From a virus, in IMG/VR virus record IMGVR_UViG_3300031688_001339: a stretch of DNA of 64,000 bases. One strand, written 5' to 3'. Position 1 is the stretch's first letter. Each line of letters begins with the position of its first letter. Position numbers and translations under genes: made by a program. The notes below the pieces were generated by a model. That model was given only the letters and a program-made list of their open reading frames with translations, was not told the DNA's origin and did no database searches. Shown piece by piece: positions 1 through 64,000 of the stretch.

Positions 1-174
1 TATAAGCTTAAGAAGTACAAATGTACAGTGTGTGACGTTAAATTCATACACAATAAACCAGAGACATTGGTGGGTAAGTTAAGTATTATACCAGTAAACT
101 TGTGTAAGAAACATTTTACTTTTATAATGAAGAAAGATCATTTACCTCTTAATGATAATAGGAAAGAGGCATAA
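1..174 (+). CDS. partial small hypothetical protein, possible CxxC..CxxH zinc finger (5' truncated)
   Basis: Frame 1 is open from base 1: YKLKKYKCTVCDVKF...NLCKKHF...KEA*. The stop overlaps the next ATG (TAATG). Confidence 0.55.
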   Translation, partial: YKLKKYKCTVCDVKFIHNKPETLVGKLSIIPVNLCKKHFTFIMKKDHLPLNDNRKEA

Positions 175-386
175 TGGCACAATCAGTATATAGCTCCCAT
201 GATTGGAGAAAGAATACGGCAAGTGCAGTTGTGATGAACGCCGATACATTAGATAAAATGATGGTCAACGATTGTATAGTAAGGTTTATAGACCCTACTA
301 ACTTAAAAGAGACAGAGGTTGATCTATCAAGATTAGTCAGAGTCTTTGTAACAAATAAGGAGCAAAATAGAAAAAGTGTTAAATAA
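174..386 (+). CDS. hypothetical protein
   Basis: 70-aa ORF, translationally coupled to its neighbours. Confidence 0.65.
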   Translation: MAQSVYSSHDWRKNTASAVVMNADTLDKMMVNDCIVRFIDPTNLKETEVDLSRLVRVFVTNKEQNRKSVK

Positions 387-516
387 ATTAGATATAACGT
401 ATAAGATTGCCATTTTAGGTTTACTCATATACATGGCAATCAGTGTGAAAGAACTTCAAGACGAAGTGTTTAGAGATCCAAGCATAATGATACCAATGTT
501 TATGAAACCATTATAA
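376..516 (+). CDS. small membrane protein (46 aa, not in ORF track)
   Basis: GTG start after GGAG; MLNKLDITYKIAILGLLIYMAISVKELQDEV...; one hydrophobic helix; TAATG coupling to next ORF. Confidence 0.55.
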   Translation: MLNKLDITYKIAILGLLIYMAISVKELQDEVFRDPSIMIPMFMKPL

Positions 517-626
517 TGGGATTAGGTGGCCTATTTTTTATAGGAATGATATTAACGATAATCATATTGTATATTGCATACAGTATAGGTTCAAAAGATA
601 TGAAAGAAACAAAAGATGACGAATAG
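516..626 (+). CDS. small single-pass membrane protein (36 aa, not in ORF track)
   Basis: MGLGGLFFIGMILTIIILYIAYSIGSKDMKETKDDE; fills the gap, overlapping both neighbours. Confidence 0.55.
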   Translation: MGLGGLFFIGMILTIIILYIAYSIGSKDMKETKDDE

Positions 627-969
627 TGGAATGTTTGAAGACGGAGATGAGATTATCAAACTTAAAAAACAAATCTCAAAATTAAAACAAATCAAAAAAC
701 AAGAGGTGAGAAAACCTACAATGATTAAGAAGATAACACCATTACATGACTTCTCATGGTATTTAAAATGGTTCAGTTGTTTCTTAATACTAGTGGCAGT
801 ATGTTTAAGATCAACAGGTTCTTATGCTACTGGCGATCTATATTTTAGTTTGATAGGTACTCTAGGTTGGTTATGGGTAGGTATTCTATGGCATGACAGA
901 GCATTGATAGTACTGAACACGTGCCTTGCCCTTGTATTACTAATAGGAACAATGAAATTATATGTCTAA
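616..969 (+). CDS. hypothetical membrane protein (3 predicted TM helices)
   Basis: Hydrophobic C-terminal half (WYLKWFSCFLILVAV..GWLWVGILWHDRALIVLN). Confidence 0.7.
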   Translation: MTNSGMFEDGDEIIKLKKQISKLKQIKKQEVRKPTMIKKITPLHDFSWYLKWFSCFLILVAVCLRSTGSYATGDLYFSLIGTLGWLWVGILWHDRALIVLNTCLALVLLIGTMKLYV

Positions 970-1837
970 CGCATTTGTAATAGGTAACGGAGAAAGTCGT
1001 AAAGAATACGATTTAAATAAATTAAAAGGCAAAGGTAAAATTTATGGTTGTAATGCACTGTATAGAGAATTTACACCAGACGCTTTGATAGCAGTTGATT
1101 CTGGTATCACACATGAAATATATAACAGTGGTTACTGCCAAGAGAACGAAACATATTTAAGAGGTTGGACTAGATTGCCTGCTATGTTATACGACAGTGT
1201 AATAAATGCTGGTGCCTCTATATCTGCTCAAGAAATGGCAGTGGTCAAAGAGAACAATATGATTAACGCCAACGAGAAAGGTGATTGTCAAGAGTTTGTA
1301 ATGCATGGTTCTAATATATCTGGTGCAGTTAAAATAGTACAGAAAGATAAATCTATAACAGATAAGAATGTAAACCATACTGCTGTAGATGTTAGTTGGT
1401 GTACAATGAACTCTAAAGAACAATCTATTGACGATGTAATGACACCAAGAGATTTTGGATTTGGTGCAGGTCCTACAGCTGGTGCAATTGCCATAATACA
1501 AAATCAATCAAAAGTTGCTGCTGGTGAACTAGTAGAAAGTTTACAACTTTTTTTGGTTGGTAATGACCTAGCAACTAACGACAAAGAAGGCAAGATAAAC
1601 AACTTGTACAAAGACAGTAAATATTATGGTGTAAAAGATCAACAACAAGTGCTACCTGATAATTGGATTACACAATGGAAGTCATTGATAATAAACAACC
1701 CTAACGTGACTTTCTACAAAGTAAATCCAAACGCAGACCTAGGACATGACGCAATCAGTAGACCTATCAAAGATTGGGAAGGACATAAAAATGTCTTCTA
1801 TATTGATTACGAAACCATGGAGACATTAATAGGATAA
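962..1837 (+). CDS. conserved phage protein with GNGxS..GCN motif (Maf/MptE or sialyltransferase-like fold, putative)
   Basis: N-terminal AFVIGNGESR...IYGCNALYREF.PD.LIAVD and later L.G.D motif. Confidence 0.55.
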   Translation: MSNAFVIGNGESRKEYDLNKLKGKGKIYGCNALYREFTPDALIAVDSGITHEIYNSGYCQENETYLRGWTRLPAMLYDSVINAGASISAQEMAVVKENNMINANEKGDCQEFVMHGSNISGAVKIVQKDKSITDKNVNHTAVDVSWCTMNSKEQSIDDVMTPRDFGFGAGPTAGAIAIIQNQSKVAAGELVESLQLFLVGNDLATNDKEGKINNLYKDSKYYGVKDQQQVLPDNWITQWKSLIINNPNVTFYKVNPNADLGHDAISRPIKDWEGHKNVFYIDYETMETLIG

Positions 1838-1839
1838 CA

Positions 1840-1868
1840 TTGCCATTTAAGTGGTAGTGTGTTATATT
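1840..1868 (+). promoter_or_regulatory. sigma70-type (early) promoter
   Basis: TTGCCA-17 nt-TATATT with extended TG; ATG 5 nt after the -10 box. Confidence 0.6.
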
Positions 1869-1873
1869 AACAT

Positions 1874-2083
1874 ATGACAGTGAAGAAGAAAGATCAGAAT
1901 ATTGTTATTAACGACTATGTAAGATACTACGATAACTCCGCTGATAACGGACATGATATATCAATCCTGAAGACAGATGGTAGCCAACTTAAAATTAAGA
2001 TGAGGTGGCCAAAGGGAGAAGATAGAGTCAATAAACCTGGTAGAGCACATAAAACTGTTATAAATAACTATGATTCCGATTAA
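1874..2083 (+). CDS. hypothetical protein
   Basis: 69-aa ORF directly after the sigma70-like promoter. Confidence 0.6.
   Translation: MTVKKKDQNIVINDYVRYYDNSADNGHDISILKTDGSQLKIKMRWPKGEDRVNKPGRAHKTVINNYDSD
2059..2066 (+). promoter_or_regulatory. T4-type late promoter upstream of gene 32
   Basis: TATAAATA consensus. Confidence 0.6.
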
Positions 2084-2137
2084 ACAGGAAACACAAATAC
2101 AATAATACGAAAATATATACAAAAGGAGAATACGAAT

Positions 2138-3037
2138 ATGGATTTTGAAGCATTAAAATCATCATCAAGTGGCTTTGACAAATTAACTAAAGCACTTGAA
2201 ACAAACCTCAATCCTGAGGATAAATCAAACAAGAACAAATATCAAGACGACAGATTTTGGAAGCCTGAACTAGATAAAACTGGTAATGGTTACGCAGTGA
2301 TAAGATTTTTACCTGCTGTAGAGGGAGAAGAACTTCCTTGGCAGAGAGTATGGTCTCATGCTTTCCAAGATAAAGGTGGTTGGTATATTGAGAACTCATT
2401 AACAACAATGAACCAAAAAGATCCTGTGTCCGAAGAAAACACAAGATTGTGGAACACTGGTGTTGATAGTGATAAAGAAATTGCTAGAAAAAGAAAAAGA
2501 AAACTTTCTTATTTTGCAAATATTCTTGTAGTATCAGACCCAAAACATCCAGAATACGAGGGCAAAGTACACTTATTTAAATTTGGTAAAAAGATTTTTG
2601 ATAAGATTACAGAAGCAATGCAACCGGCATTTGAAGATGAGAAACCAATTAACCCATTTGACTTTTGGAAAGGTGCAAACTTTAAACTAAAAATCAGAAA
2701 AGTTGATGGTTACTGGAACTATGATAAGTCAGAATTTGAGGCAGTAACAAGTGTTGCTGAAAGTGACGAGGCGATCAAAACATTATGGTCAAGTCAACAC
2801 GCTCTTAAACCATTCTTGGCAACCGACAATTTTAAATCCTATGATGAACTCAAAGAGAAACTGATTAGGGTAATTGCTGGTACAAGAAGCACGAAGACAG
2901 CAGATAGCGAAGAGCTCCCGCCAACCGCTACACCTACTGGCAAAGTGCAGAGTATGAGTGAAATACCTACTACTCCAGCAGCTAGTGACGATGACGATAC
3001 GTTATCCTACTTTAGTAAATTAGCTGAAGACGAGTAG
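2138..3037 (+). CDS. gp32: single-stranded DNA-binding protein gp32
   Basis: DDRFWKPELDKTGNGYAVIRFLPA, KRKLSYFANILVV.DP, FKFGKKIFDKI, NYDKSEF, acidic C-terminal tail; SD AAGGAG. Confidence 0.97.
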   Translation: MDFEALKSSSSGFDKLTKALETNLNPEDKSNKNKYQDDRFWKPELDKTGNGYAVIRFLPAVEGEELPWQRVWSHAFQDKGGWYIENSLTTMNQKDPVSEENTRLWNTGVDSDKEIARKRKRKLSYFANILVVSDPKHPEYEGKVHLFKFGKKIFDKITEAMQPAFEDEKPINPFDFWKGANFKLKIRKVDGYWNYDKSEFEAVTSVAESDEAIKTLWSSQHALKPFLATDNFKSYDELKEKLIRVIAGTRSTKTADSEELPPTATPTGKVQSMSEIPTTPAASDDDDTLSYFSKLAEDE

Positions 3038-3068
3038 AACTAACAATTCCCTCCGTTAGGCATACTTT

Positions 3069-3098
3069 AAGGGCGACCCTCAAAAGTCGCCCTTTTTT
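3069..3098 (+). terminator. rho-independent terminator after gene 32
   Basis: AAGGGCGAC-cctcaaaa-GTCGCCCTT followed by a T run. Confidence 0.85.
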
Positions 3099-3101
3099 CG
3101 T

Positions 3102-3109
3102 TATAAATA
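3102..3109 (+). promoter_or_regulatory. T4-type late promoter
   Basis: TATAAATA, 6 nt before the ATG at 3116. Confidence 0.8.
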
Positions 3110-3115
3110 TACCGT

Positions 3116-3643
3116 ATGGCAATAAGTGTTTTAGATAAACTAGTAGATAACGCAGGTGGTACACCAAAGTCTGCTTCATGGTATAGAAAAGCAATATCAA
3201 CTATTGCAGATAGAGTAACATCTAGAAAGTTGATGAATCAAGGAAAACTAATTGGCCGACCAAGTGTTGGTAGATTAAATATGTTTTTCTATGACCCTAA
3301 ATACAAGAAGACATTACCATATTATGATACGTTTCCGTTGGTACTACCAATAGAGACAATACCAGGTGGATTTGCAGGTATTAACTTTCATTACCTACCA
3401 CCAGCACAGAGATTTACTTTGTTACAACAATTACAAAGATTTGCCGTAAGAGGCACTATTGATGATAAGAATAGATTTGATGTTAGTTATAATAGAGTAA
3501 AGAATATAAGTTTAACAAAAGGTGCAATTAAAAAATACTTATGGGCACATACTAGAAGTAGTTTTTTAAGAATAGATTATGATGAAGCTGCATTAGCAGT
3601 TTATTTGCCAGTTGCACAATTTAAAAAAGGGAAACCGTATTAA
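3116..3643 (+). CDS. gp2: DNA end protector protein (T4 gp2-like)
   Basis: FFYDPKYKKTLPYYDTFPLV, GINFHYLPP..R, KKYL..H motifs. Confidence 0.88.
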   Translation: MAISVLDKLVDNAGGTPKSASWYRKAISTIADRVTSRKLMNQGKLIGRPSVGRLNMFFYDPKYKKTLPYYDTFPLVLPIETIPGGFAGINFHYLPPAQRFTLLQQLQRFAVRGTIDDKNRFDVSYNRVKNISLTKGAIKKYLWAHTRSSFLRIDYDEAALAVYLPVAQFKKGKPY

Positions 3644-4623
3644 TGGCAATTTTAAGAGGCGGCAAAAGAATTGGTGGTTACGATATTCGTATCGGTATAC
3701 CGAGAGATAGATCACTAGACAACGTAACAGGTGATCCAAGATTAAAACGTACACAAGGTGGTAATCCTGAATCTACAATGGGTAGAGTACAGGCAATGGT
3801 CAACGAGGCAGAGGGTTTTGCTAGAAAGGCAAGATTTTATGTTGAGTTTCATTTACCTAAATCACTACCTGGTGACCTCAATGGTGGTGTAGGCAATGTA
3901 TCTTCTTCAATGACCGATGAAACGTATGACTCATTTTTTAAGGCCGAAGATATGAATGCTATGCACATTGCAAACGCTAAACGTGTTCAAGCATTTTGTA
4001 GTGCAATTGAAATGCCCGATAGAGAGATAGTCACAAAAGAAATTAGACATGGTAATGCTCCACCTAGAAACGTGGCATATGACATGAAGACACAAGAAAT
4101 AACAGCAACATTTTATGCAGACAAATATTTAAGAGAGAGATCGTATTTTGAGGCATGGCAATCAGCAGCATTTAGTAACAAGTCTTATAACTTAAATTAC
4201 TTTAAGAACTATGTAACTGATATGAGAATATATCAATTAGGTTCATTTGAGTCAAGACAAGAGAGAGACGAGATAACATATGGTGTACAACTTATGGAGT
4301 GTTTACCTACTTCTATTAGTAAAGTTGAATATTCACATGACGAGAATACTGTACAGACATTTTCTGTTACATTTAAATTTACAAACTGGATCAATTTCTT
4401 TTTAGATAAATCAGGCAATATTGAACTAGGCCAATCGCAGTTCAGTACACCAACAGTTAAACAAGATTCAGGTTTATTGGGAGGTTTATTAGGTAAACTA
4501 CCACCGGAATTGAGAAGAGCAGGTAGAGACGTGTTGAATGATTTGAGACGTAGAGTACCACTAGGTAAAATTACCGGCGGTAGAGCGTTCCCACCATTTA
4601 AACTACCACCAATAAATATATAA
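3643..4623 (+). CDS. gp54: baseplate tail-tube initiator (gp54-like)
   Basis: gp19-fold motifs (FCSAIEMP, ITATFYAD..ERSYFEAWQ, P.SIS.VEYS...VQTFSVTF) and synteny. Confidence 0.8.
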   Translation: MAILRGGKRIGGYDIRIGIPRDRSLDNVTGDPRLKRTQGGNPESTMGRVQAMVNEAEGFARKARFYVEFHLPKSLPGDLNGGVGNVSSSMTDETYDSFFKAEDMNAMHIANAKRVQAFCSAIEMPDREIVTKEIRHGNAPPRNVAYDMKTQEITATFYADKYLRERSYFEAWQSAAFSNKSYNLNYFKNYVTDMRIYQLGSFESRQERDEITYGVQLMECLPTSISKVEYSHDENTVQTFSVTFKFTNWINFFLDKSGNIELGQSQFSTPTVKQDSGLLGGLLGKLPPELRRAGRDVLNDLRRRVPLGKITGGRAFPPFKLPPINI

Positions 4624-4641
4624 TAACAAAAGGATAATATT

Positions 4642-5376
4642 ATGGCATTACCAATAATAGAGACACCAACATATGAGTTGACATTACCTTCCCAAGACAC
4701 AAAGATTAAATTCAGACCGTTTCTTGTTAAAGAAGAAAAAATGATGTTGATAGCATTAGAGTCTGGTGAAGAAAAACAAATACAAGACGCAACTAAAGAA
4801 GTTTTAGGTGCATGTACATTTAATAAATTAGACATGGACAATGTACCAACGTTTGACATAGAATATATGTTCTTACAAATAAGAGCCAAGTCAGTAGGTG
4901 AAGTTTCAAAATTCAAAGTAGTTTGTCCAGACGACAAGAAAACTTACGTAGATATTGAAATAGATTTATCTAAAGTTGAGGTACAAGTAGACGATGAACA
5001 CACAAATAGAGTAGTTATTGATGAACAAAGGCAATTAGGAGTTGTTCTTAAATACCCTACTTTAAAGATGTTAGGTCAAAAAGATACAATGTCGGCAGAC
5101 TATGATACTGTATTTGAAATGATGTTAAACTGTGTTGATCAAATATATGAGGGTGAGAAGATATACCCTGGTGTAGATACTAGTAAAGAAGAATTGAAAG
5201 ATTTCTTTGAGAAATTACCAACTGGTTCTTTTGAGAAGATTAAAAAATTCTTTGATACAATGCCTAGATTGAGACACGAGCAAGAGGTAACCAATCCTGT
5301 TACTGGTGTTAAGAGTACAGTGACCTTTACCGGTCTACAAGATTTTTTCGGATTGGCCTCTCCCATAATAGCCTAG
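4642..5376 (+). CDS. gp26: baseplate hub assembly protein gp26
   Basis: MALP...PTYELTLPS...FRPFLVKEEK, FDIEYMFLQIRAKSVGE, FF.TMP.L, GLQDFF end. Confidence 0.92.
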   Translation: MALPIIETPTYELTLPSQDTKIKFRPFLVKEEKMMLIALESGEEKQIQDATKEVLGACTFNKLDMDNVPTFDIEYMFLQIRAKSVGEVSKFKVVCPDDKKTYVDIEIDLSKVEVQVDDEHTNRVVIDEQRQLGVVLKYPTLKMLGQKDTMSADYDTVFEMMLNCVDQIYEGEKIYPGVDTSKEELKDFFEKLPTGSFEKIKKFFDTMPRLRHEQEVTNPVTGVKSTVTFTGLQDFFGLASPIIA

Positions 5377-5540
5377 AGGCCTACTTTGAAATTAACTTTT
5401 CGTTAATGCAACATCACAAGTATAGCATTAGTGAAATAGAAATGATGATACCATGGGAACGTGATATATACGTTACTATGTTGATCAACTATATTAAAGA
5501 AGAAAATGAACGAAGACAAAGAGAAAGTGCAGGAAAATAA
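5349..5540 (+). CDS. gp51: baseplate hub assembly chaperone gp51 (not in ORF track; -1 frame relative to gp26; first ATG only at 5406)
   Basis: LSHNSLEAYFEINFSLMQHHKYSISEIEMMIPWERDIYVTML... is the typical gp51 signature; stop TAA at 5538-5540. Confidence 0.85.
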   Translation, partial: RIGLSHNSLEAYFEINFSLMQHHKYSISEIEMMIPWERDIYVTMLINYIKEENERRQRESAGK

Positions 5541-5542
5541 AA

Positions 5543-5809
5543 ATGAAAAAGAAACAAATTAAAGAGAATAAGTTAGACATAGATGGTGATGGTAAGATAA
5601 GTTTTGCAGAAGCTTTCCCTTATTGGTTTGATAAGTTAAGAATATTCCCTAGAGTGTTCATATCAGTGTACATTTATATGTTCTATCAAGTGGCACAATG
5701 GTTTATGTTATTAGAAAGTCCAAATAATGCACAAGCAGGTCTTGTATCTGTTGTAGTAGGTGCTGGCGCTGCCTGGTTTGGGTTATATGTTAATTCAACA
5801 AAGAAATAG
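5543..5809 (+). CDS. small 2-TM membrane protein with N-terminal EF-hand-like loop (holin-like candidate)
   Basis: DIDGDGKISFAE followed by two hydrophobic helices. Confidence 0.6.
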   Translation: MKKKQIKENKLDIDGDGKISFAEAFPYWFDKLRIFPRVFISVYIYMFYQVAQWFMLLESPNNAQAGLVSVVVGAGAAWFGLYVNSTKK

Positions 5810-5810
5810 A

Positions 5811-5818
5811 TATAAATA
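5811..5818 (+). promoter_or_regulatory. T4-type late promoter
   Basis: TATAAATA, 5 nt before the ATG at 5824. Confidence 0.75.
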
Positions 5819-5823
5819 GTATT

Positions 5824-7200
5824 ATGGCATTACCATTAGTAGACAACCAAGACACAGATAACACTAGAATTGCAATAGAAAATTTAGGCAATCAAATTAT
5901 GGAAAGGGCGAGTTCGTCTATATCGGCGGCTACGAAGTCTATTATTCCTAATGTACCTAAAATGATTGAAACTTTAACTGTTGATCTACAAAAAGGTCCT
6001 ATTAATAGTTTTAATAATGTCATTGTAAAGTTAGAGAGAATGGTACAAGCATTAGGTTTAGATTTAAGAGAGTACAGTACAGACTTGGCTGACATGTTAC
6101 AACAAAGAGAAGAAAAGGCAATAGAGTCAGACAAGAGAGTAATGAACTTAAAGGAACAGAATATTGTTGCACGTGTTAACAAAGACACCAAAGAAGTTGA
6201 AATCTTAACTAGAGCACAAATAAGAACTGAAGAAAAATTATTAAAGAAGAAAGAACTGTCTATTATATTACTAGAGAAAGAGATTAAACTTGATAGAAAG
6301 AATTTACAAACAAAAGATAATCTATCTAACGCAGAGAAAAAGGCAACAAAAATTAGATTAGAAGAAAATTCAGAGAAGTTACAAAACATTAAAGGCGAAA
6401 GAGACCAATCAGCAGAAATGTTACAACCAAGTGGTTCAACAGTAGACACAGGCAGATCACAAGGTCTACCAATGTTTTTAGAAGAACTAAAAGACGCATT
6501 TATGGGACCTTTTCAAGCAATTGGTGAATCATTTAACATGATCAAAGATATGGGTAAAAACACAGGTGAGTTAATGAAATTCTTAGGTGGTGGTTTTCTT
6601 TCTACATTTAAATCATTAGGCAAAGGAATAAAAGCAATAGGTGGTTTCTTTACACTTGCAAGACTAGTGTTAATTGCTAAATTTGCATTGATTGTAGGCG
6701 CTCTAACATTTGTAGCATTGAACATCAAAAAGATCAAAAACTTCTTTGTTAAAATTATAGATTGGTTTAGAAATTCAAAACTAGGTAAACTATTAGGTCT
6801 TAACAAAGACCAAACACCAGAGGAGAAAATAGAGAGAAAGAGAAAACAAGAAAGTTTTGGTATGGACGATATGATGAGTGATTTTCCTTCTGTTGAGAAA
6901 TATGAAGACGCAGGTCCTCAAAATGCACCTATAGAGAAGAATAGTAAAATGGGTACAAAACGTATTGATCAATTAAATAACAATGATTTTAAGTTTACTG
7001 ATAACAAAGCGGCAGTAACAGAGTTTGATAGTTTACAAAAGAAAGCAAACGAACAATTATCAAAGAATAATATAATAATTAATAATAACTCACCAACTGT
7101 AAATTCATCAAGTAGTGGATCAGTAGTATCAGGTTTTATTAATAATAGAGCAGACGATAGCTTTATAAATGTAGGCAACAAAAGTTGGGCAGACGTTTAA
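5824..7200 (+). CDS. putative tape measure / baseplate hub protein (gp29-like)
   Basis: Coiled-coil then amphipathic/TM segments; lies after gp26/gp51 and before gp4/gp48. Confidence 0.6.
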   Translation: MALPLVDNQDTDNTRIAIENLGNQIMERASSSISAATKSIIPNVPKMIETLTVDLQKGPINSFNNVIVKLERMVQALGLDLREYSTDLADMLQQREEKAIESDKRVMNLKEQNIVARVNKDTKEVEILTRAQIRTEEKLLKKKELSIILLEKEIKLDRKNLQTKDNLSNAEKKATKIRLEENSEKLQNIKGERDQSAEMLQPSGSTVDTGRSQGLPMFLEELKDAFMGPFQAIGESFNMIKDMGKNTGELMKFLGGGFLSTFKSLGKGIKAIGGFFTLARLVLIAKFALIVGALTFVALNIKKIKNFFVKIIDWFRNSKLGKLLGLNKDQTPEEKIERKRKQESFGMDDMMSDFPSVEKYEDAGPQNAPIEKNSKMGTKRIDQLNNNDFKFTDNKAAVTEFDSLQKKANEQLSKNNIIINNNSPTVNSSSSGSVVSGFINNRADDSFINVGNKSWADV

Positions 7201-7634
7201 CGGCCAATACCTAAATCCTTTTCAGTAATAATCTTAAATTCAGCATTTTGATCTTCACAATATTTTGAAGCGGCTTGCCATTTGGCTTGGTTCTTGATAT
7301 ACTCTAAAGATTCACGCATGTAAGACTTGGTCTTTCTGCTTACTGGTTTCTTTGGTGGTTTGCATTGACGTGATGGTTTAATCTCTATAATCAATTTCTT
7401 ACCTTGTTTAGTCTTCACTATGAAGTCAGGATAGTATCTGTGCCATTTGTTATCAATTGGACTGTAGTATCTAATTGCCAATTCTTCACTTGCCCAATTA
7501 TCTATGTTAGGACTGTTATCGCAGAACACCATAAACCGTCTCTCTAAAAGAGACCGATATATGATGGTCTTTACGTTACCTACATACTTTCCTGGGTTGA
7601 TTGGGTTATATATTCCTTTAAAAGACTTCTTCAT
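7197..7634 (-). CDS. gp4: head completion nuclease gp4 (TnsA-like)
   Basis: KY.G....IIYRS.LE..FM..CD, W.SEE..I.Y, YYPDF, IEIKP..Q, N.AKW.AA; likely start MKKSFKG. Confidence 0.92.
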   Translation of the reverse strand: MKKSFKGIYNPINPGKYVGNVKTIIYRSLLERRFMVFCDNSPNIDNWASEELAIRYYSPIDNKWHRYYPDFIVKTKQGKKLIIEIKPSRQCKPPKKPVSRKTKSYMRESLEYIKNQAKWQAASKYCEDQNAEFKIITEKDLGIGR

Positions 7635-7639
7635 AATGT

Positions 7640-7647
7640 TATAAATA
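7640..7647 (+). promoter_or_regulatory. T4-type late promoter for gp48 operon
   Basis: TATAAATA. Confidence 0.7.
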
Positions 7648-7673
7648 TACAATATATATAAGAGAATTAAAAT

Positions 7674-8834
7674 ATGGCTTGGACATCAAAGATAGCAAAC
7701 GTAATCAAAGGTAAAGTAGGAACAATGATTGGCTCATCAATTGCCAATAAATTGAGTTTCGCTTCATCTGGTCAAACAACCAAAGTCGCTGCTAAACTAT
7801 TAAATAAATCACCACTAGAGATAGGCACAGTAGGTCCTACTTCTCACATGGAATCTGTAAACAATCCATATCAATATGGTACTGTCTCATATCCTAGAGA
7901 GGCAGGTAATTTAGGTGCTGGTCACTATATAATATTTGATATTGTAAATCACAAGTCATCTAAATTTAAAAATCAAACATTTAAAAATGGTAAACTATCA
8001 TCATCTAAAGAGGTGCCAATGGGTGATTTTGACGCTCCAAGTAACAGAATTGCTAATATCAAAAGAAAAGGTATTACACAATCAAGCAGATTAAGATCAA
8101 CATCTACAGGTATCATGTCTAAAGTTGATGACAATCACAATTATATTTCAGATAGTATTATATTATACACACCAGCCGAGGGAATGAAATTCAATTATAG
8201 TGTAAACTATGAAGACACGCAGACAGGTCTTGCAGGAGATTTAGGTCAAGCACTTGGTGGTATAATGAACGATCCAGGTTTCTTAAACAAGATAGAAGCT
8301 GGCGCCAAAGGTGTTGCCGGTATTGGTAGTGAATTAGGTAAGACTGCCTTATTCGCAGCTGCTAGTATCATACCAGGTTTTGAGAATAGTAGACAACTAT
8401 ACGACAAGGCACTAGGTCAGGCAAAGAACCCTAATTTAGAAACAATATTCCAATCAGTACCATTTAGATCGTTTTCTTTTCCATTTATATTTGCACCTAA
8501 AGATGAGAAAGAGAAAGATGATGTACATAAAATTTTACAACTGTTTAGATTTCATATGTTACCAGAACAACAAGCAAGTGCTATAACTAATGGTTATTTC
8601 AATACGCCAAGTGAGTTTCAAATTACTTACATGTATAGAGAAAATGAAAACAGTTACTTACCAAGAATTAGTAGATGTGTTTTAAAATCTTGTAACATAG
8701 ACTATGCACCAGAGGGTGTTGTGTCTTCACTGATACCAGATGAGAAAGGCGCACCACCTACTATCATCAATATGAATTTAGAGTTTGGCGAAACAGAAAT
8801 TATGACTAAACAAACAGTAGCGGAGGGTTTCTAA
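7674..8834 (+). CDS. gp48: baseplate tail-tube cap gp48
   Basis: NPNLETIFQSVPFRSFSFPFIFAPKDEKE, F.FHMLP, P.EF.I.Y, L.FGETEI. Confidence 0.88.
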   Translation: MAWTSKIANVIKGKVGTMIGSSIANKLSFASSGQTTKVAAKLLNKSPLEIGTVGPTSHMESVNNPYQYGTVSYPREAGNLGAGHYIIFDIVNHKSSKFKNQTFKNGKLSSSKEVPMGDFDAPSNRIANIKRKGITQSSRLRSTSTGIMSKVDDNHNYISDSIILYTPAEGMKFNYSVNYEDTQTGLAGDLGQALGGIMNDPGFLNKIEAGAKGVAGIGSELGKTALFAAASIIPGFENSRQLYDKALGQAKNPNLETIFQSVPFRSFSFPFIFAPKDEKEKDDVHKILQLFRFHMLPEQQASAITNGYFNTPSEFQITYMYRENENSYLPRISRCVLKSCNIDYAPEGVVSSLIPDEKGAPPTIINMNLEFGETEIMTKQTVAEGF

Positions 8835-8835
8835 T

Positions 8836-9360
8836 ATGTCATACTTTGATAAGTTCCCTAAAGGTAATTATTCTACTGATAACATAACATACAAACAAGT
8901 TACTGATCTATTCAGAAAGATCAAGATCAAAGACAAGATTATAGAAGAAGCAAGTTTATACCAAGAGTATGATGTACCAAATGGCGAGAGACCTGAAGAT
9001 ACATCAATGAAACACTTCGGTGATCCTCAATATCATTGGGTTGTTTTAATGACTAATGGTTCACAAGATGGTCTATACGATTGGCCACTTGATTTCAGAG
9101 CATTTGAAACATATGTAAAAGAGAAATACGCAAATCCAGATGGCATACACCATTATGAGATTGCACAGACAAGTGGTGTTACAAAGTCTAATGATTACTC
9201 ACATTTAATTGAGGTCAATGAGACGCAAGCAGGTGCAATGTCTGTTTCAAATAGAGAATATGAACAAAGACACCAAGATGAGTTAAGAAAGATTAAATTA
9301 TTAAACCCAGGTTTCTTACCAATATTATTAGAAGAATTTGAGAAAATGATGAATGAATAA
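8836..9360 (+). CDS. gp53: baseplate wedge subunit gp53
   Basis: YFDKFP, LysM-like GERPEDTS..HFGDPQYHWVVL.N, DWPL, HHYE, NREYE...R.IKLL.P. Confidence 0.92.
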   Translation: MSYFDKFPKGNYSTDNITYKQVTDLFRKIKIKDKIIEEASLYQEYDVPNGERPEDTSMKHFGDPQYHWVVLMTNGSQDGLYDWPLDFRAFETYVKEKYANPDGIHHYEIAQTSGVTKSNDYSHLIEVNETQAGAMSVSNREYEQRHQDELRKIKLLNPGFLPILLEEFEKMMNE

Positions 9361-9362
9361 TT

Positions 9363-10853
9363 ATGTACGATCAAATTAATGCTGACACTTTAACAAAAGC
9401 AGGCCAATTCGCCTTATCAGATATACAATTAATTTCTTATGTATCATCTGCTGGTGGTAATGAGCCAAAGAAAGTAAGTGTTAGAAGTTCCACAATAGAA
9501 ATAAACATATACGAAGATATATTCTCAAAAGGTCTATCAGGTAACATAGTCGTAGTTGATGGTCAGAATATTGCCAATCACTTACCACTTACAGGATTTG
9601 AACGTATAGAGTTTAAGATCAATACACCAGGTATTGGAAAAGGTTTTGATTTCACGGCTGTCACAGGACACCCAATGTACATATATAAAATATCAGGCAG
9701 ACAAGAGTTGTCACCTAGAACACAAGCATATGTACTACACTTCGCAAGTAAAGAAGTAATTACAAACGAACAAAGAAAAGTAACCAGATCATTTACAGGC
9801 ACTATTGATCAGATAGTACTAGATGTATTTCGTAATGAACTAGAATCTAATAAGACAATCATAGTAGAAGAAACAAAGGGTGCTCGTAAGTATGTACCAA
9901 CAGGCAATAGACCATTTGAATTTATAGATGGTGTATCTAAAGAGGCAGAATCAGGTAGATTTGAAAACTCTGGCATGTTTTTCTATGAAGACAGTACTGG
10001 TTTTAGATTTAGAAGTTTAGAAAATATGTTGGCGATTACAGACGGCGCTGCTAGACCAGTGGTCGCAAGATTTGAAAAGAAACCTAGATCAGTTAAAGGT
10101 GGTACAGGTATGACCAACGTAGTACAAGAAATGCAAACTGTTGATAGTTTCGTAATACAAAACCAGTTTGACACAATAAAGAATTTAAGAAATGGCGTCT
10201 ATGCTAGCAGAACGATAGCACATGACCTATTTAACAAAACGTATACAAAAATAGATTACGATTACAATACAGAGTTTAGTAACATATATCACACTGAACA
10301 TGATGGTGATGGTGGTAAAACAGATAATAAATCTATTGCACCATTGATTAACTATAATGGCAAACAATTCAGTGATTTTCCTAATGGCACATTATATCTA
10401 CAGTCTACAACGACCAAGATACACAATGATTACGAAGACGCACCAAAGGGTACAAATATGGCCAAGAGATTAAGTCAGAGATTGGCATTTGCGGCTATGC
10501 AAGTTTCATTGGACGCAAGAGGTTTTACTGGATTATCATGTGGTGATGTAGTTGCACTAGAAATTCCGTCATACGAACCAGTAGGTGCTGACAATCCCCT
10601 AGATAATGACCCTTACATGTCTGGACGCTATCTGGTGAAGTCCATAAGACACAAAATAGACACGGCTAAAGATATGCACACTATGGCAATCAATTGTATT
10701 AAGGACGCAGTGAGAGTGCCTTATCCAGAGGAGAGTATAGATACATTTACAGGTAGAGAAAACGCCGACGCTACAAACATATTACAATACGAGTTAGACG
10801 ACACATTAATAACAGAGGCAACAGATGAATCAAATAATGGCATACTCTCGTAG
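9363..10853 (+). CDS. baseplate hub protein (gp27/gpD-like)
   Basis: IYEDIFS..LSG.I, LPLTGFE, FFYED..GF.FRS, SGRYLVKSIRH; located between gp53 and gp5. Confidence 0.75.
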   Translation: MYDQINADTLTKAGQFALSDIQLISYVSSAGGNEPKKVSVRSSTIEINIYEDIFSKGLSGNIVVVDGQNIANHLPLTGFERIEFKINTPGIGKGFDFTAVTGHPMYIYKISGRQELSPRTQAYVLHFASKEVITNEQRKVTRSFTGTIDQIVLDVFRNELESNKTIIVEETKGARKYVPTGNRPFEFIDGVSKEAESGRFENSGMFFYEDSTGFRFRSLENMLAITDGAARPVVARFEKKPRSVKGGTGMTNVVQEMQTVDSFVIQNQFDTIKNLRNGVYASRTIAHDLFNKTYTKIDYDYNTEFSNIYHTEHDGDGGKTDNKSIAPLINYNGKQFSDFPNGTLYLQSTTTKIHNDYEDAPKGTNMAKRLSQRLAFAAMQVSLDARGFTGLSCGDVVALEIPSYEPVGADNPLDNDPYMSGRYLVKSIRHKIDTAKDMHTMAINCIKDAVRVPYPEESIDTFTGRENADATNILQYELDDTLITEATDESNNGILS

Positions 10854-10983
10854 ACCATTCAGAGAATCTCCGAGATTTCCGAGTTGTCCGCTCGCTTTGA
10901 CGATAGATATTACTCTAACGGCCAATACAATGGCCAGACGAGAGGATAACCCCATAACATAACACATATGAACGTGAAAGGCA

Positions 10984-11241
10984 ATGAATAAACCAACAAT
11001 GAATAAACTGATAGATAAAATCAACAAACACATAGACACGGTCTCTCTGGAGGCCTTTGATAAGGCATACTCTTATCATCTACTATACTTCTACAAGGGC
11101 CGTCAAGAAGTAATAAACACAATGAAACACGAAGTTAAAGACAAGCTAGCGCATGTCTTTTCTCATATAGGACAAGGTATAAATAAGGTTAACAACAAAA
11201 TTAAGGTTAAATGCTGGCCTGCGTACACCAAAGAGAAATAG
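10984..11241 (+). CDS. hypothetical protein
   Basis: 85-aa ORF with a weak SD (GAAAGG); atypical composition. Confidence 0.4.
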   Translation: MNKPTMNKLIDKINKHIDTVSLEAFDKAYSYHLLYFYKGRQEVINTMKHEVKDKLAHVFSHIGQGINKVNNKIKVKCWPAYTKEK

Positions 11242-11304
11242 GTAAGAATAATGGCTAGCGTTGTAATTAAAAATAAACATATATCGGTAAATATTTAAAA
11301 GTAC

Positions 11305-12663
11305 ATGAGCAATTTTATAGGCAAAACAAATAATTTTATCTGGTTCTCAGGTGTAGTAGAGGATAGACACGACCCACTCTACGCTGGCCGTTTAAGAGTT
11401 AGATGTTTAGGTTATCATACTGATAGTAAGTCCGAATTACCCACAGTTGATCTACCTTGGGCAACCGTAATGTTATCAACGGCCTCACCTGGTATTTCAG
11501 GCATTGGCCATAGTCCTAGTTTTTTATTAGAAGGCAGTTGGGTATGGGGATACTTTCGTGACGAGGGTAACCAAGAGCCAATCATCGTGGGCAGTTTACC
11601 TGGTAAACCTAGTGAACTTGGCAATACGGCCATTGGCTTTAATGACCCTAACAGCCGACTTGATAAAGACGGCGTAGAGACAGGTGTTTCGGTTTATCCT
11701 GTAAATAAGAATGAGGTGGACACCAATAGGTTGGCGGTCAATGATCCTCTCGTAGAAGCGATATCGTTAACGGCTCGTAAAAGGGATCGTATAACGGGAG
11801 TACCAACGGCAAGGTTTGACGGTTTAAATAATATTACCCAGATGTCGGACATGGACGCCATAGCGGCACAAGAGATTGGCCTGATTGACCCAGACTATAG
11901 AGGGTTAAGAAGATACAATGGAATTTTATTAAACAATGACGCCGATGCTATAGAGGCATTGTTATATGGCTCAACGTTTGATGACGAAGAATGGTCAGCG
12001 AGGGCTCTATTGATTCGAAAGTATTCTATCACACAAGCGACAGACATACAAGCATTATTAGCCGAGATAAGAAATACAGTAAGAGGCATTATCGCAAACA
12101 CAACAACGGATGCCGAATTATGGAATCAACCCGAGATTGCATACAAGGCTCTCTATCCTTATAACCATGTATTTGAATCAGAAAGCGGCCACATAAAAGA
12201 ATACGATGACACGCCACAACATGAAAGAATATTTGAAAGACATAACAGTGGTAGTTCTTACGAGTATACCCCTAATGGAGACCGAATTGATATCATCACC
12301 AATAACCATTATACACTGACAAGCAAAGATAACCTATGTAACATACAAGGCAATTCAGATATCACAGTCAATGGCCGTCACAAAGTTTATATTAACAAAG
12401 ACGGACAAAACGACAATCACTATGATATACAAGTAGGGCCAAACGCCAACGTTAATATACAAGTAGACAAAGGCAATCTCAATGTAGTAACAAAGACAGG
12501 CCAGTTTAACTTTGATGTAGGTGCAGACTTTAATGTAAACGTAGGTGGTAATTATAACCTTACAGTACAAGGTTCAGAAACAAAAACAATTGAAGGCAGT
12601 ACAACACACAACACAACAGGCGCTACGATTATACGTGGTAGCACTATTGATTTGAATCCATAG
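11305..12663 (+). CDS. gp5: baseplate central spike gp5 (OB fold + beta-helix, no lysozyme domain)
   Basis: WFSGVVEDRHDPL..GR.RVRC.GYH, LPWA, GSWVWGYFRD, YPYNHVFESESGH..EYDDTP..ERI...H; ends IDLNP. Confidence 0.93.
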   Translation: MSNFIGKTNNFIWFSGVVEDRHDPLYAGRLRVRCLGYHTDSKSELPTVDLPWATVMLSTASPGISGIGHSPSFLLEGSWVWGYFRDEGNQEPIIVGSLPGKPSELGNTAIGFNDPNSRLDKDGVETGVSVYPVNKNEVDTNRLAVNDPLVEAISLTARKRDRITGVPTARFDGLNNITQMSDMDAIAAQEIGLIDPDYRGLRRYNGILLNNDADAIEALLYGSTFDDEEWSARALLIRKYSITQATDIQALLAEIRNTVRGIIANTTTDAELWNQPEIAYKALYPYNHVFESESGHIKEYDDTPQHERIFERHNSGSSYEYTPNGDRIDIITNNHYTLTSKDNLCNIQGNSDITVNGRHKVYINKDGQNDNHYDIQVGPNANVNIQVDKGNLNVVTKTGQFNFDVGADFNVNVGGNYNLTVQGSETKTIEGSTTHNTTGATIIRGSTIDLNP

Positions 12664-12670
12664 AAAACGA

Positions 12671-12828
12671 ACCAGGCCTCCTGGAGAAAAAGCGCTTATT
12701 GAAATAGTGTAGTGGTTTTTAATCTATAAATGCAATAACAACTTTAAGCTTAATGTAAAGTACTTATTTTTCTTTGGAGGATTTTCCTGGTGGCTGGAAG
12801 TTGGCCATACCTTTAATACGTTTAAGGG
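12671..12828 (+). other. structured non-coding element after gene 5 (long irregular hairpin plus small hairpins)
   Basis: ACCAGG 12671-76 pairs with CCTGGT 12786-91; CCTCC(T)GGAGAAAAA pairs with TTTTTCTTTGGAGG. Confidence 0.45.
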
Positions 12829-12857
12829 TTGACTTTATATACAAACTACTATATACT
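12829..12857 (+). promoter_or_regulatory. sigma70-type (early) promoter
   Basis: TTGACT-17 nt-TATACT, near consensus. Confidence 0.75.
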
Positions 12858-12863
12858 TACCTA

Positions 12864-12953
12864 ATGGATTTACTTCTAGCAATACTATACTCAGCAATGC
12901 CTCTACTTGTGATTGTATTGATGTTTATTAAATGGAATAAAGAAAAACCTTAA
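12864..12953 (+). CDS. 29-aa single-pass membrane micropeptide (not in ORF track)
   Basis: MDLLLAILYSAMPLLVIVLMFIKWNKEKP; ATG 6 nt after the -10 box. Confidence 0.6.
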   Translation: MDLLLAILYSAMPLLVIVLMFIKWNKEKP

Positions 12954-13510
12954 ATAAAAGGTCTACCATAAAAGAACACAGGTAGACTATGCCTTTCACC
13001 GGTCTCTATGGGTGTTACTCTATGACCTAACCAAGCAGGGAATACAACAACTGTTCCTCTTTGCATATCTATTGTAAAGTTCTCTATATCATGTTTCTTT
13101 ATTTGAAACTTACCACCTGTAAATTCAGAGGGTTCATTAAGTAATATAGTCATTGATATTTTTCTTGTAAGGTTATGTAATGGATCAGCAAGGTCTTGTA
13201 TTACACTATTATGGCCTACTATGCCGTCTCTATGCCACATATACTGATTACCTGGTTTATAATTATGCAGTTGTATTTGTTCGCCATCTATACTGTAGTG
13301 CCAACCTTTCTCGTTAGCCTTATTCATATAGTGATATAATCTTTCTAGTAACCACGGATCATTCTTTTCGCAGTTTATAATACGTTTTATTTCCTCGTCA
13401 TTAAAAGCGTTATGTTCCGAATAGTATAATGGATCACTTTCTTTCTGGTACTTAAAATGATTGTTACTATCAGGACAGCTTTTAGGTTTATCGTTGGTCA
13501 TCCATTTCAT
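12950..13510 (-). CDS. 2OG-Fe(II) oxygenase (PKHD/prolyl-hydroxylase-like)
   Basis: Y.WHRD, RKISMTILLNEPSEFTGG, VVFP.WLGHRVTPI..GERHSL; the start at 13510 fits the upstream late promoter. Confidence 0.9.
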   Translation of the reverse strand: MKWMTNDKPKSCPDSNNHFKYQKESDPLYYSEHNAFNDEEIKRIINCEKNDPWLLERLYHYMNKANEKGWHYSIDGEQIQLHNYKPGNQYMWHRDGIVGHNSVIQDLADPLHNLTRKISMTILLNEPSEFTGGKFQIKKHDIENFTIDMQRGTVVVFPAWLGHRVTPIETGERHSLPVFFYGRPFI

Positions 13511-13516
13511 AAACAC

Positions 13517-13524
13517 TATTTATA
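13517..13524 (-). promoter_or_regulatory. T4-type late promoter
   Basis: TATAAATA on the minus strand, 6 nt before the ATG at 13510. Confidence 0.7.
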
Positions 13525-13649
13525 ATGTTATCCTGTCACACCTTGCTGTGCTGTATTCTCTTATACATAACGGTGTTGGTCCGTCAGGAAAAGCTTAGAG
13601 TCCTAATGGAGATAATTTCTCACTTATACACATAAAAGTCCTAAATAGT

Positions 13650-13785
13650 TTAACGAGAGTGAATGTCTTCTCTCGGTAATCAAGAGACATATACACATAC
13701 ATTATTAGATTGGCTTGCTAATCATTGATTTTTTTATACAGTAGAGTTCGCAAGAACGGCTATGGCATAGCAACTCTGTTGCTAC
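13650..13785 (+). ncRNA. candidate structured RNA (pseudoknot + hairpin + GNRA three-way junction)
   Basis: CGAGAG/CTCTCG with ATGTCT/AGACAT; GATTGGC/GCTAATC; CAGTAGAG/CTCTGTTG enclosing GTTC-GCAA-GAAC and GCTAT/ATAGC; follows CTAAATA. Confidence 0.45.
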
Positions 13786-13809
13786 ATAATAAACAAATAA
13801 AAGGGTAAG

Positions 13810-14139
13810 ATGGCTAATTATAAAAAGTACGCTTTAATGGCGTTAAAGAAGAAGGCACCGAAAGTACCGGCATATACTTGTACGGATATAGATAACGTAA
13901 TCACTACACTAGAAAACATACACTCAGGTACGAAGAAACTAACGAAGATACGGCTTGACGTTTTGGAACGTAAGTTGGAAAGACTTCGGTCTTCTAATGA
14001 GGGTTTGAGAGATAGTGGTATATACTGGTATGGTATAACGAAGAAGATAATTAAGAATTTGAAAGATAATGGTAAGAAAGCGAATTTAAGTAAACGAAAT
14101 AAAAAAAATCGGAAAAATCGGAATTACGACTCTGATTAA
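13810..14139 (+). CDS. hypothetical basic protein
   Basis: 109 aa, KKAPKVPAYTCTDIDNVI...LERLRSSNE.LR..G.YWY. Confidence 0.7.
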   Translation: MANYKKYALMALKKKAPKVPAYTCTDIDNVITTLENIHSGTKKLTKIRLDVLERKLERLRSSNEGLRDSGIYWYGITKKIIKNLKDNGKKANLSKRNKKNRKNRNYDSD

Positions 14140-14157
14140 TACTAGGAGAGAAGAAAA

Positions 14158-14400
14158 ATGGGAGAATACTTTTTAGTTATAGTATTTTGTATAATGGGTG
14201 AGTGTACATCAATAGATCCACAAACACCATATCCTGATTATAACACCTGTCAAGAGGTGAGTGAAGAAACGGCTGTGTTGTTTCAACGACAATACCCAAA
14301 CAGTAAAGGTCAGATATATTGTCTTTCGGAAGATGAGTATAAGGAGTATATAAATACTACTGAACCTAAAGAAGCACCGAAAGTTGGTAGTCCAGTATGA
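14158..14400 (+). CDS. small Cys-containing hypothetical protein
   Basis: SD AGGAG; hydrophobic N-terminus and four Cys. Confidence 0.65.
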   Translation: MGEYFLVIVFCIMGECTSIDPQTPYPDYNTCQEVSEETAVLFQRQYPNSKGQIYCLSEDEYKEYINTTEPKEAPKVGSPV

Positions 14401-14624
14401 CAGTTGAAAAGAAACTAACGTTTAGAGAAAAATGGAAGAACGCCTGTAATACAGACAACGCCATTGACTTCTCTGTAGACATTGGACTTATTGCATTTGA
14501 TGTATTAGCAAGTCCTATTTTAATAGTAGTTAGAGTCTTTCGTTGGGCAATGAACAAATGGGTAAACGGTTATATTAAGAGATTTTTAAAATGGTTTGTA
14601 CATAAAGTATTAAGGATAAAATGA
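14397..14624 (+). CDS. hypothetical protein
   Basis: ATGA coupling on both sides. Confidence 0.65.
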   Translation: MTVEKKLTFREKWKNACNTDNAIDFSVDIGLIAFDVLASPILIVVRVFRWAMNKWVNGYIKRFLKWFVHKVLRIK

Positions 14625-14929
14625 TAACAATATTAGAGAATGCAGTAAAGCATTTATCAGAATTAAAAGCCAAACACAACGTCAAATACATAAGACTTGA
14701 AGTAAAAGGTGGAGGTTGTGCTGGGTACGAATACAAGTGGAGTTTTGAGAATGAAATTAACGAGATAGATGATTTAGTAATAGGTGATCTAGTTGTTGAT
14801 AGTATGTTTGAAATGTATATTGCTGGTATGGAGTTAGACTATAAAGAAGAAATCTTTGGTAGTCAATTCGTATTCAGTAATCCAAATAGTAAATCATCAT
14901 GTGGTTGTGGAACCTCTTTTAGTGTGTAA
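14621..14929 (+). CDS. iscA: Fe-S cluster A-type carrier (IscA/ErpA/HesB family)
   Basis: VKGGGCAGYEY, LDYKEEIFGSQFVFSNPN..SSCGCGTSF. Confidence 0.95.
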   Translation: MITILENAVKHLSELKAKHNVKYIRLEVKGGGCAGYEYKWSFENEINEIDDLVIGDLVVDSMFEMYIAGMELDYKEEIFGSQFVFSNPNSKSSCGCGTSFSV

Positions 14930-14946
14930 CTAAATAGTCTTATATT

Positions 14947-15630
14947 ATGACTGAAACGAATAGAAGTAAAATTGAAGGAACTGAATCAGCACACAACATC
15001 ACTATAAAAGAAAACAGTTTTTTTGATAGAAGACATAAACGATTAAACATTGATCTATCTCATAGATGTCCTTTAGAATGTTTAAGATGTGGTAGACAAA
15101 GAAGTTTTACCAATAAAGGTCTTAAAGTACCTGGTCGTGATCTATCAATATCCGAATTTAATAAAATACTAGATTGGTTTCCTAGAATATCTTTCTGTGG
15201 TCAATATTCTGACCCTATACACCACCCTAAAATAAACGAATTACTTACTATCACAAAAGATAGAGGTGTTAAAGTAGAGGTACATTTAGCCTCATCTTTA
15301 AAACCAAAGAAAGCTTACATAGAAGCATTTAAAGCCAACCCTAAAGCAAACTGGATATTTGGTATAGATGGCATGCCTGAAGAAAGTAAACAATACAGAG
15401 TTAATCAAAATGGTCAGAAACTATTTGATCTTATGTTAGAGAGTAAAAAGTATTTAACAACAAGACCTCTATGGCAGTTTATTATATTCAGTTATAATGA
15501 AAAGAGTATTGACAAAGCAATGAAGATGGCCAAAGATAACGATGTTGATTTCATATTAGTTAACAGTGCAAGATGGACAGATGATGACGATTGGTTAATG
15601 CCAAAAACTAAAAGGACTATGAATGACTAA
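14947..15630 (+). CDS. radical SAM core-domain protein (split type)
   Basis: CPLECLRC motif, FCGQYSDP..HP, FGIDG, YR.N, WQFIIFSYNE. Confidence 0.88.
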   Translation: MTETNRSKIEGTESAHNITIKENSFFDRRHKRLNIDLSHRCPLECLRCGRQRSFTNKGLKVPGRDLSISEFNKILDWFPRISFCGQYSDPIHHPKINELLTITKDRGVKVEVHLASSLKPKKAYIEAFKANPKANWIFGIDGMPEESKQYRVNQNGQKLFDLMLESKKYLTTRPLWQFIIFSYNEKSIDKAMKMAKDNDVDFILVNSARWTDDDDWLMPKTKRTMND

Positions 15631-16009
15631 AGTTACTGACAATCATTTAGGTGCAGTACCATTATGGGCAGAGGGAGATATTGAATTAGACCCTTTATGT
15701 TTTAAAGACGCAATTGCCTTAGCAGTCACCAACCAAGGTGTATTAATACCTTGTTGTAGAATGGACGATCCTAAAACAATGAACGACCCTAGAATGAAAA
15801 AGATGTTAGAGGTTAGTACTATCAATAATAACAATACAGTAGAAGATATACTAAAGTCAGGTGAATGGAAAGAATTTGCAAACAACTTATCAAAGAACAT
15901 AGGACCTAATGCGTGTAGAACAACATGTGCCAAAGCAAAAAAATATTCACAGACAGTAGAATGGATTAACACCAAAACAGGTAAAACAACTAGTACTGAA
16001 AAGAAATAA
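15623..16009 (+). CDS. stand-alone SPASM/twitch-like Fe-S protein
   Basis: P.C...LAV.NQG.LIPCC...C...C pattern. Confidence 0.7.
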   Translation: MTKVTDNHLGAVPLWAEGDIELDPLCFKDAIALAVTNQGVLIPCCRMDDPKTMNDPRMKKMLEVSTINNNNTVEDILKSGEWKEFANNLSKNIGPNACRTTCAKAKKYSQTVEWINTKTGKTTSTEKK

Positions 16010-16845
16010 TGAAAAAGAAATTGATAGTAGCAGGTTGTAGTTTTACAGATATGAACTACGTTAGTTCAATTAATACTACAGGTGGAAAACAATGTGATGA
16101 GTTTCCTACATGGGGAGAAATACTAGCAAAACAATTAGATATGGATTTAGTTTGTCTAGCAAAAAACGGTGCTGGTCAAGAGCAGATATATTCTAGTGTA
16201 CAAGATTATCTATTAGAAAATGATCCAAAAGAAATAGGTTTATGTATTGCAGGTTGGTCAAAATGTCAAAGAGTAAATTGGCAAAAGAAAAACCTGGAAT
16301 GGTGTGACGCTAAACCTAATATGTATGGTCATGTATATGGGTGGATAAAGTCTTCATTAAGATATCAATATGCATTTCAAAATTTATGTGAACAACATAA
16401 TATACCATATAAACATTTTCAAATGATTTCTTTATTTGTAGATCATATCTATGAATATGAATTTAAAGAAGCAGGTGGTAATTATGAAAAGATAAGACAA
16501 GGTTGTGTTGATGTAATTAAAAACTCACCACAATATAAACATATGAAAAACTTTATTGGTTGGCCTATATTTAATGAAGAAGATGGTTTTGTTGTTGCAG
16601 ATTTAAAAATCCACAAAAATTGGGGAGTAGAAGATAGATTGGCTAATAATATACCTACATCTACTTTTAATCCTGCTAATAGAGATTACGATGAGAAGAT
16701 TTACTTTACGGATATATATGGTAAGCCGGTTGGTCTAGCACCAAAAGGAACAATTGATTATGACCATGTTATTGAAAAGAGTAATCCACACCCAAACAAA
16801 AAAGGTCACGAATGGCTTGCTAAATATATAGAGGATAAATTATGA
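16009..16845 (+). CDS. SGNH/GDSL-like hydrolase-fold protein
   Basis: LIVAGCSFT block I, W...LA..L, LAKNGAG, C-terminal HPNKKGH. Confidence 0.65.
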   Translation: MKKKLIVAGCSFTDMNYVSSINTTGGKQCDEFPTWGEILAKQLDMDLVCLAKNGAGQEQIYSSVQDYLLENDPKEIGLCIAGWSKCQRVNWQKKNLEWCDAKPNMYGHVYGWIKSSLRYQYAFQNLCEQHNIPYKHFQMISLFVDHIYEYEFKEAGGNYEKIRQGCVDVIKNSPQYKHMKNFIGWPIFNEEDGFVVADLKIHKNWGVEDRLANNIPTSTFNPANRDYDEKIYFTDIYGKPVGLAPKGTIDYDHVIEKSNPHPNKKGHEWLAKYIEDKL

Positions 16846-17258
16846 ACGATAAAAAAGTAGGATTTACATGTAGTACTTTTGATTTGTTACATGCTGGTCA
16901 TGTACAAATGTTAAAGGATGCCAAAGACCAATGCGATTACTTAATCGTAGGTTTACAAACAGACCCAACTATAGATAGACCTGATACCAAAAATAAACCA
17001 ATACAAACATTGGTAGAAAGAGGTATACAGTTATCAGCAGTTAAGTATGTAGACGAAGTTATTACGTATCAAACTGAACAAGACTTGGAAGATATATTAA
17101 CAATGTTTAATATATCAGTAAGAATTATGGGAGAAGAATATCAAGGTACAGAGTTCACAGGTAAGGAGATATGTGTTAAGAAACATATAAAGATAGTTTA
17201 CAACAAAAGAGACCACCGTTTTTCATCAACAGATTTAAGAAAAAGAATTAAAAATTAG
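16842..17258 (+). CDS. cytidylyltransferase (TagD / glycerol-3-phosphate cytidylyltransferase-like)
   Basis: FDLLHAGH, LIVGLQTDP, ER, YVDEV, FSSTDLR. Confidence 0.92.
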   Translation: MNDKKVGFTCSTFDLLHAGHVQMLKDAKDQCDYLIVGLQTDPTIDRPDTKNKPIQTLVERGIQLSAVKYVDEVITYQTEQDLEDILTMFNISVRIMGEEYQGTEFTGKEICVKKHIKIVYNKRDHRFSSTDLRKRIKN

Positions 17259-17267
17259 GAGAAAATA

Positions 17268-17696
17268 ATGTCAAAAGCAAAACTAGGAGATGTAACTGAT
17301 TTCAGTTATAGAGTTAAGAGAGTAACAAAAATAGTAGATGGTGATACAATAGATGTATTATTAGATATGGGATTTGATATTTTATATCAACAAAGAGTTA
17401 GACTATTCGGTATAGATACACCAGAGTCTAGAACAAGAGATTTAGTAGAAAAGAAATTTGGTCTTAAAGCTAAAAAGTTTCTAACAGATCAAATTAAAAA
17501 AGCAACAAAGATTACAATTAGAACATACAAAGGTGACGAAACAGGTAAGTTTGGTAGAATATTAGGCGATGTATATTGTGATGGTAAATCCGTTAATTCA
17601 TTAATGTGTAAAGTAGGTCACGCAGTACAATACTATGGACAAAACAAAGAACTTGTTGAATCAGCACATTTAAAAAACAGAAAAAGGGTAAAATAA
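17268..17696 (+). CDS. staphylococcal nuclease-like (thermonuclease) protein
   Basis: VDGDTID, RVRLFGIDTPE, GKFGRILG. Confidence 0.9.
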   Translation: MSKAKLGDVTDFSYRVKRVTKIVDGDTIDVLLDMGFDILYQQRVRLFGIDTPESRTRDLVEKKFGLKAKKFLTDQIKKATKITIRTYKGDETGKFGRILGDVYCDGKSVNSLMCKVGHAVQYYGQNKELVESAHLKNRKRVK

Positions 17697-17699
17697 TTT

Positions 17700-17924
17700 A
17701 TGAGTAATTTTGATAATCACGACAAAGATAACGATCACGATAGATCGTATGAAAATGAATCTACAAGAGATACAACACCTATGGTTTCTATATCATTAAG
17801 AGAATATGATAAGTTAAAATCAGGAAGTGCTTTCATCACAGACAAAGCAACGATTGATATTATAGATAATCTTGAAAGACTCGTTAGAGCATTAAGAAAA
17901 CATATAGTTAGATCAGAGATTTAA
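17700..17924 (+). CDS. hypothetical protein
   Basis: 74-aa ORF at the end of the operon. Confidence 0.65.
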   Translation: MSNFDNHDKDNDHDRSYENESTRDTTPMVSISLREYDKLKSGSAFITDKATIDIIDNLERLVRALRKHIVRSEI

Positions 17925-18188
17925 TTATCTGTGATATACGGCAAACGTTGTCGCCATGTTCATATGACAAAATGATTGTGGTCTTTTATAGAATTGAGTA
18001 GAGTTTCCTCTATATCTATATCTAATAGGTTTAGCATTTTTATGTGCCGATACTTCTTTAAAGTATTTTAAATACTTCATTGGTATGCCGGCAGCTATAC
18101 ATCTACTATCGCTTTTCCATGGATCCAACATATGTTTGATTAACACAGAATTTACAATTTTATTAAATACTCTTTGTCTTCTATTCAT
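17925..18188 (-). CDS. hypothetical early protein
   Basis: Likely start MNRRQR after GAGGA; RYRYRG motif. Confidence 0.6.
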   Translation of the reverse strand: MNRRQRVFNKIVNSVLIKHMLDPWKSDSRCIAAGIPMKYLKYFKEVSAHKNAKPIRYRYRGNSTQFYKRPQSFCHMNMATTFAVYHR

Positions 18189-18190
18189 AA

Positions 18191-18541
18191 TTATCCTCTC
18201 AAATATTCGGGACCAGTCCATCTAATAGAATAGCCTCCAGTTAGTACATTGCCTCTAGCTTTGTTTAATGCAGGAGCATTAAAACCAGCCGCCTTTAATA
18301 CGTCACCTTTTTTAAAGTGTTTAAAGTCTTCTTTAACAATAAAAGCAAACACTCCGTTTTCTTGTACAACTTTAATGTACTTCTTACCTTGTGTTACTTT
18401 AGTTTTACTGTCCCATTCTTCTAATTGTCTTTTTCCGTAATCAGAACCTTTTCCCCAATTAGCATAATCATGTTTGGCACCAGCCATCATGTTCTTAATA
18501 CCTTCGTCTAAAGTTTCTGCTGTTTTATCTACTATACTCAT
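18191..18541 (-). CDS. conserved hypothetical phage protein
   Basis: GKKYIKV...V.AF....GD.LKAA...APA...ARGN motif typical of small phage early proteins. Confidence 0.75.
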   Translation of the reverse strand: MSIVDKTAETLDEGIKNMMAGAKHDYANWGKGSDYGKRQLEEWDSKTKVTQGKKYIKVVQENGVFAFIVKEDFKHFKKGDVLKAAGFNAPALNKARGNVLTGGYSIRWTGPEYLRG

Positions 18542-18888
18542 TATATTCCTACTCCTTCATGTCTAAAATCTACGATTGGGTGAAAATCATAAGCGTATTC
18601 ATTATCAGGTAATGTACCTGACATTTGAACATGACAATCATTTTTCTTTTTATTATCAAAGAAAGTCTGTAAAGTTTTCTTTAGATTATTTGCCATCTGT
18701 TCATGTATTGAAACACCAAACTTTGCAAATAAAGTACCACACATGATAGTACAATCAGTAGCGCTTTCTTCTAATGCAAGTTTCATTATGTCTTTTCTCA
18801 ATTGAATAGACTTGTTTTTATAATCAGCCATTTCTTGACCTTTTTCTTCTTGTATTCTTAACTCGTTATACATTTCTGGTGTAATCAT
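18541..18888 (-). CDS. hypothetical early protein
   Basis: 115 aa; TAATG coupling. Confidence 0.7.
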   Translation of the reverse strand: MITPEMYNELRIQEEKGQEMADYKNKSIQLRKDIMKLALEESATDCTIMCGTLFAKFGVSIHEQMANNLKKTLQTFFDNKKKNDCHVQMSGTLPDNEYAYDFHPIVDFRHEGVGI

Positions 18889-19073
18889 TATTTTTGCTCC
18901 TTATAAAGTTCTTGTGAGTACAAAGAAAGTATAAACATTGTTATACCAAGCATTGCAAGAGCACCAGCACCAATCCACTGATCAGTTTCAACAGCACCTG
19001 CTGAACCAACTAATGCAAGAGTACCAATAATAGCACAAACTATTGTTGTAAATTCAATTAACTTTTTTTTCAT
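18888..19073 (-). CDS. small 2-TM membrane protein
   Basis: Start MKKKLIEF after AAGGA; two hydrophobic helices. Confidence 0.65.
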   Translation of the reverse strand: MKKKLIEFTTIVCAIIGTLALVGSAGAVETDQWIGAGALAMLGITMFILSLYSQELYKEQK

Positions 19074-19117
19074 AGTGTTTCCTTTTGTTATAGTGTTTTT
19101 TTTCATATTACTCGTCC

Positions 19118-19146
19118 ATCCTATAACATAAATACAGCAAAGTCAA
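19118..19146 (-). promoter_or_regulatory. sigma70-type early promoter for the minus-strand cassette
   Basis: TTGACT-17 nt-TAGGAT with an upstream A/T-tract UP-like element. Confidence 0.7.
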
Positions 19147-19164
19147 GAAAAAAAAGCATAAAAT

Positions 19165-19344
19165 ATGAAAATAATTCAAATAATTGTGATTTGTTCTCTT
19201 TTTGTACTGGTTTCTTGTACTAGAAGTGTTACGGATTGCAAAATTAAGGCAGATTTAGAAAAAATAGGCGAATCAGCGTTAAAAAATAAAGAAAACTTAT
19301 CTGAAACTGAATTGCGACAAGCTCAAATGTCGTGTAATTTTTAA
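19165..19344 (+). CDS. small lipoprotein (59 aa, not in ORF track)
   Basis: MKIIQIIVICSLFVLVS-C lipobox-like signal; ends QMSCNF. Confidence 0.6.
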   Translation: MKIIQIIVICSLFVLVSCTRSVTDCKIKADLEKIGESALKNKENLSETELRQAQMSCNF

Positions 19345-19358
19345 GGATAAATAATATT

Positions 19359-19517
19359 ATGATCAATTGTCAAAATTGTGGATATAAATGTCATTGTGGA
19401 GAAAAAAAGTACATAAATTATGGAGAAAAGAAAAAAACTGAAGTTTGTACTAATTGCCGACACAACGAATCAGACGATTCTTGGAAAGATCAAGTAAAAT
19501 ATGATAATACTAATTAA
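19359..19517 (+). CDS. small Cys-rich metal-binding protein (52 aa, not in ORF track)
   Basis: MINCQNCGYKCHCG...VCTNCRH; 5 nt after the late-like GATAAATA. Confidence 0.65.
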   Translation: MINCQNCGYKCHCGEKKYINYGEKKKTEVCTNCRHNESDDSWKDQVKYDNTN

Positions 19518-19529
19518 TGGAGTTATAAA

Positions 19530-19787
19530 ATGAAGAAAATGAGAATATTTAAGTTTTGGAATGAAGCAGGTGACGAAAAAGAGAAAGAAGCTATGAGTTT
19601 GAAGAAGGCAGTTATCTCTGTACAAGGTGATTTTAAAGATAAATTCATCGGTGTTGAATATATGAGTAAAAAAGGCAAACAAATTACTGATTCCGTAAAA
19701 ATACCTATGGGTAGAAAAATAAGACAAGCGGCAATCATAGAAAAAAAGAAAGCAGCTGCAAAAGCAGCAAAAGAATTGGGAAAATAA
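19530..19787 (+). CDS. hypothetical basic protein
   Basis: SD GGAG; coupled to the PAAR gene. Confidence 0.7.
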   Translation: MKKMRIFKFWNEAGDEKEKEAMSLKKAVISVQGDFKDKFIGVEYMSKKGKQITDSVKIPMGRKIRQAAIIEKKKAAAKAAKELGK

Positions 19788-20086
19788 TGCCAGCAATCAG
19801 TAGACAAGGCGACAGTTTGAGTACAGGACACATTTGTGTTGGTACAACGACTTTAAATACGCCTGGTCAAAGTACTGTTAAGGCAAATAGTATCTTAATA
19901 GCGAGAGTGGGTGACCCGACGGTCTCCCACCCATTCCCACCAGCACCACCTTGCGCTCCTCATGTTGCAGTAGTCAATGTAGGCAGTTCAACAGTAAGAG
20001 TTTGTGGCATACCGGTTGCACGTATTGGTGACAGTACAGACGCTGGAGCAATGACTTCAGGTTCTTCAAATATATTCGCCGGTTGA
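19787..20086 (+). CDS. gp5.4: PAAR spike-tip protein (gp5.4)
   Basis: MPAISRQGD..STGH.C, ARVGD, PVARIGD, GS.NIFAG. Confidence 0.92.
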   Translation: MPAISRQGDSLSTGHICVGTTTLNTPGQSTVKANSILIARVGDPTVSHPFPPAPPCAPHVAVVNVGSSTVRVCGIPVARIGDSTDAGAMTSGSSNIFAG

Positions 20087-20088
20087 CG

Positions 20089-20096
20089 TATAAATA
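20089..20096 (+). promoter_or_regulatory. T4-type late promoter
   Basis: TATAAATA upstream of gp25. Confidence 0.7.
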
Positions 20097-20105
20097 TATG
20101 GTGTA

Positions 20106-20531
20106 ATGCCAAACTTTGATAGTAGTAATACAAACAACAGTAAACGAAAGAATAGAATCTATACAGATTTAGATTTGAATTTCGGTCGTAATACAGTTAC
20201 AAGTGATGTTAATAAATTGACAGATGTAGAGGCCGTTAAAAGAAGTGTTAGAAATTTAATCAATACTTCTCACTTTGAAAGACCTTTTCATCCAGAGATT
20301 GGTAGTGATGTAAGAAGAATGTTATTTGAACCAATGACACCTCTAACAGCATTAAATTTACAAAGAAAAGTTGGCGAAGTATTAAATAATTTTGAACCAA
20401 GAATTAAATTAGTTCAAATTTTAGCTAGACCAGATTTAGACAGAAATAGTTATCACTTAACAATTATGTTTTATGTAATAGGTGTTTCTGAACCAGTAAC
20501 AGTAGAAACTTTTTTAGAGAGAACAAGATAA
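20106..20531 (+). CDS. gp25: baseplate wedge subunit gp25
   Basis: YTDLDLNF, AVKRSVRNLI.T...ERPF.PEIGS, FEPRI. Confidence 0.95.
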   Translation: MPNFDSSNTNNSKRKNRIYTDLDLNFGRNTVTSDVNKLTDVEAVKRSVRNLINTSHFERPFHPEIGSDVRRMLFEPMTPLTALNLQRKVGEVLNNFEPRIKLVQILARPDLDRNSYHLTIMFYVIGVSEPVTVETFLERTR

Positions 20532-20532
20532 A

Positions 20533-22374
20533 ATGGCAAGTAACAAATTAATAGTATCTGATTTTGACTTTGATAACATAAAATCAAACTTAAAAACATT
20601 TTTACAAAATCAACCAGAATTTTCAGACTATAATTTTGAAGGATCAGGCTTTGCCGTTCTTTTGGATACATTAGCATACAATACACACTATCTTGGCTTC
20701 AATGCTAACATGTTAGTTAATGAAGTTTATCTAGACAGTGCAGACGTAAGAAAAAATATAGTTTCATTAGCAAAGGCATTAGGTTATACACCATCATCAG
20801 CTAGAGCTTCAACAGCAAGTGTTGACATAACAATAAACAATGCTTCAGGTTCAAGTATCTTGATGAACAAAGGAACAACTTTCACAACAAGTGTAGATGG
20901 AACAGGATTTAATTTTTGTACTAATGAAGATATTACAATTACACCATCAAACGGTGTTTACAAATTTTCAAAAGTAAATATATACGAAGGTACTTTAGTT
21001 ACTTTCAAATATACAGTTGACAGTACAGATGTTGATCAAAAGTTTGTAATACAAAATGTTAATGCTGATACATCTACTTTAAAAGTAACAGTACAAAATT
21101 CATTATCAGATTCAACTGTAAACACTTATTCAGGCGCTACAGGTTTAAGAAACTTAAATCACTTATCTAAAGTTTACTTCACACAAGAAACAGATACAGG
21201 TAGATTTCAAGTTTACTTCGGTGATGATGTAATAGGTAATAAATTAGAAGATGGTAACATAGTTACTTTAGAATATATCGTTACGAACAAAACAGAGGCT
21301 AATGGCGCTAAGTCATTTGAGTTAGGTTCTACTATCGGTAGTTTTTCAAACGTAACTATAACAACTAAATCAAGTGCTCAAGGTGGTGCAGAACCTGAAA
21401 CTAAAGAGTCAATTAGATTTAATGCTCCATTACAATACACAGCACAAGACAGAGCAGTTACAGCTACAGACTATGAAACAATTGTTAGATCAATTTATCC
21501 TAATGCATTATCTATTAGTGCTTGGGGTGGAGAAGATGATGAAACACCGGTTTATGGTGTAGTAAAAATTTCTATCAAGGCTGCTTCGGGTTCAACATTA
21601 ACTGATAGTACTAAAGCGTCTATTATAAAATCTTTAATACCTTATAACGTTGCTTCAGTTAGACCAGAAATTATTGATCCAGAAATAACATCTATTCTGT
21701 TAACAACTAATGCTAAGTATGATAAGAAAAGTACAAGTAAATCACTTGATACCTTAAAGTCAGAAATCACTACTGCTATTACAAATTACAACACTTCAAC
21801 TTTACAAAAGTTTGATGGTGTCTTTAGATTTTCTAAATTAACAGGTCTAGTAGACAGTGTAGATAAAAGCATACTATCTAACATCACAACAGTTAAAATG
21901 AGAAAGAATTTTACACCTACTATTGCGGCTTCAACAAAATACGATATGTACTTTAGAAATGCAATACATAATCCACATTCTGGTCATACATCAATACTTT
22001 CATCTACTGGATTTAAAGTTACAGGCAGTGATAATGAAATGTTTTTAGATGATGATAGTTACGGTAACGTTAGAAGATATTATCTAGTAAGTGGTGTTAA
22101 AACTTATGCTAATGCAACACAAGGTATAGTTAATTACAAAACAGGTCAAGTAACAATCAATTCTTTGAACGTTGCTTCAATATCTAATATTAGAAATGCA
22201 GTATCTAACGTTATTGAGATTACGGTATCGCCTAGTTCAAACGATATAGTGCCAGTTAGAAATCAAGTAATAGAAATAGACATAGCAAACTCAAATATAA
22301 CTGTAGAACAAGATACATTTGTTGGTGGTTCAGCAGAAGCTGGTGTAGGCTATACAACTACAACAAGTTACTAA
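20533..22374 (+). CDS. gp6: baseplate wedge subunit gp6
   Basis: DFDNIK.NLK.FL..Q.EF.DYNFEGS, LAYNTHY, FGD..IG, AQDRAVTA.DY. Confidence 0.95.
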   Translation: MASNKLIVSDFDFDNIKSNLKTFLQNQPEFSDYNFEGSGFAVLLDTLAYNTHYLGFNANMLVNEVYLDSADVRKNIVSLAKALGYTPSSARASTASVDITINNASGSSILMNKGTTFTTSVDGTGFNFCTNEDITITPSNGVYKFSKVNIYEGTLVTFKYTVDSTDVDQKFVIQNVNADTSTLKVTVQNSLSDSTVNTYSGATGLRNLNHLSKVYFTQETDTGRFQVYFGDDVIGNKLEDGNIVTLEYIVTNKTEANGAKSFELGSTIGSFSNVTITTKSSAQGGAEPETKESIRFNAPLQYTAQDRAVTATDYETIVRSIYPNALSISAWGGEDDETPVYGVVKISIKAASGSTLTDSTKASIIKSLIPYNVASVRPEIIDPEITSILLTTNAKYDKKSTSKSLDTLKSEITTAITNYNTSTLQKFDGVFRFSKLTGLVDSVDKSILSNITTVKMRKNFTPTIAASTKYDMYFRNAIHNPHSGHTSILSSTGFKVTGSDNEMFLDDDSYGNVRRYYLVSGVKTYANATQGIVNYKTGQVTINSLNVASISNIRNAVSNVIEITVSPSSNDIVPVRNQVIEIDIANSNITVEQDTFVGGSAEAGVGYTTTTSY

Positions 22375-22381
22375 TTAAACA

Positions 22382-24958
22382 ATGGCTAAATTTGATAATA
22401 AAATATCCAATTTAATACCAACTCAATTACCAGATTTTGTAGTTGATGATCACCCTAAATTCGTAGAATTTTTAAAAACATACTATCAATTTATGGAAGC
22501 TGCAGAATTGCAGGTAACTTCAATTCAAACTACAGAGGGAATAACTTTAGAAAATCAAACAGGCACAAAATCTAATTTAACACTAGACGCCGGTTCTCTT
22601 GGTTCAGAAAATACTCAATTAGATATAAATGATAAGATATTACTAGAAGAAAGTACTTTTGGTAAGTTTACATACAATGAAACTATAACAGGACAAAATT
22701 CTAAAGCGACAGCAACAATTTTAGCTGAAGATTTAGATTCAAATAGACTATTCATAACATCACAAGACAAATTTGAAGTGGGAGAAACTATTTTAGGCAA
22801 TTTGTCAAATGCAAGTGCAGTTGTTAATCTTTACAGACCTAATCCTGTTCAAACTATTCAACAATTAACAAATTTTAAGGATCCTGACAAAGTAATCTCT
22901 AATTTCTTAAATAATTTTAGAAATGAGTTTTTTAAAACTATTCCAGAGAACTTAGCTAAAGGAATAGACAAAAGAAACCTAATTAAAAATATTAAATCGT
23001 TATATACTTTAAAAGGCACTCAAAAAGGGCACGAACTGTTTTTTAGAATACTATTTAACGATACATCTGAAACTTTTTACCCTAGAGAGCAGATGTTAAA
23101 AGTATCTGACGGTAATTACGACACAAAAACAGTAATGAGAATAATTGCTAGTCAAGGTGATACATTAAAATTAATAGGAAGAACAATTACAGGTAAAACT
23201 TCTAAAGCAACAGCAATAGTAGAAAATGTATCAAAATTTTATATAGGTAGCAGTGAAGTTTCTGAAATAACTGTAAACAAAGATAGTATCGTAGGTACTT
23301 TTGTTGTAGAAGAAGATATACAAGGTACAGCAACTGATACAGACGATTACTTTATAATTGCAACAGTAACCGGAGTACCAGGAAATAAAACAATTACTAA
23401 TGATGGTAATCTTTATACTACAGAGGATCAAGTTACAGTTTCAGGTGGTGGTCAACAAGCTTCGTTTCAAATCAATAATGTTGGTTCAGGTAAAGTAACT
23501 GAAACAGTTGTAGACACAGGTGGTTCAGGATATGTAATTGGAGATACTTTAAGTTTCAATAATACTAATACAAATGGTGCAGGCGCCACAGCTGTTGTTA
23601 CAATTGTAAATGGTGGTATTACAGGAGATACTACTGAACACATTATACTAGAAGATGAAACATGCTCTGGTGACTATATTTCAGGAGATAAATTTGTACA
23701 AGAAACTAACACAGGCACAGGAGATATTACAGACATTTATTTAATAAGTGGTGGTGACGGATATAAATCTTTACCTACAGTTGTAGTAACATCTACTGCC
23801 GGTACAGGTGCAAAAGTATTATCTTATGGAACAGACATAGGTAAAATTTTAGGAATAGAAACATCAAATTTAGGTATAGAGTATGAAAAATCTCCATCAC
23901 CTACATTATCATTTGTACAAAATTTATTTGTAACAGGTGTTACAGGTTCTTTCACTGCTAATACTATTGTAACCGGTGGTACATCGGGTGCTACGGGTAC
24001 TGTTACTAGTTGGAATACAAATACTAATTTATTAAAACTAAAAACAGTTTCAGGATCTTTTCAACTAAATGAATCATTATCAGCAAGTGGTGGTAGTGCA
24101 ACTTTAAACAGATTAGATATACCAACAACAAGTGTATCAGTTGTTTCTGTGGTAGATACAGATGGTAAATTTATTGATGAAAAAGGATTTGTTTCAGAAA
24201 ATACTATGAAAGTACAAGATAGTTTATACTATCAAGATTTTTCTTATGTATTAAAAGTAGGTAACTCAATTAATTTATGGAGAGACGCATTTAAAAAAAC
24301 AATGCATACTTCAGGTTTTTATTTTACAGGACAAGTTGATATAGAAAACAGATTGAATATGAGAGTTAAAATTGCAGAGGCAATAAACACTGGTGTAATT
24401 GGCGAACCAATAATTTCAATGATGAAATTAATATTTGAAACTGTATTTGGTAGAAGAACAGGAACAGTTGATGATGGTTCAAATTTGTCTGCTCAACCTC
24501 AACAGCCTAATCCAAATAACTCTAGAGACGTAACTTTAACAAGAGCGCCTATAGCTATTAAATTAAATTTAAGATTAAGAAGAAAAGTTGGAACAGGCGT
24601 GACTATAAATCAAGGATTTGCATATTGTGGTCCTAGATTTGCTTCAATAAACAAGTGGGCTAATACAGCATATGGTGTTACAGGTAATAGATCAGGTGGT
24701 ATTAATGGTACAACAGGTATTACTTTTGATAGATTAAATGAATTAAAGGTTACAGGTACTAGATCAAGTTTAGATGGCACAACAGCAATATTTAATATGA
24801 TAAGTGGAAACAACGCAAACGAAGATGATTTTGGTTTCATGTTAAAGACCAACTTCGCTTTTCCAACAGATATTACGTTCCCAGGTGAAGAATCGTTCAG
24901 TGGTAATACTTTGAAATATGATTCAACAAACAAAAAATTTGACAAAACAACTGTATAA
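22382..24958 (+). CDS. gp7: baseplate wedge initiator gp7-like
   Basis: QLPDFV..DHPKF..FL..YY, IK.I..LY..KGT, QDS.YYQDFSY; lies between gp6 and gp8. Confidence 0.8.
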   Translation: MAKFDNKISNLIPTQLPDFVVDDHPKFVEFLKTYYQFMEAAELQVTSIQTTEGITLENQTGTKSNLTLDAGSLGSENTQLDINDKILLEESTFGKFTYNETITGQNSKATATILAEDLDSNRLFITSQDKFEVGETILGNLSNASAVVNLYRPNPVQTIQQLTNFKDPDKVISNFLNNFRNEFFKTIPENLAKGIDKRNLIKNIKSLYTLKGTQKGHELFFRILFNDTSETFYPREQMLKVSDGNYDTKTVMRIIASQGDTLKLIGRTITGKTSKATAIVENVSKFYIGSSEVSEITVNKDSIVGTFVVEEDIQGTATDTDDYFIIATVTGVPGNKTITNDGNLYTTEDQVTVSGGGQQASFQINNVGSGKVTETVVDTGGSGYVIGDTLSFNNTNTNGAGATAVVTIVNGGITGDTTEHIILEDETCSGDYISGDKFVQETNTGTGDITDIYLISGGDGYKSLPTVVVTSTAGTGAKVLSYGTDIGKILGIETSNLGIEYEKSPSPTLSFVQNLFVTGVTGSFTANTIVTGGTSGATGTVTSWNTNTNLLKLKTVSGSFQLNESLSASGGSATLNRLDIPTTSVSVVSVVDTDGKFIDEKGFVSENTMKVQDSLYYQDFSYVLKVGNSINLWRDAFKKTMHTSGFYFTGQVDIENRLNMRVKIAEAINTGVIGEPIISMMKLIFETVFGRRTGTVDDGSNLSAQPQQPNPNNSRDVTLTRAPIAIKLNLRLRRKVGTGVTINQGFAYCGPRFASINKWANTAYGVTGNRSGGINGTTGITFDRLNELKVTGTRSSLDGTTAIFNMISGNNANEDDFGFMLKTNFAFPTDITFPGEESFSGNTLKYDSTNKKFDKTTV

Positions 24959-24973
24959 ATATAACTATAAATA
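24954..24973 (+). promoter_or_regulatory. tandem T4-type late promoters
   Basis: TATAAATA at 24954 and 24966. Confidence 0.7.
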
Positions 24974-24982
24974 GAGATAGAA

Positions 24983-25909
24983 ATGACAAAACAAACAATA
25001 GCAATAGGTTCAACTCCAAATGACGGCACAGGTTCTACTATCAGAGCTGGTGGTGACTTAATCAACGATAACTTTACCGAAATCTATACTGCTTTCGGAG
25101 ATGGTACTACTTTAAATTCTGGTGTAATTACCGGCAAACAAGAAGGATCAAATTTCGCAAACTCTTTAATGATCGGTCACTCGGTGACAGGTACTTTGAG
25201 TTCAGCACAAGAAAACGTTGCCGTTGGTAAAACATCTTTAAGATCAATTACTTCAGGAGATGATAATACTGCCTTGGGTTTTGCAGCTTTACAATCAGTT
25301 ACTTCTACATCAAAAAGCACAGCCATAGGACACTCAGCAGGTAAAGACGCAACAGGAGAAAAAAATACTGTTATAGGTGCAAATGCAGGTGTTAGAGTAT
25401 CTTCAGGACAACACAATACTTTTGTAGGTTACAATGCAGGTCAAACTGTAGAAACTGGATCAGGTAATGTTATTATAGGAAATGCCGGTGGTAATGCAGC
25501 TGCTTCAACTAGAGCAATGATAATTGCAGGATCAGATGGTTCTACTTTGACGACTTGGTTAGAAGGAGATAGTACAGGCGAGGTTACAGTATTTGGTAAC
25601 CCAACAAAAAATTTAGGTATTGCAACAAAACAATACGTTGACACTCAACTTGCTAGTGAAAATGAGATAAATGAAATGAACGATGTCACTTTAACAAGTG
25701 TTACAAGTGGTGATATTTTACAGTGGAACGGTAGTCAATTTGTCAATATAGCTTTAGGTACAATAGGTACTATGGCTGCTCAAAATTCAAACAATGTTAA
25801 TATTTCTGGTGGTTCTATTACTATGGGATCTCTATCTAATACGTCAAGTGTATTAATAAAAAATTCTAGTGGTACTACATTAAAAACAATTATTGGAACA
25901 ACTTCGTAG
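24983..25909 (+). CDS. baseplate-attached fibre/adhesin-like protein
   Basis: gp9/gp10-like N-terminus (KQTI.IG..PNDGTG..IR.G...IN.NF.EIY), NxAxG beta-roll repeats, ATKQYVD, IKNSSGTTLKT C-terminus. Confidence 0.7.
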   Translation: MTKQTIAIGSTPNDGTGSTIRAGGDLINDNFTEIYTAFGDGTTLNSGVITGKQEGSNFANSLMIGHSVTGTLSSAQENVAVGKTSLRSITSGDDNTALGFAALQSVTSTSKSTAIGHSAGKDATGEKNTVIGANAGVRVSSGQHNTFVGYNAGQTVETGSGNVIIGNAGGNAAASTRAMIIAGSDGSTLTTWLEGDSTGEVTVFGNPTKNLGIATKQYVDTQLASENEINEMNDVTLTSVTSGDILQWNGSQFVNIALGTIGTMAAQNSNNVNISGGSITMGSLSNTSSVLIKNSSGTTLKTIIGTTS

Positions 25910-25917
25910 GAAAGTAT

Positions 25918-25925
25918 TATAAATA
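25918..25925 (+). promoter_or_regulatory. T4-type late promoter
   Basis: TATAAATA followed by SD GGAG. Confidence 0.7.
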
Positions 25926-25937
25926 GGAGTATCAATT

Positions 25938-27407
25938 ATGCCAGCGATTATAACAACAAAATTCAGAATAAACAACAGTGAACAGTTTCACGAATCTTTT
26001 ACGGAAGCTTCTCCAAATGTTTATTACCTAGGTCTAGCAAGACCACAAGCTTTCGGCACATCTACAAGAGGTGATGGTCGTACAGATTACGAAGGAACAG
26101 ACTCAGCACCAATTATACCAGGTGATACCGTTGTTGCAGAGTTCAATACTTTTGATGATCTATTAGCTGCTAAAAAAATTACAAGTTCAGATATTAGTTT
26201 TGCAGTACCAAGAAGAAATTGGGCAACTGGAACAACATACGATATTTACAGACACGACTATGGAGAATATATTACAGGTAGTACATCTTTAAGAAATACT
26301 GCTAATGGTGGTGCAACAACTTTACATGACGCTAATTTTTACGTACTAACTACAGACAGAAATATTTACAAGTGTATTGACAACGATGGTAACACGGCTT
26401 CTTCAACAGAACCAACTGGTACAAGTTCTAGTGTCATAACAACTGCTGATGGTTACAAATGGAAATATATGTCTACTATGTCAGCGGCTCAACAATCAAA
26501 TTTCTTATCAACAGACTTTATGGGACTTTCAACTAACACAACTGTTAGTTCAGCTGCTGTAGACGGATCAATTGACTGTATAAAAGTTAAAACTGCCGGT
26601 TCAGGTGGTGCAGATGGTTCTCATTCAGTAACAATCAAAGGTGACGGATCAAGTGCAGTTGCTAATGTTATAGTATCAGGTGGTACTATTACTTCGGTAG
26701 TTATGACTAACGTAGGATCAGGTTATACTTTTGGTACAGTTTCAAATGCAGAAATAGTATCTGCTGGGGCAACAAGTTTAGTTGGTGCAGAATTAGACGT
26801 GATTATTTCTCCAAAAGGTGGTCATGGTTTTAATGCAATAGAAGAATTAGGTGGTTTCTTTGTAATGTTAAACGTAAATTTAGAAGGATCAGAATCAGCA
26901 AACTCTGGAGATTTCCACGCTGGTAACGACTTTAGAAAAATTTGTTTAATCAGAGATCCAAAAGCTTCAGGTTCAGCTGCAAGTACTACAACATTAAGAG
27001 GTACTAAAGCAGTAAGACTAGCAGCTAGTCCAACTCCAGGTACTTTTACAGTTGATGAAGAAATAAATCAATCAACTACAGGTGCTGTTGGTAAAGTCGT
27101 AGAATGGGACGCAACAAACAGAATTTTATACTACATTCAATCAAGACACAATGACGCCGGCGTTGACAGTAATGGTAACTTGACAGCTATTTCTAGTACT
27201 CACGTAATCACAGGTCAAACGTCTTCAGCAACAGGAACACCAGACACAGGAGTTTCGGCAACGGTTAACAATGTTGTATTTTCAAGTGGGTATTCTGCTT
27301 CTGAAATAGATCATGACTCTGGCGATGTATTGTACATAGAAAACAGAGCACCTATTCAAAGAGCAACAGACCAAACAGAAAATATTAAACTAGTTATTGA
27401 GTTTTAA
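25938..27407 (+). CDS. gp8: baseplate wedge subunit gp8
   Basis: AIIT..FR..N, PR.NW..GT.YD.Y, YKC.DN, DGY.WKYM, GHG, YIENR.PI.R..DQ.E.IKLVIEF. Confidence 0.9.
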   Translation: MPAIITTKFRINNSEQFHESFTEASPNVYYLGLARPQAFGTSTRGDGRTDYEGTDSAPIIPGDTVVAEFNTFDDLLAAKKITSSDISFAVPRRNWATGTTYDIYRHDYGEYITGSTSLRNTANGGATTLHDANFYVLTTDRNIYKCIDNDGNTASSTEPTGTSSSVITTADGYKWKYMSTMSAAQQSNFLSTDFMGLSTNTTVSSAAVDGSIDCIKVKTAGSGGADGSHSVTIKGDGSSAVANVIVSGGTITSVVMTNVGSGYTFGTVSNAEIVSAGATSLVGAELDVIISPKGGHGFNAIEELGGFFVMLNVNLEGSESANSGDFHAGNDFRKICLIRDPKASGSAASTTTLRGTKAVRLAASPTPGTFTVDEEINQSTTGAVGKVVEWDATNRILYYIQSRHNDAGVDSNGNLTAISSTHVITGQTSSATGTPDTGVSATVNNVVFSSGYSASEIDHDSGDVLYIENRAPIQRATDQTENIKLVIEF

Positions 27408-27418
27408 AGGGAGATATT

Positions 27419-30400
27419 ATGCCAAGTCCAACAGACTTCAATCTTTCACCTTACTACGATGACTTTAATGAAACAAAAAAGTTTCATAGAGTTCTTTTTA
27501 GACCAGCATTTGCTGTACAAGGTAGAGAGTTAACACAGTCACAGTCTATTCTACAGAATCAGATTGAGAGACTATCAGACCACGTCTTTGAACAAGGCGC
27601 TATGGTTATACCTGGTGATATTGGCTACGACTTAAACTATTACGCAGTTAAATTAACTTCATTTACAGATTCAGCTTCAGTTGGTATTACTCTATCAAAC
27701 TTTGTAGGGTTAACATTAACAGGTGCTTCTTCAGGTGTTCAGGCAAGAGTTGTACATCAAGTAGCAACAGATGGAACTGACCCTAACACATTATTTGTAA
27801 AATACATAAATTCAGGTACAGACAATACTAAAACTGCCTTTGATGATAGCGAAACAATTTCAGTTGCAACTACAATTGACGGAACAGGCACAACTGTTTC
27901 AGCAGTAGTTACTTCTACAGCAGTTGGTAGTGCAGCTTCAATTAAAGAAGGTGTTTATTACATAAATGGTTTTTATATCAAAGTAAATGACCAAGTTTTA
28001 ATACTAGACAAGTATACAAACACTCCTTCTTACAGAGTAGGTTTAACAGTAACAGAAAGTTTTGTAACACAAAACGATGACGCAACTTTAAATGATAATG
28101 CACAAGGCGTTTCAAATACAAATGCTCCAGGTGCTCACAGATTTAAAATAGATTTAACATTAGCTAAAAAATCTTTAACTGCTACAGATGACGCAAGTTT
28201 CGTAGAGTTATTAAGATTAAAAAAAGGTTTTATACAAAATCAAGTTAGAACAACTGAATATGCTATATTAGAAGATACATTAGCAAGAAGAACGTTTGAT
28301 GAATCAGGCGACTATGCAGTAAGAGACTTTGATTTAGATTTAAGAGAACATTTAATATCAGGTACTAACAGAGGAATATATTCATCAGGAAATGGTGGAT
28401 TAGAAACTAAAATTGCAGCTGGTCTAGCACCAGGTAAAGCATACGTTAGAGGTTTTGAAATAGAAACTATCGGTACTAGTTTTGTTGACGTAAACAAAGC
28501 AAGATCATTTGATACACAAAATAATTCTAATACTAGATTTGATATAGGTAACTTTGTATATGTTAATAATGTATATGGTTCTCCAGATGTTGGATTTGTT
28601 TCAGGTGATGTTGCAGCTTTCAAAAAAGTTGGTTTATACAATAAAGAAACATCAGCAAGAGGAACAGAAAATGCTGGTTCAGGTTCTAGTATAAATTCAA
28701 TAGGTCGTGCTAAGTCTAGAGGATTTGAATATACTTCAGGTTCAGCAACTTCAGGTTTCTTTGCTAGTTCTAGTGCAAACGCTTCAGTTTTCAAACACTA
28801 CTTATTTGACCTTGTTATGTTTACACATATCAACGTTGCAAAAAATCAATCGTTTACTAATGGTGAAAAAATTACAGGTAGTACTTCAGCTGCTACAGGC
28901 ACATACGAAAATATTTCAACAAACAATAGTCACACAATAACAGGTGCAACAGCAGCTAATCCTGTTGTAATAACATCGTCTAACACTTTAAAAGAAGGAC
29001 AACAAGTTACAATTTCTACCGTTGTTGGTATGACAGAATTAAATGGTAATACATATACAGTAAAAAATCCAACTGCTTCAAATTTTGAATTAGATGTAGA
29101 TGGTTCTTCTTTCACTACATATACAAGTGGTGGTATAGCAGATCAATCTGTTGTTGTTTTATCTAGTGTATCAGGAACATTTACACCTGGCGAAACTATA
29201 ACAGGTGCTATTTCATCTAACACTGCCACTATTCAAGCAAATGCTAGAGGTTTCAAAGGTGTTACTTCGTTTGATTTCTCATCTACTAAACAACTTGGTA
29301 TGGCTGGATCTCCAACATACACAGCAGACACTAAATTAGATAGTACATACGGAGAAAGTCTACAAATTACAGGTACAATATCAATTGCAAACAGTAGTAA
29401 TACTGTTACTGGTTTTGGTACTAAATTTAATACAGAATTAAGAGTTAATGACAAATTATCATTTACTACAAATGCAGGTACTACAGTTAATAAAATAGTT
29501 GAAGCAATTATTTCAGATACTAGTTTAGTATTTTCAACTGCTGTTGGTGGTTCAGATGTATCAACTAAATCCAATTCAAACAGAAATAGAGGTAAACTTA
29601 CAGATTCAAATAAGAACGTAAACGTATTTAAGTTACCTTATGAAAATGTTAAGACATTAAAAACAACGGCTAATTCAGGTGCTAGTGATACAAACTTTAA
29701 AGTTAGAAGACACTTCGCAACAACATTAGGATCAAATGGTGACGCAACCATTTCAGCAGGTACAAATGAAACATTTACAAGTCTAACAGAAAACGATTTT
29801 TCAGTCTCAATTATGACAACCGGTTCAGGTGGAACAGGTGCAGTAGGAGACTTTATGAGTTTAACAGGATCAAACCATGAGGGTGATTCAATATTTACAT
29901 TAGGTGGTTCTCCATCAGGTAAATCTTTAACGTTAGATTTTGGTTCTAATTTTGCAGGACATAAAATTAAAATCTTAGCAACAATCAATAGATCAGTTGT
30001 AGAAGAAAAAACAAAATCTTTAGTTACAGGTTATACAAGAAATCAAATTAGTTTAGCAGATATTAATAAACAAGGTGGTATGAGATTAAGTGTAGCTGAC
30101 GTTTACAAATTAAACTCTGTTAAAATGGCAACTGCTTTTGGTACTTACTCATCTTCAGGAGAAGTTGATATTACAGATAGATTTACTTTAGACAATGGTC
30201 AAAGAGATAACTTCTATGATATAGGTAGAGTATTTTTAAAAACAGGTGCAGTAGCACCAACAGGTTCAATTCAAATTAATGTAGATTACTTCTCTCACGG
30301 TTCAGGAGATGTATTTACTGTAGATAGTTATTCAGGTGCTGTTGACTATGCAGATATTCCTTCTCATACTTCCGATACAACAGGAGACATATTTGAGTTA

Positions 30401-33400
30401 AGAGATTGTTTAGACTTTAGACCAAGAGTTGACGATAACTCAACAATCAATAAAGGTGAACAAGACAAGTATTATAATGGTGCTGGCGCTTCAGTTGTAG
30501 ATGTTGCTAAGTTCGGTACTGATATAACTTCAGATTTAGAATATTACTTACCAAGAATAGATAAAATCTTTTTAGACAGAAACGGTAAGTTTAAGGTAGC
30601 AGAGGGCGCTAGTGCTTTAGTTCCTCAAGCACCAAAAGATATTGATAGTGCAATGCACCTTTACACTTTAGATGTGCCAGCATATACTTTATCTACAGAT
30701 GATATAACGATTACTAGAGTTGACAATAAAAGATACACAATGAGAGACATTGGTAGATTAGAGAATAGAATTGAAAATGTAGAATATTATACTCAACTAT
30801 CTTTGTTAGAATCACAAGCACAAAATTTGCAAGTACAAGACGCAGAAGGATTTGATAGATTTAAGAATGGATTTATAGTAGATAATTTCACAGGTCATAG
30901 TATAGGTGATGTAAAGAATTTAGACTACAAGGTTTCTATGGACATGGCAAGAGGTGAGTTAAGACCTATGTTCAATGAGGATGCCGTACAATTGATTGAA
31001 AGCGACAATGACGGTACTACTATTACTGCTTTAGATAGAACTGAAGCTAAGTATGCAAAAACAGGAGATTTAATTACTTTACCTTACACAGAGGCAACTT
31101 TAATTGATCAACCTTTTGCAAGTAAATTTGTTAACGTAAACCCTTTTGACATATTCACATGGTCAGGTAGTATTGCGTTAACACCACCGTCAGACGAATG
31201 GAAAGAAACAGAAAGAGTGCCAGAATTAGTTGTTAATTCAATAGGTGGTTTTGATACTCTAGTACAAAATTTAGGTAATCCAAATTTACAAAGTGTAGAA
31301 ATTGGTACAGTATGGAATGAATGGCAAGATTTCTGGACAGGAACACCAACTGTAACTGGCCGTAGAAGATTAGGAAACGTTAGACGAGGTAGAAGAATTA
31401 ATGCACGTCACGAAATTACTGAAACTGGTAATCAAACATCAACAAGAACAGGTGTTAGATCAACAATAGTACCACAGGTAGTAAGAAATTCAATTGGCGA
31501 CAGAGTTGTTAGTGTTGGTTTTGTTCCTTTTTTAAGAAGTAGAACATTATCATTTAGTGCTACAAGATTAAAACCTTTAACAAGAGTTTACCCTTTCTTT
31601 GATAACATTGATATAGCAACTTATGTTACACCAAATGGTGGTTCATTAGGTGGTAATATAGTTACAGATATTAATGGTGCTTGTTCAGGTACTTTTGCAA
31701 TTCCTGATCCAAAAGTTAATGCTAATCCAAGATGGAGAGCAGGTCAAAGAGTATTCAGATTAACAAGTTCATCAACAAACGTATTAAGTACGGCAGTTGA
31801 AACTTCAGGTGAAGCAGACTATATCGCAAAAGGTATTTTAGAAACAGTACAAGAGACAGTTGTTTCTACAAGAGAACCTTTAGTTGTTAGAGAAAGTACT
31901 GTTGAATCAGTTAGTAGATCAAACGTAACTGCTACACGTATTACAGAAATGACAATTGGTTGGACTGACCCATTAGCACAAACATTTATGATAGATGATG
32001 TTGGTGGTGTATTCTTAACTTCAATGGACTTATTCTTTAGTTCAAAAGATGACAATATTCCAGTAACAGTACAAATTAGAGAAGTAGTAAATGGTTATCC
32101 AGGAAAAAGAATAGTTCCATTTAGTGAATTAACTTTAAATCCGTCATCTGTAAACATAAGTACAGACGCAACAACAGCTACAACATTTACTTTTAACTCA
32201 CCAGTTTATTTACAAGAAAAAACAGAATATTGTTTTGTTGTAATGGCTAATACTAATAATTACAACTGTTATGTTGGAAGATTAGGTGAAAAAGTAATAG
32301 GTTCAGATAGAACAATTTCTCAACAACCTTATGCTGGTGTTATGTTTAAATCTCAAAACGGTTCTACATGGACAGCAGAACAAAATGAAGATATTAAATT
32401 TAAAATCAAAAGAGCAGAATTTGAAAATGTTACAGGTACAGTTACTTTAACTAATGACGCTTTACCTACTAGAACATTAAAAACTAATCCTATTAGAACA
32501 ACAAACTCTAGTGGTGTAATGACAGTTTCACATCCTAATCACGGTATGCATGGTACAACAAACAATGTTATAATTGCAGGTATTCCATCAGGAACTTACA
32601 ATGGTGTTGCTCATTCCGATATTAATGGAACATACACAAGTATTTCAAACGTAACTTTAGATAGTTATGATATTACAACAAGTGGTACAGCAAATGCTAC
32701 AGGAGATGTAGGTGGTACTGTTGTAACAGCAACACAAAACAGATTGTATGATGTTTTAAATCTAAACTTACAAACATTAAATGTTGCCGGTACAAGCATT
32801 GCATATAACATGAGACCTACTTCAGGTAGATCAGTACATGGTTCAGAAACAGAATTTAGTTTAACAGGCGAGACTAGTCAAGTATCAACTATTGCAAATG
32901 ACAATATTTACTTCACTTCACCTCAACTAGTTGCAAGTGCAATAAACGAAACAAACGAATTATCAGGAAGTAAGTCTTTATTTGTAAATCTTACTTTCAA
33001 TACTACTAACACTAAATTATCTCCAGTATTAGATATGCAAAGAGTTAGTGCTTACACAATTCAAAACAGAATTAACAAAGCAACAACAGGTAATACACCT
33101 AATTATGTTTCAGACATAGCTGCAAGTGATACATCATCAGCAGCTGCCTACATAACTAAATCTGTCGTACTAGATAATATCTCAACTGCTTTAGATGTAA
33201 GATTAACGCAGAATGTAAGATCAAGTTCTAGTGTAAAAGTTTATTACAGACTATCTTCTTCCGAAGAAGCTAGACTAATAGGTGATATAGGTTGGACACC
33301 ATTTAACAGTACAGGACTAGAAGACACAACAGTTACACCTGCTGAAGATGATAATACATTTAAAGAGTACAAATATAGTGCTTCAGGATTAAATGAGTTT

Positions 33401-33493
33401 ACTACTTTTCAAATAAAAATAGTTATGGAAGGAACAAACTCAGCATATCCACCAATAGTAAGAGATTTAAGAGGTATTGCATTAGCGATATAA
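27419..33493 (+). CDS. large virion structural protein (VrlC-like)
   Basis: N.SPYYDDF...K.F.RVLFRP...VQ.RELTQ.Q, APGAHR, LARRT.DESG.Y, RYTMRDIG.LE.RI, RFKNGF.VDNF, DPLAQTF. Confidence 0.85.
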   Translation: MPSPTDFNLSPYYDDFNETKKFHRVLFRPAFAVQGRELTQSQSILQNQIERLSDHVFEQGAMVIPGDIGYDLNYYAVKLTSFTDSASVGITLSNFVGLTLTGASSGVQARVVHQVATDGTDPNTLFVKYINSGTDNTKTAFDDSETISVATTIDGTGTTVSAVVTSTAVGSAASIKEGVYYINGFYIKVNDQVLILDKYTNTPSYRVGLTVTESFVTQNDDATLNDNAQGVSNTNAPGAHRFKIDLTLAKKSLTATDDASFVELLRLKKGFIQNQVRTTEYAILEDTLARRTFDESGDYAVRDFDLDLREHLISGTNRGIYSSGNGGLETKIAAGLAPGKAYVRGFEIETIGTSFVDVNKARSFDTQNNSNTRFDIGNFVYVNNVYGSPDVGFVSGDVAAFKKVGLYNKETSARGTENAGSGSSINSIGRAKSRGFEYTSGSATSGFFASSSANASVFKHYLFDLVMFTHINVAKNQSFTNGEKITGSTSAATGTYENISTNNSHTITGATAANPVVITSSNTLKEGQQVTISTVVGMTELNGNTYTVKNPTASNFELDVDGSSFTTYTSGGIADQSVVVLSSVSGTFTPGETITGAISSNTATIQANARGFKGVTSFDFSSTKQLGMAGSPTYTADTKLDSTYGESLQITGTISIANSSNTVTGFGTKFNTELRVNDKLSFTTNAGTTVNKIVEAIISDTSLVFSTAVGGSDVSTKSNSNRNRGKLTDSNKNVNVFKLPYENVKTLKTTANSGASDTNFKVRRHFATTLGSNGDATISAGTNETFTSLTENDFSVSIMTTGSGGTGAVGDFMSLTGSNHEGDSIFTLGGSPSGKSLTLDFGSNFAGHKIKILATINRSVVEEKTKSLVTGYTRNQISLADINKQGGMRLSVADVYKLNSVKMATAFGTYSSSGEVDITDRFTLDNGQRDNFYDIGRVFLKTGAVAPTGSIQINVDYFSHGSGDVFTVDSYSGAVDYADIPSHTSDTTGDIFELRDCLDFRPRVDDNSTINKGEQDKYYNGAGASVVDVAKFGTDITSDLEYYLPRIDKIFLDRNGKFKVAEGASALVPQAPKDIDSAMHLYTLDVPAYTLSTDDITITRVDNKRYTMRDIGRLENRIENVEYYTQLSLLESQAQNLQVQDAEGFDRFKNGFIVDNFTGHSIGDVKNLDYKVSMDMARGELRPMFNEDAVQLIESDNDGTTITALDRTEAKYAKTGDLITLPYTEATLIDQPFASKFVNVNPFDIFTWSGSIALTPPSDEWKETERVPELVVNSIGGFDTLVQNLGNPNLQSVEIGTVWNEWQDFWTGTPTVTGRRRLGNVRRGRRINARHEITETGNQTSTRTGVRSTIVPQVVRNSIGDRVVSVGFVPFLRSRTLSFSATRLKPLTRVYPFFDNIDIATYVTPNGGSLGGNIVTDINGACSGTFAIPDPKVNANPRWRAGQRVFRLTSSSTNVLSTAVETSGEADYIAKGILETVQETVVSTREPLVVRESTVESVSRSNVTATRITEMTIGWTDPLAQTFMIDDVGGVFLTSMDLFFSSKDDNIPVTVQIREVVNGYPGKRIVPFSELTLNPSSVNISTDATTATTFTFNSPVYLQEKTEYCFVVMANTNNYNCYVGRLGEKVIGSDRTISQQPYAGVMFKSQNGSTWTAEQNEDIKFKIKRAEFENVTGTVTLTNDALPTRTLKTNPIRTTNSSGVMTVSHPNHGMHGTTNNVIIAGIPSGTYNGVAHSDINGTYTSISNVTLDSYDITTSGTANATGDVGGTVVTATQNRLYDVLNLNLQTLNVAGTSIAYNMRPTSGRSVHGSETEFSLTGETSQVSTIANDNIYFTSPQLVASAINETNELSGSKSLFVNLTFNTTNTKLSPVLDMQRVSAYTIQNRINKATTGNTPNYVSDIAASDTSSAAAYITKSVVLDNISTALDVRLTQNVRSSSSVKVYYRLSSSEEARLIGDIGWTPFNSTGLEDTTVTPAEDDNTFKEYKYSASGLNEFTTFQIKIVMEGTNSAYPPIVRDLRGIALAI

Positions 33494-33497
33494 TATT

Positions 33498-33719
33498 ATG
33501 GCAACTAATACATTAAAAGTACAAGGATTTGATGATTTAGTAAGAGACATAGATACCAAGGCTATTATTAACACTAATAGATCAGAATATAACTCATATA
33601 TGAAAAGAGTTAAATCTAGAGAAAGTGGCAATGATATGGTAAGAGGTCTTGTAACAGAGATAAATAATTTAAAGAAAGAATTATACGATATTAAGAAAGA
33701 TTTAAAAAAAGGTAAATAG
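33498..33719 (+). CDS. conserved small T4-like protein
   Basis: KV.G...LVRD..T.AIIN motif and C-terminal coiled coil. Confidence 0.75.
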   Translation: MATNTLKVQGFDDLVRDIDTKAIINTNRSEYNSYMKRVKSRESGNDMVRGLVTEINNLKKELYDIKKDLKKGK

Positions 33720-33721
33720 TT

Positions 33722-34258
33722 ATGGCAGTAAAAAATATATCAGGAACAGACACACTAGAAACATTTAGAACACAGTTTAACGACTTAGCTTTAAATGACT
33801 TTGGTGATTCTGCTTTACTTGCAAGTGCAGGTATATCAGCAACGTCTGTTGTGGGTGCAGTAGTAGAATTATCTTCACAAATAGGTACAGGTCAAGGACA
33901 CTATATTAGAGACGCAAGTTCAACAGTTCAGTTAATTGCTCCAGGTAATACTATATCTTTTCTAGGTACAAGTAATCAGATAAATGCTGTAGTTTCAAGT
34001 CCCGATACAGTAACACTTGCTTTTCCAACTAACGTAAATGTTGTTAATTTGACAGTTAGTGGTACTTTAAATGGACAGACTGTAACCTTTCCAAGTACAG
34101 CAGGAGAAATAATATCAACTGGTTCAATAGATTTAGTTGCTGAAACTATGATGGCTGATGACGCTATTGGTTCAACACAAATGAAAACATTATCTACACT
34201 ATTAATTAAAAATAGTTCAGGTTCTACTTTAAAAACACTACACGGCGCCGGCGTTTAA
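33722..34258 (+). CDS. putative structural/fibre protein
   Basis: TDTLETFR..FN N-terminus typical of T4-like fibre proteins; IKNSSGSTLKT C-terminus. Confidence 0.65.
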   Translation: MAVKNISGTDTLETFRTQFNDLALNDFGDSALLASAGISATSVVGAVVELSSQIGTGQGHYIRDASSTVQLIAPGNTISFLGTSNQINAVVSSPDTVTLAFPTNVNVVNLTVSGTLNGQTVTFPSTAGEIISTGSIDLVAETMMADDAIGSTQMKTLSTLLIKNSSGSTLKTLHGAGV

Positions 34259-34278
34259 AACTAGTCACTTAACGGTGA

Positions 34279-34286
34279 TATAAATA
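34279..34286 (+). promoter_or_regulatory. T4-type late promoter
   Basis: TATAAATA, 5 nt before the ATG. Confidence 0.75.
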
Positions 34287-34291
34287 AGATT

Positions 34292-35023
34292 ATGAATATA
34301 TTATTAACAGGCAGTGAAGGATTTATAGGTAAACACCTTCATAAACATCTAGAAAAAAACAATCACAAAGTAATCCCAATAGACAAACTAACAGGTAACG
34401 ATTTATTAAATTGTGACCTTAAATACGATGTAGATTTAGTCATACACTTGGCTGGTCTATCAGGTGTTAGAGATAGTTTAGATAGACCTACAGAATACTG
34501 GAAAGAAAATGTAATTGCAGGTCAGAGACTATTTGAATACTTTCCAGACACAAGAATACTATATGCAAGTTCATCAACAGCAATAGAACCTTGGCGTAAT
34601 CCTTATGCCATGAGTAAACTATCTTTAGAACAATTAGCACCTAAAAATAGTGTCGGTATGAGATTTACAACTGTATACGGACCAGGCGCTAGAGAACATA
34701 TGTTGATACCAAGAATTTTAAGAAATGATGTACCATTTATTCATACCAATCATACAAGAGACTTTATTCATGTAAATGATATATTAAGTGCGATTGATAC
34801 ATTAATAAAAAGTGATTATCAAGGTGTAACCGATGTTGGTAGAGGAGAGTCTTACAATCTATTAGATTTGATCGCAACATTTAAAATTGATTGTGAAAGA
34901 GCTATAGGTGGTGAGTTTGAGAGATTAGATAACAAAGCAGATAACACAGTATTAAACAAACTAAATTGGTCAACTACAATTGACCTATATGATTATATAA
35001 AGGATAGAAAAAATGTTCAATGA
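34292..35023 (+). CDS. NAD-dependent nucleotide-sugar epimerase/dehydratase
   Basis: TGSEGFIG, HLAG, YASSS, PYAMSK (YxxxK), RF.TVYGPG, RDFIHV.D. Confidence 0.92.
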   Translation: MNILLTGSEGFIGKHLHKHLEKNNHKVIPIDKLTGNDLLNCDLKYDVDLVIHLAGLSGVRDSLDRPTEYWKENVIAGQRLFEYFPDTRILYASSSTAIEPWRNPYAMSKLSLEQLAPKNSVGMRFTTVYGPGAREHMLIPRILRNDVPFIHTNHTRDFIHVNDILSAIDTLIKSDYQGVTDVGRGESYNLLDLIATFKIDCERAIGGEFERLDNKADNTVLNKLNWSTTIDLYDYIKDRKNVQ

Positions 35024-35495
35024 AGAATTATTAAAAAACCATCTAGTTTCAGCACACTTTACTAACAGTGATAGAACATGGATTGAAGTATTAACAAATG
35101 AAGTAAAAGGTAGTTTAACACCTTATCATATTGAGTATGATGAAAATCATTCTCTATACCAATTGTTAAGTAAATTCGTAACTGTAGACCAATTGCATGA
35201 AAATACATATGCTAGAAATGAAGAAGCAAGAAAAGAGTTTGAAAAATCAAGTTTAGAGATAGCTGTTAAAGCAGGTCTTGTACAAACAGACGAAACATCA
35301 CCAACTAGAGTACTTGACTACATCTTTAACAAAAAAGAAAGTGAAGATGAAATGTTTGCTTTGAAGATTGCTTTATTTGAAATTGATGAGATTAAAGATT
35401 CTAAAGATGTCAAAGCTAAGAAAGCAATGAGAAAGAGTAAGACTAAACTTGAACTGTTGAAATCGGCGATTGATCTTTATAGTGCGGAATTATAA
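35013..35495 (+). CDS. hypothetical protein
   Basis: 160-aa ORF, SD AAGGA. Confidence 0.7.
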   Translation: MFNEELLKNHLVSAHFTNSDRTWIEVLTNEVKGSLTPYHIEYDENHSLYQLLSKFVTVDQLHENTYARNEEARKEFEKSSLEIAVKAGLVQTDETSPTRVLDYIFNKKESEDEMFALKIALFEIDEIKDSKDVKAKKAMRKSKTKLELLKSAIDLYSAEL

Positions 35496-36054
35496 AATCT
35501 GACCACCAACCATTCCAACCTGGTTCTAAAAGATGGTTCATTTGACCTAGAGTACATATACTAAATTCTTTTGGTGGCACTTCATACATATAGTTTTTAA
35601 TAGAAGGACAAACTTTATCATAGTTTTTGTAATCTATTTCTCTATAGTAAAATTCATCACTACCTTTATTGTACTTTTCAAGATACATTTTTTCATTTGA
35701 TTTAAATTTATCCCATATGTGAGAAACATCTCCTGTCCATGAAACAATAGTAGAGTTTAGTGGTGTGTGGGCTTCTTCTCTCCACCACAAATCATTCAAT
35801 AAAGTAAAGTCTTTACGAAATAAATTAGGTAACTCCTTCCATATAATAACATCTAAATCAAAATATAAATTTTCCCCATCACGAAATTTGTCATACATTT
35901 GAAACTTATTGTACCAATTACCGTAAAGGTCCGTTTCTAAAACTTCAAAACTATCATAAGATATTCCAGAGTGGAAATCTATCATATATTTTAAGTTATC
36001 AACATGCCATTGAGTAAACTTATTACCAAATTTACAAGCTATTATTCTTCTCAT
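35443..36054 (-). CDS. glycosyltransferase-like protein (GT-A, DxD)
   Basis: C.FG.KF...V..L, WYNKF, YFDLDV, NS.IV.W, GSD. Confidence 0.75.
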   Translation of the reverse strand: MRRIIACKFGNKFTQWHVDNLKYMIDFHSGISYDSFEVLETDLYGNWYNKFQMYDKFRDGENLYFDLDVIIWKELPNLFRKDFTLLNDLWWREEAHTPLNSTIVSWTGDVSHIWDKFKSNEKMYLEKYNKGSDEFYYREIDYKNYDKVCPSIKNYMYEVPPKEFSICTLGQMNHLLEPGWNGWWSDFIIPHYKDQSPISTVQV

Positions 36055-36056
36055 TA

Positions 36057-36692
36057 TTAACTCCTAGGAGGCGTTCTATCAGAAACAACATAGGGTATTC
36101 CATCACTGTAATACCTTACATCATCAATGTCACATATTAAATCAAGATTAGCCCATTGTCCTGATTTTTTAATTTTTTGATATAAATTTGCAAAAGATTT
36201 CATATATTTTTCAGGTCCTACACCAGATACTTCATAGTCTCCACACATAGACAATATTATTTGTGTATAGTGACCTTGTTCAGCCCAACGTAAAGCAGAG
36301 TGATCTAATGTTTTAAAAACACAACCTGCTAGGTTTTGACCTGCTACAAGTACGTTTTGAATTTCTTTACCTTTTAATTTGAATTTATTTTTTATACTCA
36401 CAATGGAGTTAAGGTTTCCATTTTTATATTTGCTATCCCATTCTAACCACTGCCAATCATATCTTCCTTTAACTTCTTCGTATAAGTTATTTAGATTGTA
36501 TGCATTAGGAACTTTTTCATCTAAATTTTCAGATACTATACAAAGGTCTTCACAAGGGTGTTCAAACAGTAATCTTTTTAAAGTACTGAAACGAAGATCC
36601 TCTAACTCTTTGTCACGGTTAAGAAACGAATTACCTTCAAAGTCAATTAAGTTTAGAAGTGTGACTTGTTTAAGTTTTTCTGGGTGGTACAT
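36057..36692 (-). CDS. isochorismatase/cysteine-hydrolase-like protein
   Basis: LIDFEG near the N-terminus and V.VAGQNLAGCV catalytic-Cys-like motif. Confidence 0.5.
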   Translation of the reverse strand: MYHPEKLKQVTLLNLIDFEGNSFLNRDKELEDLRFSTLKRLLFEHPCEDLCIVSENLDEKVPNAYNLNNLYEEVKGRYDWQWLEWDSKYKNGNLNSIVSIKNKFKLKGKEIQNVLVAGQNLAGCVFKTLDHSALRWAEQGHYTQIILSMCGDYEVSGVGPEKYMKSFANLYQKIKKSGQWANLDLICDIDDVRYYSDGIPYVVSDRTPPRS

Positions 36693-36694
36693 TA

Positions 36695-37450
36695 TTAATC
36701 TTCAAATGCCCATGTCTTCTCGTTACACCAGAAACATTTATTACAATTTTCAAGAGTTTGCGACCAAGCACATGATTTAGTTAAAGGATATAAACTATCC
36801 ATTAGATTGTGTTCTTTAAAAACACCTGCTACGAATTTCTTATCGTTTCTTAAATAAGGTTGATATGTAAGACCACCTTTATCTATTGTGTCCATAACTT
36901 TCAGTTTACTTTCACCAGGATCTCTTTTTCTTTCTGCCACTTTATAAAATCCTCTTTCTTTCTGTACATCTACAGGAGGATTAGAAGTCATAGCCATAAC
37001 AACAGGTGCGTCATACTGTAAAGACATTTTTGATCTTTTATCTCTATTTTGTAAAGCCTTTGAACAACCATTTAATGTTCCCCACATAGAAACTTTTTTA
37101 CCATTTACTATAAGACTACCTTTTGGTGAGGCCATTGCTAGTTTTGCTTTCTCTTGCCAAACTGGATCAGACGTAGATACTGTAAATATCTTTAGATCAT
37201 GTAGTTTAGGAAATTTGTTTTGTAACCATTGATGTACTTCTATAGCACGTTCAGTGTCTATAGGACAGTCTTCATCTTTGGTATGAAAAGGGTACATATC
37301 TATGTTAGGAAAGTTTGTACCTATTAAGTATGTAAGTGATGATGAATCACAGCCACCTGATAATGATACTACAACCTTATCTGGTGGTCCTTCTGGAAAA
37401 TGTTCTTTTCCGAATAAGTCAATAGTTTGATTGCCGTATGTTAGTTCCAT
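36695..37450 (-). CDS. QueC-like PP-loop ATP pyrophosphatase
   Basis: SLSGGCDSS PP-loop; P....DK; C-terminal T.SC...C..C.WC.EK zinc site. Confidence 0.8.
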   Translation of the reverse strand: MELTYGNQTIDLFGKEHFPEGPPDKVVVSLSGGCDSSSLTYLIGTNFPNIDMYPFHTKDEDCPIDTERAIEVHQWLQNKFPKLHDLKIFTVSTSDPVWQEKAKLAMASPKGSLIVNGKKVSMWGTLNGCSKALQNRDKRSKMSLQYDAPVVMAMTSNPPVDVQKERGFYKVAERKRDPGESKLKVMDTIDKGGLTYQPYLRNDKKFVAGVFKEHNLMDSLYPLTKSCAWSQTLENCNKCFWCNEKTWAFED

Positions 37451-37459
37451 AATAAATCC

Positions 37460-38746
37460 TTAATAATTAGTTTCTCTTTTTGCCTTTAAATAGTATTCTT
37501 CTAGTTCGGGGTGTGTTGTAAATAAATCGTGTCCTTCTTTTTTACTAAAACCATTTTGGTCTAAATCGTGACAGTAATCAATTGTCTTAATAAATTCTTC
37601 AACATCTTGTTCTTTGTCTAATGCTTTTATAATATTAGGATAGTCTTTATAAAATGGTTTTAACTTCTCTTTAATTTCTTTAGGTAAATTCTTTACTTGT
37701 AATATTCTTGGGTGTTCAATGATATAAAACGTGTGTTGTATACCCATATCTTTTAATAATGCAATTAGTTTATAATTTTCTAGTACACTTAAAAAAGATA
37801 TTACAGAGTGAACATTAACTCTTGCGTTTCTTCTAGCTCTCATTGTTTTCACATTATCCAAAAGTGAAGGCCAATCTGATTTCTTTCTTAAATAGTCATT
37901 ATATTTACCGTAACTATCTATTGATACTTTCATAACAAACTCTTTGAAGTGAGGAAAGTAATCTCTAAAGTTGTAACCGTCCATATCAAATACTGATAAG
38001 TTTGTTTTATAGATTAAGTCTATACCTTTTGAATGACCTGTTGCTACTAATTTGTCTAATAGTTTGTAGTGATTTTTCATAACTAAAGGTTCGCCACCAA
38101 TTAGTTTGATTGATCTAGTATACTTTGCTACGGAGGCAACATCGTCTGTATATTCATCGTCATCATGTTTCATTGTATTCATTCTTTCACCGTCTTTAGG
38201 GTCTAGATCAGGATCATATACTTTTTTTAATTGTTTTAGTGAGAGAGTTCTAGTGTTAGCACTTCTTGGTGTACACATATAACAATCTAGATTACAAGCA
38301 TTACCAAACATCTTCATTTTAATATCTAGTATTCTTTCATCAAATTCTGTAATTGCTCCTTCTTCAACAAACTTTTGAACGGCTCTTAATAATTCTGGTA
38401 CTTTACTATCAAATGTTCCTGCTAGTATTTGTTCAGTATACTTTTGTCTGTCTGAACGACCATATTTTTGTTCTTGTTTCCAACAACCTGTACAATGATG
38501 TCTAAAATATTTTGGATCATAATCTTCTTTTAACATTTCTGCTCTTAATTTATTTTGATAGTCGGAAGTATACCATTCTTTTATTTTAGTATCTTCCATG
38601 TTATGGCCAGTTCTAGCTAGTGCGTCATAACAAGGTGCATATCTGCCACTTAAACTAGAGAATACGTGTGTGAAAGGAAGTGGACAAAACCATAGTTTTT
38701 TATCTTTTAGTTTTTGTTCAAACTCTTTTTTCTGTTGCTCGTTCAT
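37460..38746 (-). CDS. radical SAM protein with N-terminal twitch/SPASM-like domain
   Basis: FCPLPF.H, C..CW..E, GNACNLDCYMC, GGEP, SIDS. Confidence 0.9.
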   Translation of the reverse strand: MNEQQKKEFEQKLKDKKLWFCPLPFTHVFSSLSGRYAPCYDALARTGHNMEDTKIKEWYTSDYQNKLRAEMLKEDYDPKYFRHHCTGCWKQEQKYGRSDRQKYTEQILAGTFDSKVPELLRAVQKFVEEGAITEFDERILDIKMKMFGNACNLDCYMCTPRSANTRTLSLKQLKKVYDPDLDPKDGERMNTMKHDDDEYTDDVASVAKYTRSIKLIGGEPLVMKNHYKLLDKLVATGHSKGIDLIYKTNLSVFDMDGYNFRDYFPHFKEFVMKVSIDSYGKYNDYLRKKSDWPSLLDNVKTMRARRNARVNVHSVISFLSVLENYKLIALLKDMGIQHTFYIIEHPRILQVKNLPKEIKEKLKPFYKDYPNIIKALDKEQDVEEFIKTIDYCHDLDQNGFSKKEGHDLFTTHPELEEYYLKAKRETNY

Positions 38747-38747
38747 A

Positions 38748-39539
38748 CTAGTTATTTATCCATATGTTATACAACGGACTTTGAGGACTGCCATGTATAG
38801 AACGATTAGGTCCTGTATAGTGTACCATCTTTAGTGTCTCAGCTGGTTCATCTAGTAACATATAGTCAACATTAAAAGTTTTAGCGTATAGTTTATTTAA
38901 AGCAATCATATCTTCTCTATTTTCTGTATATTTACCTAACCATTCTGGTGGTGTCAAAGTAAGTTTACTTTTCTTTTCAAATATTTTCCAATCAACATAA
39001 TTTTGTTCTCCATAATACTTAAAGTGTACTTTACCTGTATTGTAATAATGTAATTGCCAATATGGTGGATTAAGTGCGAAATCGTCCCATATATGCTTAA
39101 ACTGTCCTGATTTAAATTTATAAAAACCACCGTTTAGTGGTAAGATATTATTGTCTTTAAGTTTCTTTTCTTCACCATTTGTTGTAGCATTATTCCACCA
39201 AGTGCCATAAGATACTAGTTCATCATCACCGACAGGAAAACCTATAAGATCATCTACATTACCTACAACAACTTGATCTATATCCATTATTATTATATCA
39301 TCACCTGGCTGTTGACCACCAAATAGAGGACTAAAGAATTTTAATTTATGCCAGTGTTTTTTAATGTCGCTATGATGATTATAAGGTAGTACAACATCTG
39401 CTTCAACATTAGGATCGTCACTTATACATACTGATCTAAAAGGTATACTACTATTCTTTCTTAAAGCCTTATAGAAGTTACCAACATAGTCTGGCGTATA
39501 AGTGCCTTTATAATATACAGTGCATATTCTAATCATCAA
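38748..39539 (-). CDS. glycosyltransferase-like protein (GT-A, DxD)
   Basis: Y.PDYV, WHKLKFF, MDIDQVV, NGGFY, GEQ; paralogue of 35443-36054. Confidence 0.75.
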   Translation of the reverse strand: MMIRICTVYYKGTYTPDYVGNFYKALRKNSSIPFRSVCISDDPNVEADVVLPYNHHSDIKKHWHKLKFFSPLFGGQQPGDDIIIMDIDQVVVGNVDDLIGFPVGDDELVSYGTWWNNATTNGEEKKLKDNNILPLNGGFYKFKSGQFKHIWDDFALNPPYWQLHYYNTGKVHFKYYGEQNYVDWKIFEKKSKLTLTPPEWLGKYTENREDMIALNKLYAKTFNVDYMLLDEPAETLKMVHYTGPNRSIHGSPQSPLYNIWINN

Positions 39540-40383
39540 TATGTTTCCATATCAAATCAAATCTTTTATTAATGGCATGTATAAGTTTGGCTGTCGTAGG
39601 AATAAACATTTGACTATCAAAAAAATAATGCCAATCTTTGTCTAACCATTGTACCGGTACTTTCTTTTCTTTTAACTTAACAGCAAACAGTGTCTCGTTA
39701 TCATAACCAAAGAAATCAGCAATCTTTTTAGGAAATAAATCGTATACTCCTATAAGACTTGTCATTAATTTAAGGTCATCTTTAAAATCAGTAAAGTATT
39801 CTAATTGATCTAAATGCTTTTTACTAATACCTACTATACCTGTATTAATAACATCATTGGTTGGACTTAAACCTTTCTCTATTAACATAGCCTGAGCATT
39901 ATAGTACTTGGCGTTTGGACTTCTTATTGTTTGAGTTTTAGGTGTTATTCTTTGAATAGGACTTACTCTTTCATTGTTATTTAAAACACATATACCTTTT
40001 GATAAGTCCCATACTTCAAAAAAGTTTTCATTTGTATTAGGAACAACATCAAAGTCTAGGTACAATACTTCATCGTATTTCTTACCAAACTCATATAGTA
40101 GATGTATCTTAAAGAAATTAACTATGTTATAACTTGTAATTTCTGGATAGTTTTTTCTAAAGAATTTATAGTACTCTGTATAGTCTTCAACCATTTTAAA
40201 GTCTACACCAATACTCTTAGCATATTCAACTTTACAATCTACCAATCTTTGATAGTTTATTTGAAATTCATTTTTAGTATTATAGTTTGTATGTACGGCG
40301 TCTGGTTTCTTTATATGATCGTCAAATAAATCTAACTCTGCCTTAGGTATATCTATGAATAAACTGAATATTATTCTTTTCAT
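39529..40383 (-). CDS. glycosyltransferase-like protein (GT-A, DxD)
   Basis: KIHLL, YDEVLYLDFDVV, INTG, DNE, H.I.K; start after AAGGAG. Confidence 0.75.
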   Translation of the reverse strand: MKRIIFSLFIDIPKAELDLFDDHIKKPDAVHTNYNTKNEFQINYQRLVDCKVEYAKSIGVDFKMVEDYTEYYKFFRKNYPEITSYNIVNFFKIHLLYEFGKKYDEVLYLDFDVVPNTNENFFEVWDLSKGICVLNNNERVSPIQRITPKTQTIRSPNAKYYNAQAMLIEKGLSPTNDVINTGIVGISKKHLDQLEYFTDFKDDLKLMTSLIGVYDLFPKKIADFFGYDNETLFAVKLKEKKVPVQWLDKDWHYFFDSQMFIPTTAKLIHAINKRFDLIWKHIDD

Positions 40384-40384
40384 A

Positions 40385-41008
40385 CTACTCCTTGTAGTGT
40401 GCTGGTGTATCTGTTTCCAGTTTACCAATTAATAAAAATCTTGTTCCTCTATAGTCTGTTACCTTTTCTTCAGCAAGAACTGTTGCTGTATCTGGTAACT
40501 GTTTTTTAAAATCTTCTATTGTATCTACACAGTTTATATGTCCTTCAATATCATACATGTCGTTAGATGTAAAAGCAAAGTAAGAATTTATGTTACTTAA
40601 AATCTTTAAGTCTCTCATAGGTTTCATATGTTCACAAGAGGTGTTAATAATAAGTTTTGTTCTTTTAATTCTGTTAGAATCTTCAGCCCATTCAAAACAA
40701 TCTTTATTAACAAAGTCTATTTGTTTATATCCTGGATATATTCTATATTTGTTTCTACTAATAACTTGTGGATCTAAATCTATAGCAGTAATTCTTTTAA
40801 CTTCATGGTAAAAGGCAGGTATTAATATACTACCATACCAACAACCAAAAATAGCTATATCATCTTCTTTTTCTAATGGTACTAATTTCTTAATATGATC
40901 TATAAGTTTTATTTTAGTATTGAATTGGTTAGGACTTAATGAATCTAATAGATCACTATTCTCTCTAATTTCTTCCATTATATTTTTAAATAAATTTAAA
41001 TCAATCAT
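40385..41008 (-). CDS. class I SAM-dependent methyltransferase-like protein
   Basis: IFGCWYG motif I, IDLDP, INTSCEHM. Confidence 0.65.
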   Translation of the reverse strand: MIDLNLFKNIMEEIRENSDLLDSLSPNQFNTKIKLIDHIKKLVPLEKEDDIAIFGCWYGSILIPAFYHEVKRITAIDLDPQVISRNKYRIYPGYKQIDFVNKDCFEWAEDSNRIKRTKLIINTSCEHMKPMRDLKILSNINSYFAFTSNDMYDIEGHINCVDTIEDFKKQLPDTATVLAEEKVTDYRGTRFLLIGKLETDTPAHYKE

Positions 41009-42540
41009 TTTCTTATTATATAATCATTAATAACTAATATATCTATAGCAGTTTTCTTAAATGTTCTTAATGCATGTTCAGGAGTTTCTACAATAGGTTC
41101 TTGACAGTTAAAACTTGTATTAACTAACATAGGAACACCAGTGATCTCTCCGAACTCTCTTATAAGTTCATAGAATTTACTATTATCTTTTTTATTTACT
41201 GTTTGTATTCTAGCCGTGCCATCAACGTGAGTAACACCAGGTATTACATTTTTCATTTCTGGTTTAACTTTACATATTCTTGACATGTAAGGACTAGGTG
41301 AGTTAGTATCAAAGTATTGTTTATAGTGTTCTTCTAATACGGCTGGTGCAAATGGTCTAAAGTCTTCTCTCATTTTAACAGTACCATTAATAATATCTTT
41401 TATATCAGGATTTCTAGGATCAGCTAATATACTTCTATTACCTAATGCTCTGTTACCACTTTCTGATTTACCTTGAAACCAACCTACTATCTTGCCATCA
41501 GCAAGTGCTTGAGCAATTTCTTTATATGAAGTTAACTTTTCTTCGCCTTTGTAATAGTCATATGATTTGCCAGCATAAACGTTAGAAATATGTACATTAT
41601 TGTTTATTGTATAGTCAGCATGTTGATAAGCACCAATAGCCTGTCCTTCATCACCAATTGCAGGTGGTACATGAACGTTTTGATAGTGTTCAGTAAACAT
41701 TTCATTTACATAACCATTGTAAGCAACTCCACCAGCAAGACAAAGATGATCACAAGTTTTTAATGGATAAACATATTCCTTAATTTTTTCCATTGTAATA
41801 TGTTGTAGTGTATATGCTAAGTCATTTATACCGTGTTTGTCAATCTCTATAGATTTCCATTCTGGATACTTTCTTTCTAAAATAGGTCCTTCTAATATAG
41901 TGGTTAATACATTATAATAGTAATCACTAAATTTACCATAACCAACTTTACCCATAAGTTTACTTGCACCTAGTGTTCCGAAACCTGTAAGATTAGACAT
42001 ATGATTCCATAACCACCCGATAGGAAGTTTTGATGATAGATCAGTTGCTTTACCGTCTCTATCAAAAAATAAACATCTGTATTTTGAGCCAATGCCGTCT
42101 ATTGCAAGTACATCACTTTGTTGATAACCTGAATTTAAAAATGCATAAGCAGCATGTGATTGATGATGATCAATATAATAGATACCATCTTTATAATAAT
42201 TTTGCCATAATGTTTTAACTTCGTAGTCTAAAATCTCATCATGTCCTTTAAATATAGTTTTAAATAATTCTTCTTTTGATTTTCTTATACCACCATAAGT
42301 GTATGTAAATGCTAAAACACTGTCCTCTGGTTTTTTAAGATGTTCTTTTATAAACTGATCATTTAAAGTATAGTCACCAGGATTTAATATATCTGATTGA
42401 TGATTATATGCTTCTGCTCTGTATGGTAAGTTATGTTTAAATCTAGTATGTCTTTCTATCTGATTGTGAAAGACACCATCGTAGGTATTGTGATCGTGTA
42501 AGTTAATTGCGACTGCATTTATTTTCATTTTCTTTTCCAT
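41005..42540 (-). CDS. carbamoyltransferase (NodU/CmcH family)
   Basis: HHQSHAA, IDGIG, KLMG, LAGGVAYN, GDEG, SESGNRALGNRSILADP, RPFAP, HVDGTARIQTV, NTSFN. Confidence 0.95.
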   Translation of the reverse strand: MEKKMKINAVAINLHDHNTYDGVFHNQIERHTRFKHNLPYRAEAYNHQSDILNPGDYTLNDQFIKEHLKKPEDSVLAFTYTYGGIRKSKEELFKTIFKGHDEILDYEVKTLWQNYYKDGIYYIDHHQSHAAYAFLNSGYQQSDVLAIDGIGSKYRCLFFDRDGKATDLSSKLPIGWLWNHMSNLTGFGTLGASKLMGKVGYGKFSDYYYNVLTTILEGPILERKYPEWKSIEIDKHGINDLAYTLQHITMEKIKEYVYPLKTCDHLCLAGGVAYNGYVNEMFTEHYQNVHVPPAIGDEGQAIGAYQHADYTINNNVHISNVYAGKSYDYYKGEEKLTSYKEIAQALADGKIVGWFQGKSESGNRALGNRSILADPRNPDIKDIINGTVKMREDFRPFAPAVLEEHYKQYFDTNSPSPYMSRICKVKPEMKNVIPGVTHVDGTARIQTVNKKDNSKFYELIREFGEITGVPMLVNTSFNCQEPIVETPEHALRTFKKTAIDILVINDYIIRK

Positions 42541-42557
42541 TGTTATATTCGCTTTAT

Positions 42558-42956
42558 TTATAGTCCCATTAAATCTCTTATTTCAGGATCAATCATATCT
42601 CTAGACCACATAGGTGTCATTGTAATTCTGACTTTACATTTTAATCCTGGAATACTTTCAACAGCTTGTCTAACTCCATTAACTATTTCATCTACTGCTG
42701 GACAAAAAGCAGACGTTAAACTCATTAATACAAATACATATCTTTCAGAGGTAACTTTAACGTCATATATAAGTCCAAGTGTATATATGTCTGTATCAAT
42801 TTCAGGATCATAACAAGTTTTAAGTTTCTCTGTAATCTTATTAATAAACTCTAGACGCATTTCTTGGTCGTCTTTAATATCTGATAAAGTAGCGTTAACT
42901 TGTGGGTCAACCGATGGTGTAGGTTGTCTTAAATCTGGATCATCTGTTTCATTCAT
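42558..42956 (-). CDS. DUF59 / SufT-like Fe-S assembly protein
   Basis: L...YDPEI..DIY.LGLIY, MSLTSAFCP, P.WS.DM. Confidence 0.9.
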   Translation of the reverse strand: MNETDDPDLRQPTPSVDPQVNATLSDIKDDQEMRLEFINKITEKLKTCYDPEIDTDIYTLGLIYDVKVTSERYVFVLMSLTSAFCPAVDEIVNGVRQAVESIPGLKCKVRITMTPMWSRDMIDPEIRDLMGL

Positions 42957-42965
42957 AATTTACTC

Positions 42966-43805
42966 CTATACGTTCAATATGTTAGCGTACTTCTCAATAG
43001 GGAAGTGTCCCTTTGGTTGTACATACTCCTTACATGTTACACAATACTTTTCATATTTAAATAACTGGAAATTCATCATCTTGTCTACGTTTTCTTTTGT
43101 CATAGGAAACGATCTAGATAGTTCAAGATTGTTAGCAAACTTTTTACTACAGTGTACTATAGTTTTTGTTTCAAAGTTTATTACTGGTACCATTGGAAAA
43201 GCGGCACACATTTTACGATCTATTTCAGCTGCTTGTTTATGTACTTCTTCTACATCACCTTTAGTTGGTGTTCTACCATTAAATGCTTTGAACATAGTAT
43301 TTTTATGTTCTAGTTTCTTTTTAAATTCTGGATAGTTTGCTATGTATTTAAAGTAATTAGGTGTTTTAAGTACTACGTTATAGTTATTCATATCATTTGG
43401 TTCTAGATAGTCATAGTTACCTAATTTCTTTATCTCATCTGGATAAAAATCTAACGTTAAATGTTCTACATATAAAATATCTGGGTCTTTTAGTATCTCT
43501 GGGTATCTTTTTCTTATAAAAGAGTTAGATAAAACTTGGCAAATAAAATTAGGGTATTCTTTTACCATTGCAATCACTTCACGCAAGTTCTTAATTAGAC
43601 CTGGCTCTCCACCAAGTAAACATATTCTAGTCTTATAATTCTTTAAACTTTCTAACGTTTCTCTTAAAAAATCTAAATCTACTGTTAAGTTTCTCATTTC
43701 TAGAGTATAACTTGTACAGTAGTGACAATCTTTATTACAAGACATTGATAGAAAGAAATCTACAGCTAAGTAGTTCTTTTGTGCATATGTTAAATCAAAT
43801 TTCAT
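42966..43805 (-). CDS. radical SAM protein
   Basis: SCNKDCHYC, LLGGEPG, C-terminal Cys cluster. Confidence 0.88.
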   Translation of the reverse strand: MKFDLTYAQKNYLAVDFFLSMSCNKDCHYCTSYTLEMRNLTVDLDFLRETLESLKNYKTRICLLGGEPGLIKNLREVIAMVKEYPNFICQVLSNSFIRKRYPEILKDPDILYVEHLTLDFYPDEIKKLGNYDYLEPNDMNNYNVVLKTPNYFKYIANYPEFKKKLEHKNTMFKAFNGRTPTKGDVEEVHKQAAEIDRKMCAAFPMVPVINFETKTIVHCSKKFANNLELSRSFPMTKENVDKMMNFQLFKYEKYCVTCKEYVQPKGHFPIEKYANILNV

Positions 43806-44649
43806 TTTTGTCTTCTTCTAACTGTCTATTTATCTCTAGTTCACCACCAAGAGATTTTTCTATTACCATTTCTGTAAACTTTTTATCATCATAATGCCAC
43901 ATATCCTTTGCATTTTTAAATGTCTTACTGTCTGCTGGCTGTTTTGTCACATCAACCCAATTTATCATATCTTCATATGGTGGTTTATGATCATCTTGTA
44001 CTTGATTAGTTCTTTTCATAAAATCCATTCTGTAATAGGAACCATAACCTAGTGTAACTATCATGTGTGGTGTTCTATTAACATAAGTAGTATCTTGCCA
44101 TCTAGATGGATTTTTAGGAAAACAAGAAGTAAATGAAACGTCTATACCTTTTTCTAATGCCAGGCCAACTAATGATTGAGAAAATAATCCACATTCAAAA
44201 GAAATTAAACTGTCTATTTCGCTTAATTCACTTTCAATAGTTTGTTCCGTAAAGTGACTATCATTATCTACACCCCATTGATTAAATTTATTGTTCTCAC
44301 AAAGTCTTGATTCAAATACCAAAACATATGGAGCACTTATTATATGTTGATAGTTTCTATTTACTAAATGTATTGAATCTTTTATCTTACCCTCTCTCAT
44401 GGCCCTATCTTCGGTTGCATGGTGATTAAATACTGCTTTATTCCATATCTTAATTTTTTCTGATTGATTTTCATCTCCTGGACCTATAATGTTTATCTTA
44501 TAAGGCATAAACTGTTGTTTAGAAGGAGTTACTTCATAAGCTTCTTTAATAACAGAGTTTACTTCTTCTTTAGTTGGCCATTTTTCTCTATCGTACAACC
44601 AAACTTGTTGTCTCTTATTAAGTGCTTTGTATACTGGAGATTTAGTCAT
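43795..44649 (-). CDS. nitroreductase-family (FMN-binding) protein
   Basis: KR.QV..Y, A..TPSKQ..PY, APY, E.G, G.D.SF..C, LGY. Confidence 0.75.
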   Translation of the reverse strand: MTKSPVYKALNKRQQVWLYDREKWPTKEEVNSVIKEAYEVTPSKQQFMPYKINIIGPGDENQSEKIKIWNKAVFNHHATEDRAMREGKIKDSIHLVNRNYQHIISAPYVLVFESRLCENNKFNQWGVDNDSHFTEQTIESELSEIDSLISFECGLFSQSLVGLALEKGIDVSFTSCFPKNPSRWQDTTYVNRTPHMIVTLGYGSYYRMDFMKRTNQVQDDHKPPYEDMINWVDVTKQPADSKTFKNAKDMWHYDDKKFTEMVIEKSLGGELEINRQLEEDKNEI

Positions 44650-45460
44650 TTATTCCTATATTTAAATCTTGTTTACTAATGTTTAATCTTCTTTTCATTT
44701 CAGTTTTATTTTCGTCTGTAGTTCCAGATGTATCTTCAACCCAATTTATTACATCTTTAAAGTCTGCTTTTCTGTCCATATCCCAATTACTTTTACCGTT
44801 TTCGGTATCAGGACCATTTTCTTCCATCCACTGTTTCTTATAATATTTTCCATGTCCCATAGAACAAGTTAGAAGTGGTAAAGTTGTAACAAAATCTAGA
44901 TCATGCCATTTTTCTACATCTTTAGGAAAACATTGTGTATATGTAATATCAATACCTTTCTCTACTAGTAATCCTGTAAGAGAAGCTACAAACAATCCTA
45001 CTTCAACACTTGTTGCTTGTGCTAGGTTGTTTATTTGATCTTCAAATTCTGGTTCACTAAAGTGACCATCTTCAGCAATACATTTTTGATTCCATGCATT
45101 TGTTTTTCCTGGTTCAACAACTCTAGACGTAATAACTATTACATAAGGAGCGTCTGATAAATGTTGATATGTTTTATTTACTTTTTTAGGTGATTGATCT
45201 ATCTGACCTTTTGATAATGCTCTTTCTTCCACATTATGGTGGTTATGCATTGCCTTATCCCATACTTTAAGTTTTTCATCATCAAACTTTGATTCTGGAC
45301 CTAATATATTTACTTTGTAGGGATAGTAATTTTGTTTTGAGGGTGTCATATGCCAGGCTTTCCAGAGACAATCTTCTATAACTTTTTTATCTGGTATATT
45401 ATCCTTATCGTATTCTATTACGTGTTTACGTTTTAAAAACGTTTCATATATTTTTGACAT
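44642..45460 (-). CDS. nitroreductase-family (FMN-binding) protein, paralogue
   Basis: KRKHV..Y, AW..TPSKQNYYPY, APY, VEVG, GIDITY.QC. Confidence 0.75.
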   Translation of the reverse strand: MSKIYETFLKRKHVIEYDKDNIPDKKVIEDCLWKAWHMTPSKQNYYPYKVNILGPESKFDDEKLKVWDKAMHNHHNVEERALSKGQIDQSPKKVNKTYQHLSDAPYVIVITSRVVEPGKTNAWNQKCIAEDGHFSEPEFEDQINNLAQATSVEVGLFVASLTGLLVEKGIDITYTQCFPKDVEKWHDLDFVTTLPLLTCSMGHGKYYKKQWMEENGPDTENGKSNWDMDRKADFKDVINWVEDTSGTTDENKTEMKRRLNISKQDLNIGIND

Positions 45461-46217
45461 TTATTTCTCCTATTAAGAGGTCGGTTATTGCTTGATGTCC
45501 TTTTTCGTTAGGGTGGTCATCTTGGTCAGATACTATAAGGCCTCTTTCTTCCATTTGTATTCCGTCTCTACCTAAAACATGACCGATCATGTTAAAACCA
45601 CCTAGTCTATCATATTTTTCTTGTAAACCAGGCCAACCTATAAAGTTATTTATATGTTTATTATACTTGCCTATTATTTCTAATAATTTTTCCTCATCTT
45701 TAAGTGGATCACCTGGATATTTCATTCTATCCTCGTTTGTCATATTATGAAGTAATCTATCCGATTCTGTAGGTTTTAATCCTTTTAAATATGATTCAAA
45801 CAGATCACCCATTTGAAAATGATAATATGGCAGGTTGTAGTTTTCACACATCATCTGAAAACTTAAATATGTTCTTAAACTTTTAGTTACCCAACCTAAC
45901 AAGTCTCCATCTTGATCAGTTCTTTTAGAGTGCCAACTGCCTAGCCAGCCTGTTTGCCAATCTTTTCTAAATGATTGTGACCAAGCAGCTATAACTAATC
46001 CTATTTCTTCTTTAGGTGTTTTTACTATCTCATCTAATATAGTATCGTGAATGTATTGATTACCTGCTCCACTTTTCGCAACGCAAACAAGTTCCATACC
46101 TAAATGTTTTGCAAGAAGTTCAGGCCATTTTGGCCATGAAAAGTCCCATGTAGGGTGACATATAGACCTAAATGCTAGGTCTGTACAACTATCTCCACTA
46201 ACTATTAATTTTTTCAT
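45444..46217 (-). CDS. SGNH/GDSL-like hydrolase-fold protein
   Basis: LIVSGDSCT, WPELLA, AKSGAGN, DDHPNEKGH; paralogue of 16009-16845. Confidence 0.65.
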   Translation of the reverse strand: MKKLIVSGDSCTDLAFRSICHPTWDFSWPKWPELLAKHLGMELVCVAKSGAGNQYIHDTILDEIVKTPKEEIGLVIAAWSQSFRKDWQTGWLGSWHSKRTDQDGDLLGWVTKSLRTYLSFQMMCENYNLPYYHFQMGDLFESYLKGLKPTESDRLLHNMTNEDRMKYPGDPLKDEEKLLEIIGKYNKHINNFIGWPGLQEKYDRLGGFNMIGHVLGRDGIQMEERGLIVSDQDDHPNEKGHQAITDLLIGEINVKNI

Positions 46218-46506
46218 AGAATAATTTGTTAAATGCTATTTTAAGTTTATGTTTAGGTTCTTCTTTAAAGTTCAAAGGACCGTAATCATATTCAGGCATT
46301 AAGTAAGTCTTCTCAACAATATACTCATACACTGGTTCATGTTCTTTGTCAATTAATGTTTCGTCAAAGATGTCACTAGTACCTAATGCTCTTTTCATCA
46401 TTTGACAAGTTTTAATAAGATTATGATCGGTTATAGGAACAGGATTTTCGTTACTGTCAATATAACTAATTTGATCTAATTCTGTGTTTGCTATTATTTC
46501 AATCAT
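46198..46506 (-). CDS. hypothetical protein
   Basis: 102 aa, coupled within the operon. Confidence 0.6.
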   Translation of the reverse strand: MIEIIANTELDQISYIDSNENPVPITDHNLIKTCQMMKRALGTSDIFDETLIDKEHEPVYEYIVEKTYLMPEYDYGPLNFKEEPKHKLKIAFNKLFYEKINS

Positions 46507-47573
46507 AGGTTATTTAATATTGTATTGCATACATCTTTTACTTCTTCATCTTTCATAAATGGGTGTATTGGTAATGTTAATACAGAGCTACTAACTAGTT
46601 TACTATTTTTACAGTTATCACTTCTATGTTCTATGTTTTTATACATAGGTCTTTCCGAAATAAGTTTTTCATAATGAATATTAGCACCTAGTTTTCCTTT
46701 TATTCTATCTCTTGCCTCATTAGCTTCAACTGGATCTCCTTCATCAAATCTTATAACGTATTTATGATATGTATGATTCAGACCATTTGTTGTTTCTTGT
46801 ACAGCTACATAACCTTTTAGTTCATCATCATATTTTTTTGCTATTATTTGTTTAGCCTCAATATACTGATCTAATTTTTTTAATCTATAATCAATAAATT
46901 TTGCATTAAAGAATAACATTTTAGAATTATATCCTAGTATCTCATGGTTACCGTGTTTTCTTAACTTGATACACATATCAGCATGTTCTTTATTATCTGT
47001 TAATACAATTCCACCACCAGCAATACCACCAATAGTTTTGTTTGCATTAAAACTTATAGTACTAAAATCTCCTTGTGTACCTGCTTTTACACCATTAAGA
47101 CTTGAACCTATGGCCTGAGCTGCGTCTTCTACAAAGTATATATTTTTCTCTTTACAAAATTTTAATATTTCTGCTATATCTGTCATACTGCCAAACAAAT
47201 GTGGATAGATAATTGCTTTTACTTTATCTGAATACATTTTTTTAATACTATCAAGAGTCATATGATAAGAGTATGGGTCTATATCACAAAATACAGGTGT
47301 TGCACCTACCATAGATATACAAGACGCTGTTGATATCCAAGAGAAGTTGGTTGTTATTACTTCATCGCCTGGTTTTATACCTAGACATTTTAGAGAAAAC
47401 ATTAAGGCGTCTGTACCATTTTGACATGCTACGGCATATTTTCTACCTACTATATCTGTAACTGTTTTTTCCAGAAACTCTATGTTTTGTTCCTGATTTT
47501 CTTTCATGCATTCATCAAAGAGTTTAGTATAATTCTCTTTGTCTTCAGCATATTCATATTTCCATGCGTCCAT
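46503..47573 (-). CDS. DegT/DnrJ/EryC1/StrS sugar aminotransferase
   Basis: NGTDAL, GDEVIT, GATPVFCD, VEDAAQAIG, SFNANKTIG (PLP lysine), LPIHP. Confidence 0.95.
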   Translation of the reverse strand: MDAWKYEYAEDKENYTKLFDECMKENQEQNIEFLEKTVTDIVGRKYAVACQNGTDALMFSLKCLGIKPGDEVITTNFSWISTASCISMVGATPVFCDIDPYSYHMTLDSIKKMYSDKVKAIIYPHLFGSMTDIAEILKFCKEKNIYFVEDAAQAIGSSLNGVKAGTQGDFSTISFNANKTIGGIAGGGIVLTDNKEHADMCIKLRKHGNHEILGYNSKMLFFNAKFIDYRLKKLDQYIEAKQIIAKKYDDELKGYVAVQETTNGLNHTYHKYVIRFDEGDPVEANEARDRIKGKLGANIHYEKLISERPMYKNIEHRSDNCKNSKLVSSSVLTLPIHPFMKDEEVKDVCNTILNNL

Positions 47574-47938
47574 TATTTCTCCTCTACCATTTTCTTTACT
47601 CCATTTTCATAAACAGTTTCAACCTTTATCTTATCATCTTTAGCCCTTGCTTGGCAATGGTGTAAACAAGTTTGATTGATTTTTTCTAAATTGTCTCCTT
47701 TATCTCTAGCCTGGACTAGATCATCTTCAAAAGCTTGCCATTGTTTAGTGTCTAGTATATTGTCTATACTTTTATAATCTTTAAGTTTACTAATAGAGTA
47801 AATTTCTTTAAATAGTTCACTCTTTGTAGTCTTCGGGTGATCACACCAACAACATGGTAATAAGTGACCTCTATTGTCTATTGCCAAAGGCATTGGTTTC
47901 TCACCATTTATAGGTAAACATTTAGGATTTAATTTCAT
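47573..47938 (-). CDS. stand-alone SPASM/twitch-like Fe-S protein
   Basis: PKC...LAIDNRGHLLPCCWCD...C.HHC. Confidence 0.7.
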   Translation of the reverse strand: MKLNPKCLPINGEKPMPLAIDNRGHLLPCCWCDHPKTTKSELFKEIYSISKLKDYKSIDNILDTKQWQAFEDDLVQARDKGDNLEKINQTCLHHCQARAKDDKIKVETVYENGVKKMVEEK

Positions 47939-48551
47939 ATACTGCGTTTTTTGATATTAATGCTTTTGTAGGTTTAAGAGGATCATCATTTGTTAACCAT
48001 CTTGATGATTCTGTTAACATAAAATTTATTCCGTTATTATTTGCCATTTTTTTACAAGTCTCAATATCGTTTTCATTATAACTAAATCTAATACATTGCC
48101 ATACAGGTGTACTTAATAAATGTTTAGTCGCCTCTTTCATTATCTCAAACATCTTAACACCATCTTGATTCTTCCTGTATTTATGACTGTCTTTAGGTAG
48201 ACCATCACAGGCGAATATCCATACTGCTTTAGGATTTGCCTGCCAAGATTTAATATACCATGACATAGGTTTAGCTGTAGCTGCATTATGAACAAATACC
48301 TCTGGCACATCTTTTAGTTGAGACATTATATCATTAAATTTAGGGTGATGTACTGGATCCGATAACTGTCCACAAAATGCAACTTCTTTAAAATGTTTTG
48401 CTATCATGTCTATCTCAACAGCGCTTAGATCACGTCCATGGGGTACCAAACCATAGTTGGTAAACGATGTTTGTCTTTGGCAGTTAGGACATTCTAAAGG
48501 ACATCTATGTGTCACATCTAAATTTAATCTACTATTTTTTTTAAATGACAT
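47922..48551 (-). CDS. radical SAM core-domain protein (split type)
   Basis: HRCPLECPNCQR, FCGQLSDP.HHP, FACDG, YRKN. Confidence 0.88.
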   Translation of the reverse strand: MSFKKNSRLNLDVTHRCPLECPNCQRQTSFTNYGLVPHGRDLSAVEIDMIAKHFKEVAFCGQLSDPVHHPKFNDIMSQLKDVPEVFVHNAATAKPMSWYIKSWQANPKAVWIFACDGLPKDSHKYRKNQDGVKMFEIMKEATKHLLSTPVWQCIRFSYNENDIETCKKMANNNGINFMLTESSRWLTNDDPLKPTKALISKNAVYEIKS

Positions 48552-48934
48552 TACTTTGTATCTTTTTTTAATTCTTTTCCGTCTCTATATGTTGTTTCTA
48601 CCTTTATCTTATCTTCCTTTTCTCTTACCTTACAGTGGTGAATACATACACCATTGATCTTATTAAGATTATCTCCTACGTCTCTAGCTCTAACTAAATC
48701 ATTTTCAAATTCTTTCCATTCTGGTTGATCCATTAATTGTTCAACTGTATCAAAATTTTCAAGTTTACTTACATCATATATCTTTTTAAATCTTTCACTA
48801 TTAGTAACTGCCCTTTCGTCACACCAACAACAAGGTAATATGTAACCTCTATTGTTTATTGCCAATGGCATAGATATGTAATTAGGGTCGTCTGGATTAG
48901 GAAGACAACGAGGTCTTAATTTAATATTCTTCAT
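48551..48934 (-). CDS. stand-alone SPASM/twitch-like Fe-S protein
   Basis: PRC...LAINNRGYILPCCWCD...C.HHC. Confidence 0.7.
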   Translation of the reverse strand: MKNIKLRPRCLPNPDDPNYISMPLAINNRGYILPCCWCDERAVTNSERFKKIYDVSKLENFDTVEQLMDQPEWKEFENDLVRARDVGDNLNKINGVCIHHCKVREKEDKIKVETTYRDGKELKKDTK

Positions 48935-49586
48935 ATTTCCTTCTACCTTCTAATTTATCTTTTAATGTTTGTTTATATTTACCTGTCGGTCTAAATGGAT
49001 CAGGTTTTCCGTCTCTATCTTTCCATCTGGAAGATTGTGTTAGTAGAAAATCTATTCCATTACTATTGGCCATGTTCTTAGCTTCTTCTATATCATTTTC
49101 GTTATAGTTAAATATTATGTATTGCCATATTGGTATTACTTTTAAATGTTTAACAGACTCCTTCATTATCTCAAACATTTTTTCTCCATCTTGGTTTTTT
49201 CTATACTTGTGGCTATCTTTTGGTAAACCATCACACGCAAAAGTCCATAGAGCATTTGGATTTGCTTTCCAAGATTTAATATACCATGCCATAGGTTTTG
49301 CTGTAGAGGCATTGTGTACTAAAACTTCAGGTATTTCAAGATCATGTAGTCTTTGTAGTATTTGAGGAAATTTAGGGTGGTGTATAGGGTCAGATAACTG
49401 ACCACAGAAAGTAAAAGACTTAAAGTGTATTGCTAGTTTTTCTATTTCTATCATTGTCAAGTCACGACCATGAGGTACTTTACCTCTAAATGTAAAAGCA
49501 GTTTGTCTTTGACAATTAGGACATTCAAGAGGACATCTATGGGAAGAGTCTACGTTTATCGTTGTTCTAGTTTTAAAGTATGTCAT
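48921..49586 (-). CDS. radical SAM core-domain protein (split type)
   Basis: HRCPLECPNCQR, FCGQLSDP, WQYIIFNYNE. Confidence 0.88.
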   Translation of the reverse strand: MTYFKTRTTINVDSSHRCPLECPNCQRQTAFTFRGKVPHGRDLTMIEIEKLAIHFKSFTFCGQLSDPIHHPKFPQILQRLHDLEIPEVLVHNASTAKPMAWYIKSWKANPNALWTFACDGLPKDSHKYRKNQDGEKMFEIMKESVKHLKVIPIWQYIIFNYNENDIEEAKNMANSNGIDFLLTQSSRWKDRDGKPDPFRPTGKYKQTLKDKLEGRRKYEEY

Positions 49587-50442
49587 TCATTGCCTTTATA
49601 ATTACTTCTATGTTTGGTCTATTAACTGGATCAGTAAGACAGTTGGCAGGTCTTTTGTAGTAAACAGGTCCTGCGTCTTTAATATTTTTATCTCTTACAT
49701 ATACAAAGTTCATTCCGAAGAAACGACACTCTTGCATTAATCTTGGTGCCGGATCAAATGTATGTTTAGTGTAAACGTAAGTATCAAACATACCTAGTAA
49801 ATTTTTTACAGGTACAAATATGTGATTTAGATTATGATCTATGTACTTATCTTTGTATGCCAATATACCATGATTTTGGTATTTGTGAATATGTTTCTTT
49901 AGTTCAGTGTAATAACTTTCATTTGTACCTAAAAATAGATACTTAAACTTAACATCTTTAACTATAGGTTTATATACACTGTAATTAATAATCTTTTCAA
50001 ATTGTCTACCTATGCCATTAACATATACCTCATGGTCGCATAAGTCAATTACTTTTTCTGGTTTAAAAAATTCTAGTGCTAAAGGATATTCTTTTGGGTG
50101 GTTTTCTGAATATACTGATATAAGAGGTTTCTTAAATAACAAACGTAAAGTTAATTGTGTATCTTTATCATAATCTTTGATACTCTTATATGCTAGAGTT
50201 ATCATACTTCTACCCATAATTAAATTTACATCAGCTTCTTCATAATCAAAATATACATTTTTCATATGTATATATTTTTCTGTTAAAGCTTCAATGTATG
50301 TTTCCTTGGTAAATTTGTAGTGAGGTATAATTATAAGTTTTGCGTTGATACCTAGATCATTTAGATATTGTACTTGTTCAAAGCTATAATGCATTAATCC
50401 GTCACCTGGTTTACTAGTCACCACTATATTCAATCTCATCAT
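49573..50442 (-). CDS. putative GT-B-fold glycosyltransferase-like protein
   Basis: PGDG..HYS.E, FD.YVY, FDPAPR..QEC..FG resembles a GT-B C-terminal motif; weak call. Confidence 0.45.
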   Translation of the reverse strand: MMRLNIVVTSKPGDGLMHYSFEQVQYLNDLGINAKLIIIPHYKFTKETYIEALTEKYIHMKNVYFDYEEADVNLIMGRSMITLAYKSIKDYDKDTQLTLRLLFKKPLISVYSENHPKEYPLALEFFKPEKVIDLCDHEVYVNGIGRQFEKIINYSVYKPIVKDVKFKYLFLGTNESYYTELKKHIHKYQNHGILAYKDKYIDHNLNHIFVPVKNLLGMFDTYVYTKHTFDPAPRLMQECRFFGMNFVYVRDKNIKDAGPVYYKRPANCLTDPVNRPNIEVIIKAMNDIL

Positions 50443-50447
50443 ACGCA

Positions 50448-50468
50448 TATTTATAACACTTATAAATA
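50448..50468. promoter_or_regulatory. back-to-back divergent T4 late promoters
   Basis: TATTTATA 50448-55 (minus-strand TATAAATA) and TATAAATA 50461-68. Confidence 0.75.
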
Positions 50469-50490
50469 ATGGATATAGAATGGAGGTCTA

Positions 50491-50646
50491 ATGACAATAA
50501 AACAAAAACATAAAGACTTAAAGACTAAAGTAATTAAAGCAGAGACAAAAAGAGAATTGAGACGAGGTCCTACAAGTTGGTTTGACCTACGTATGTTAAA
50601 GAAACTAAAATTACAAATGAAAGACAAATTAAAATTATCTAAATGA
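50491..50646 (+). CDS. small basic coiled-coil protein (DUF465/YdcH-like; not in ORF track)
   Basis: SD GGAGG; KHKDLK...LKKLKLQMKDKL; ATGA overlap with next gene. Confidence 0.65.
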   Translation: MTIKQKHKDLKTKVIKAETKRELRRGPTSWFDLRMLKKLKLQMKDKLKLSK

Positions 50647-51098
50647 TTAAATTTCAATATGATTTAGAAAAGATTAAGAAAGAGTTGGAATCTTTACCAG
50701 ATTATAACAAACAGTTATATCTGCAAGGTCACTCTAAAGATATGGATCCTGAAGAAGGAGCTGGCAAAGGTTATGATATAGACAGTAGCGAACACACATA
50801 TACTATTCCATTATTTGATATACCTTACATCAATAGTATAATGGAAGAACATAAACTTACTAGAACAAGATTAATGAGAATGAAACCTAAAGCATGTTAT
50901 CTTTGGCACAACGATTTAACAAAAAGATTACACATACCAATTGTTACAAATGATCATTGTTTTTTATTATTAGACAGTGATAGAATACACATACCAGCGA
51001 CAGGCGAGGCATATGTAATAGATACTACTAAATTTCATACAGCATTAAACTGCTCAAAGGAAAATCGTATTCATATTGTTGGAGGACTACCTTACTAA
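50643..51098 (+). CDS. aspartyl/asparaginyl beta-hydroxylase-like 2OG-Fe(II) oxygenase
   Basis: R.RLM.M.P, WHND..RLHIPI.TN, DTT..HTALN....RIHIV. Confidence 0.8.
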   Translation: MIKFQYDLEKIKKELESLPDYNKQLYLQGHSKDMDPEEGAGKGYDIDSSEHTYTIPLFDIPYINSIMEEHKLTRTRLMRMKPKACYLWHNDLTKRLHIPIVTNDHCFLLLDSDRIHIPATGEAYVIDTTKFHTALNCSKENRIHIVGGLPY

Positions 51099-52384
51099 TG
51101 TTATATGACGCTCTTATAACTTCACTACCAGGAATGGATAAAAGTAAACCTGCACCTGGTCCTTCTTTTTTAAAAGGATATTTAGAGACACAAGGATTTA
51201 AAATCAAAGTTATAGATGGCAATCAGTTAGATACTTTAGATAATATTCATAAAGAAATTGCAAAATATGATTTCAGATGGCTAGGTATATCTGTATTCTC
51301 TTATGAACAAAAAGATGACGCCTTAAAATTAGGTGAAAGATATGAAAATGTATTGTATGGTGGATCAGGTGTAGATATAGCATGGCCATCAAAATATTAT
51401 ATTACAGGAGAAGGAGAGTACGCCTTTGTAGAATTTTTAAATAACAATTTTGATTATCCTGGCATTAACGGAAAACAACCAAAACAAATAGAAGACATAG
51501 AGTCATTACCACCACCTGATTATTCAGACGTAATACAACAACATAACTATCGTAAATTTGTAATATCTGGTTCTAGAGGTTGCGTTAGAAATTGTACCTT
51601 TTGTGATGTTGCAAGTATATGGCCTAAATTTAGATGGAAGACAGGTAAGAAGATAGCAGACGAAATGCACCACGTATCAGAAACTACAGGTGGAAACAAA
51701 ATACATTTTTCAGACTCTTTAGTTAACGGATCAATGAAACACTTTAGGGATTTGTGTGCTGAGTTAGCTACTAGACCTAAAAAGATTAAATGGGAAGGAC
51801 AGTTTATCGTTAGAGCAGAAAAAACTTTCTCTAAACAGGACTTTGATAACTTAGCCAACTCTGGTTGTAATGGTTTAGAAATGGGTATAGAGGCAGGTAA
51901 TGAAGAAGTTAGAGATCATATGAAAAAGAAGTTTACCAATGAAGACATAAAATACTTTGTAACTAATTTAGGTGAACGAAATATTACAATGAAGTTTTTA
52001 CTTATTGTAGGTTATCCTACGGAAACGGAAAAAATGTTTGAAGATACTCTACAACTAATAAGAGACTATGCAAAGTATTCACATTTAATAAGTATATCAC
52101 ACCATGTTATGATGACCTTTAAAAATACACCATTAGACTTTGAACATAGAGAGTTGTTTGATAGTGAGTTTGGTTTTAAATGGAAGAATAAAAATTCAGA
52201 CTTTGATATAAGATTTCAAAGATTTATAAAAGTATATGAGTTAGGCAATGAATTAGGTTATAATTTCCAACAACATTGTATTGATAAGATAGAGAGATAC
52301 AAATCCGACAAACTTAATGAAAAAAGAAAGTCTATAGGATTTGCACACCCTAAAGCAAAGAAAACTTTACACGTTCAAAGTTAA
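51098..52384 (+). CDS. cobalamin (B12)-binding-domain radical SAM protein
   Basis: P..G.S.LKGYL...G..VID N-domain, GG.G, GEGE, PPPDY, SRGCVRNCTFC, DSL.NG, GIE.G, GYPTET. Confidence 0.9.
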   Translation: MLYDALITSLPGMDKSKPAPGPSFLKGYLETQGFKIKVIDGNQLDTLDNIHKEIAKYDFRWLGISVFSYEQKDDALKLGERYENVLYGGSGVDIAWPSKYYITGEGEYAFVEFLNNNFDYPGINGKQPKQIEDIESLPPPDYSDVIQQHNYRKFVISGSRGCVRNCTFCDVASIWPKFRWKTGKKIADEMHHVSETTGGNKIHFSDSLVNGSMKHFRDLCAELATRPKKIKWEGQFIVRAEKTFSKQDFDNLANSGCNGLEMGIEAGNEEVRDHMKKKFTNEDIKYFVTNLGERNITMKFLLIVGYPTETEKMFEDTLQLIRDYAKYSHLISISHHVMMTFKNTPLDFEHRELFDSEFGFKWKNKNSDFDIRFQRFIKVYELGNELGYNFQQHCIDKIERYKSDKLNEKRKSIGFAHPKAKKTLHVQS

Positions 52385-54165
52385 AAGTTCTTTTTTATTC
52401 CAAAGTTAAAGTTTCTACCATCTTGGTTATAACCATCTGGTCTTTCATAGTTTTCATCAAAAGCATTATTAAGTTTAGAGTATATTAAATAATCTCCAAT
52501 ATATTTTGAAACACCAAAGTCTACTGTTGTAACCTCTGATTTAGGAATAGTAGCATAAGTCACACTATCTATATCTAAATGTTCTCCATAATAATTTATA
52601 TTAGATGTTAAATTATAACCTTTGTACTCTGTATAGATACTTGTATTATTAATCCATTTTGGTTTTCTAGTTAAAGATGTTCCGTTACTTCCTTCAGAAA
52701 CTATCCAACTTGTATTATTCTTTATGATAAAATTGTTTATATCATAAGTCAATCCCATTTCAGCACCATGACGAGTAGATGTACCACTAATATTTTTTAT
52801 CGTACTGTCTTGGTAGTTTAAAAGATTTTCTATATCAATTTGAAAAATAGCTATATCAATTGATTTAAGATTAGTTTCTTCAAAATGTTTTTTATATCCT
52901 ATTTCGTAAGATTTACTTTCTTCAGGTTTTGCATTTTCATTACCTGAAAATCCGTAACCACTTGTACCATACATTTCATATAACGTAGGTGCTTTATGAC
53001 CTGTAGATATAGAACCTCTTATGCCGTTATGTTCAAAACCATATCTATGATTAGTAAAACTACCAAATCTTGATTGATCATCATATCTAATACCATAAGT
53101 TAAAAAAGTATCATTAATTAAATAGTCAATTGTTCCACTGTAACCATGTAAGTGACTTTTTTTATTAACACTTGGAACATAAGAACCAATGTTAGTGTTG
53201 AAATTAACATCTGTTATTTCATGGTCAAAGCCTGAAGTAAATGATAGATTGTCATTAACAGATTTTGTATTGTCTACATGAAAAGTTTTTACATTACTTT
53301 CATATAGGTCAGTGTCGCCAGATTTAAGATATGATCTTTTATGATCACTATTATTAAATGTAAAGTGAGTATCTTTATCAAAGTAATTAATTTGTTGGTT
53401 TTTAAAATTCCACTCACTAGTGTAAGCTAAGTTATCAGAACCAGAATTATCTAAACTAGAATCATTTTGTTTGTCTATAAAAATGGTACCTAAAGTATAA
53501 CCATTATCTAAAGTAGTTTCTGTATTAAGAAAGTAACTTCTATTATCATAAGGGTCTTTTTCCGCACCTTGAGGATAAACAGAGATACCATCACTAGTCT
53601 CATCTTCAATTCTAAAGTCTAATATAGTTTTGTGTTCTTCAAGGAATGTTCCTAATTTTATTGTTTTGTTCCATGTGTTATGAGAACCATAATCTAATGA
53701 AATTGAATTTTCATCACTAGCACAGGTTTTCATATTGATAACACCACCAATAGCTTCAGCACCATAAACTGTTCCCATAGGACCTTTTATGATTTCTATA
53801 GCACAAGTGCCTAATGTTCCGTGTTGTCCGATATCATCTGTACCACCGGTAGTTGATCTATCTTTTATTCCGATACCATTTAATGTTATTAATGTATGAT
53901 CTGAATCTGTTCCTCTGGTAAATGTAGAAGACAGTTGATTTTTAGGACCTGAAGTTACAATATTAAGTGAAGTACTTTCATTTAAATTTTCAGGACCAAT
54001 AATGTCATACGAATATGTTTTGTGTTGATGGTCGCTAGCAGTCCTTAATCCATGAATATGGAGGGTGACGACCAAGTTGCCATCATCGTCATAGTATGAT
54101 GGTTTTTCCTCATGTGCTAACGCAACGGTAGAGAAAAGAAGTATTGATAATAGTATTTTATACAT
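52381..54165 (-). CDS. btuB: TonB-dependent outer-membrane receptor, BtuB-like
   Basis: Signal peptide (..STVALA); NLVVTL TonB-box-like; RGTDSDHTLITLNGI; IEIIKGP..YGAEAIGGVIN; KAPTLYE; N...KPE; NNAFDENYERPDGYNQDGR; C-terminal Phe. Confidence 0.85.
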   Translation of the reverse strand: MYKILLSILLFSTVALAHEEKPSYYDDDGNLVVTLHIHGLRTASDHQHKTYSYDIIGPENLNESTSLNIVTSGPKNQLSSTFTRGTDSDHTLITLNGIGIKDRSTTGGTDDIGQHGTLGTCAIEIIKGPMGTVYGAEAIGGVINMKTCASDENSISLDYGSHNTWNKTIKLGTFLEEHKTILDFRIEDETSDGISVYPQGAEKDPYDNRSYFLNTETTLDNGYTLGTIFIDKQNDSSLDNSGSDNLAYTSEWNFKNQQINYFDKDTHFTFNNSDHKRSYLKSGDTDLYESNVKTFHVDNTKSVNDNLSFTSGFDHEITDVNFNTNIGSYVPSVNKKSHLHGYSGTIDYLINDTFLTYGIRYDDQSRFGSFTNHRYGFEHNGIRGSISTGHKAPTLYEMYGTSGYGFSGNENAKPEESKSYEIGYKKHFEETNLKSIDIAIFQIDIENLLNYQDSTIKNISGTSTRHGAEMGLTYDINNFIIKNNTSWIVSEGSNGTSLTRKPKWINNTSIYTEYKGYNLTSNINYYGEHLDIDSVTYATIPKSEVTTVDFGVSKYIGDYLIYSKLNNAFDENYERPDGYNQDGRNFNFGIKKNF

Positions 54166-54518
54166 AGTTTTCCAATTATTACACATATTAAAGTTGAAAC
54201 CAGTAAATTAAAATCAAATGGTATAGCCATAATATACGTTGTTAATAAATCGCCACCTGATTTATACCAGACAGCATAGTTAATAAGAACATGCCATGTC
54301 ATTACACCTACAAAAGTAGCATAGATTTCATTTTTAATAAATTTACTCGCAAGAACGAATAAGCACATACACCCATAAACAGGTATCATTAAAGAATGAA
54401 AGCCGATGAAAATATCCTTTATTAACAGAAAAGTCATTGGTAAAAGATATTGTATATAACGATTATTTGTAAGACTAGGTAATAATATAGCAATAGCAAA
54501 TAAAGGTGTCACATTCAT
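54117..54518 (-). CDS. BtuM/DUF6580-like small membrane transporter (putative B12 S-component)
   Basis: N.TPL.AIA, D..IGFH..M..VY, N.AVW, Y..AIPF; multi-TM; directly upstream of the BtuB-like gene. Confidence 0.65.
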   Translation of the reverse strand: MNVTPLFAIAILLPSLTNNRYIQYLLPMTFLLIKDIFIGFHSLMIPVYGCMCLFVLASKFIKNEIYATFVGVMTWHVLINYAVWYKSGGDLLTTYIMAIPFDFNLLVSTLICVIIGKLCIKYYYQYFFSLPLR

Positions 54519-54526
54519 ATTGTATC

Positions 54527-54576
54527 TATTTATACACTATTTTAAATTAAAAGGCAACCTTGAGGTCATATAAATA
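54527..54576. promoter_or_regulatory. divergent T4 late promoters
   Basis: Minus-strand TATAAATA at 54527-34; plus-strand TATAAATA at 54569-76. Confidence 0.7.
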
Positions 54577-54581
54577 ACTGT

Positions 54582-54923
54582 ATGGCTGGAATAGCAAACT
54601 TAACTATAGACCAAGGGTCTAATTTTACATACGATTTAGAAGTAACTAATAGTGATGGTACAGATTTTGATCTTACTGGATTTACGATGGTTGCTAAAAT
54701 GTCTAAAGGTTATTCCTCTACATATCCTAGAACAGTTTTTACATGTTCAGTATCACAACCAACCGAGGGTGTCGTTACTATAAGTTTAACTGCTGATCAA
54801 ACGAAAGCTTTAAAGGCAGGTCGTCACGTATTTGACGTAGTTGCTACTCATTCGGATAGTACTGTAACTCGTTTACTAGAGGGAATTGTTATTGTAACTC
54901 CCTCTGTAGTTCTTTCTTTTTAA
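54582..54923 (+). CDS. small virion structural/adaptor protein (BppU N-terminal-like)
   Basis: ANL.IDQG..F, DLTG....A.M.K, G.V.ISLTA.QT..LK.GR.V.DV, R.LEG...VTP.V. Confidence 0.75.
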   Translation: MAGIANLTIDQGSNFTYDLEVTNSDGTDFDLTGFTMVAKMSKGYSSTYPRTVFTCSVSQPTEGVVTISLTADQTKALKAGRHVFDVVATHSDSTVTRLLEGIVIVTPSVVLSF

Positions 54924-56296
54924 GATTTAACAGGAGTTTTATTATACTCAAACGTTGCTTTGTTATCGCCTTTTTGTGCTAGACCAAAACCAGCTTTAGT
55001 CATAAATTGAAGTAACATATTCCAATTTAAACCAGATATATCGTCAAAAACCCAAATTGTTTGATCGGCTTTTCTTTCATTGAAGAAAACAGCTTCTTTT
55101 ATTACACTAGCAGTATCGTGAGGACCATCAAAGTGTATCATTTCATATTTGTCTAACATGATTTTATTTTCTTCGTAGATAGGAAAACCATCTTTGAATC
55201 TATTCATAAACTCTGTATCTTCTAAATTAATTAAATGAAACTCTGGATAATATTGAGCAAAGTTACCTAGTGCTTTTTGTCTCATTTTATTATCATAGTT
55301 GAATTTTTTTAAAACACCTTCGGAAGCTGCATAGTCAATATTACCATATGGATCTACACCTAAATGATTAGCTCTAACAGTTGGGTGATAATGTCTGTAT
55401 GCGTCCATAATAGTTTTACTTCCTAAACCTAATCTAACACCAATCTCCATACTTACACCTATAGGATTTCTTAACATTTTTACAGCTGTAGCTAAACTTC
55501 CATACTCTATACTATCGCCAGTGAAAATATCTCCTTCATTTACTTCTAATGAATACTTTCCAGTTACAGGATCAATACCTGGTGCTGTTCTAGCAACATC
55601 TTTAGCAGTTTTATCAAAAGGTTCTTCAACTGTCATAGTACCTGTCATTGGTGTCATTGGTGCCTGCTCTACAGCAAACATATCAACACCTTTATTAATT
55701 TGACCTACTGTGAAAGTACTATCACCTGTATGATCACAACGTATTGTTGTATCTGCCCATAATTCAAAACCTAGATTGCCTGCTTTTCTACAGAAATCAA
55801 CATCTTCGGATATTGTATTAGAATGATCAAGTGCTGAGTGATAAGTGAATTGAGGATAACCTACATCTTTTAAAACTTTTCCTTTTATAAGAACACAACC
55901 TAAACCACAAGCTGCAATTTTTATAAACGGAGTATCTTTACATTCTTCAAAAGTTATACGTTCATTTCCACCACCCTCTGGTCTTTTTTTATAAATTTCT
56001 AGTTTATGAGTGCCTTGTATTCTTTGAATATAAAGACCTGATACCATATCTTTGTCATGTTTGATCATTTTCTCTAACGTATCTGAAGCAAAAGATATAT
56101 CACTATCTACAGAAAACAAATAATCATAATGTTGACCCCATTCAGCAATTAAATTTCTTATTTGATCTACTTGATAACCAAAAAAGAATTGAAATTCAGT
56201 TGTATATCCTTCTGGTACTTTTAAATCATAAATTGCTTTGAACGTTGATGGTTCAATAAACTTGTTTGTTGGTATTGCTATCAGTATTTTTTTCAT
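54920..56296 (-). CDS. glycosyltransferase family 2-like domain fused to a class I methyltransferase
   Basis: N-domain: RN, LFSVDSD, GLGCVLI, SEDVDFC. C-domain: EIGVRLG, GVDPY, IHFDGPH, FDD. Confidence 0.85.
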   Translation of the reverse strand: MKKILIAIPTNKFIEPSTFKAIYDLKVPEGYTTEFQFFFGYQVDQIRNLIAEWGQHYDYLFSVDSDISFASDTLEKMIKHDKDMVSGLYIQRIQGTHKLEIYKKRPEGGGNERITFEECKDTPFIKIAACGLGCVLIKGKVLKDVGYPQFTYHSALDHSNTISEDVDFCRKAGNLGFELWADTTIRCDHTGDSTFTVGQINKGVDMFAVEQAPMTPMTGTMTVEEPFDKTAKDVARTAPGIDPVTGKYSLEVNEGDIFTGDSIEYGSLATAVKMLRNPIGVSMEIGVRLGLGSKTIMDAYRHYHPTVRANHLGVDPYGNIDYAASEGVLKKFNYDNKMRQKALGNFAQYYPEFHLINLEDTEFMNRFKDGFPIYEENKIMLDKYEMIHFDGPHDTASVIKEAVFFNERKADQTIWVFDDISGLNWNMLLQFMTKAGFGLAQKGDNKATFEYNKTPVKS

Positions 56297-58323
56297 TGTG
56301 TTATTATCCTATTTGCGTTTTTTGTTTGTTCGTTAGAGTTAATTTTATAGTCGTTTAGTGGATTTATATCGTTATAGTTATACACTACATCTGATACTAC
56401 TTTTACCTTGTCGGGATCACACTGCTCAATGAGTGTATAAAATATAGAACCATCGCCACCAGCTTTGTACCAATTTTTGTTTTCGTCTTGGAAGTTACTA
56501 TAATCTACGCCATCTAAAAGTTTTGCTTTGAAAGTTCTTAAATGTGTGTATGGCATATTCCAATTAAATTTATATTCTCTGTATTTCTTTTGTTTTTTTA
56601 TTTCATCTGGATAAGGTTGTGCTACTAAAGGTATTTTATCTACCATAGACCAACATGACCCATAAGAAAATTCTGTAGTGCCGTCATAAAGATTATTATA
56701 AAAGTGAAGTATCTGATTGTTATTAACTAGAGAGTCATCGCCATCTAGGAACATTACTATATCATCTTTATCACAATATTTCTTTATAGATTCTATTTGA
56801 TTACAAACAGCACCTTTGTTTACTTCATTTCTAATTACTTTAATATTTTCACTTTCATATTGTTTTGCAATTGAATATGTATTATCAGTGGAACAATCAT
56901 CAATTACTACCATTAAGTAGTTATCATAATCTTGTGTTACAACTGATCTAATACAGTTCTCTATATAGTTAGCCGAATTATAAGTCGGTGAGATTATAAC
57001 TATTCTTTGTTCTTTTTTTCTAGGTAAATAATTTTCTTCTTCATTTGTAAATCTTCTACCAAATACCGTTCTATGTCTGGAGTTTATATAACTTACCTTT
57101 CTATATTCTTCTTTAGATAAGTAATCTCCTAATTTATAAAGTATATGTTGTTTCCATTGTAAAGCTACTGAATCCCAACCAACAATACCTTTTATAAGAT
57201 TACAAGCATATTGTTTTTGTTGATGTAAATATCTATTATGATGAGACATCAAAACTGCATTGACAAATTTTTCTACTTGATGTGGTTGATTAATAAATTG
57301 AAATAAATTGTTTGGTTCAATTGCATAATCTATAAGATAACAAGCTTCTTGTACTGCTGTTTCTTCTAAAGCACCAAAACGTGTGGCGATTACAGGAGTA
57401 TTATATGCTAATGCTTCTAAAGTTGATATGCCAAATGTTTCAGGAAAGGCACCTGGAAATAATTTAAAACTTGCTCTTTCTAATATTTCTGCTATTTCTG
57501 ATTGTTTAATAATACCTGTAAATTCTATACCAAGCATTTTGTTTTTAGGATCACTAGACATTTTAGTCCATTCTTCTCCTTGAGCATCCATCTTTTTGCC
57601 TGGAAAAACATAAAATCCACCAATGCATATTAATTTTGCCTCTGGTATCTTTGCCTTAATTTTTGGCCATATATCGTTAACTAGAGGTGCCATACCTTTC
57701 GTGAAAGCTGCATTAAAAACGTATAGATGAGGATCTTTTTTTCTTATGTCAACATCATTTTTATAAGTTACTATACCATTTCTAGTTTGAAAGAATTTCT
57801 TTTTTAAAACTTCAAAATTTCTTCTTTTACCATGATCACAGTTAGTTACATAAGTTGAGTGAAAATCAGATAGAGTAAATACTTCATCTATATGTCCACC
57901 TACAACCAAGTCTTCCAAATAAATATCTCCGTTTGCAAACGTATCGTGCATCCATACTATTTTATGTTTTGCATAATTTTTTATTGCAGAATATCTTTGA
58001 GGATTGTATTGAGCAAACTGATTATACATGTTAGGTGTTAAGAAAGGAATTATTGTTCTTAATGATATTACAACATCAAATTTAAAATCACTCTTATAAT
58101 CAAGTATAGAGTTGTCTAGATATTGAACACCATCATAGTTTCCTTCTTTTGCAAGATTAGGATCTTTTGAACAGTTATTGAAGATTGTTACTTTAAAACC
58201 TAGTTTGGCAAGGTTTTTAGCCATTAATATTGTCGCTGATTCGGATCCACCGAGACCTCTTTTCTTTAAAGTATCTCCATCGTATGGTAACCCTATTATA
58301 TCTAAAAATGCTATGGTTGTCAT
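56293..58323 (-). CDS. bifunctional glycosyltransferase (GT4/GT-B + GT2)
   Basis: LGGSE, WMHD, FPETFGISTLEALA, then SPTYN...I..CI.SV..Q, DDCSTD, LDGDD. Confidence 0.92.
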   Translation of the reverse strand: MTTIAFLDIIGLPYDGDTLKKRGLGGSESATILMAKNLAKLGFKVTIFNNCSKDPNLAKEGNYDGVQYLDNSILDYKSDFKFDVVISLRTIIPFLTPNMYNQFAQYNPQRYSAIKNYAKHKIVWMHDTFANGDIYLEDLVVGGHIDEVFTLSDFHSTYVTNCDHGKRRNFEVLKKKFFQTRNGIVTYKNDVDIRKKDPHLYVFNAAFTKGMAPLVNDIWPKIKAKIPEAKLICIGGFYVFPGKKMDAQGEEWTKMSSDPKNKMLGIEFTGIIKQSEIAEILERASFKLFPGAFPETFGISTLEALAYNTPVIATRFGALEETAVQEACYLIDYAIEPNNLFQFINQPHQVEKFVNAVLMSHHNRYLHQQKQYACNLIKGIVGWDSVALQWKQHILYKLGDYLSKEEYRKVSYINSRHRTVFGRRFTNEEENYLPRKKEQRIVIISPTYNSANYIENCIRSVVTQDYDNYLMVVIDDCSTDNTYSIAKQYESENIKVIRNEVNKGAVCNQIESIKKYCDKDDIVMFLDGDDSLVNNNQILHFYNNLYDGTTEFSYGSCWSMVDKIPLVAQPYPDEIKKQKKYREYKFNWNMPYTHLRTFKAKLLDGVDYSNFQDENKNWYKAGGDGSIFYTLIEQCDPDKVKVVSDVVYNYNDINPLNDYKINSNEQTKNANRIITQ

Positions 58324-58361
58324 ATTATTAGTATCAATTTTATTTTTAATTCACTACAGTT

Positions 58362-58373
58362 TATTTATAAATA
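58362..58373. promoter_or_regulatory. palindromic bidirectional late promoter
   Basis: TATTTATAAATA contains TATAAATA on both strands, between divergent genes. Confidence 0.7.
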
Positions 58374-58374
58374 T

Positions 58375-58403
58375 ACAGTAACACAAAAACAAATAAATGT
58401 CAA
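58375..58403 (-). promoter_or_regulatory. possible sigma70 promoter for the glycosyltransferase operon
   Basis: TTGACA-17 nt-TACTGT with TGn on the minus strand. Confidence 0.45.
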
Positions 58404-58439
58404 TGCTTGGACATATATGAGGGGAAATAGTATCGCACA

Positions 58440-60602
58440 ATGCCAGTAATTAAGAGTCCATCGGTCCGAGTAGGTCTAGGACGTATAGGTTATTCAGGTT
58501 CCGCTGGAACAGCAGGTTTCACTGGTTCTGCCGGTGCTACAGGTGCTGCCGGTCCTGGTGGTGGTTATGCCGGCTCTCAAGGTTATACAGGTTCAGGTGG
58601 TTTAGGTTACACAGGTTCACAAGGCGCAGGTTTCACAGGTAGTCAAGGTACAGCAGGTACTTTAGGTTACACAGGTTCACAAGGAACAGGTTTCACAGGT
58701 TCAGCAGGTACAACAGGATTTTCAGGTTCAGCAGGCTCTGTAGGTTATTCAGGATCAGCAGGTTCAACCGGTGGTTTAGGATATTCAGGATCAAAAGGAG
58801 ATACAGGTACATCGGGTACAGTAGGATTTTCAGGTTCACAAGGCTCATTAGGATATTCAGGATCAAGAGGTACAGCAGGTACAACAGGTGGTTTAGGATA
58901 TTCAGGATCAAGAGGTACAGCAGGTACAGTAGGATTTTCAGGTTCAGCGGGTAGTCAAGGTGTTATTGGTTATTCAGGATCAAGAGGTACTGCCGGTACA
59001 GATGGTGACGATGGTTCAGACGGCTCTGTAGGTTTCACAGGTTCAACAGGTGCAGGTTATTCAGGATCAAAAGGAGATACAGGTGCTCAAGGGCCAGGTG
59101 GTGGTTATACTGGTTCAGCAGGTACAGTAGGATTTTCAGGTTCAGCAGGCTCAACCGGTGGTTTAGGATATTCAGGATCAAAAGGAGATACAGGTACAGC
59201 AGGTGGTTTAGGATATTCAGGTTCAGCAGGTTCAGCCGGTGGTTTAGGATATTCAGGATCAAGAGGTGCTTCAGGTGCCGATGGTGCAGGTTATTCAGGA
59301 TCAAAAGGAGATACAGGAACAGGATTTTCAGGTTCAGTTGGTACTGTTGGTTTCACTGGTTCAGCAGGATCAGGTTCAGATTCTCCATTTGTATTTACAA
59401 CTTCAGGAGATTATAGAACACTTACAGGATATTTAGAAGGTGGTTCAACAAAAACAGTTAGAACGGCAGAGTTTTCATCTGACTTATTAAGATTAACTTT
59501 AGCAACATTTACTCCTACTTTTTCTTCATCACCTAGTCCATCAAGTTATCTAGATTGGGATAGACCAGCAACAGGATTTTCTGTATCAATAAATAACCCT
59601 AGCGATATTACAAATGATTATATAAGTTCAGTTTACTCTATCACTCAATCAGGTGGAAGTGTTAACGGTACTTTAAGTAATTATTCAGCAGGTAGTTATT
59701 CACAAACACCAGAAGGAGGTGTAGATTGGTCACAAAGTTTTACAACAAACAATTCTACTTCATATATCAGATCAACATCTACTAGTCGTAGTGGTGGTTC
59801 AGCAAGTGCTGTAGTTAGATACAATCGTAACAATGGTTCAGAATCAGAATATACAGATTCAAATTCAAACATGTCTTTGAGTTGGGCAACTGCCTCTCAT
59901 AGTTTATCTAAATCAAATGTTAGTGGTAAAACTTTTTTAAAAACTTACACTAGTACATCGTACAACACAAGTGTAAATAATATTAATTCTTCAAGTAACA
60001 CTTCACATGCTCTTACAGCAAGTGGTGGTTCTTTAAGTACGACTTCAGGAAGCGGGTCTGTAAGTGGAACATTTACCTTTACATCACCTATACACAAAAA
60101 CAATACAAGCGATACAAGAACGGTTAGTAACACTACAACGTTTACTAGACCTGTCAATGTAACAGGTACCTCATATACGGTAGATCAGTCTACAACAACA
60201 AGCAACGTATCTGCTTCATTTTCATATCCGTCTTTCTGGATTTGGACAGCAGGAGTAGGTTCTACTCCATCTTTGGCCAATATAATAAATGATTCTCAAT
60301 CTACAGGTTTTGAATCAGCAGTGAATCAATTATCTGATCAAACTAAAAATTTTAGTGTTCAATCAGTTAATAATTCAGATTCTAATCCTAGAGCATTTTG
60401 GTTTGCTGTTAGGAATACTGCAAGTCAACCAACAACATTTAAAACAGGTGCTAGTGCAGGTTTATTAAGTGATGTTTCTACTACAGATGGTGGAACAATT
60501 TCTTTAATTCCTGATTCACCACCTTCTGGTTTAACTTCCGAAAGTTATCATATTTACGGATTTACTTTACAACCAGGAACAACATATGTGGAGATAAGTT
60601 AA
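58440..60602 (+). CDS. collagen-like Gly-X-Y fibre protein with Ser/Thr-rich beta C-domain
   Basis: About 300 aa of G[YF][ST]GS repeats, then a Ser/Thr-rich domain. Confidence 0.75.
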   Translation: MPVIKSPSVRVGLGRIGYSGSAGTAGFTGSAGATGAAGPGGGYAGSQGYTGSGGLGYTGSQGAGFTGSQGTAGTLGYTGSQGTGFTGSAGTTGFSGSAGSVGYSGSAGSTGGLGYSGSKGDTGTSGTVGFSGSQGSLGYSGSRGTAGTTGGLGYSGSRGTAGTVGFSGSAGSQGVIGYSGSRGTAGTDGDDGSDGSVGFTGSTGAGYSGSKGDTGAQGPGGGYTGSAGTVGFSGSAGSTGGLGYSGSKGDTGTAGGLGYSGSAGSAGGLGYSGSRGASGADGAGYSGSKGDTGTGFSGSVGTVGFTGSAGSGSDSPFVFTTSGDYRTLTGYLEGGSTKTVRTAEFSSDLLRLTLATFTPTFSSSPSPSSYLDWDRPATGFSVSINNPSDITNDYISSVYSITQSGGSVNGTLSNYSAGSYSQTPEGGVDWSQSFTTNNSTSYIRSTSTSRSGGSASAVVRYNRNNGSESEYTDSNSNMSLSWATASHSLSKSNVSGKTFLKTYTSTSYNTSVNNINSSSNTSHALTASGGSLSTTSGSGSVSGTFTFTSPIHKNNTSDTRTVSNTTTFTRPVNVTGTSYTVDQSTTTSNVSASFSYPSFWIWTAGVGSTPSLANIINDSQSTGFESAVNQLSDQTKNFSVQSVNNSDSNPRAFWFAVRNTASQPTTFKTGASAGLLSDVSTTDGGTISLIPDSPPSGLTSESYHIYGFTLQPGTTYVEIS
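58487..59377 (+). repeat. degenerate coding repeats (GGATATTCAGGATCA / GGTTTCACAGGTTCA units)
   Basis: Many near-identical 15-36 bp units encoding G[YF][ST]GS. Confidence 0.85.
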
Positions 60603-60605
60603 TAG

Positions 60606-62012
60606 ATGGCTACTAACTACGATGGATTAACCCGAAACGTTTGGCCAGGTACTTGGAGTACCGGCACTAATGCGCCTATCGTATTAGACACAGAGGTAAG
60701 AGGAACACTTCAAAGTATATCTGGTGCTGCTAACGATCAGTTGCATAATATTCCAGGTGCTAGAATCCAGGAAGGTATGTTAGTATACGTTAAAACCGGA
60801 TATACTAATGGCTCTACAACATATGTATCTGACAAATATTATACTTACAAACTTATAGGCTCAGAGACTCGTAGTAATATTACCGGCGCTGTACCAAACG
60901 CCAACGCCAACTGGACTTTATTCAGTGTTGGTGGTGGAGCAGGTTACACTGGTTCTGCCGGTGCAATTGGTTTTACAGGTTCAGCAGGTACAGTAGGATT
61001 TTCAGGATCAAAAGGTGATCAAGGTAATTTAGGATATTCAGGATCAAAAGGTGATCAAGGTAATTTAGGATATTCAGGATCAAAAGGAGATACAGGTACA
61101 ACAGGTGGTTTAGGATATTCAGGTTCAGCAGGTGTAGGATATTCAGGATCAAGAGGTACAGCAGGTACAACAGGTACAGTAGGATTTTCAGGATCAAAAG
61201 GAGATACAGGTACAACAGGTGGTTTAGGATATTCAGGATCAAAAGGTGATCAAGGTAATTTAGGATATTCAGGATCAAAAGGCGATCAAGGTAATTTAGG
61301 ATATTCAGGATCAAAAGGTGATCAAGGTAATTTAGGATATTCAGGATCAGAAGGAGTTGGATATACAGGTTCACGAGGTACACAAGGTACTGTAGGTTAT
61401 GTAGGATCAGAGGGAAATTTAGACGTAACAGTAAACTCAACACCACCGGTTGGTGCTGGTATTGGTGACGTTTGGATTGATGACGCAACAGGAATTCAAT
61501 ATTTCTGGATGTACGATGGTAACAGTAATCAATGGGTAGAATTAAGTAACCAAGGTGTAGTAGGATTTACAGGTTCACAAGGAGCAGTAGGAGCTATTAA
61601 TGATTTATCAGACGTAACAGTTACGGCTCCAACTAGAGGTCAAACTTTAGTTTATGAAACTGCCGGTTGGATACAAAGTGTAACGCCTATATCTCAATTT
61701 GTACTAACAGCTAACGGTTCTAGTGCATATAGATTTGACGGTGCAGGCTTTCCAGCGGGTACTAGTGGTGACAACCCTACAATATTTTTAAAAAAAGGCC
61801 AGACATATTACTTTAGAAATACAAGTAGTGGTCACCCTTTTGAAATACGATCAACTGCCGGTGGTAGTGCGTATAACACAGGCGTTACAGATAATAACGC
61901 TTCAGGTCCTTCAGGAATAATTGTTTTTCATATTCCTATGAACGCACCTGCGACATTATACTATCAATGTTCATCGCATAGTTCAATGTTAGGAACAATT
62001 ACTATCGTATAA
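60606..62012 (+). CDS. collagen-like fibre protein with C-terminal cupredoxin-like domain
   Basis: GYSGSKGDQGNL repeats; GD.W.D...G..Y module; NPTI.L..GQTY.F...GHPF.I...LYYQC..H..M.G. Confidence 0.75.
   Translation: MATNYDGLTRNVWPGTWSTGTNAPIVLDTEVRGTLQSISGAANDQLHNIPGARIQEGMLVYVKTGYTNGSTTYVSDKYYTYKLIGSETRSNITGAVPNANANWTLFSVGGGAGYTGSAGAIGFTGSAGTVGFSGSKGDQGNLGYSGSKGDQGNLGYSGSKGDTGTTGGLGYSGSAGVGYSGSRGTAGTTGTVGFSGSKGDTGTTGGLGYSGSKGDQGNLGYSGSKGDQGNLGYSGSKGDQGNLGYSGSEGVGYTGSRGTQGTVGYVGSEGNLDVTVNSTPPVGAGIGDVWIDDATGIQYFWMYDGNSNQWVELSNQGVVGFTGSQGAVGAINDLSDVTVTAPTRGQTLVYETAGWIQSVTPISQFVLTANGSSAYRFDGAGFPAGTSGDNPTIFLKKGQTYYFRNTSSGHPFEIRSTAGGSAYNTGVTDNNASGPSGIIVFHIPMNAPATLYYQCSSHSSMLGTITIV
61014..61349 (+). 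repeat. 36-bp tandem repeats
   Basis: GGTGATCAAGGTAATTTAGGATATTCAGGATCAAAA at 61014, 61050, 61245, 61281 (one mismatch) and 61317 (partial). Confidence 0.85.
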
Positions 62013-62065
62013 GAAAAAAAGTTTTGAAACACTTGATTTAATATCATTAATGAGAGTGTATATAT

Positions 62066-62073
62066 TATAAATA
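62066..62073 (+). promoter_or_regulatory. T4-type late promoter
   Basis: TATAAATA in the intergenic region upstream of 62165. Confidence 0.65.
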
Positions 62074-62164
62074 GAGATAGAAAAGATAGTTTCTTTTCTT
62101 GCAAGAGACAGAACATGACAGAAAGTGATAAGTTAAATTTAACAATAATTAGGAGACAAGCAAA

Positions 62165-63259
62165 ATGGCAATTAATTTTCCAAATAGTCCCTCATTAAAC
62201 GATCTTTACACACTTGGCACACGTCAGTGGAAATGGAACGGTAATGGGTGGGCACTTCAGCCTTTAACAGCAGGTTTCACTGGATCAATCGGTTACTCCG
62301 GTTCTAAAGGTGATATTGGTTATACAGGTTCAAAAGGAAACACGGGTCAAGGTTTTAGAATTACTAAAACTTATACAAGCGTTTCTGCACTATCAGCAGA
62401 CACAAGTCCATCAGGCATAGCAACTGGTGAATTTGCAATAATTGAAAACGGCTCTTTAACAGACGCCGAAAATTCTAGATTATACCTATGGAATGGATCA
62501 AACTACAGTTTTGTATCCGATCTTTCTGGTACAATTGGTTTCACAGGATCTAAAGGAGACATTGGTTTCACAGGTTCACAAGGTGTAATTGGTTTTACTG
62601 GTTCTAAAGGTGATCAAGGTATCATTGGTTTTACAGGATCTAAAGGCGATCAAGGTATAATTGGTTTTACTGGTTCACAAGGTGTAATTGGTTTTACAGG
62701 ATCAAAAGGCTTCACAGGATCTAAAGGAGACATTGGTTTCTCAGGTTCTAAAGGAGACATTGGTTTCACAGGATCAAAAGGCTTTGGCGGTTCTAAAGGT
62801 GATATTGGTTATTCAGGATCTAAAGGAGACATTGGTTTCTCAGGTTCTAAAGGCGATATTGGTTTTACGGGCTCTAAAGGTTTCGCAGGATCAGAAGGTA
62901 ATTTAGATATTACAACTTCAGTAGCTCCACCATCAAGTGGTGTTGGTGAAGGTGATATTTGGGTTGACGCTAATACAGGCGTACAGTACTTCTACTACAA
63001 CGATGGTAATTCAGTTCAATGGGTTGAATTAAGTAACCAAGGTGTTGTTGGTTTTACTGGATCTAAAGGTGATACAGGTAATCAAGGTGTTATAGGATTC
63101 TCAGGATCAAAAGGTGACCAAGGTGTTATCGGGTTCTCAGGTTCTCAAGGCGCACAAGTGGCAACAGTTGACTCAAGTAATTTTTCAGCTGCTGTAACAT
63201 TACTGATTAAAAACAGTAGTGGTACTACATTAAAAACAATCATAGGTAATGCTTCATAG
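62165..63259 (+). CDS. collagen-like fibre protein
   Basis: MAINFP.SP...Y......W.W.G..W N-terminus; GFTGSKGDI repeats; IKNSSGTTLKT C-terminus; SD AGGAG. Confidence 0.75.
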   Translation: MAINFPNSPSLNDLYTLGTRQWKWNGNGWALQPLTAGFTGSIGYSGSKGDIGYTGSKGNTGQGFRITKTYTSVSALSADTSPSGIATGEFAIIENGSLTDAENSRLYLWNGSNYSFVSDLSGTIGFTGSKGDIGFTGSQGVIGFTGSKGDQGIIGFTGSKGDQGIIGFTGSQGVIGFTGSKGFTGSKGDIGFSGSKGDIGFTGSKGFGGSKGDIGYSGSKGDIGFSGSKGDIGFTGSKGFAGSEGNLDITTSVAPPSSGVGEGDIWVDANTGVQYFYYNDGNSVQWVELSNQGVVGFTGSKGDTGNQGVIGFSGSKGDQGVIGFSGSQGAQVATVDSSNFSAAVTLLIKNSSGTTLKTIIGNAS

Positions 63260-63291
63260 GCATAACTGAAGAATAATAGGAGAAATATAAC

Positions 63292-64000
63292 ATGGCAACA
63301 AGAAACCCCTTAATATACTCTGGGAATAACTTGGTTGAGATGACTTCAGGTCAGATGGACGCTTTAATATTGAATATTGTTTATCAATATTCTCAAAGTC
63401 CCTCTGTAGCTTTATCTGTTGTTGGTAGTAGCGGTACTCTAGGATCATTAAGTGATACTAGATTACAGGCTGGAGCTATTTCTAATAGTAACAGTTCTTT
63501 CCCTTCACAAGGAACGACACAAGACCCACAAACGGTAACAGTTAACTATGATAAAATAACTCAAACAGTTCAATCGGTAACGAAAACAACTGACACAGGC
63601 ACAACATGGCCGATCTACTACGAGACAAGTGGTGGTAATCTTCGTGCTATGCCTATTGCAGACATTAAGGACACGTTCCTTCATCCTGCAATTGATTTAT
63701 TGACAGCAAGTACAACGACTTCACAACAAGGTGGAACATATCATATATCTACATCTTCAAGTGTGTCGGGATCAACTGAAGTTTCTGGAAGTAATACACC
63801 GATCTTTATTGACACAAGAGCCAACACTGGTTCTTATGCGTCAGGATCAATCGGTGATCACGCTCAGGACAATCCAACTACGATTACAAGTTACTATTTA
63901 CAACGTGTAAATGGTGCTACATCATCATACGAACAACCTTTGACTATTGTCTCAGGAAATAACCTACAGCAAGTAACTACTTCAAACTTTAACACTTTGT
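63292..64000 (+). CDS. partial Ser/Thr-rich virion structural protein (3' truncated)
   Basis: SD AGGAG; MATRNPLIYSGNNLVEMT...; frame appears open to the window end. Confidence 0.7.
   Translation, partial: MATRNPLIYSGNNLVEMTSGQMDALILNIVYQYSQSPSVALSVVGSSGTLGSLSDTRLQAGAISNSNSSFPSQGTTQDPQTVTVNYDKITQTVQSVTKTTDTGTTWPIYYETSGGNLRAMPIADIKDTFLHPAIDLLTASTTTSQQGGTYHISTSSSVSGSTEVSGSNTPIFIDTRANTGSYASGSIGDHAQDNPTTITSYYLQRVNGATSSYEQPLTIVSGNNLQQVTTSNFNTL

Follow-up and report, generated by a model that had tools for sequence, protein, structure and literature searches.

Gene layout of the locus

The 64,000-nt stretch of DNA analysed here in its entirety (the "window"; IMG/VR virus record IMGVR_UViG_3300031688_001339, with coordinates counted from its first letter) is that of a T4-like myophage, as seen from its genes for gp5, gp25, gp6, the baseplate and the fibres. 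At gp6 it shares 68.8% identity with Pelagibacter phage Mosig, and this marine phage probably has SAR11 bacteria as its host.

An earlier note on this DNA described a minus-strand unit of two genes, a small membrane protein followed by a TonB-dependent receptor, and all of its coordinates were verified. The upstream gene (54117–54518, minus strand) encodes P0003, a 133-aa protein of five helices that belongs to the DUF6580 family (PF20221) and has the fold of an ECF S-component. The downstream gene (52381–54165, minus strand, in an open reading frame that begins at 54186) encodes P0002, a BtuB-like TonB-dependent receptor with plug and barrel. The two genes overlap by 49–70 nt, and the overlap is kept across related phages. 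A T4-type late-promoter-like box, TATAAATA (54527–54534, minus strand), lies 8 nt before the ATG of the DUF6580 gene, bearing out the suggestion that the pair has a box of its own, and a second box of the same sequence (54569–54576, plus strand) serves the divergent gene at 54582–54923.

Converging on the receptor gene is a plus-strand unit that is likewise preceded by a TATAAATA box (50461–50468, plus strand). It begins with a basic open reading frame of 51 aa (50491–50646), a homologue of which has a faint DUF465 match on record, and continues with a cupin of the Asp/Arg beta-hydroxylase type (P0004, 151 aa, 50643–51098; PF05118, 36.1 bits) and a class-B-like radical SAM protein (P0001, 428 aa, 51098–52384). 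The overlap of convergent stop codons noted previously at 52381–52384 is found inside a TTAA, within which the radical SAM gene stops at 52382–52384 and the receptor gene at the complement of 52381–52383.

The receptor

The full open reading frame of the receptor has 601 codons. Met8, at 54165, is the likely start because a standard signal peptide then results, ending in ALA before HEE; the product is 594 aa long, as in public gene calls. Besides the signal peptide, a TonB-box-like motif, NLVVTL, can be read from the sequence, and the plug, the barrel and the C-terminal Phe are all intact (Pfam Plug, 37.5 bits; TonB_dep_Rec_b-barrel, 80.3 bits). The terminal Phe recurs in 91% of the phage receptor homologues, and the column consensus among receptor homologues is 0.70 in the plug as opposed to 0.54 in the barrel.

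The comparison of BtuB with other receptor families comes down clearly, and over the full length of the protein, on the side of BtuB, as the earlier note had proposed. The BtuB model leads all other receptor models by over 90 bits (TIGR01779, 160.8 bits, against 68 bits or less), and E. coli BtuB structures match receptor residues 73–595 with an E value of 6e-22. Full-length identity is 25% with Salmonella BtuB and 31% with a SAR11 receptor that has an AdoCbl-II riboswitch. The scores do, however, lie below the cut-offs of the BtuB equivalog models, which are 599.7 bits for TIGR01779 and 836 bits for NF007926 (the latter scoring 115.4 bits). DNA and protein searches of a cultured-phage collection returned no genuine phage relative of either the receptor or the radical SAM protein; the receptor matches in that collection were bacterial BtuB in mislabelled records.

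The DUF6580 protein

P0003 belongs to DUF6580 by the Pfam gathering cut-off (58.5 bits against 27), aligning with positions 27–146 of the 162-position profile, and, compared with full-length members, it is missing helix 1 as well as the RLxPHPP motif. Its AF2 model (pLDDT 88.6) finds its best structural match in BtuM (8ovv_A; Z 12.1, rmsd 2.4 Å over 125 residues, chain residues 26–182), which leads other S-components by just ~1 Z unit. This match came from the exhaustive aligner alone, Foldseek against the PDB giving no significant match for the model, and searches with the P0003 sequence and with profiles A1 and A2 found no BtuM chain in the PDB at E values up to 10. What the DUF6580 profile does match is the 182-aa membrane chain of ECF-CbrT (6fnp_A; E 2e-4, positions 5–155). 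BtuM of Thiobacillus denitrificans is a solitary S-component-like B12 transporter (PDB 6FFV/8OVV; PMC6072759), and CbrT is the B12-specific S-component of ECF-CbrT, the complex in 6fnp (PMC5997447). The small protein is thus "BtuM-like", as it had been called, in that BtuM is its nearest structure, but its family is DUF6580, and in sequence the profile leads to CbrT instead. P0003 is a candidate inner-membrane corrinoid carrier.

The short form of DUF6580 recurs across many phage contigs, overlapping the receptor gene every time, and the exact P0003 sequence is indexed in 242 blocks of a public assembly collection. Across 18 short phage-type homologues (60–99% identity), 43 columns are invariant. 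Cys50 is invariant in all 18, whereas DUF6580 as a family has no invariant cysteine; the loop at residues 39–43 bears a conserved GFH motif. Measured against the homologue at locus L004, P0003 has a dN/dS of 0.14 and is under purifying selection.

The radical SAM and cupin genes

P0001 matches Radical_SAM (PF04055) at 71.1 bits, and its CxxxCxxC motif (C162/C166/C169) is invariant in 38 homologues. Against the B12-binding family (PF02310) it scores 20.9 bits, the cut-off being 32.1; a B12-binding match is precomputed for about a quarter of its homologues, among the matches listed. The top Foldseek matches are MgmA, TsrM, OxsB, CysS and TokK, with AprD4, which is not known to use cobalamin, matching equally well. 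P0001 is of class-B (cobalamin-type) architecture by its fold; of the "cobalamin-binding radical SAM enzyme" initially proposed, the class B fold holds up, while the binding is putative, given the sub-threshold PF02310 score and the match to AprD4. A second 428-aa radical SAM protein in the window (37460–38746) is unrelated to P0001 and has no B12 domain, and none showed up in the other island proteins that were scanned. In a search for class II ribonucleotide reductase, five long records of related viruses yielded sub-threshold matches only, in two of them, and these count neither for nor against its presence.

The cupin is always paired with the radical SAM homologues. The radical SAM gene, on the other hand, adjoins the receptor pair in only three phage sub-lineages, namely the window type, L004, and L034/L035/L039 with L193–L195, and on the majority of pair-bearing phage contigs it is absent within 10 kb. 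In L046 and its relatives a near-identical receptor allele occurs with no radical SAM, and L196/L197 have the cupin and a radical SAM protein (59% identical) without the receptor pair. The coupling of the pair to the radical SAM gene that had been supposed is therefore a lineage-specific one.

Late-promoter-like box and absent riboswitch

The TATAAATA box occurs 21 times in the window against 13.4 expected, a count that was reached in 5 of 100 shuffles and that is weak taken alone. The majority of the boxes are correctly oriented and lie 6–40 nt upstream of an open reading frame start, and the one before the pair stands immediately upstream of a gene, as in a T4-type late promoter. An Rfam scan of the whole window returned zero families above threshold and hence no cobalamin riboswitch, confirming the absence noted before. 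Nor could an aptamer fit into the 63 bp that lie upstream of the pair, and the receptor gene has no riboswitch upstream that would place it in a cobalamin regulon.

Contigs of at least 95% identity in RNA libraries from four studies cover parts of all three genes; such contigs can show neither transcription, strand nor ends and are a weak hint of expression. One of these contigs, anecdotally, stops at 54522, 5 nt past the box.

Relatives of the pair in phages and bacteria

Relatives of the receptor are found on at least 107 IMG/VR contigs. Across 100 surveyed loci (80 viral contigs together with near-duplicate assembly loci), a DUF6580 gene adjoins the receptor gene in about two thirds, in either gene order, and such kept adjacency argues for a functional pair; the third of the phage loci in which the receptor occurs without DUF6580 counts against an uptake module. 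The receptor tree gathers all 33 non-redundant phage sequences into a single clade (SH-aLRT 99), with a clade of four Pelagibacteraceae receptors as its sister. Three of the four (L122, L138 and L164) have an AdoCbl-II riboswitch, and L172 has none.

A cobalamin riboswitch lies directly upstream of the receptor in 16 of the 17 bacterial receptor-DUF6580 loci scanned, and at 5 of 12 related phage loci an AdoCbl-II riboswitch immediately precedes the DUF6580-receptor pair. It had been suggested that the host may not import B12. This does not fit the Pelagibacteraceae, whose genomes encode proteins with B12-binding domains as well as a receptor-DUF6580 pair of their own under riboswitch control.

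As for energy, a search of five SAR11 genomes gave no TonB_C match, and in four of the five the ExbB-type and ExbD-type genes number just one each. The single ExbB/ExbD-type locus examined lies within the Tol-Pal operon. The working of a TonB-dependent receptor is a puzzle in SAR11 genomes that show only TolQR.

Proposed function

We think it likely that the pair is a phage auxiliary module for the uptake of cobalamin or a related corrinoid, taken from a SAR11-type operon. Its ancestor would be the riboswitch-receptor-DUF6580 operon of such a host. With its signal peptide the receptor would reach the outer membrane, insert there and take up the corrinoid, using energy that must come from host proteins; passage through the inner membrane would then fall to the DUF6580 protein, which, like BtuM, would work in the absence of an ECF module. 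With the riboswitch gone and a late promoter at the first gene, the phage programme would set the timing of expression and B12 feedback would no longer act on it, such that infected cells are probably made to import B12 whatever their own regulation dictates. Gene identities, fold, phylogeny, the riboswitches of relatives and purifying selection are observed in the data, whereas substrate, transport, timing and benefit are deduced from them. Candidate users of the imported vitamin are the adjacent class-B-like radical SAM protein and the B12 enzymes of the host. Counting against an uptake module are the receptor's score far under the BtuB equivalog cut-off, the truncation of the carrier and the narrow lead of BtuM among its structural matches, the SAR11 genomes without a TonB_C match, and late expression, which would leave little time for uptake to matter. 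The "B12 import module" of the earlier note keeps its BtuB-like receptor, its S-component-like carrier and, through the riboswitches of relatives, a strong link to B12, but it loses the membership of the carrier in the BtuM family.

A more specific purpose, under which the module exists, as the earlier note had it, to supply cobalamin to the adjoining class B radical SAM protein, here for a late methylation or rearrangement in which the cupin hydroxylase takes part, is possible but, in our view, doubtful. The tail-to-tail layout and the 4-nt stop overlap, kept in three sub-lineages despite differing receptor alleles, speak for it, as do the late-type boxes before both units and the fold that P0001 has in common with cobalamin-dependent enzymes. 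This fold is shared as closely with AprD4, however, and the low B12-binding score, the many pair-bearing phage loci that lack the radical SAM gene, the L046 group and the reverse case of L196/L197 all weigh the other way. The most far-reaching scenario, in which abundant SAR11 phages reprogramme B12 uptake in the commonest bacteria of the ocean with a deregulated importer, a minimal five-helix carrier from DUF6580 as an uncharacterised B12-transporter family, and a receptor that, for want of a recognisable TonB-ExbBD in the host, is energised by TolQRA or an unknown partner, the vitamin feeding a class B radical SAM pathway that modifies the virion or the cell surface, we regard as unlikely.

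Quite apart from transport, the receptor might serve conflict between phages or between phage and host, as a swapped surface protein that alters or replaces the one TonB-dependent receptor of the host, itself perhaps a receptor for phages. E. coli BtuB is a known receptor of phages and colicins. The window and L004 receptors are only 46% identical amid flanking genes at 88–92%, the tree shows receptor alleles exchanged among phage lineages, and the same SAR11 locus holds a host receptor of either 590 or 762 aa, the two being deeply divergent. An extra receptor alone does not exclude other phages, though, and the coupling to a conserved inner-membrane carrier, the B12 riboswitch in relatives and the conserved plug and TonB-box region point to transport, so that we hold this explanation to be quite improbable. 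Lower still we would place the idea that the pair is decaying cargo, a passenger with a non-functional truncated carrier: P0003 has indeed lost helix 1, but its low dN/dS, its invariant columns and the repeated occurrence of the short form over the receptor gene make this most improbable. Import of something other than complete cobalamin, be it cobinamide, pseudocobalamin, another precursor or an unrelated cofactor, would accord with the low identity to enterobacterial BtuB and with a DUF6580 substrate assignment that is putative and drawn from comparison; BtuM and CbrT, moreover, handle cobinamide too (PMC6072759; PMC5997447). We consider it rather improbable, given that the homologues stand under cobalamin-class riboswitches, which leave only corrinoids as ligands unless specificity has shifted in the phage copy.

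Should the pair indeed be such an uptake module, a phage B12 importer freed of feedback control would constitute a new class of viral auxiliary function, one that acts on vitamin traffic. Seawater contains little B12, and the vitamin influences the make-up of plankton communities; the pair is widespread, in relatives of phages that infect SAR11. In the literature searched, we found no published report of phage-encoded btuB or TonB-dependent receptor auxiliary genes. The bacteria and phages together provide comparative evidence for DUF6580 as a B12 inner-membrane carrier, a role that, if true, would supply the missing step in the many bacteria with BtuB but no BtuCDF.

Comparison with known systems

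The best full-length sequence match to the phage receptor is BtuB of E. coli and Salmonella (PDB 1NQE–1NQH, 2GSK; TIGR01779). Both are small for their class, with plug and barrel, a TonB-box-like motif and a terminal Phe, and homologues of the phage receptor are controlled by a cobalamin riboswitch. Unlike BtuB, the receptor is phage-encoded, stands behind a late-type promoter rather than a riboswitch, and has a likely host with no recognisable TonB-ExbBD; its low identity places it far under the equivalog cut-off.

P0003 and BtuM are alike in being small membrane proteins whose genes neighbour one of BtuB type, while genes for an ECF module are absent from the vicinity. BtuM is a ~22-kDa protein of six helices, a description that the 133 residues and five helices of P0003 do not fit even though the S-component fold matches, and its invariant cobalt-ligating Cys80, in loop 3, has no DUF6580-wide counterpart. 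CbrT, the sole solved protein matched by the DUF6580 profile, needs an ECF module, whereas the phage and bacterial DUF6580 genes considered here lie beside a receptor gene with no EcfT/EcfA nearby. P0001 shares its architecture and CxxxCxxC motif with the class B enzymes MgmA, TsrM, OxsB, TokK and CysS (TM 0.62–0.68 by query), at an identity of 14–18% and with an N-terminal domain under the Pfam B12-binding cut-off.

The riboswitch-receptor-DUF6580 operons of SAR11, SAR116 and other marine bacteria have the same two proteins encoded side by side. Relative to these operons, the phage pair has its gene order reversed, its riboswitch replaced by a late promoter, its carrier truncated and its genes overlapping by the 49–70 nt described above.

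Genomic Setting of the Receptor-DUF6580 Pair

The window carries the genes of a T4-like marine myophage (gp5, gp25 and gp6 along with further baseplate proteins and collagen-like fibre genes) at a G+C content of ~31%. Its gp6 shares 68.8% identity with the gp6 of Pelagibacter phage Mosig and ~53% with those of Melnitz and HTVC008M. A 23-kb island (35443-58323), mostly on the minus strand and with late-type boxes at its internal junctions, separates the baseplate genes from the fibre genes and holds sugar-modifying and radical SAM genes. It encodes a carbamoyltransferase, an aminotransferase, glycosyltransferases and a nitroreductase-fold protein; radical SAM genes number at least three within it (37460-38746, 42966-43805 and, on the plus strand, 51098-52384), and the receptor-DUF6580 pair lies at its right end. 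Here, on the minus strand, a late-type box, TATAAATA (54527-54534), stands ahead of the DUF6580 gene (54117-54518; 133 aa), the end of which overlaps the start of the TonB-dependent receptor gene (52381-54186, with Met8 at 54165 as its most likely start) by 49-70 nt (54117-54186). Overlaps of 57-75 nt recur throughout the phage group with this short form of DUF6580, and their retention accounts for the identity of the receptors' first residues in alleles otherwise 45% identical.

In seawater RNA libraries from four studies, contigs at least 95% identical to the window match parts of all three genes, DUF6580, receptor and radical SAM (50400-54700); one of these contigs, 400 nt long, runs from 54123 to 54522, stopping 5 nt past the TATAAATA box.

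We consider it likely that the pair serves the phage as an auxiliary module of corrinoid uptake, derived from SAR11-type operons and uncoupled from their B12 switch. A literature search found no report of phage genes of this kind.

The B12 Link and the Origin of the Module

A DUF6580-motif scan of species genomes yielded at least 593 confirmed loci, and among those listed Pelagibacteraceae, SAR116 and SAR86 contribute many. Of 80 retained loci, 38 contain a receptor gene that a profile of the phage receptors matches, mostly directly beside the DUF6580 gene; one further receptor (L127) is too divergent for this profile. The SAR11 locus has a conserved order: phosphoglucomutase, riboswitch, receptor (590 or 762 aa), DUF6580 and two acyl-CoA dehydrogenases. 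Cobalamin riboswitches identified with Rfam (RF00174 or the AdoCbl-II family, RF01689) lie directly upstream of the receptor gene at 16 of 17 bacterial loci, and an AdoCbl-II riboswitch directly precedes a full-length DUF6580-receptor pair at five of the 12 related phage loci scanned. The switches thus place the module within the cobalamin regulon of bacteria and of some phages.

In a maximum-likelihood tree of 61 non-redundant receptors (sequences >85% identical to a retained one excluded), rooted on Salmonella BtuB, a single clade holds all phage receptors (SH-aLRT 99), and its sister (99) comprises four Pelagibacteraceae receptors, three of which (L122, L138 and L164) have an AdoCbl-II switch and one of which (L172) has none. 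The five riboswitch-bearing phage loci belong to the basal phage group. An Rfam scan of the whole window returned no family at threshold, and the window's lineage has lost the B12 switch. The switchless L172 pair (L172:2024-4432), in a Pelagibacteraceae single-cell genome, sits among sugar-modification genes, and its receptor gives the top bacterial score against the phage profile (359 bits); this pair could be phage-derived or an island copy.

Relatives of the receptor occur on at least 107 IMG/VR contigs. In about two thirds of the 100 loci analysed (80 viral contigs, the rest near-duplicate loci from assemblies), the DUF6580 gene touches the receptor gene, in some overlapping it from upstream and in others following it directly. 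The pair stands close to gp25/gp5 in some loci, close to terminase/UvsX/UvsW in others and elsewhere among tRNA genes, so it moves as a unit. Three phage contigs of the group ordered receptor then DUF6580 have a glutamine riboswitch ~500 bp upstream of the receptor gene (L069:8271-8318, L074:6466-6512, L081:3594-3640). A 3.5-kb contig (L007:1-3505) carries a short DUF6580 identical to that of another phage group, beside Na+/H+ antiporter, NifU and peroxiredoxin genes; these neighbors may be host sequence, cargo of a phage or the product of a chimeric assembly.

The Neighboring Radical SAM Enzyme and Other Roles for the Receptor

The earlier note had the pair feeding a B12-dependent radical SAM enzyme that it abuts. 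The CxxxCxxC motif of this enzyme is invariant; the families that it matches best, mostly across the core, are without exception B12-binding radical SAM families, and its model (pLDDT 88.2) best matches MgmA, TsrM, OxsB, CysS and TokK, also AprD4, and less well MiaB and RimO. By predicted fold the architecture is class B. The N-terminal domain falls below the Pfam B12-binding cut-off, and cobalamin use is no more than plausible. The receptor and radical SAM genes do abut, their stops overlapping within a shared TTAA; however, a radical SAM homologue adjoins the pair in three phage sub-lineages only (the window type, L004, and L034/L035/L039 with L193-L195), and a radical SAM enzyme of 59% identity occurs with its cupin without the pair. 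A link between the two is possible but lineage-specific, and we hold it to be rather unlikely. Another TATAAATA box (50461-50468, plus strand), a basic 51-aa ORF, a cupin hydroxylase gene (50643-51098) and the radical SAM gene make up one unit (50461-52384), which resembles a peptide- or protein-modification cluster; at L196/L197, cupin and radical SAM genes are followed by further radical SAM and SPASM genes.

The receptor might instead serve a conflict role as a surface protein. Between the window and L004, phages otherwise roughly 90% identical, flanking genes retain 88-92% protein identity whereas the receptors (52381-54165 versus L004:8022-9788) share 46%, with dN of 0.52 versus 0.07. The nearest relative of the window receptor is that of L009 (60%), and the L004 receptor groups in the tree with those of L034 and L046: alleles have been exchanged, as opposed to rapid point change. 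Such exchange is typical of surface proteins under conflict and keeps this role alive as a minor rival to corrinoid uptake. At one SAR11 chromosomal locus the host receptor is likewise of 590 or 762 aa and deeply divergent.

Host Import and Energization

Five Pelagibacteraceae genomes with the riboswitch-controlled receptor (G002-G006, all incomplete) were reached via the loci. All five encode proteins with B12-binding domains, and a barrel model finds at most one TonB-dependent receptor in each. The suggestion that the host may not import B12 is unsupported for lineages with their own receptor-DUF6580 operon. In four of the five, the ExbB-type and the ExbD-type gene each occur once; the sole such locus examined (G006:C1:513500-522500) lies within a TolQ-TolR-TolB-Pal operon. 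No TonB_C match was obtained in these five incomplete genomes, TonB domains being divergent. The earlier note's point that the phage receptor must draw its energy from elsewhere thereby turns into a true puzzle, which the lone receptor of the host shares.

Comparison with Known Corrinoid Transporters

Tested against siderophore and haem receptors, the phage receptor falls on the BtuB side, as first proposed: the BtuB models of NCBIfam score highest (160.8 and 115.4 bits, full length) versus at most 68 bits for the others, although both scores are far under the equivalog cut-offs. Among solved structures, BtuB alone aligns across residues 73-595 (E 6e-22), the others matching the plug only. The likeness extends to the conserved plug and NLVVTL at the place of BtuB's TonB box; a signal peptide and a terminal Phe are also present. 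Public protein data hold a large receptor family at 35-60% identity, followed by a sharp fall in score to bacterial receptors at ~26%.

The small protein's DUF6580 match begins at profile position 27, and alignment with full-length members places its start precisely on the N-[FV]-T-P motif; it lacks helix 1 and the RLxPHPP motif and retains D-x3-G-F-H, V-Y and PF(D/F)xN. This short form is widespread and under purifying selection (dN/dS 0.14 versus L004); its nearest bacterial relatives among the fetched loci are SAR11 proteins (30-38% identity). The AlphaFold model is a five-helix bundle (pLDDT 88.6) for which Foldseek alone found nothing significant; in an exhaustive structural search the top match is BtuM with hydroxycobalamin (Z 12.1, rmsd 2.4 Å, 125 residues, covering BtuM chain residues 26-182), other ECF S-components reaching Z 8-11. 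The protein had been called BtuM-like, but it is not a BtuM family member: no sequence link of DUF6580 to BtuM was detected, and the cysteine invariant in BtuM has no equivalent across the DUF6580 family. At best, the protein would work like BtuM. The sole solved family matched by a profile of 80 DUF6580 proteins is instead the 182-aa membrane chain of the B12-specific transporter ECF-CbrT (E 2e-4), presumably CbrT itself, to judge from the chain's size and name.
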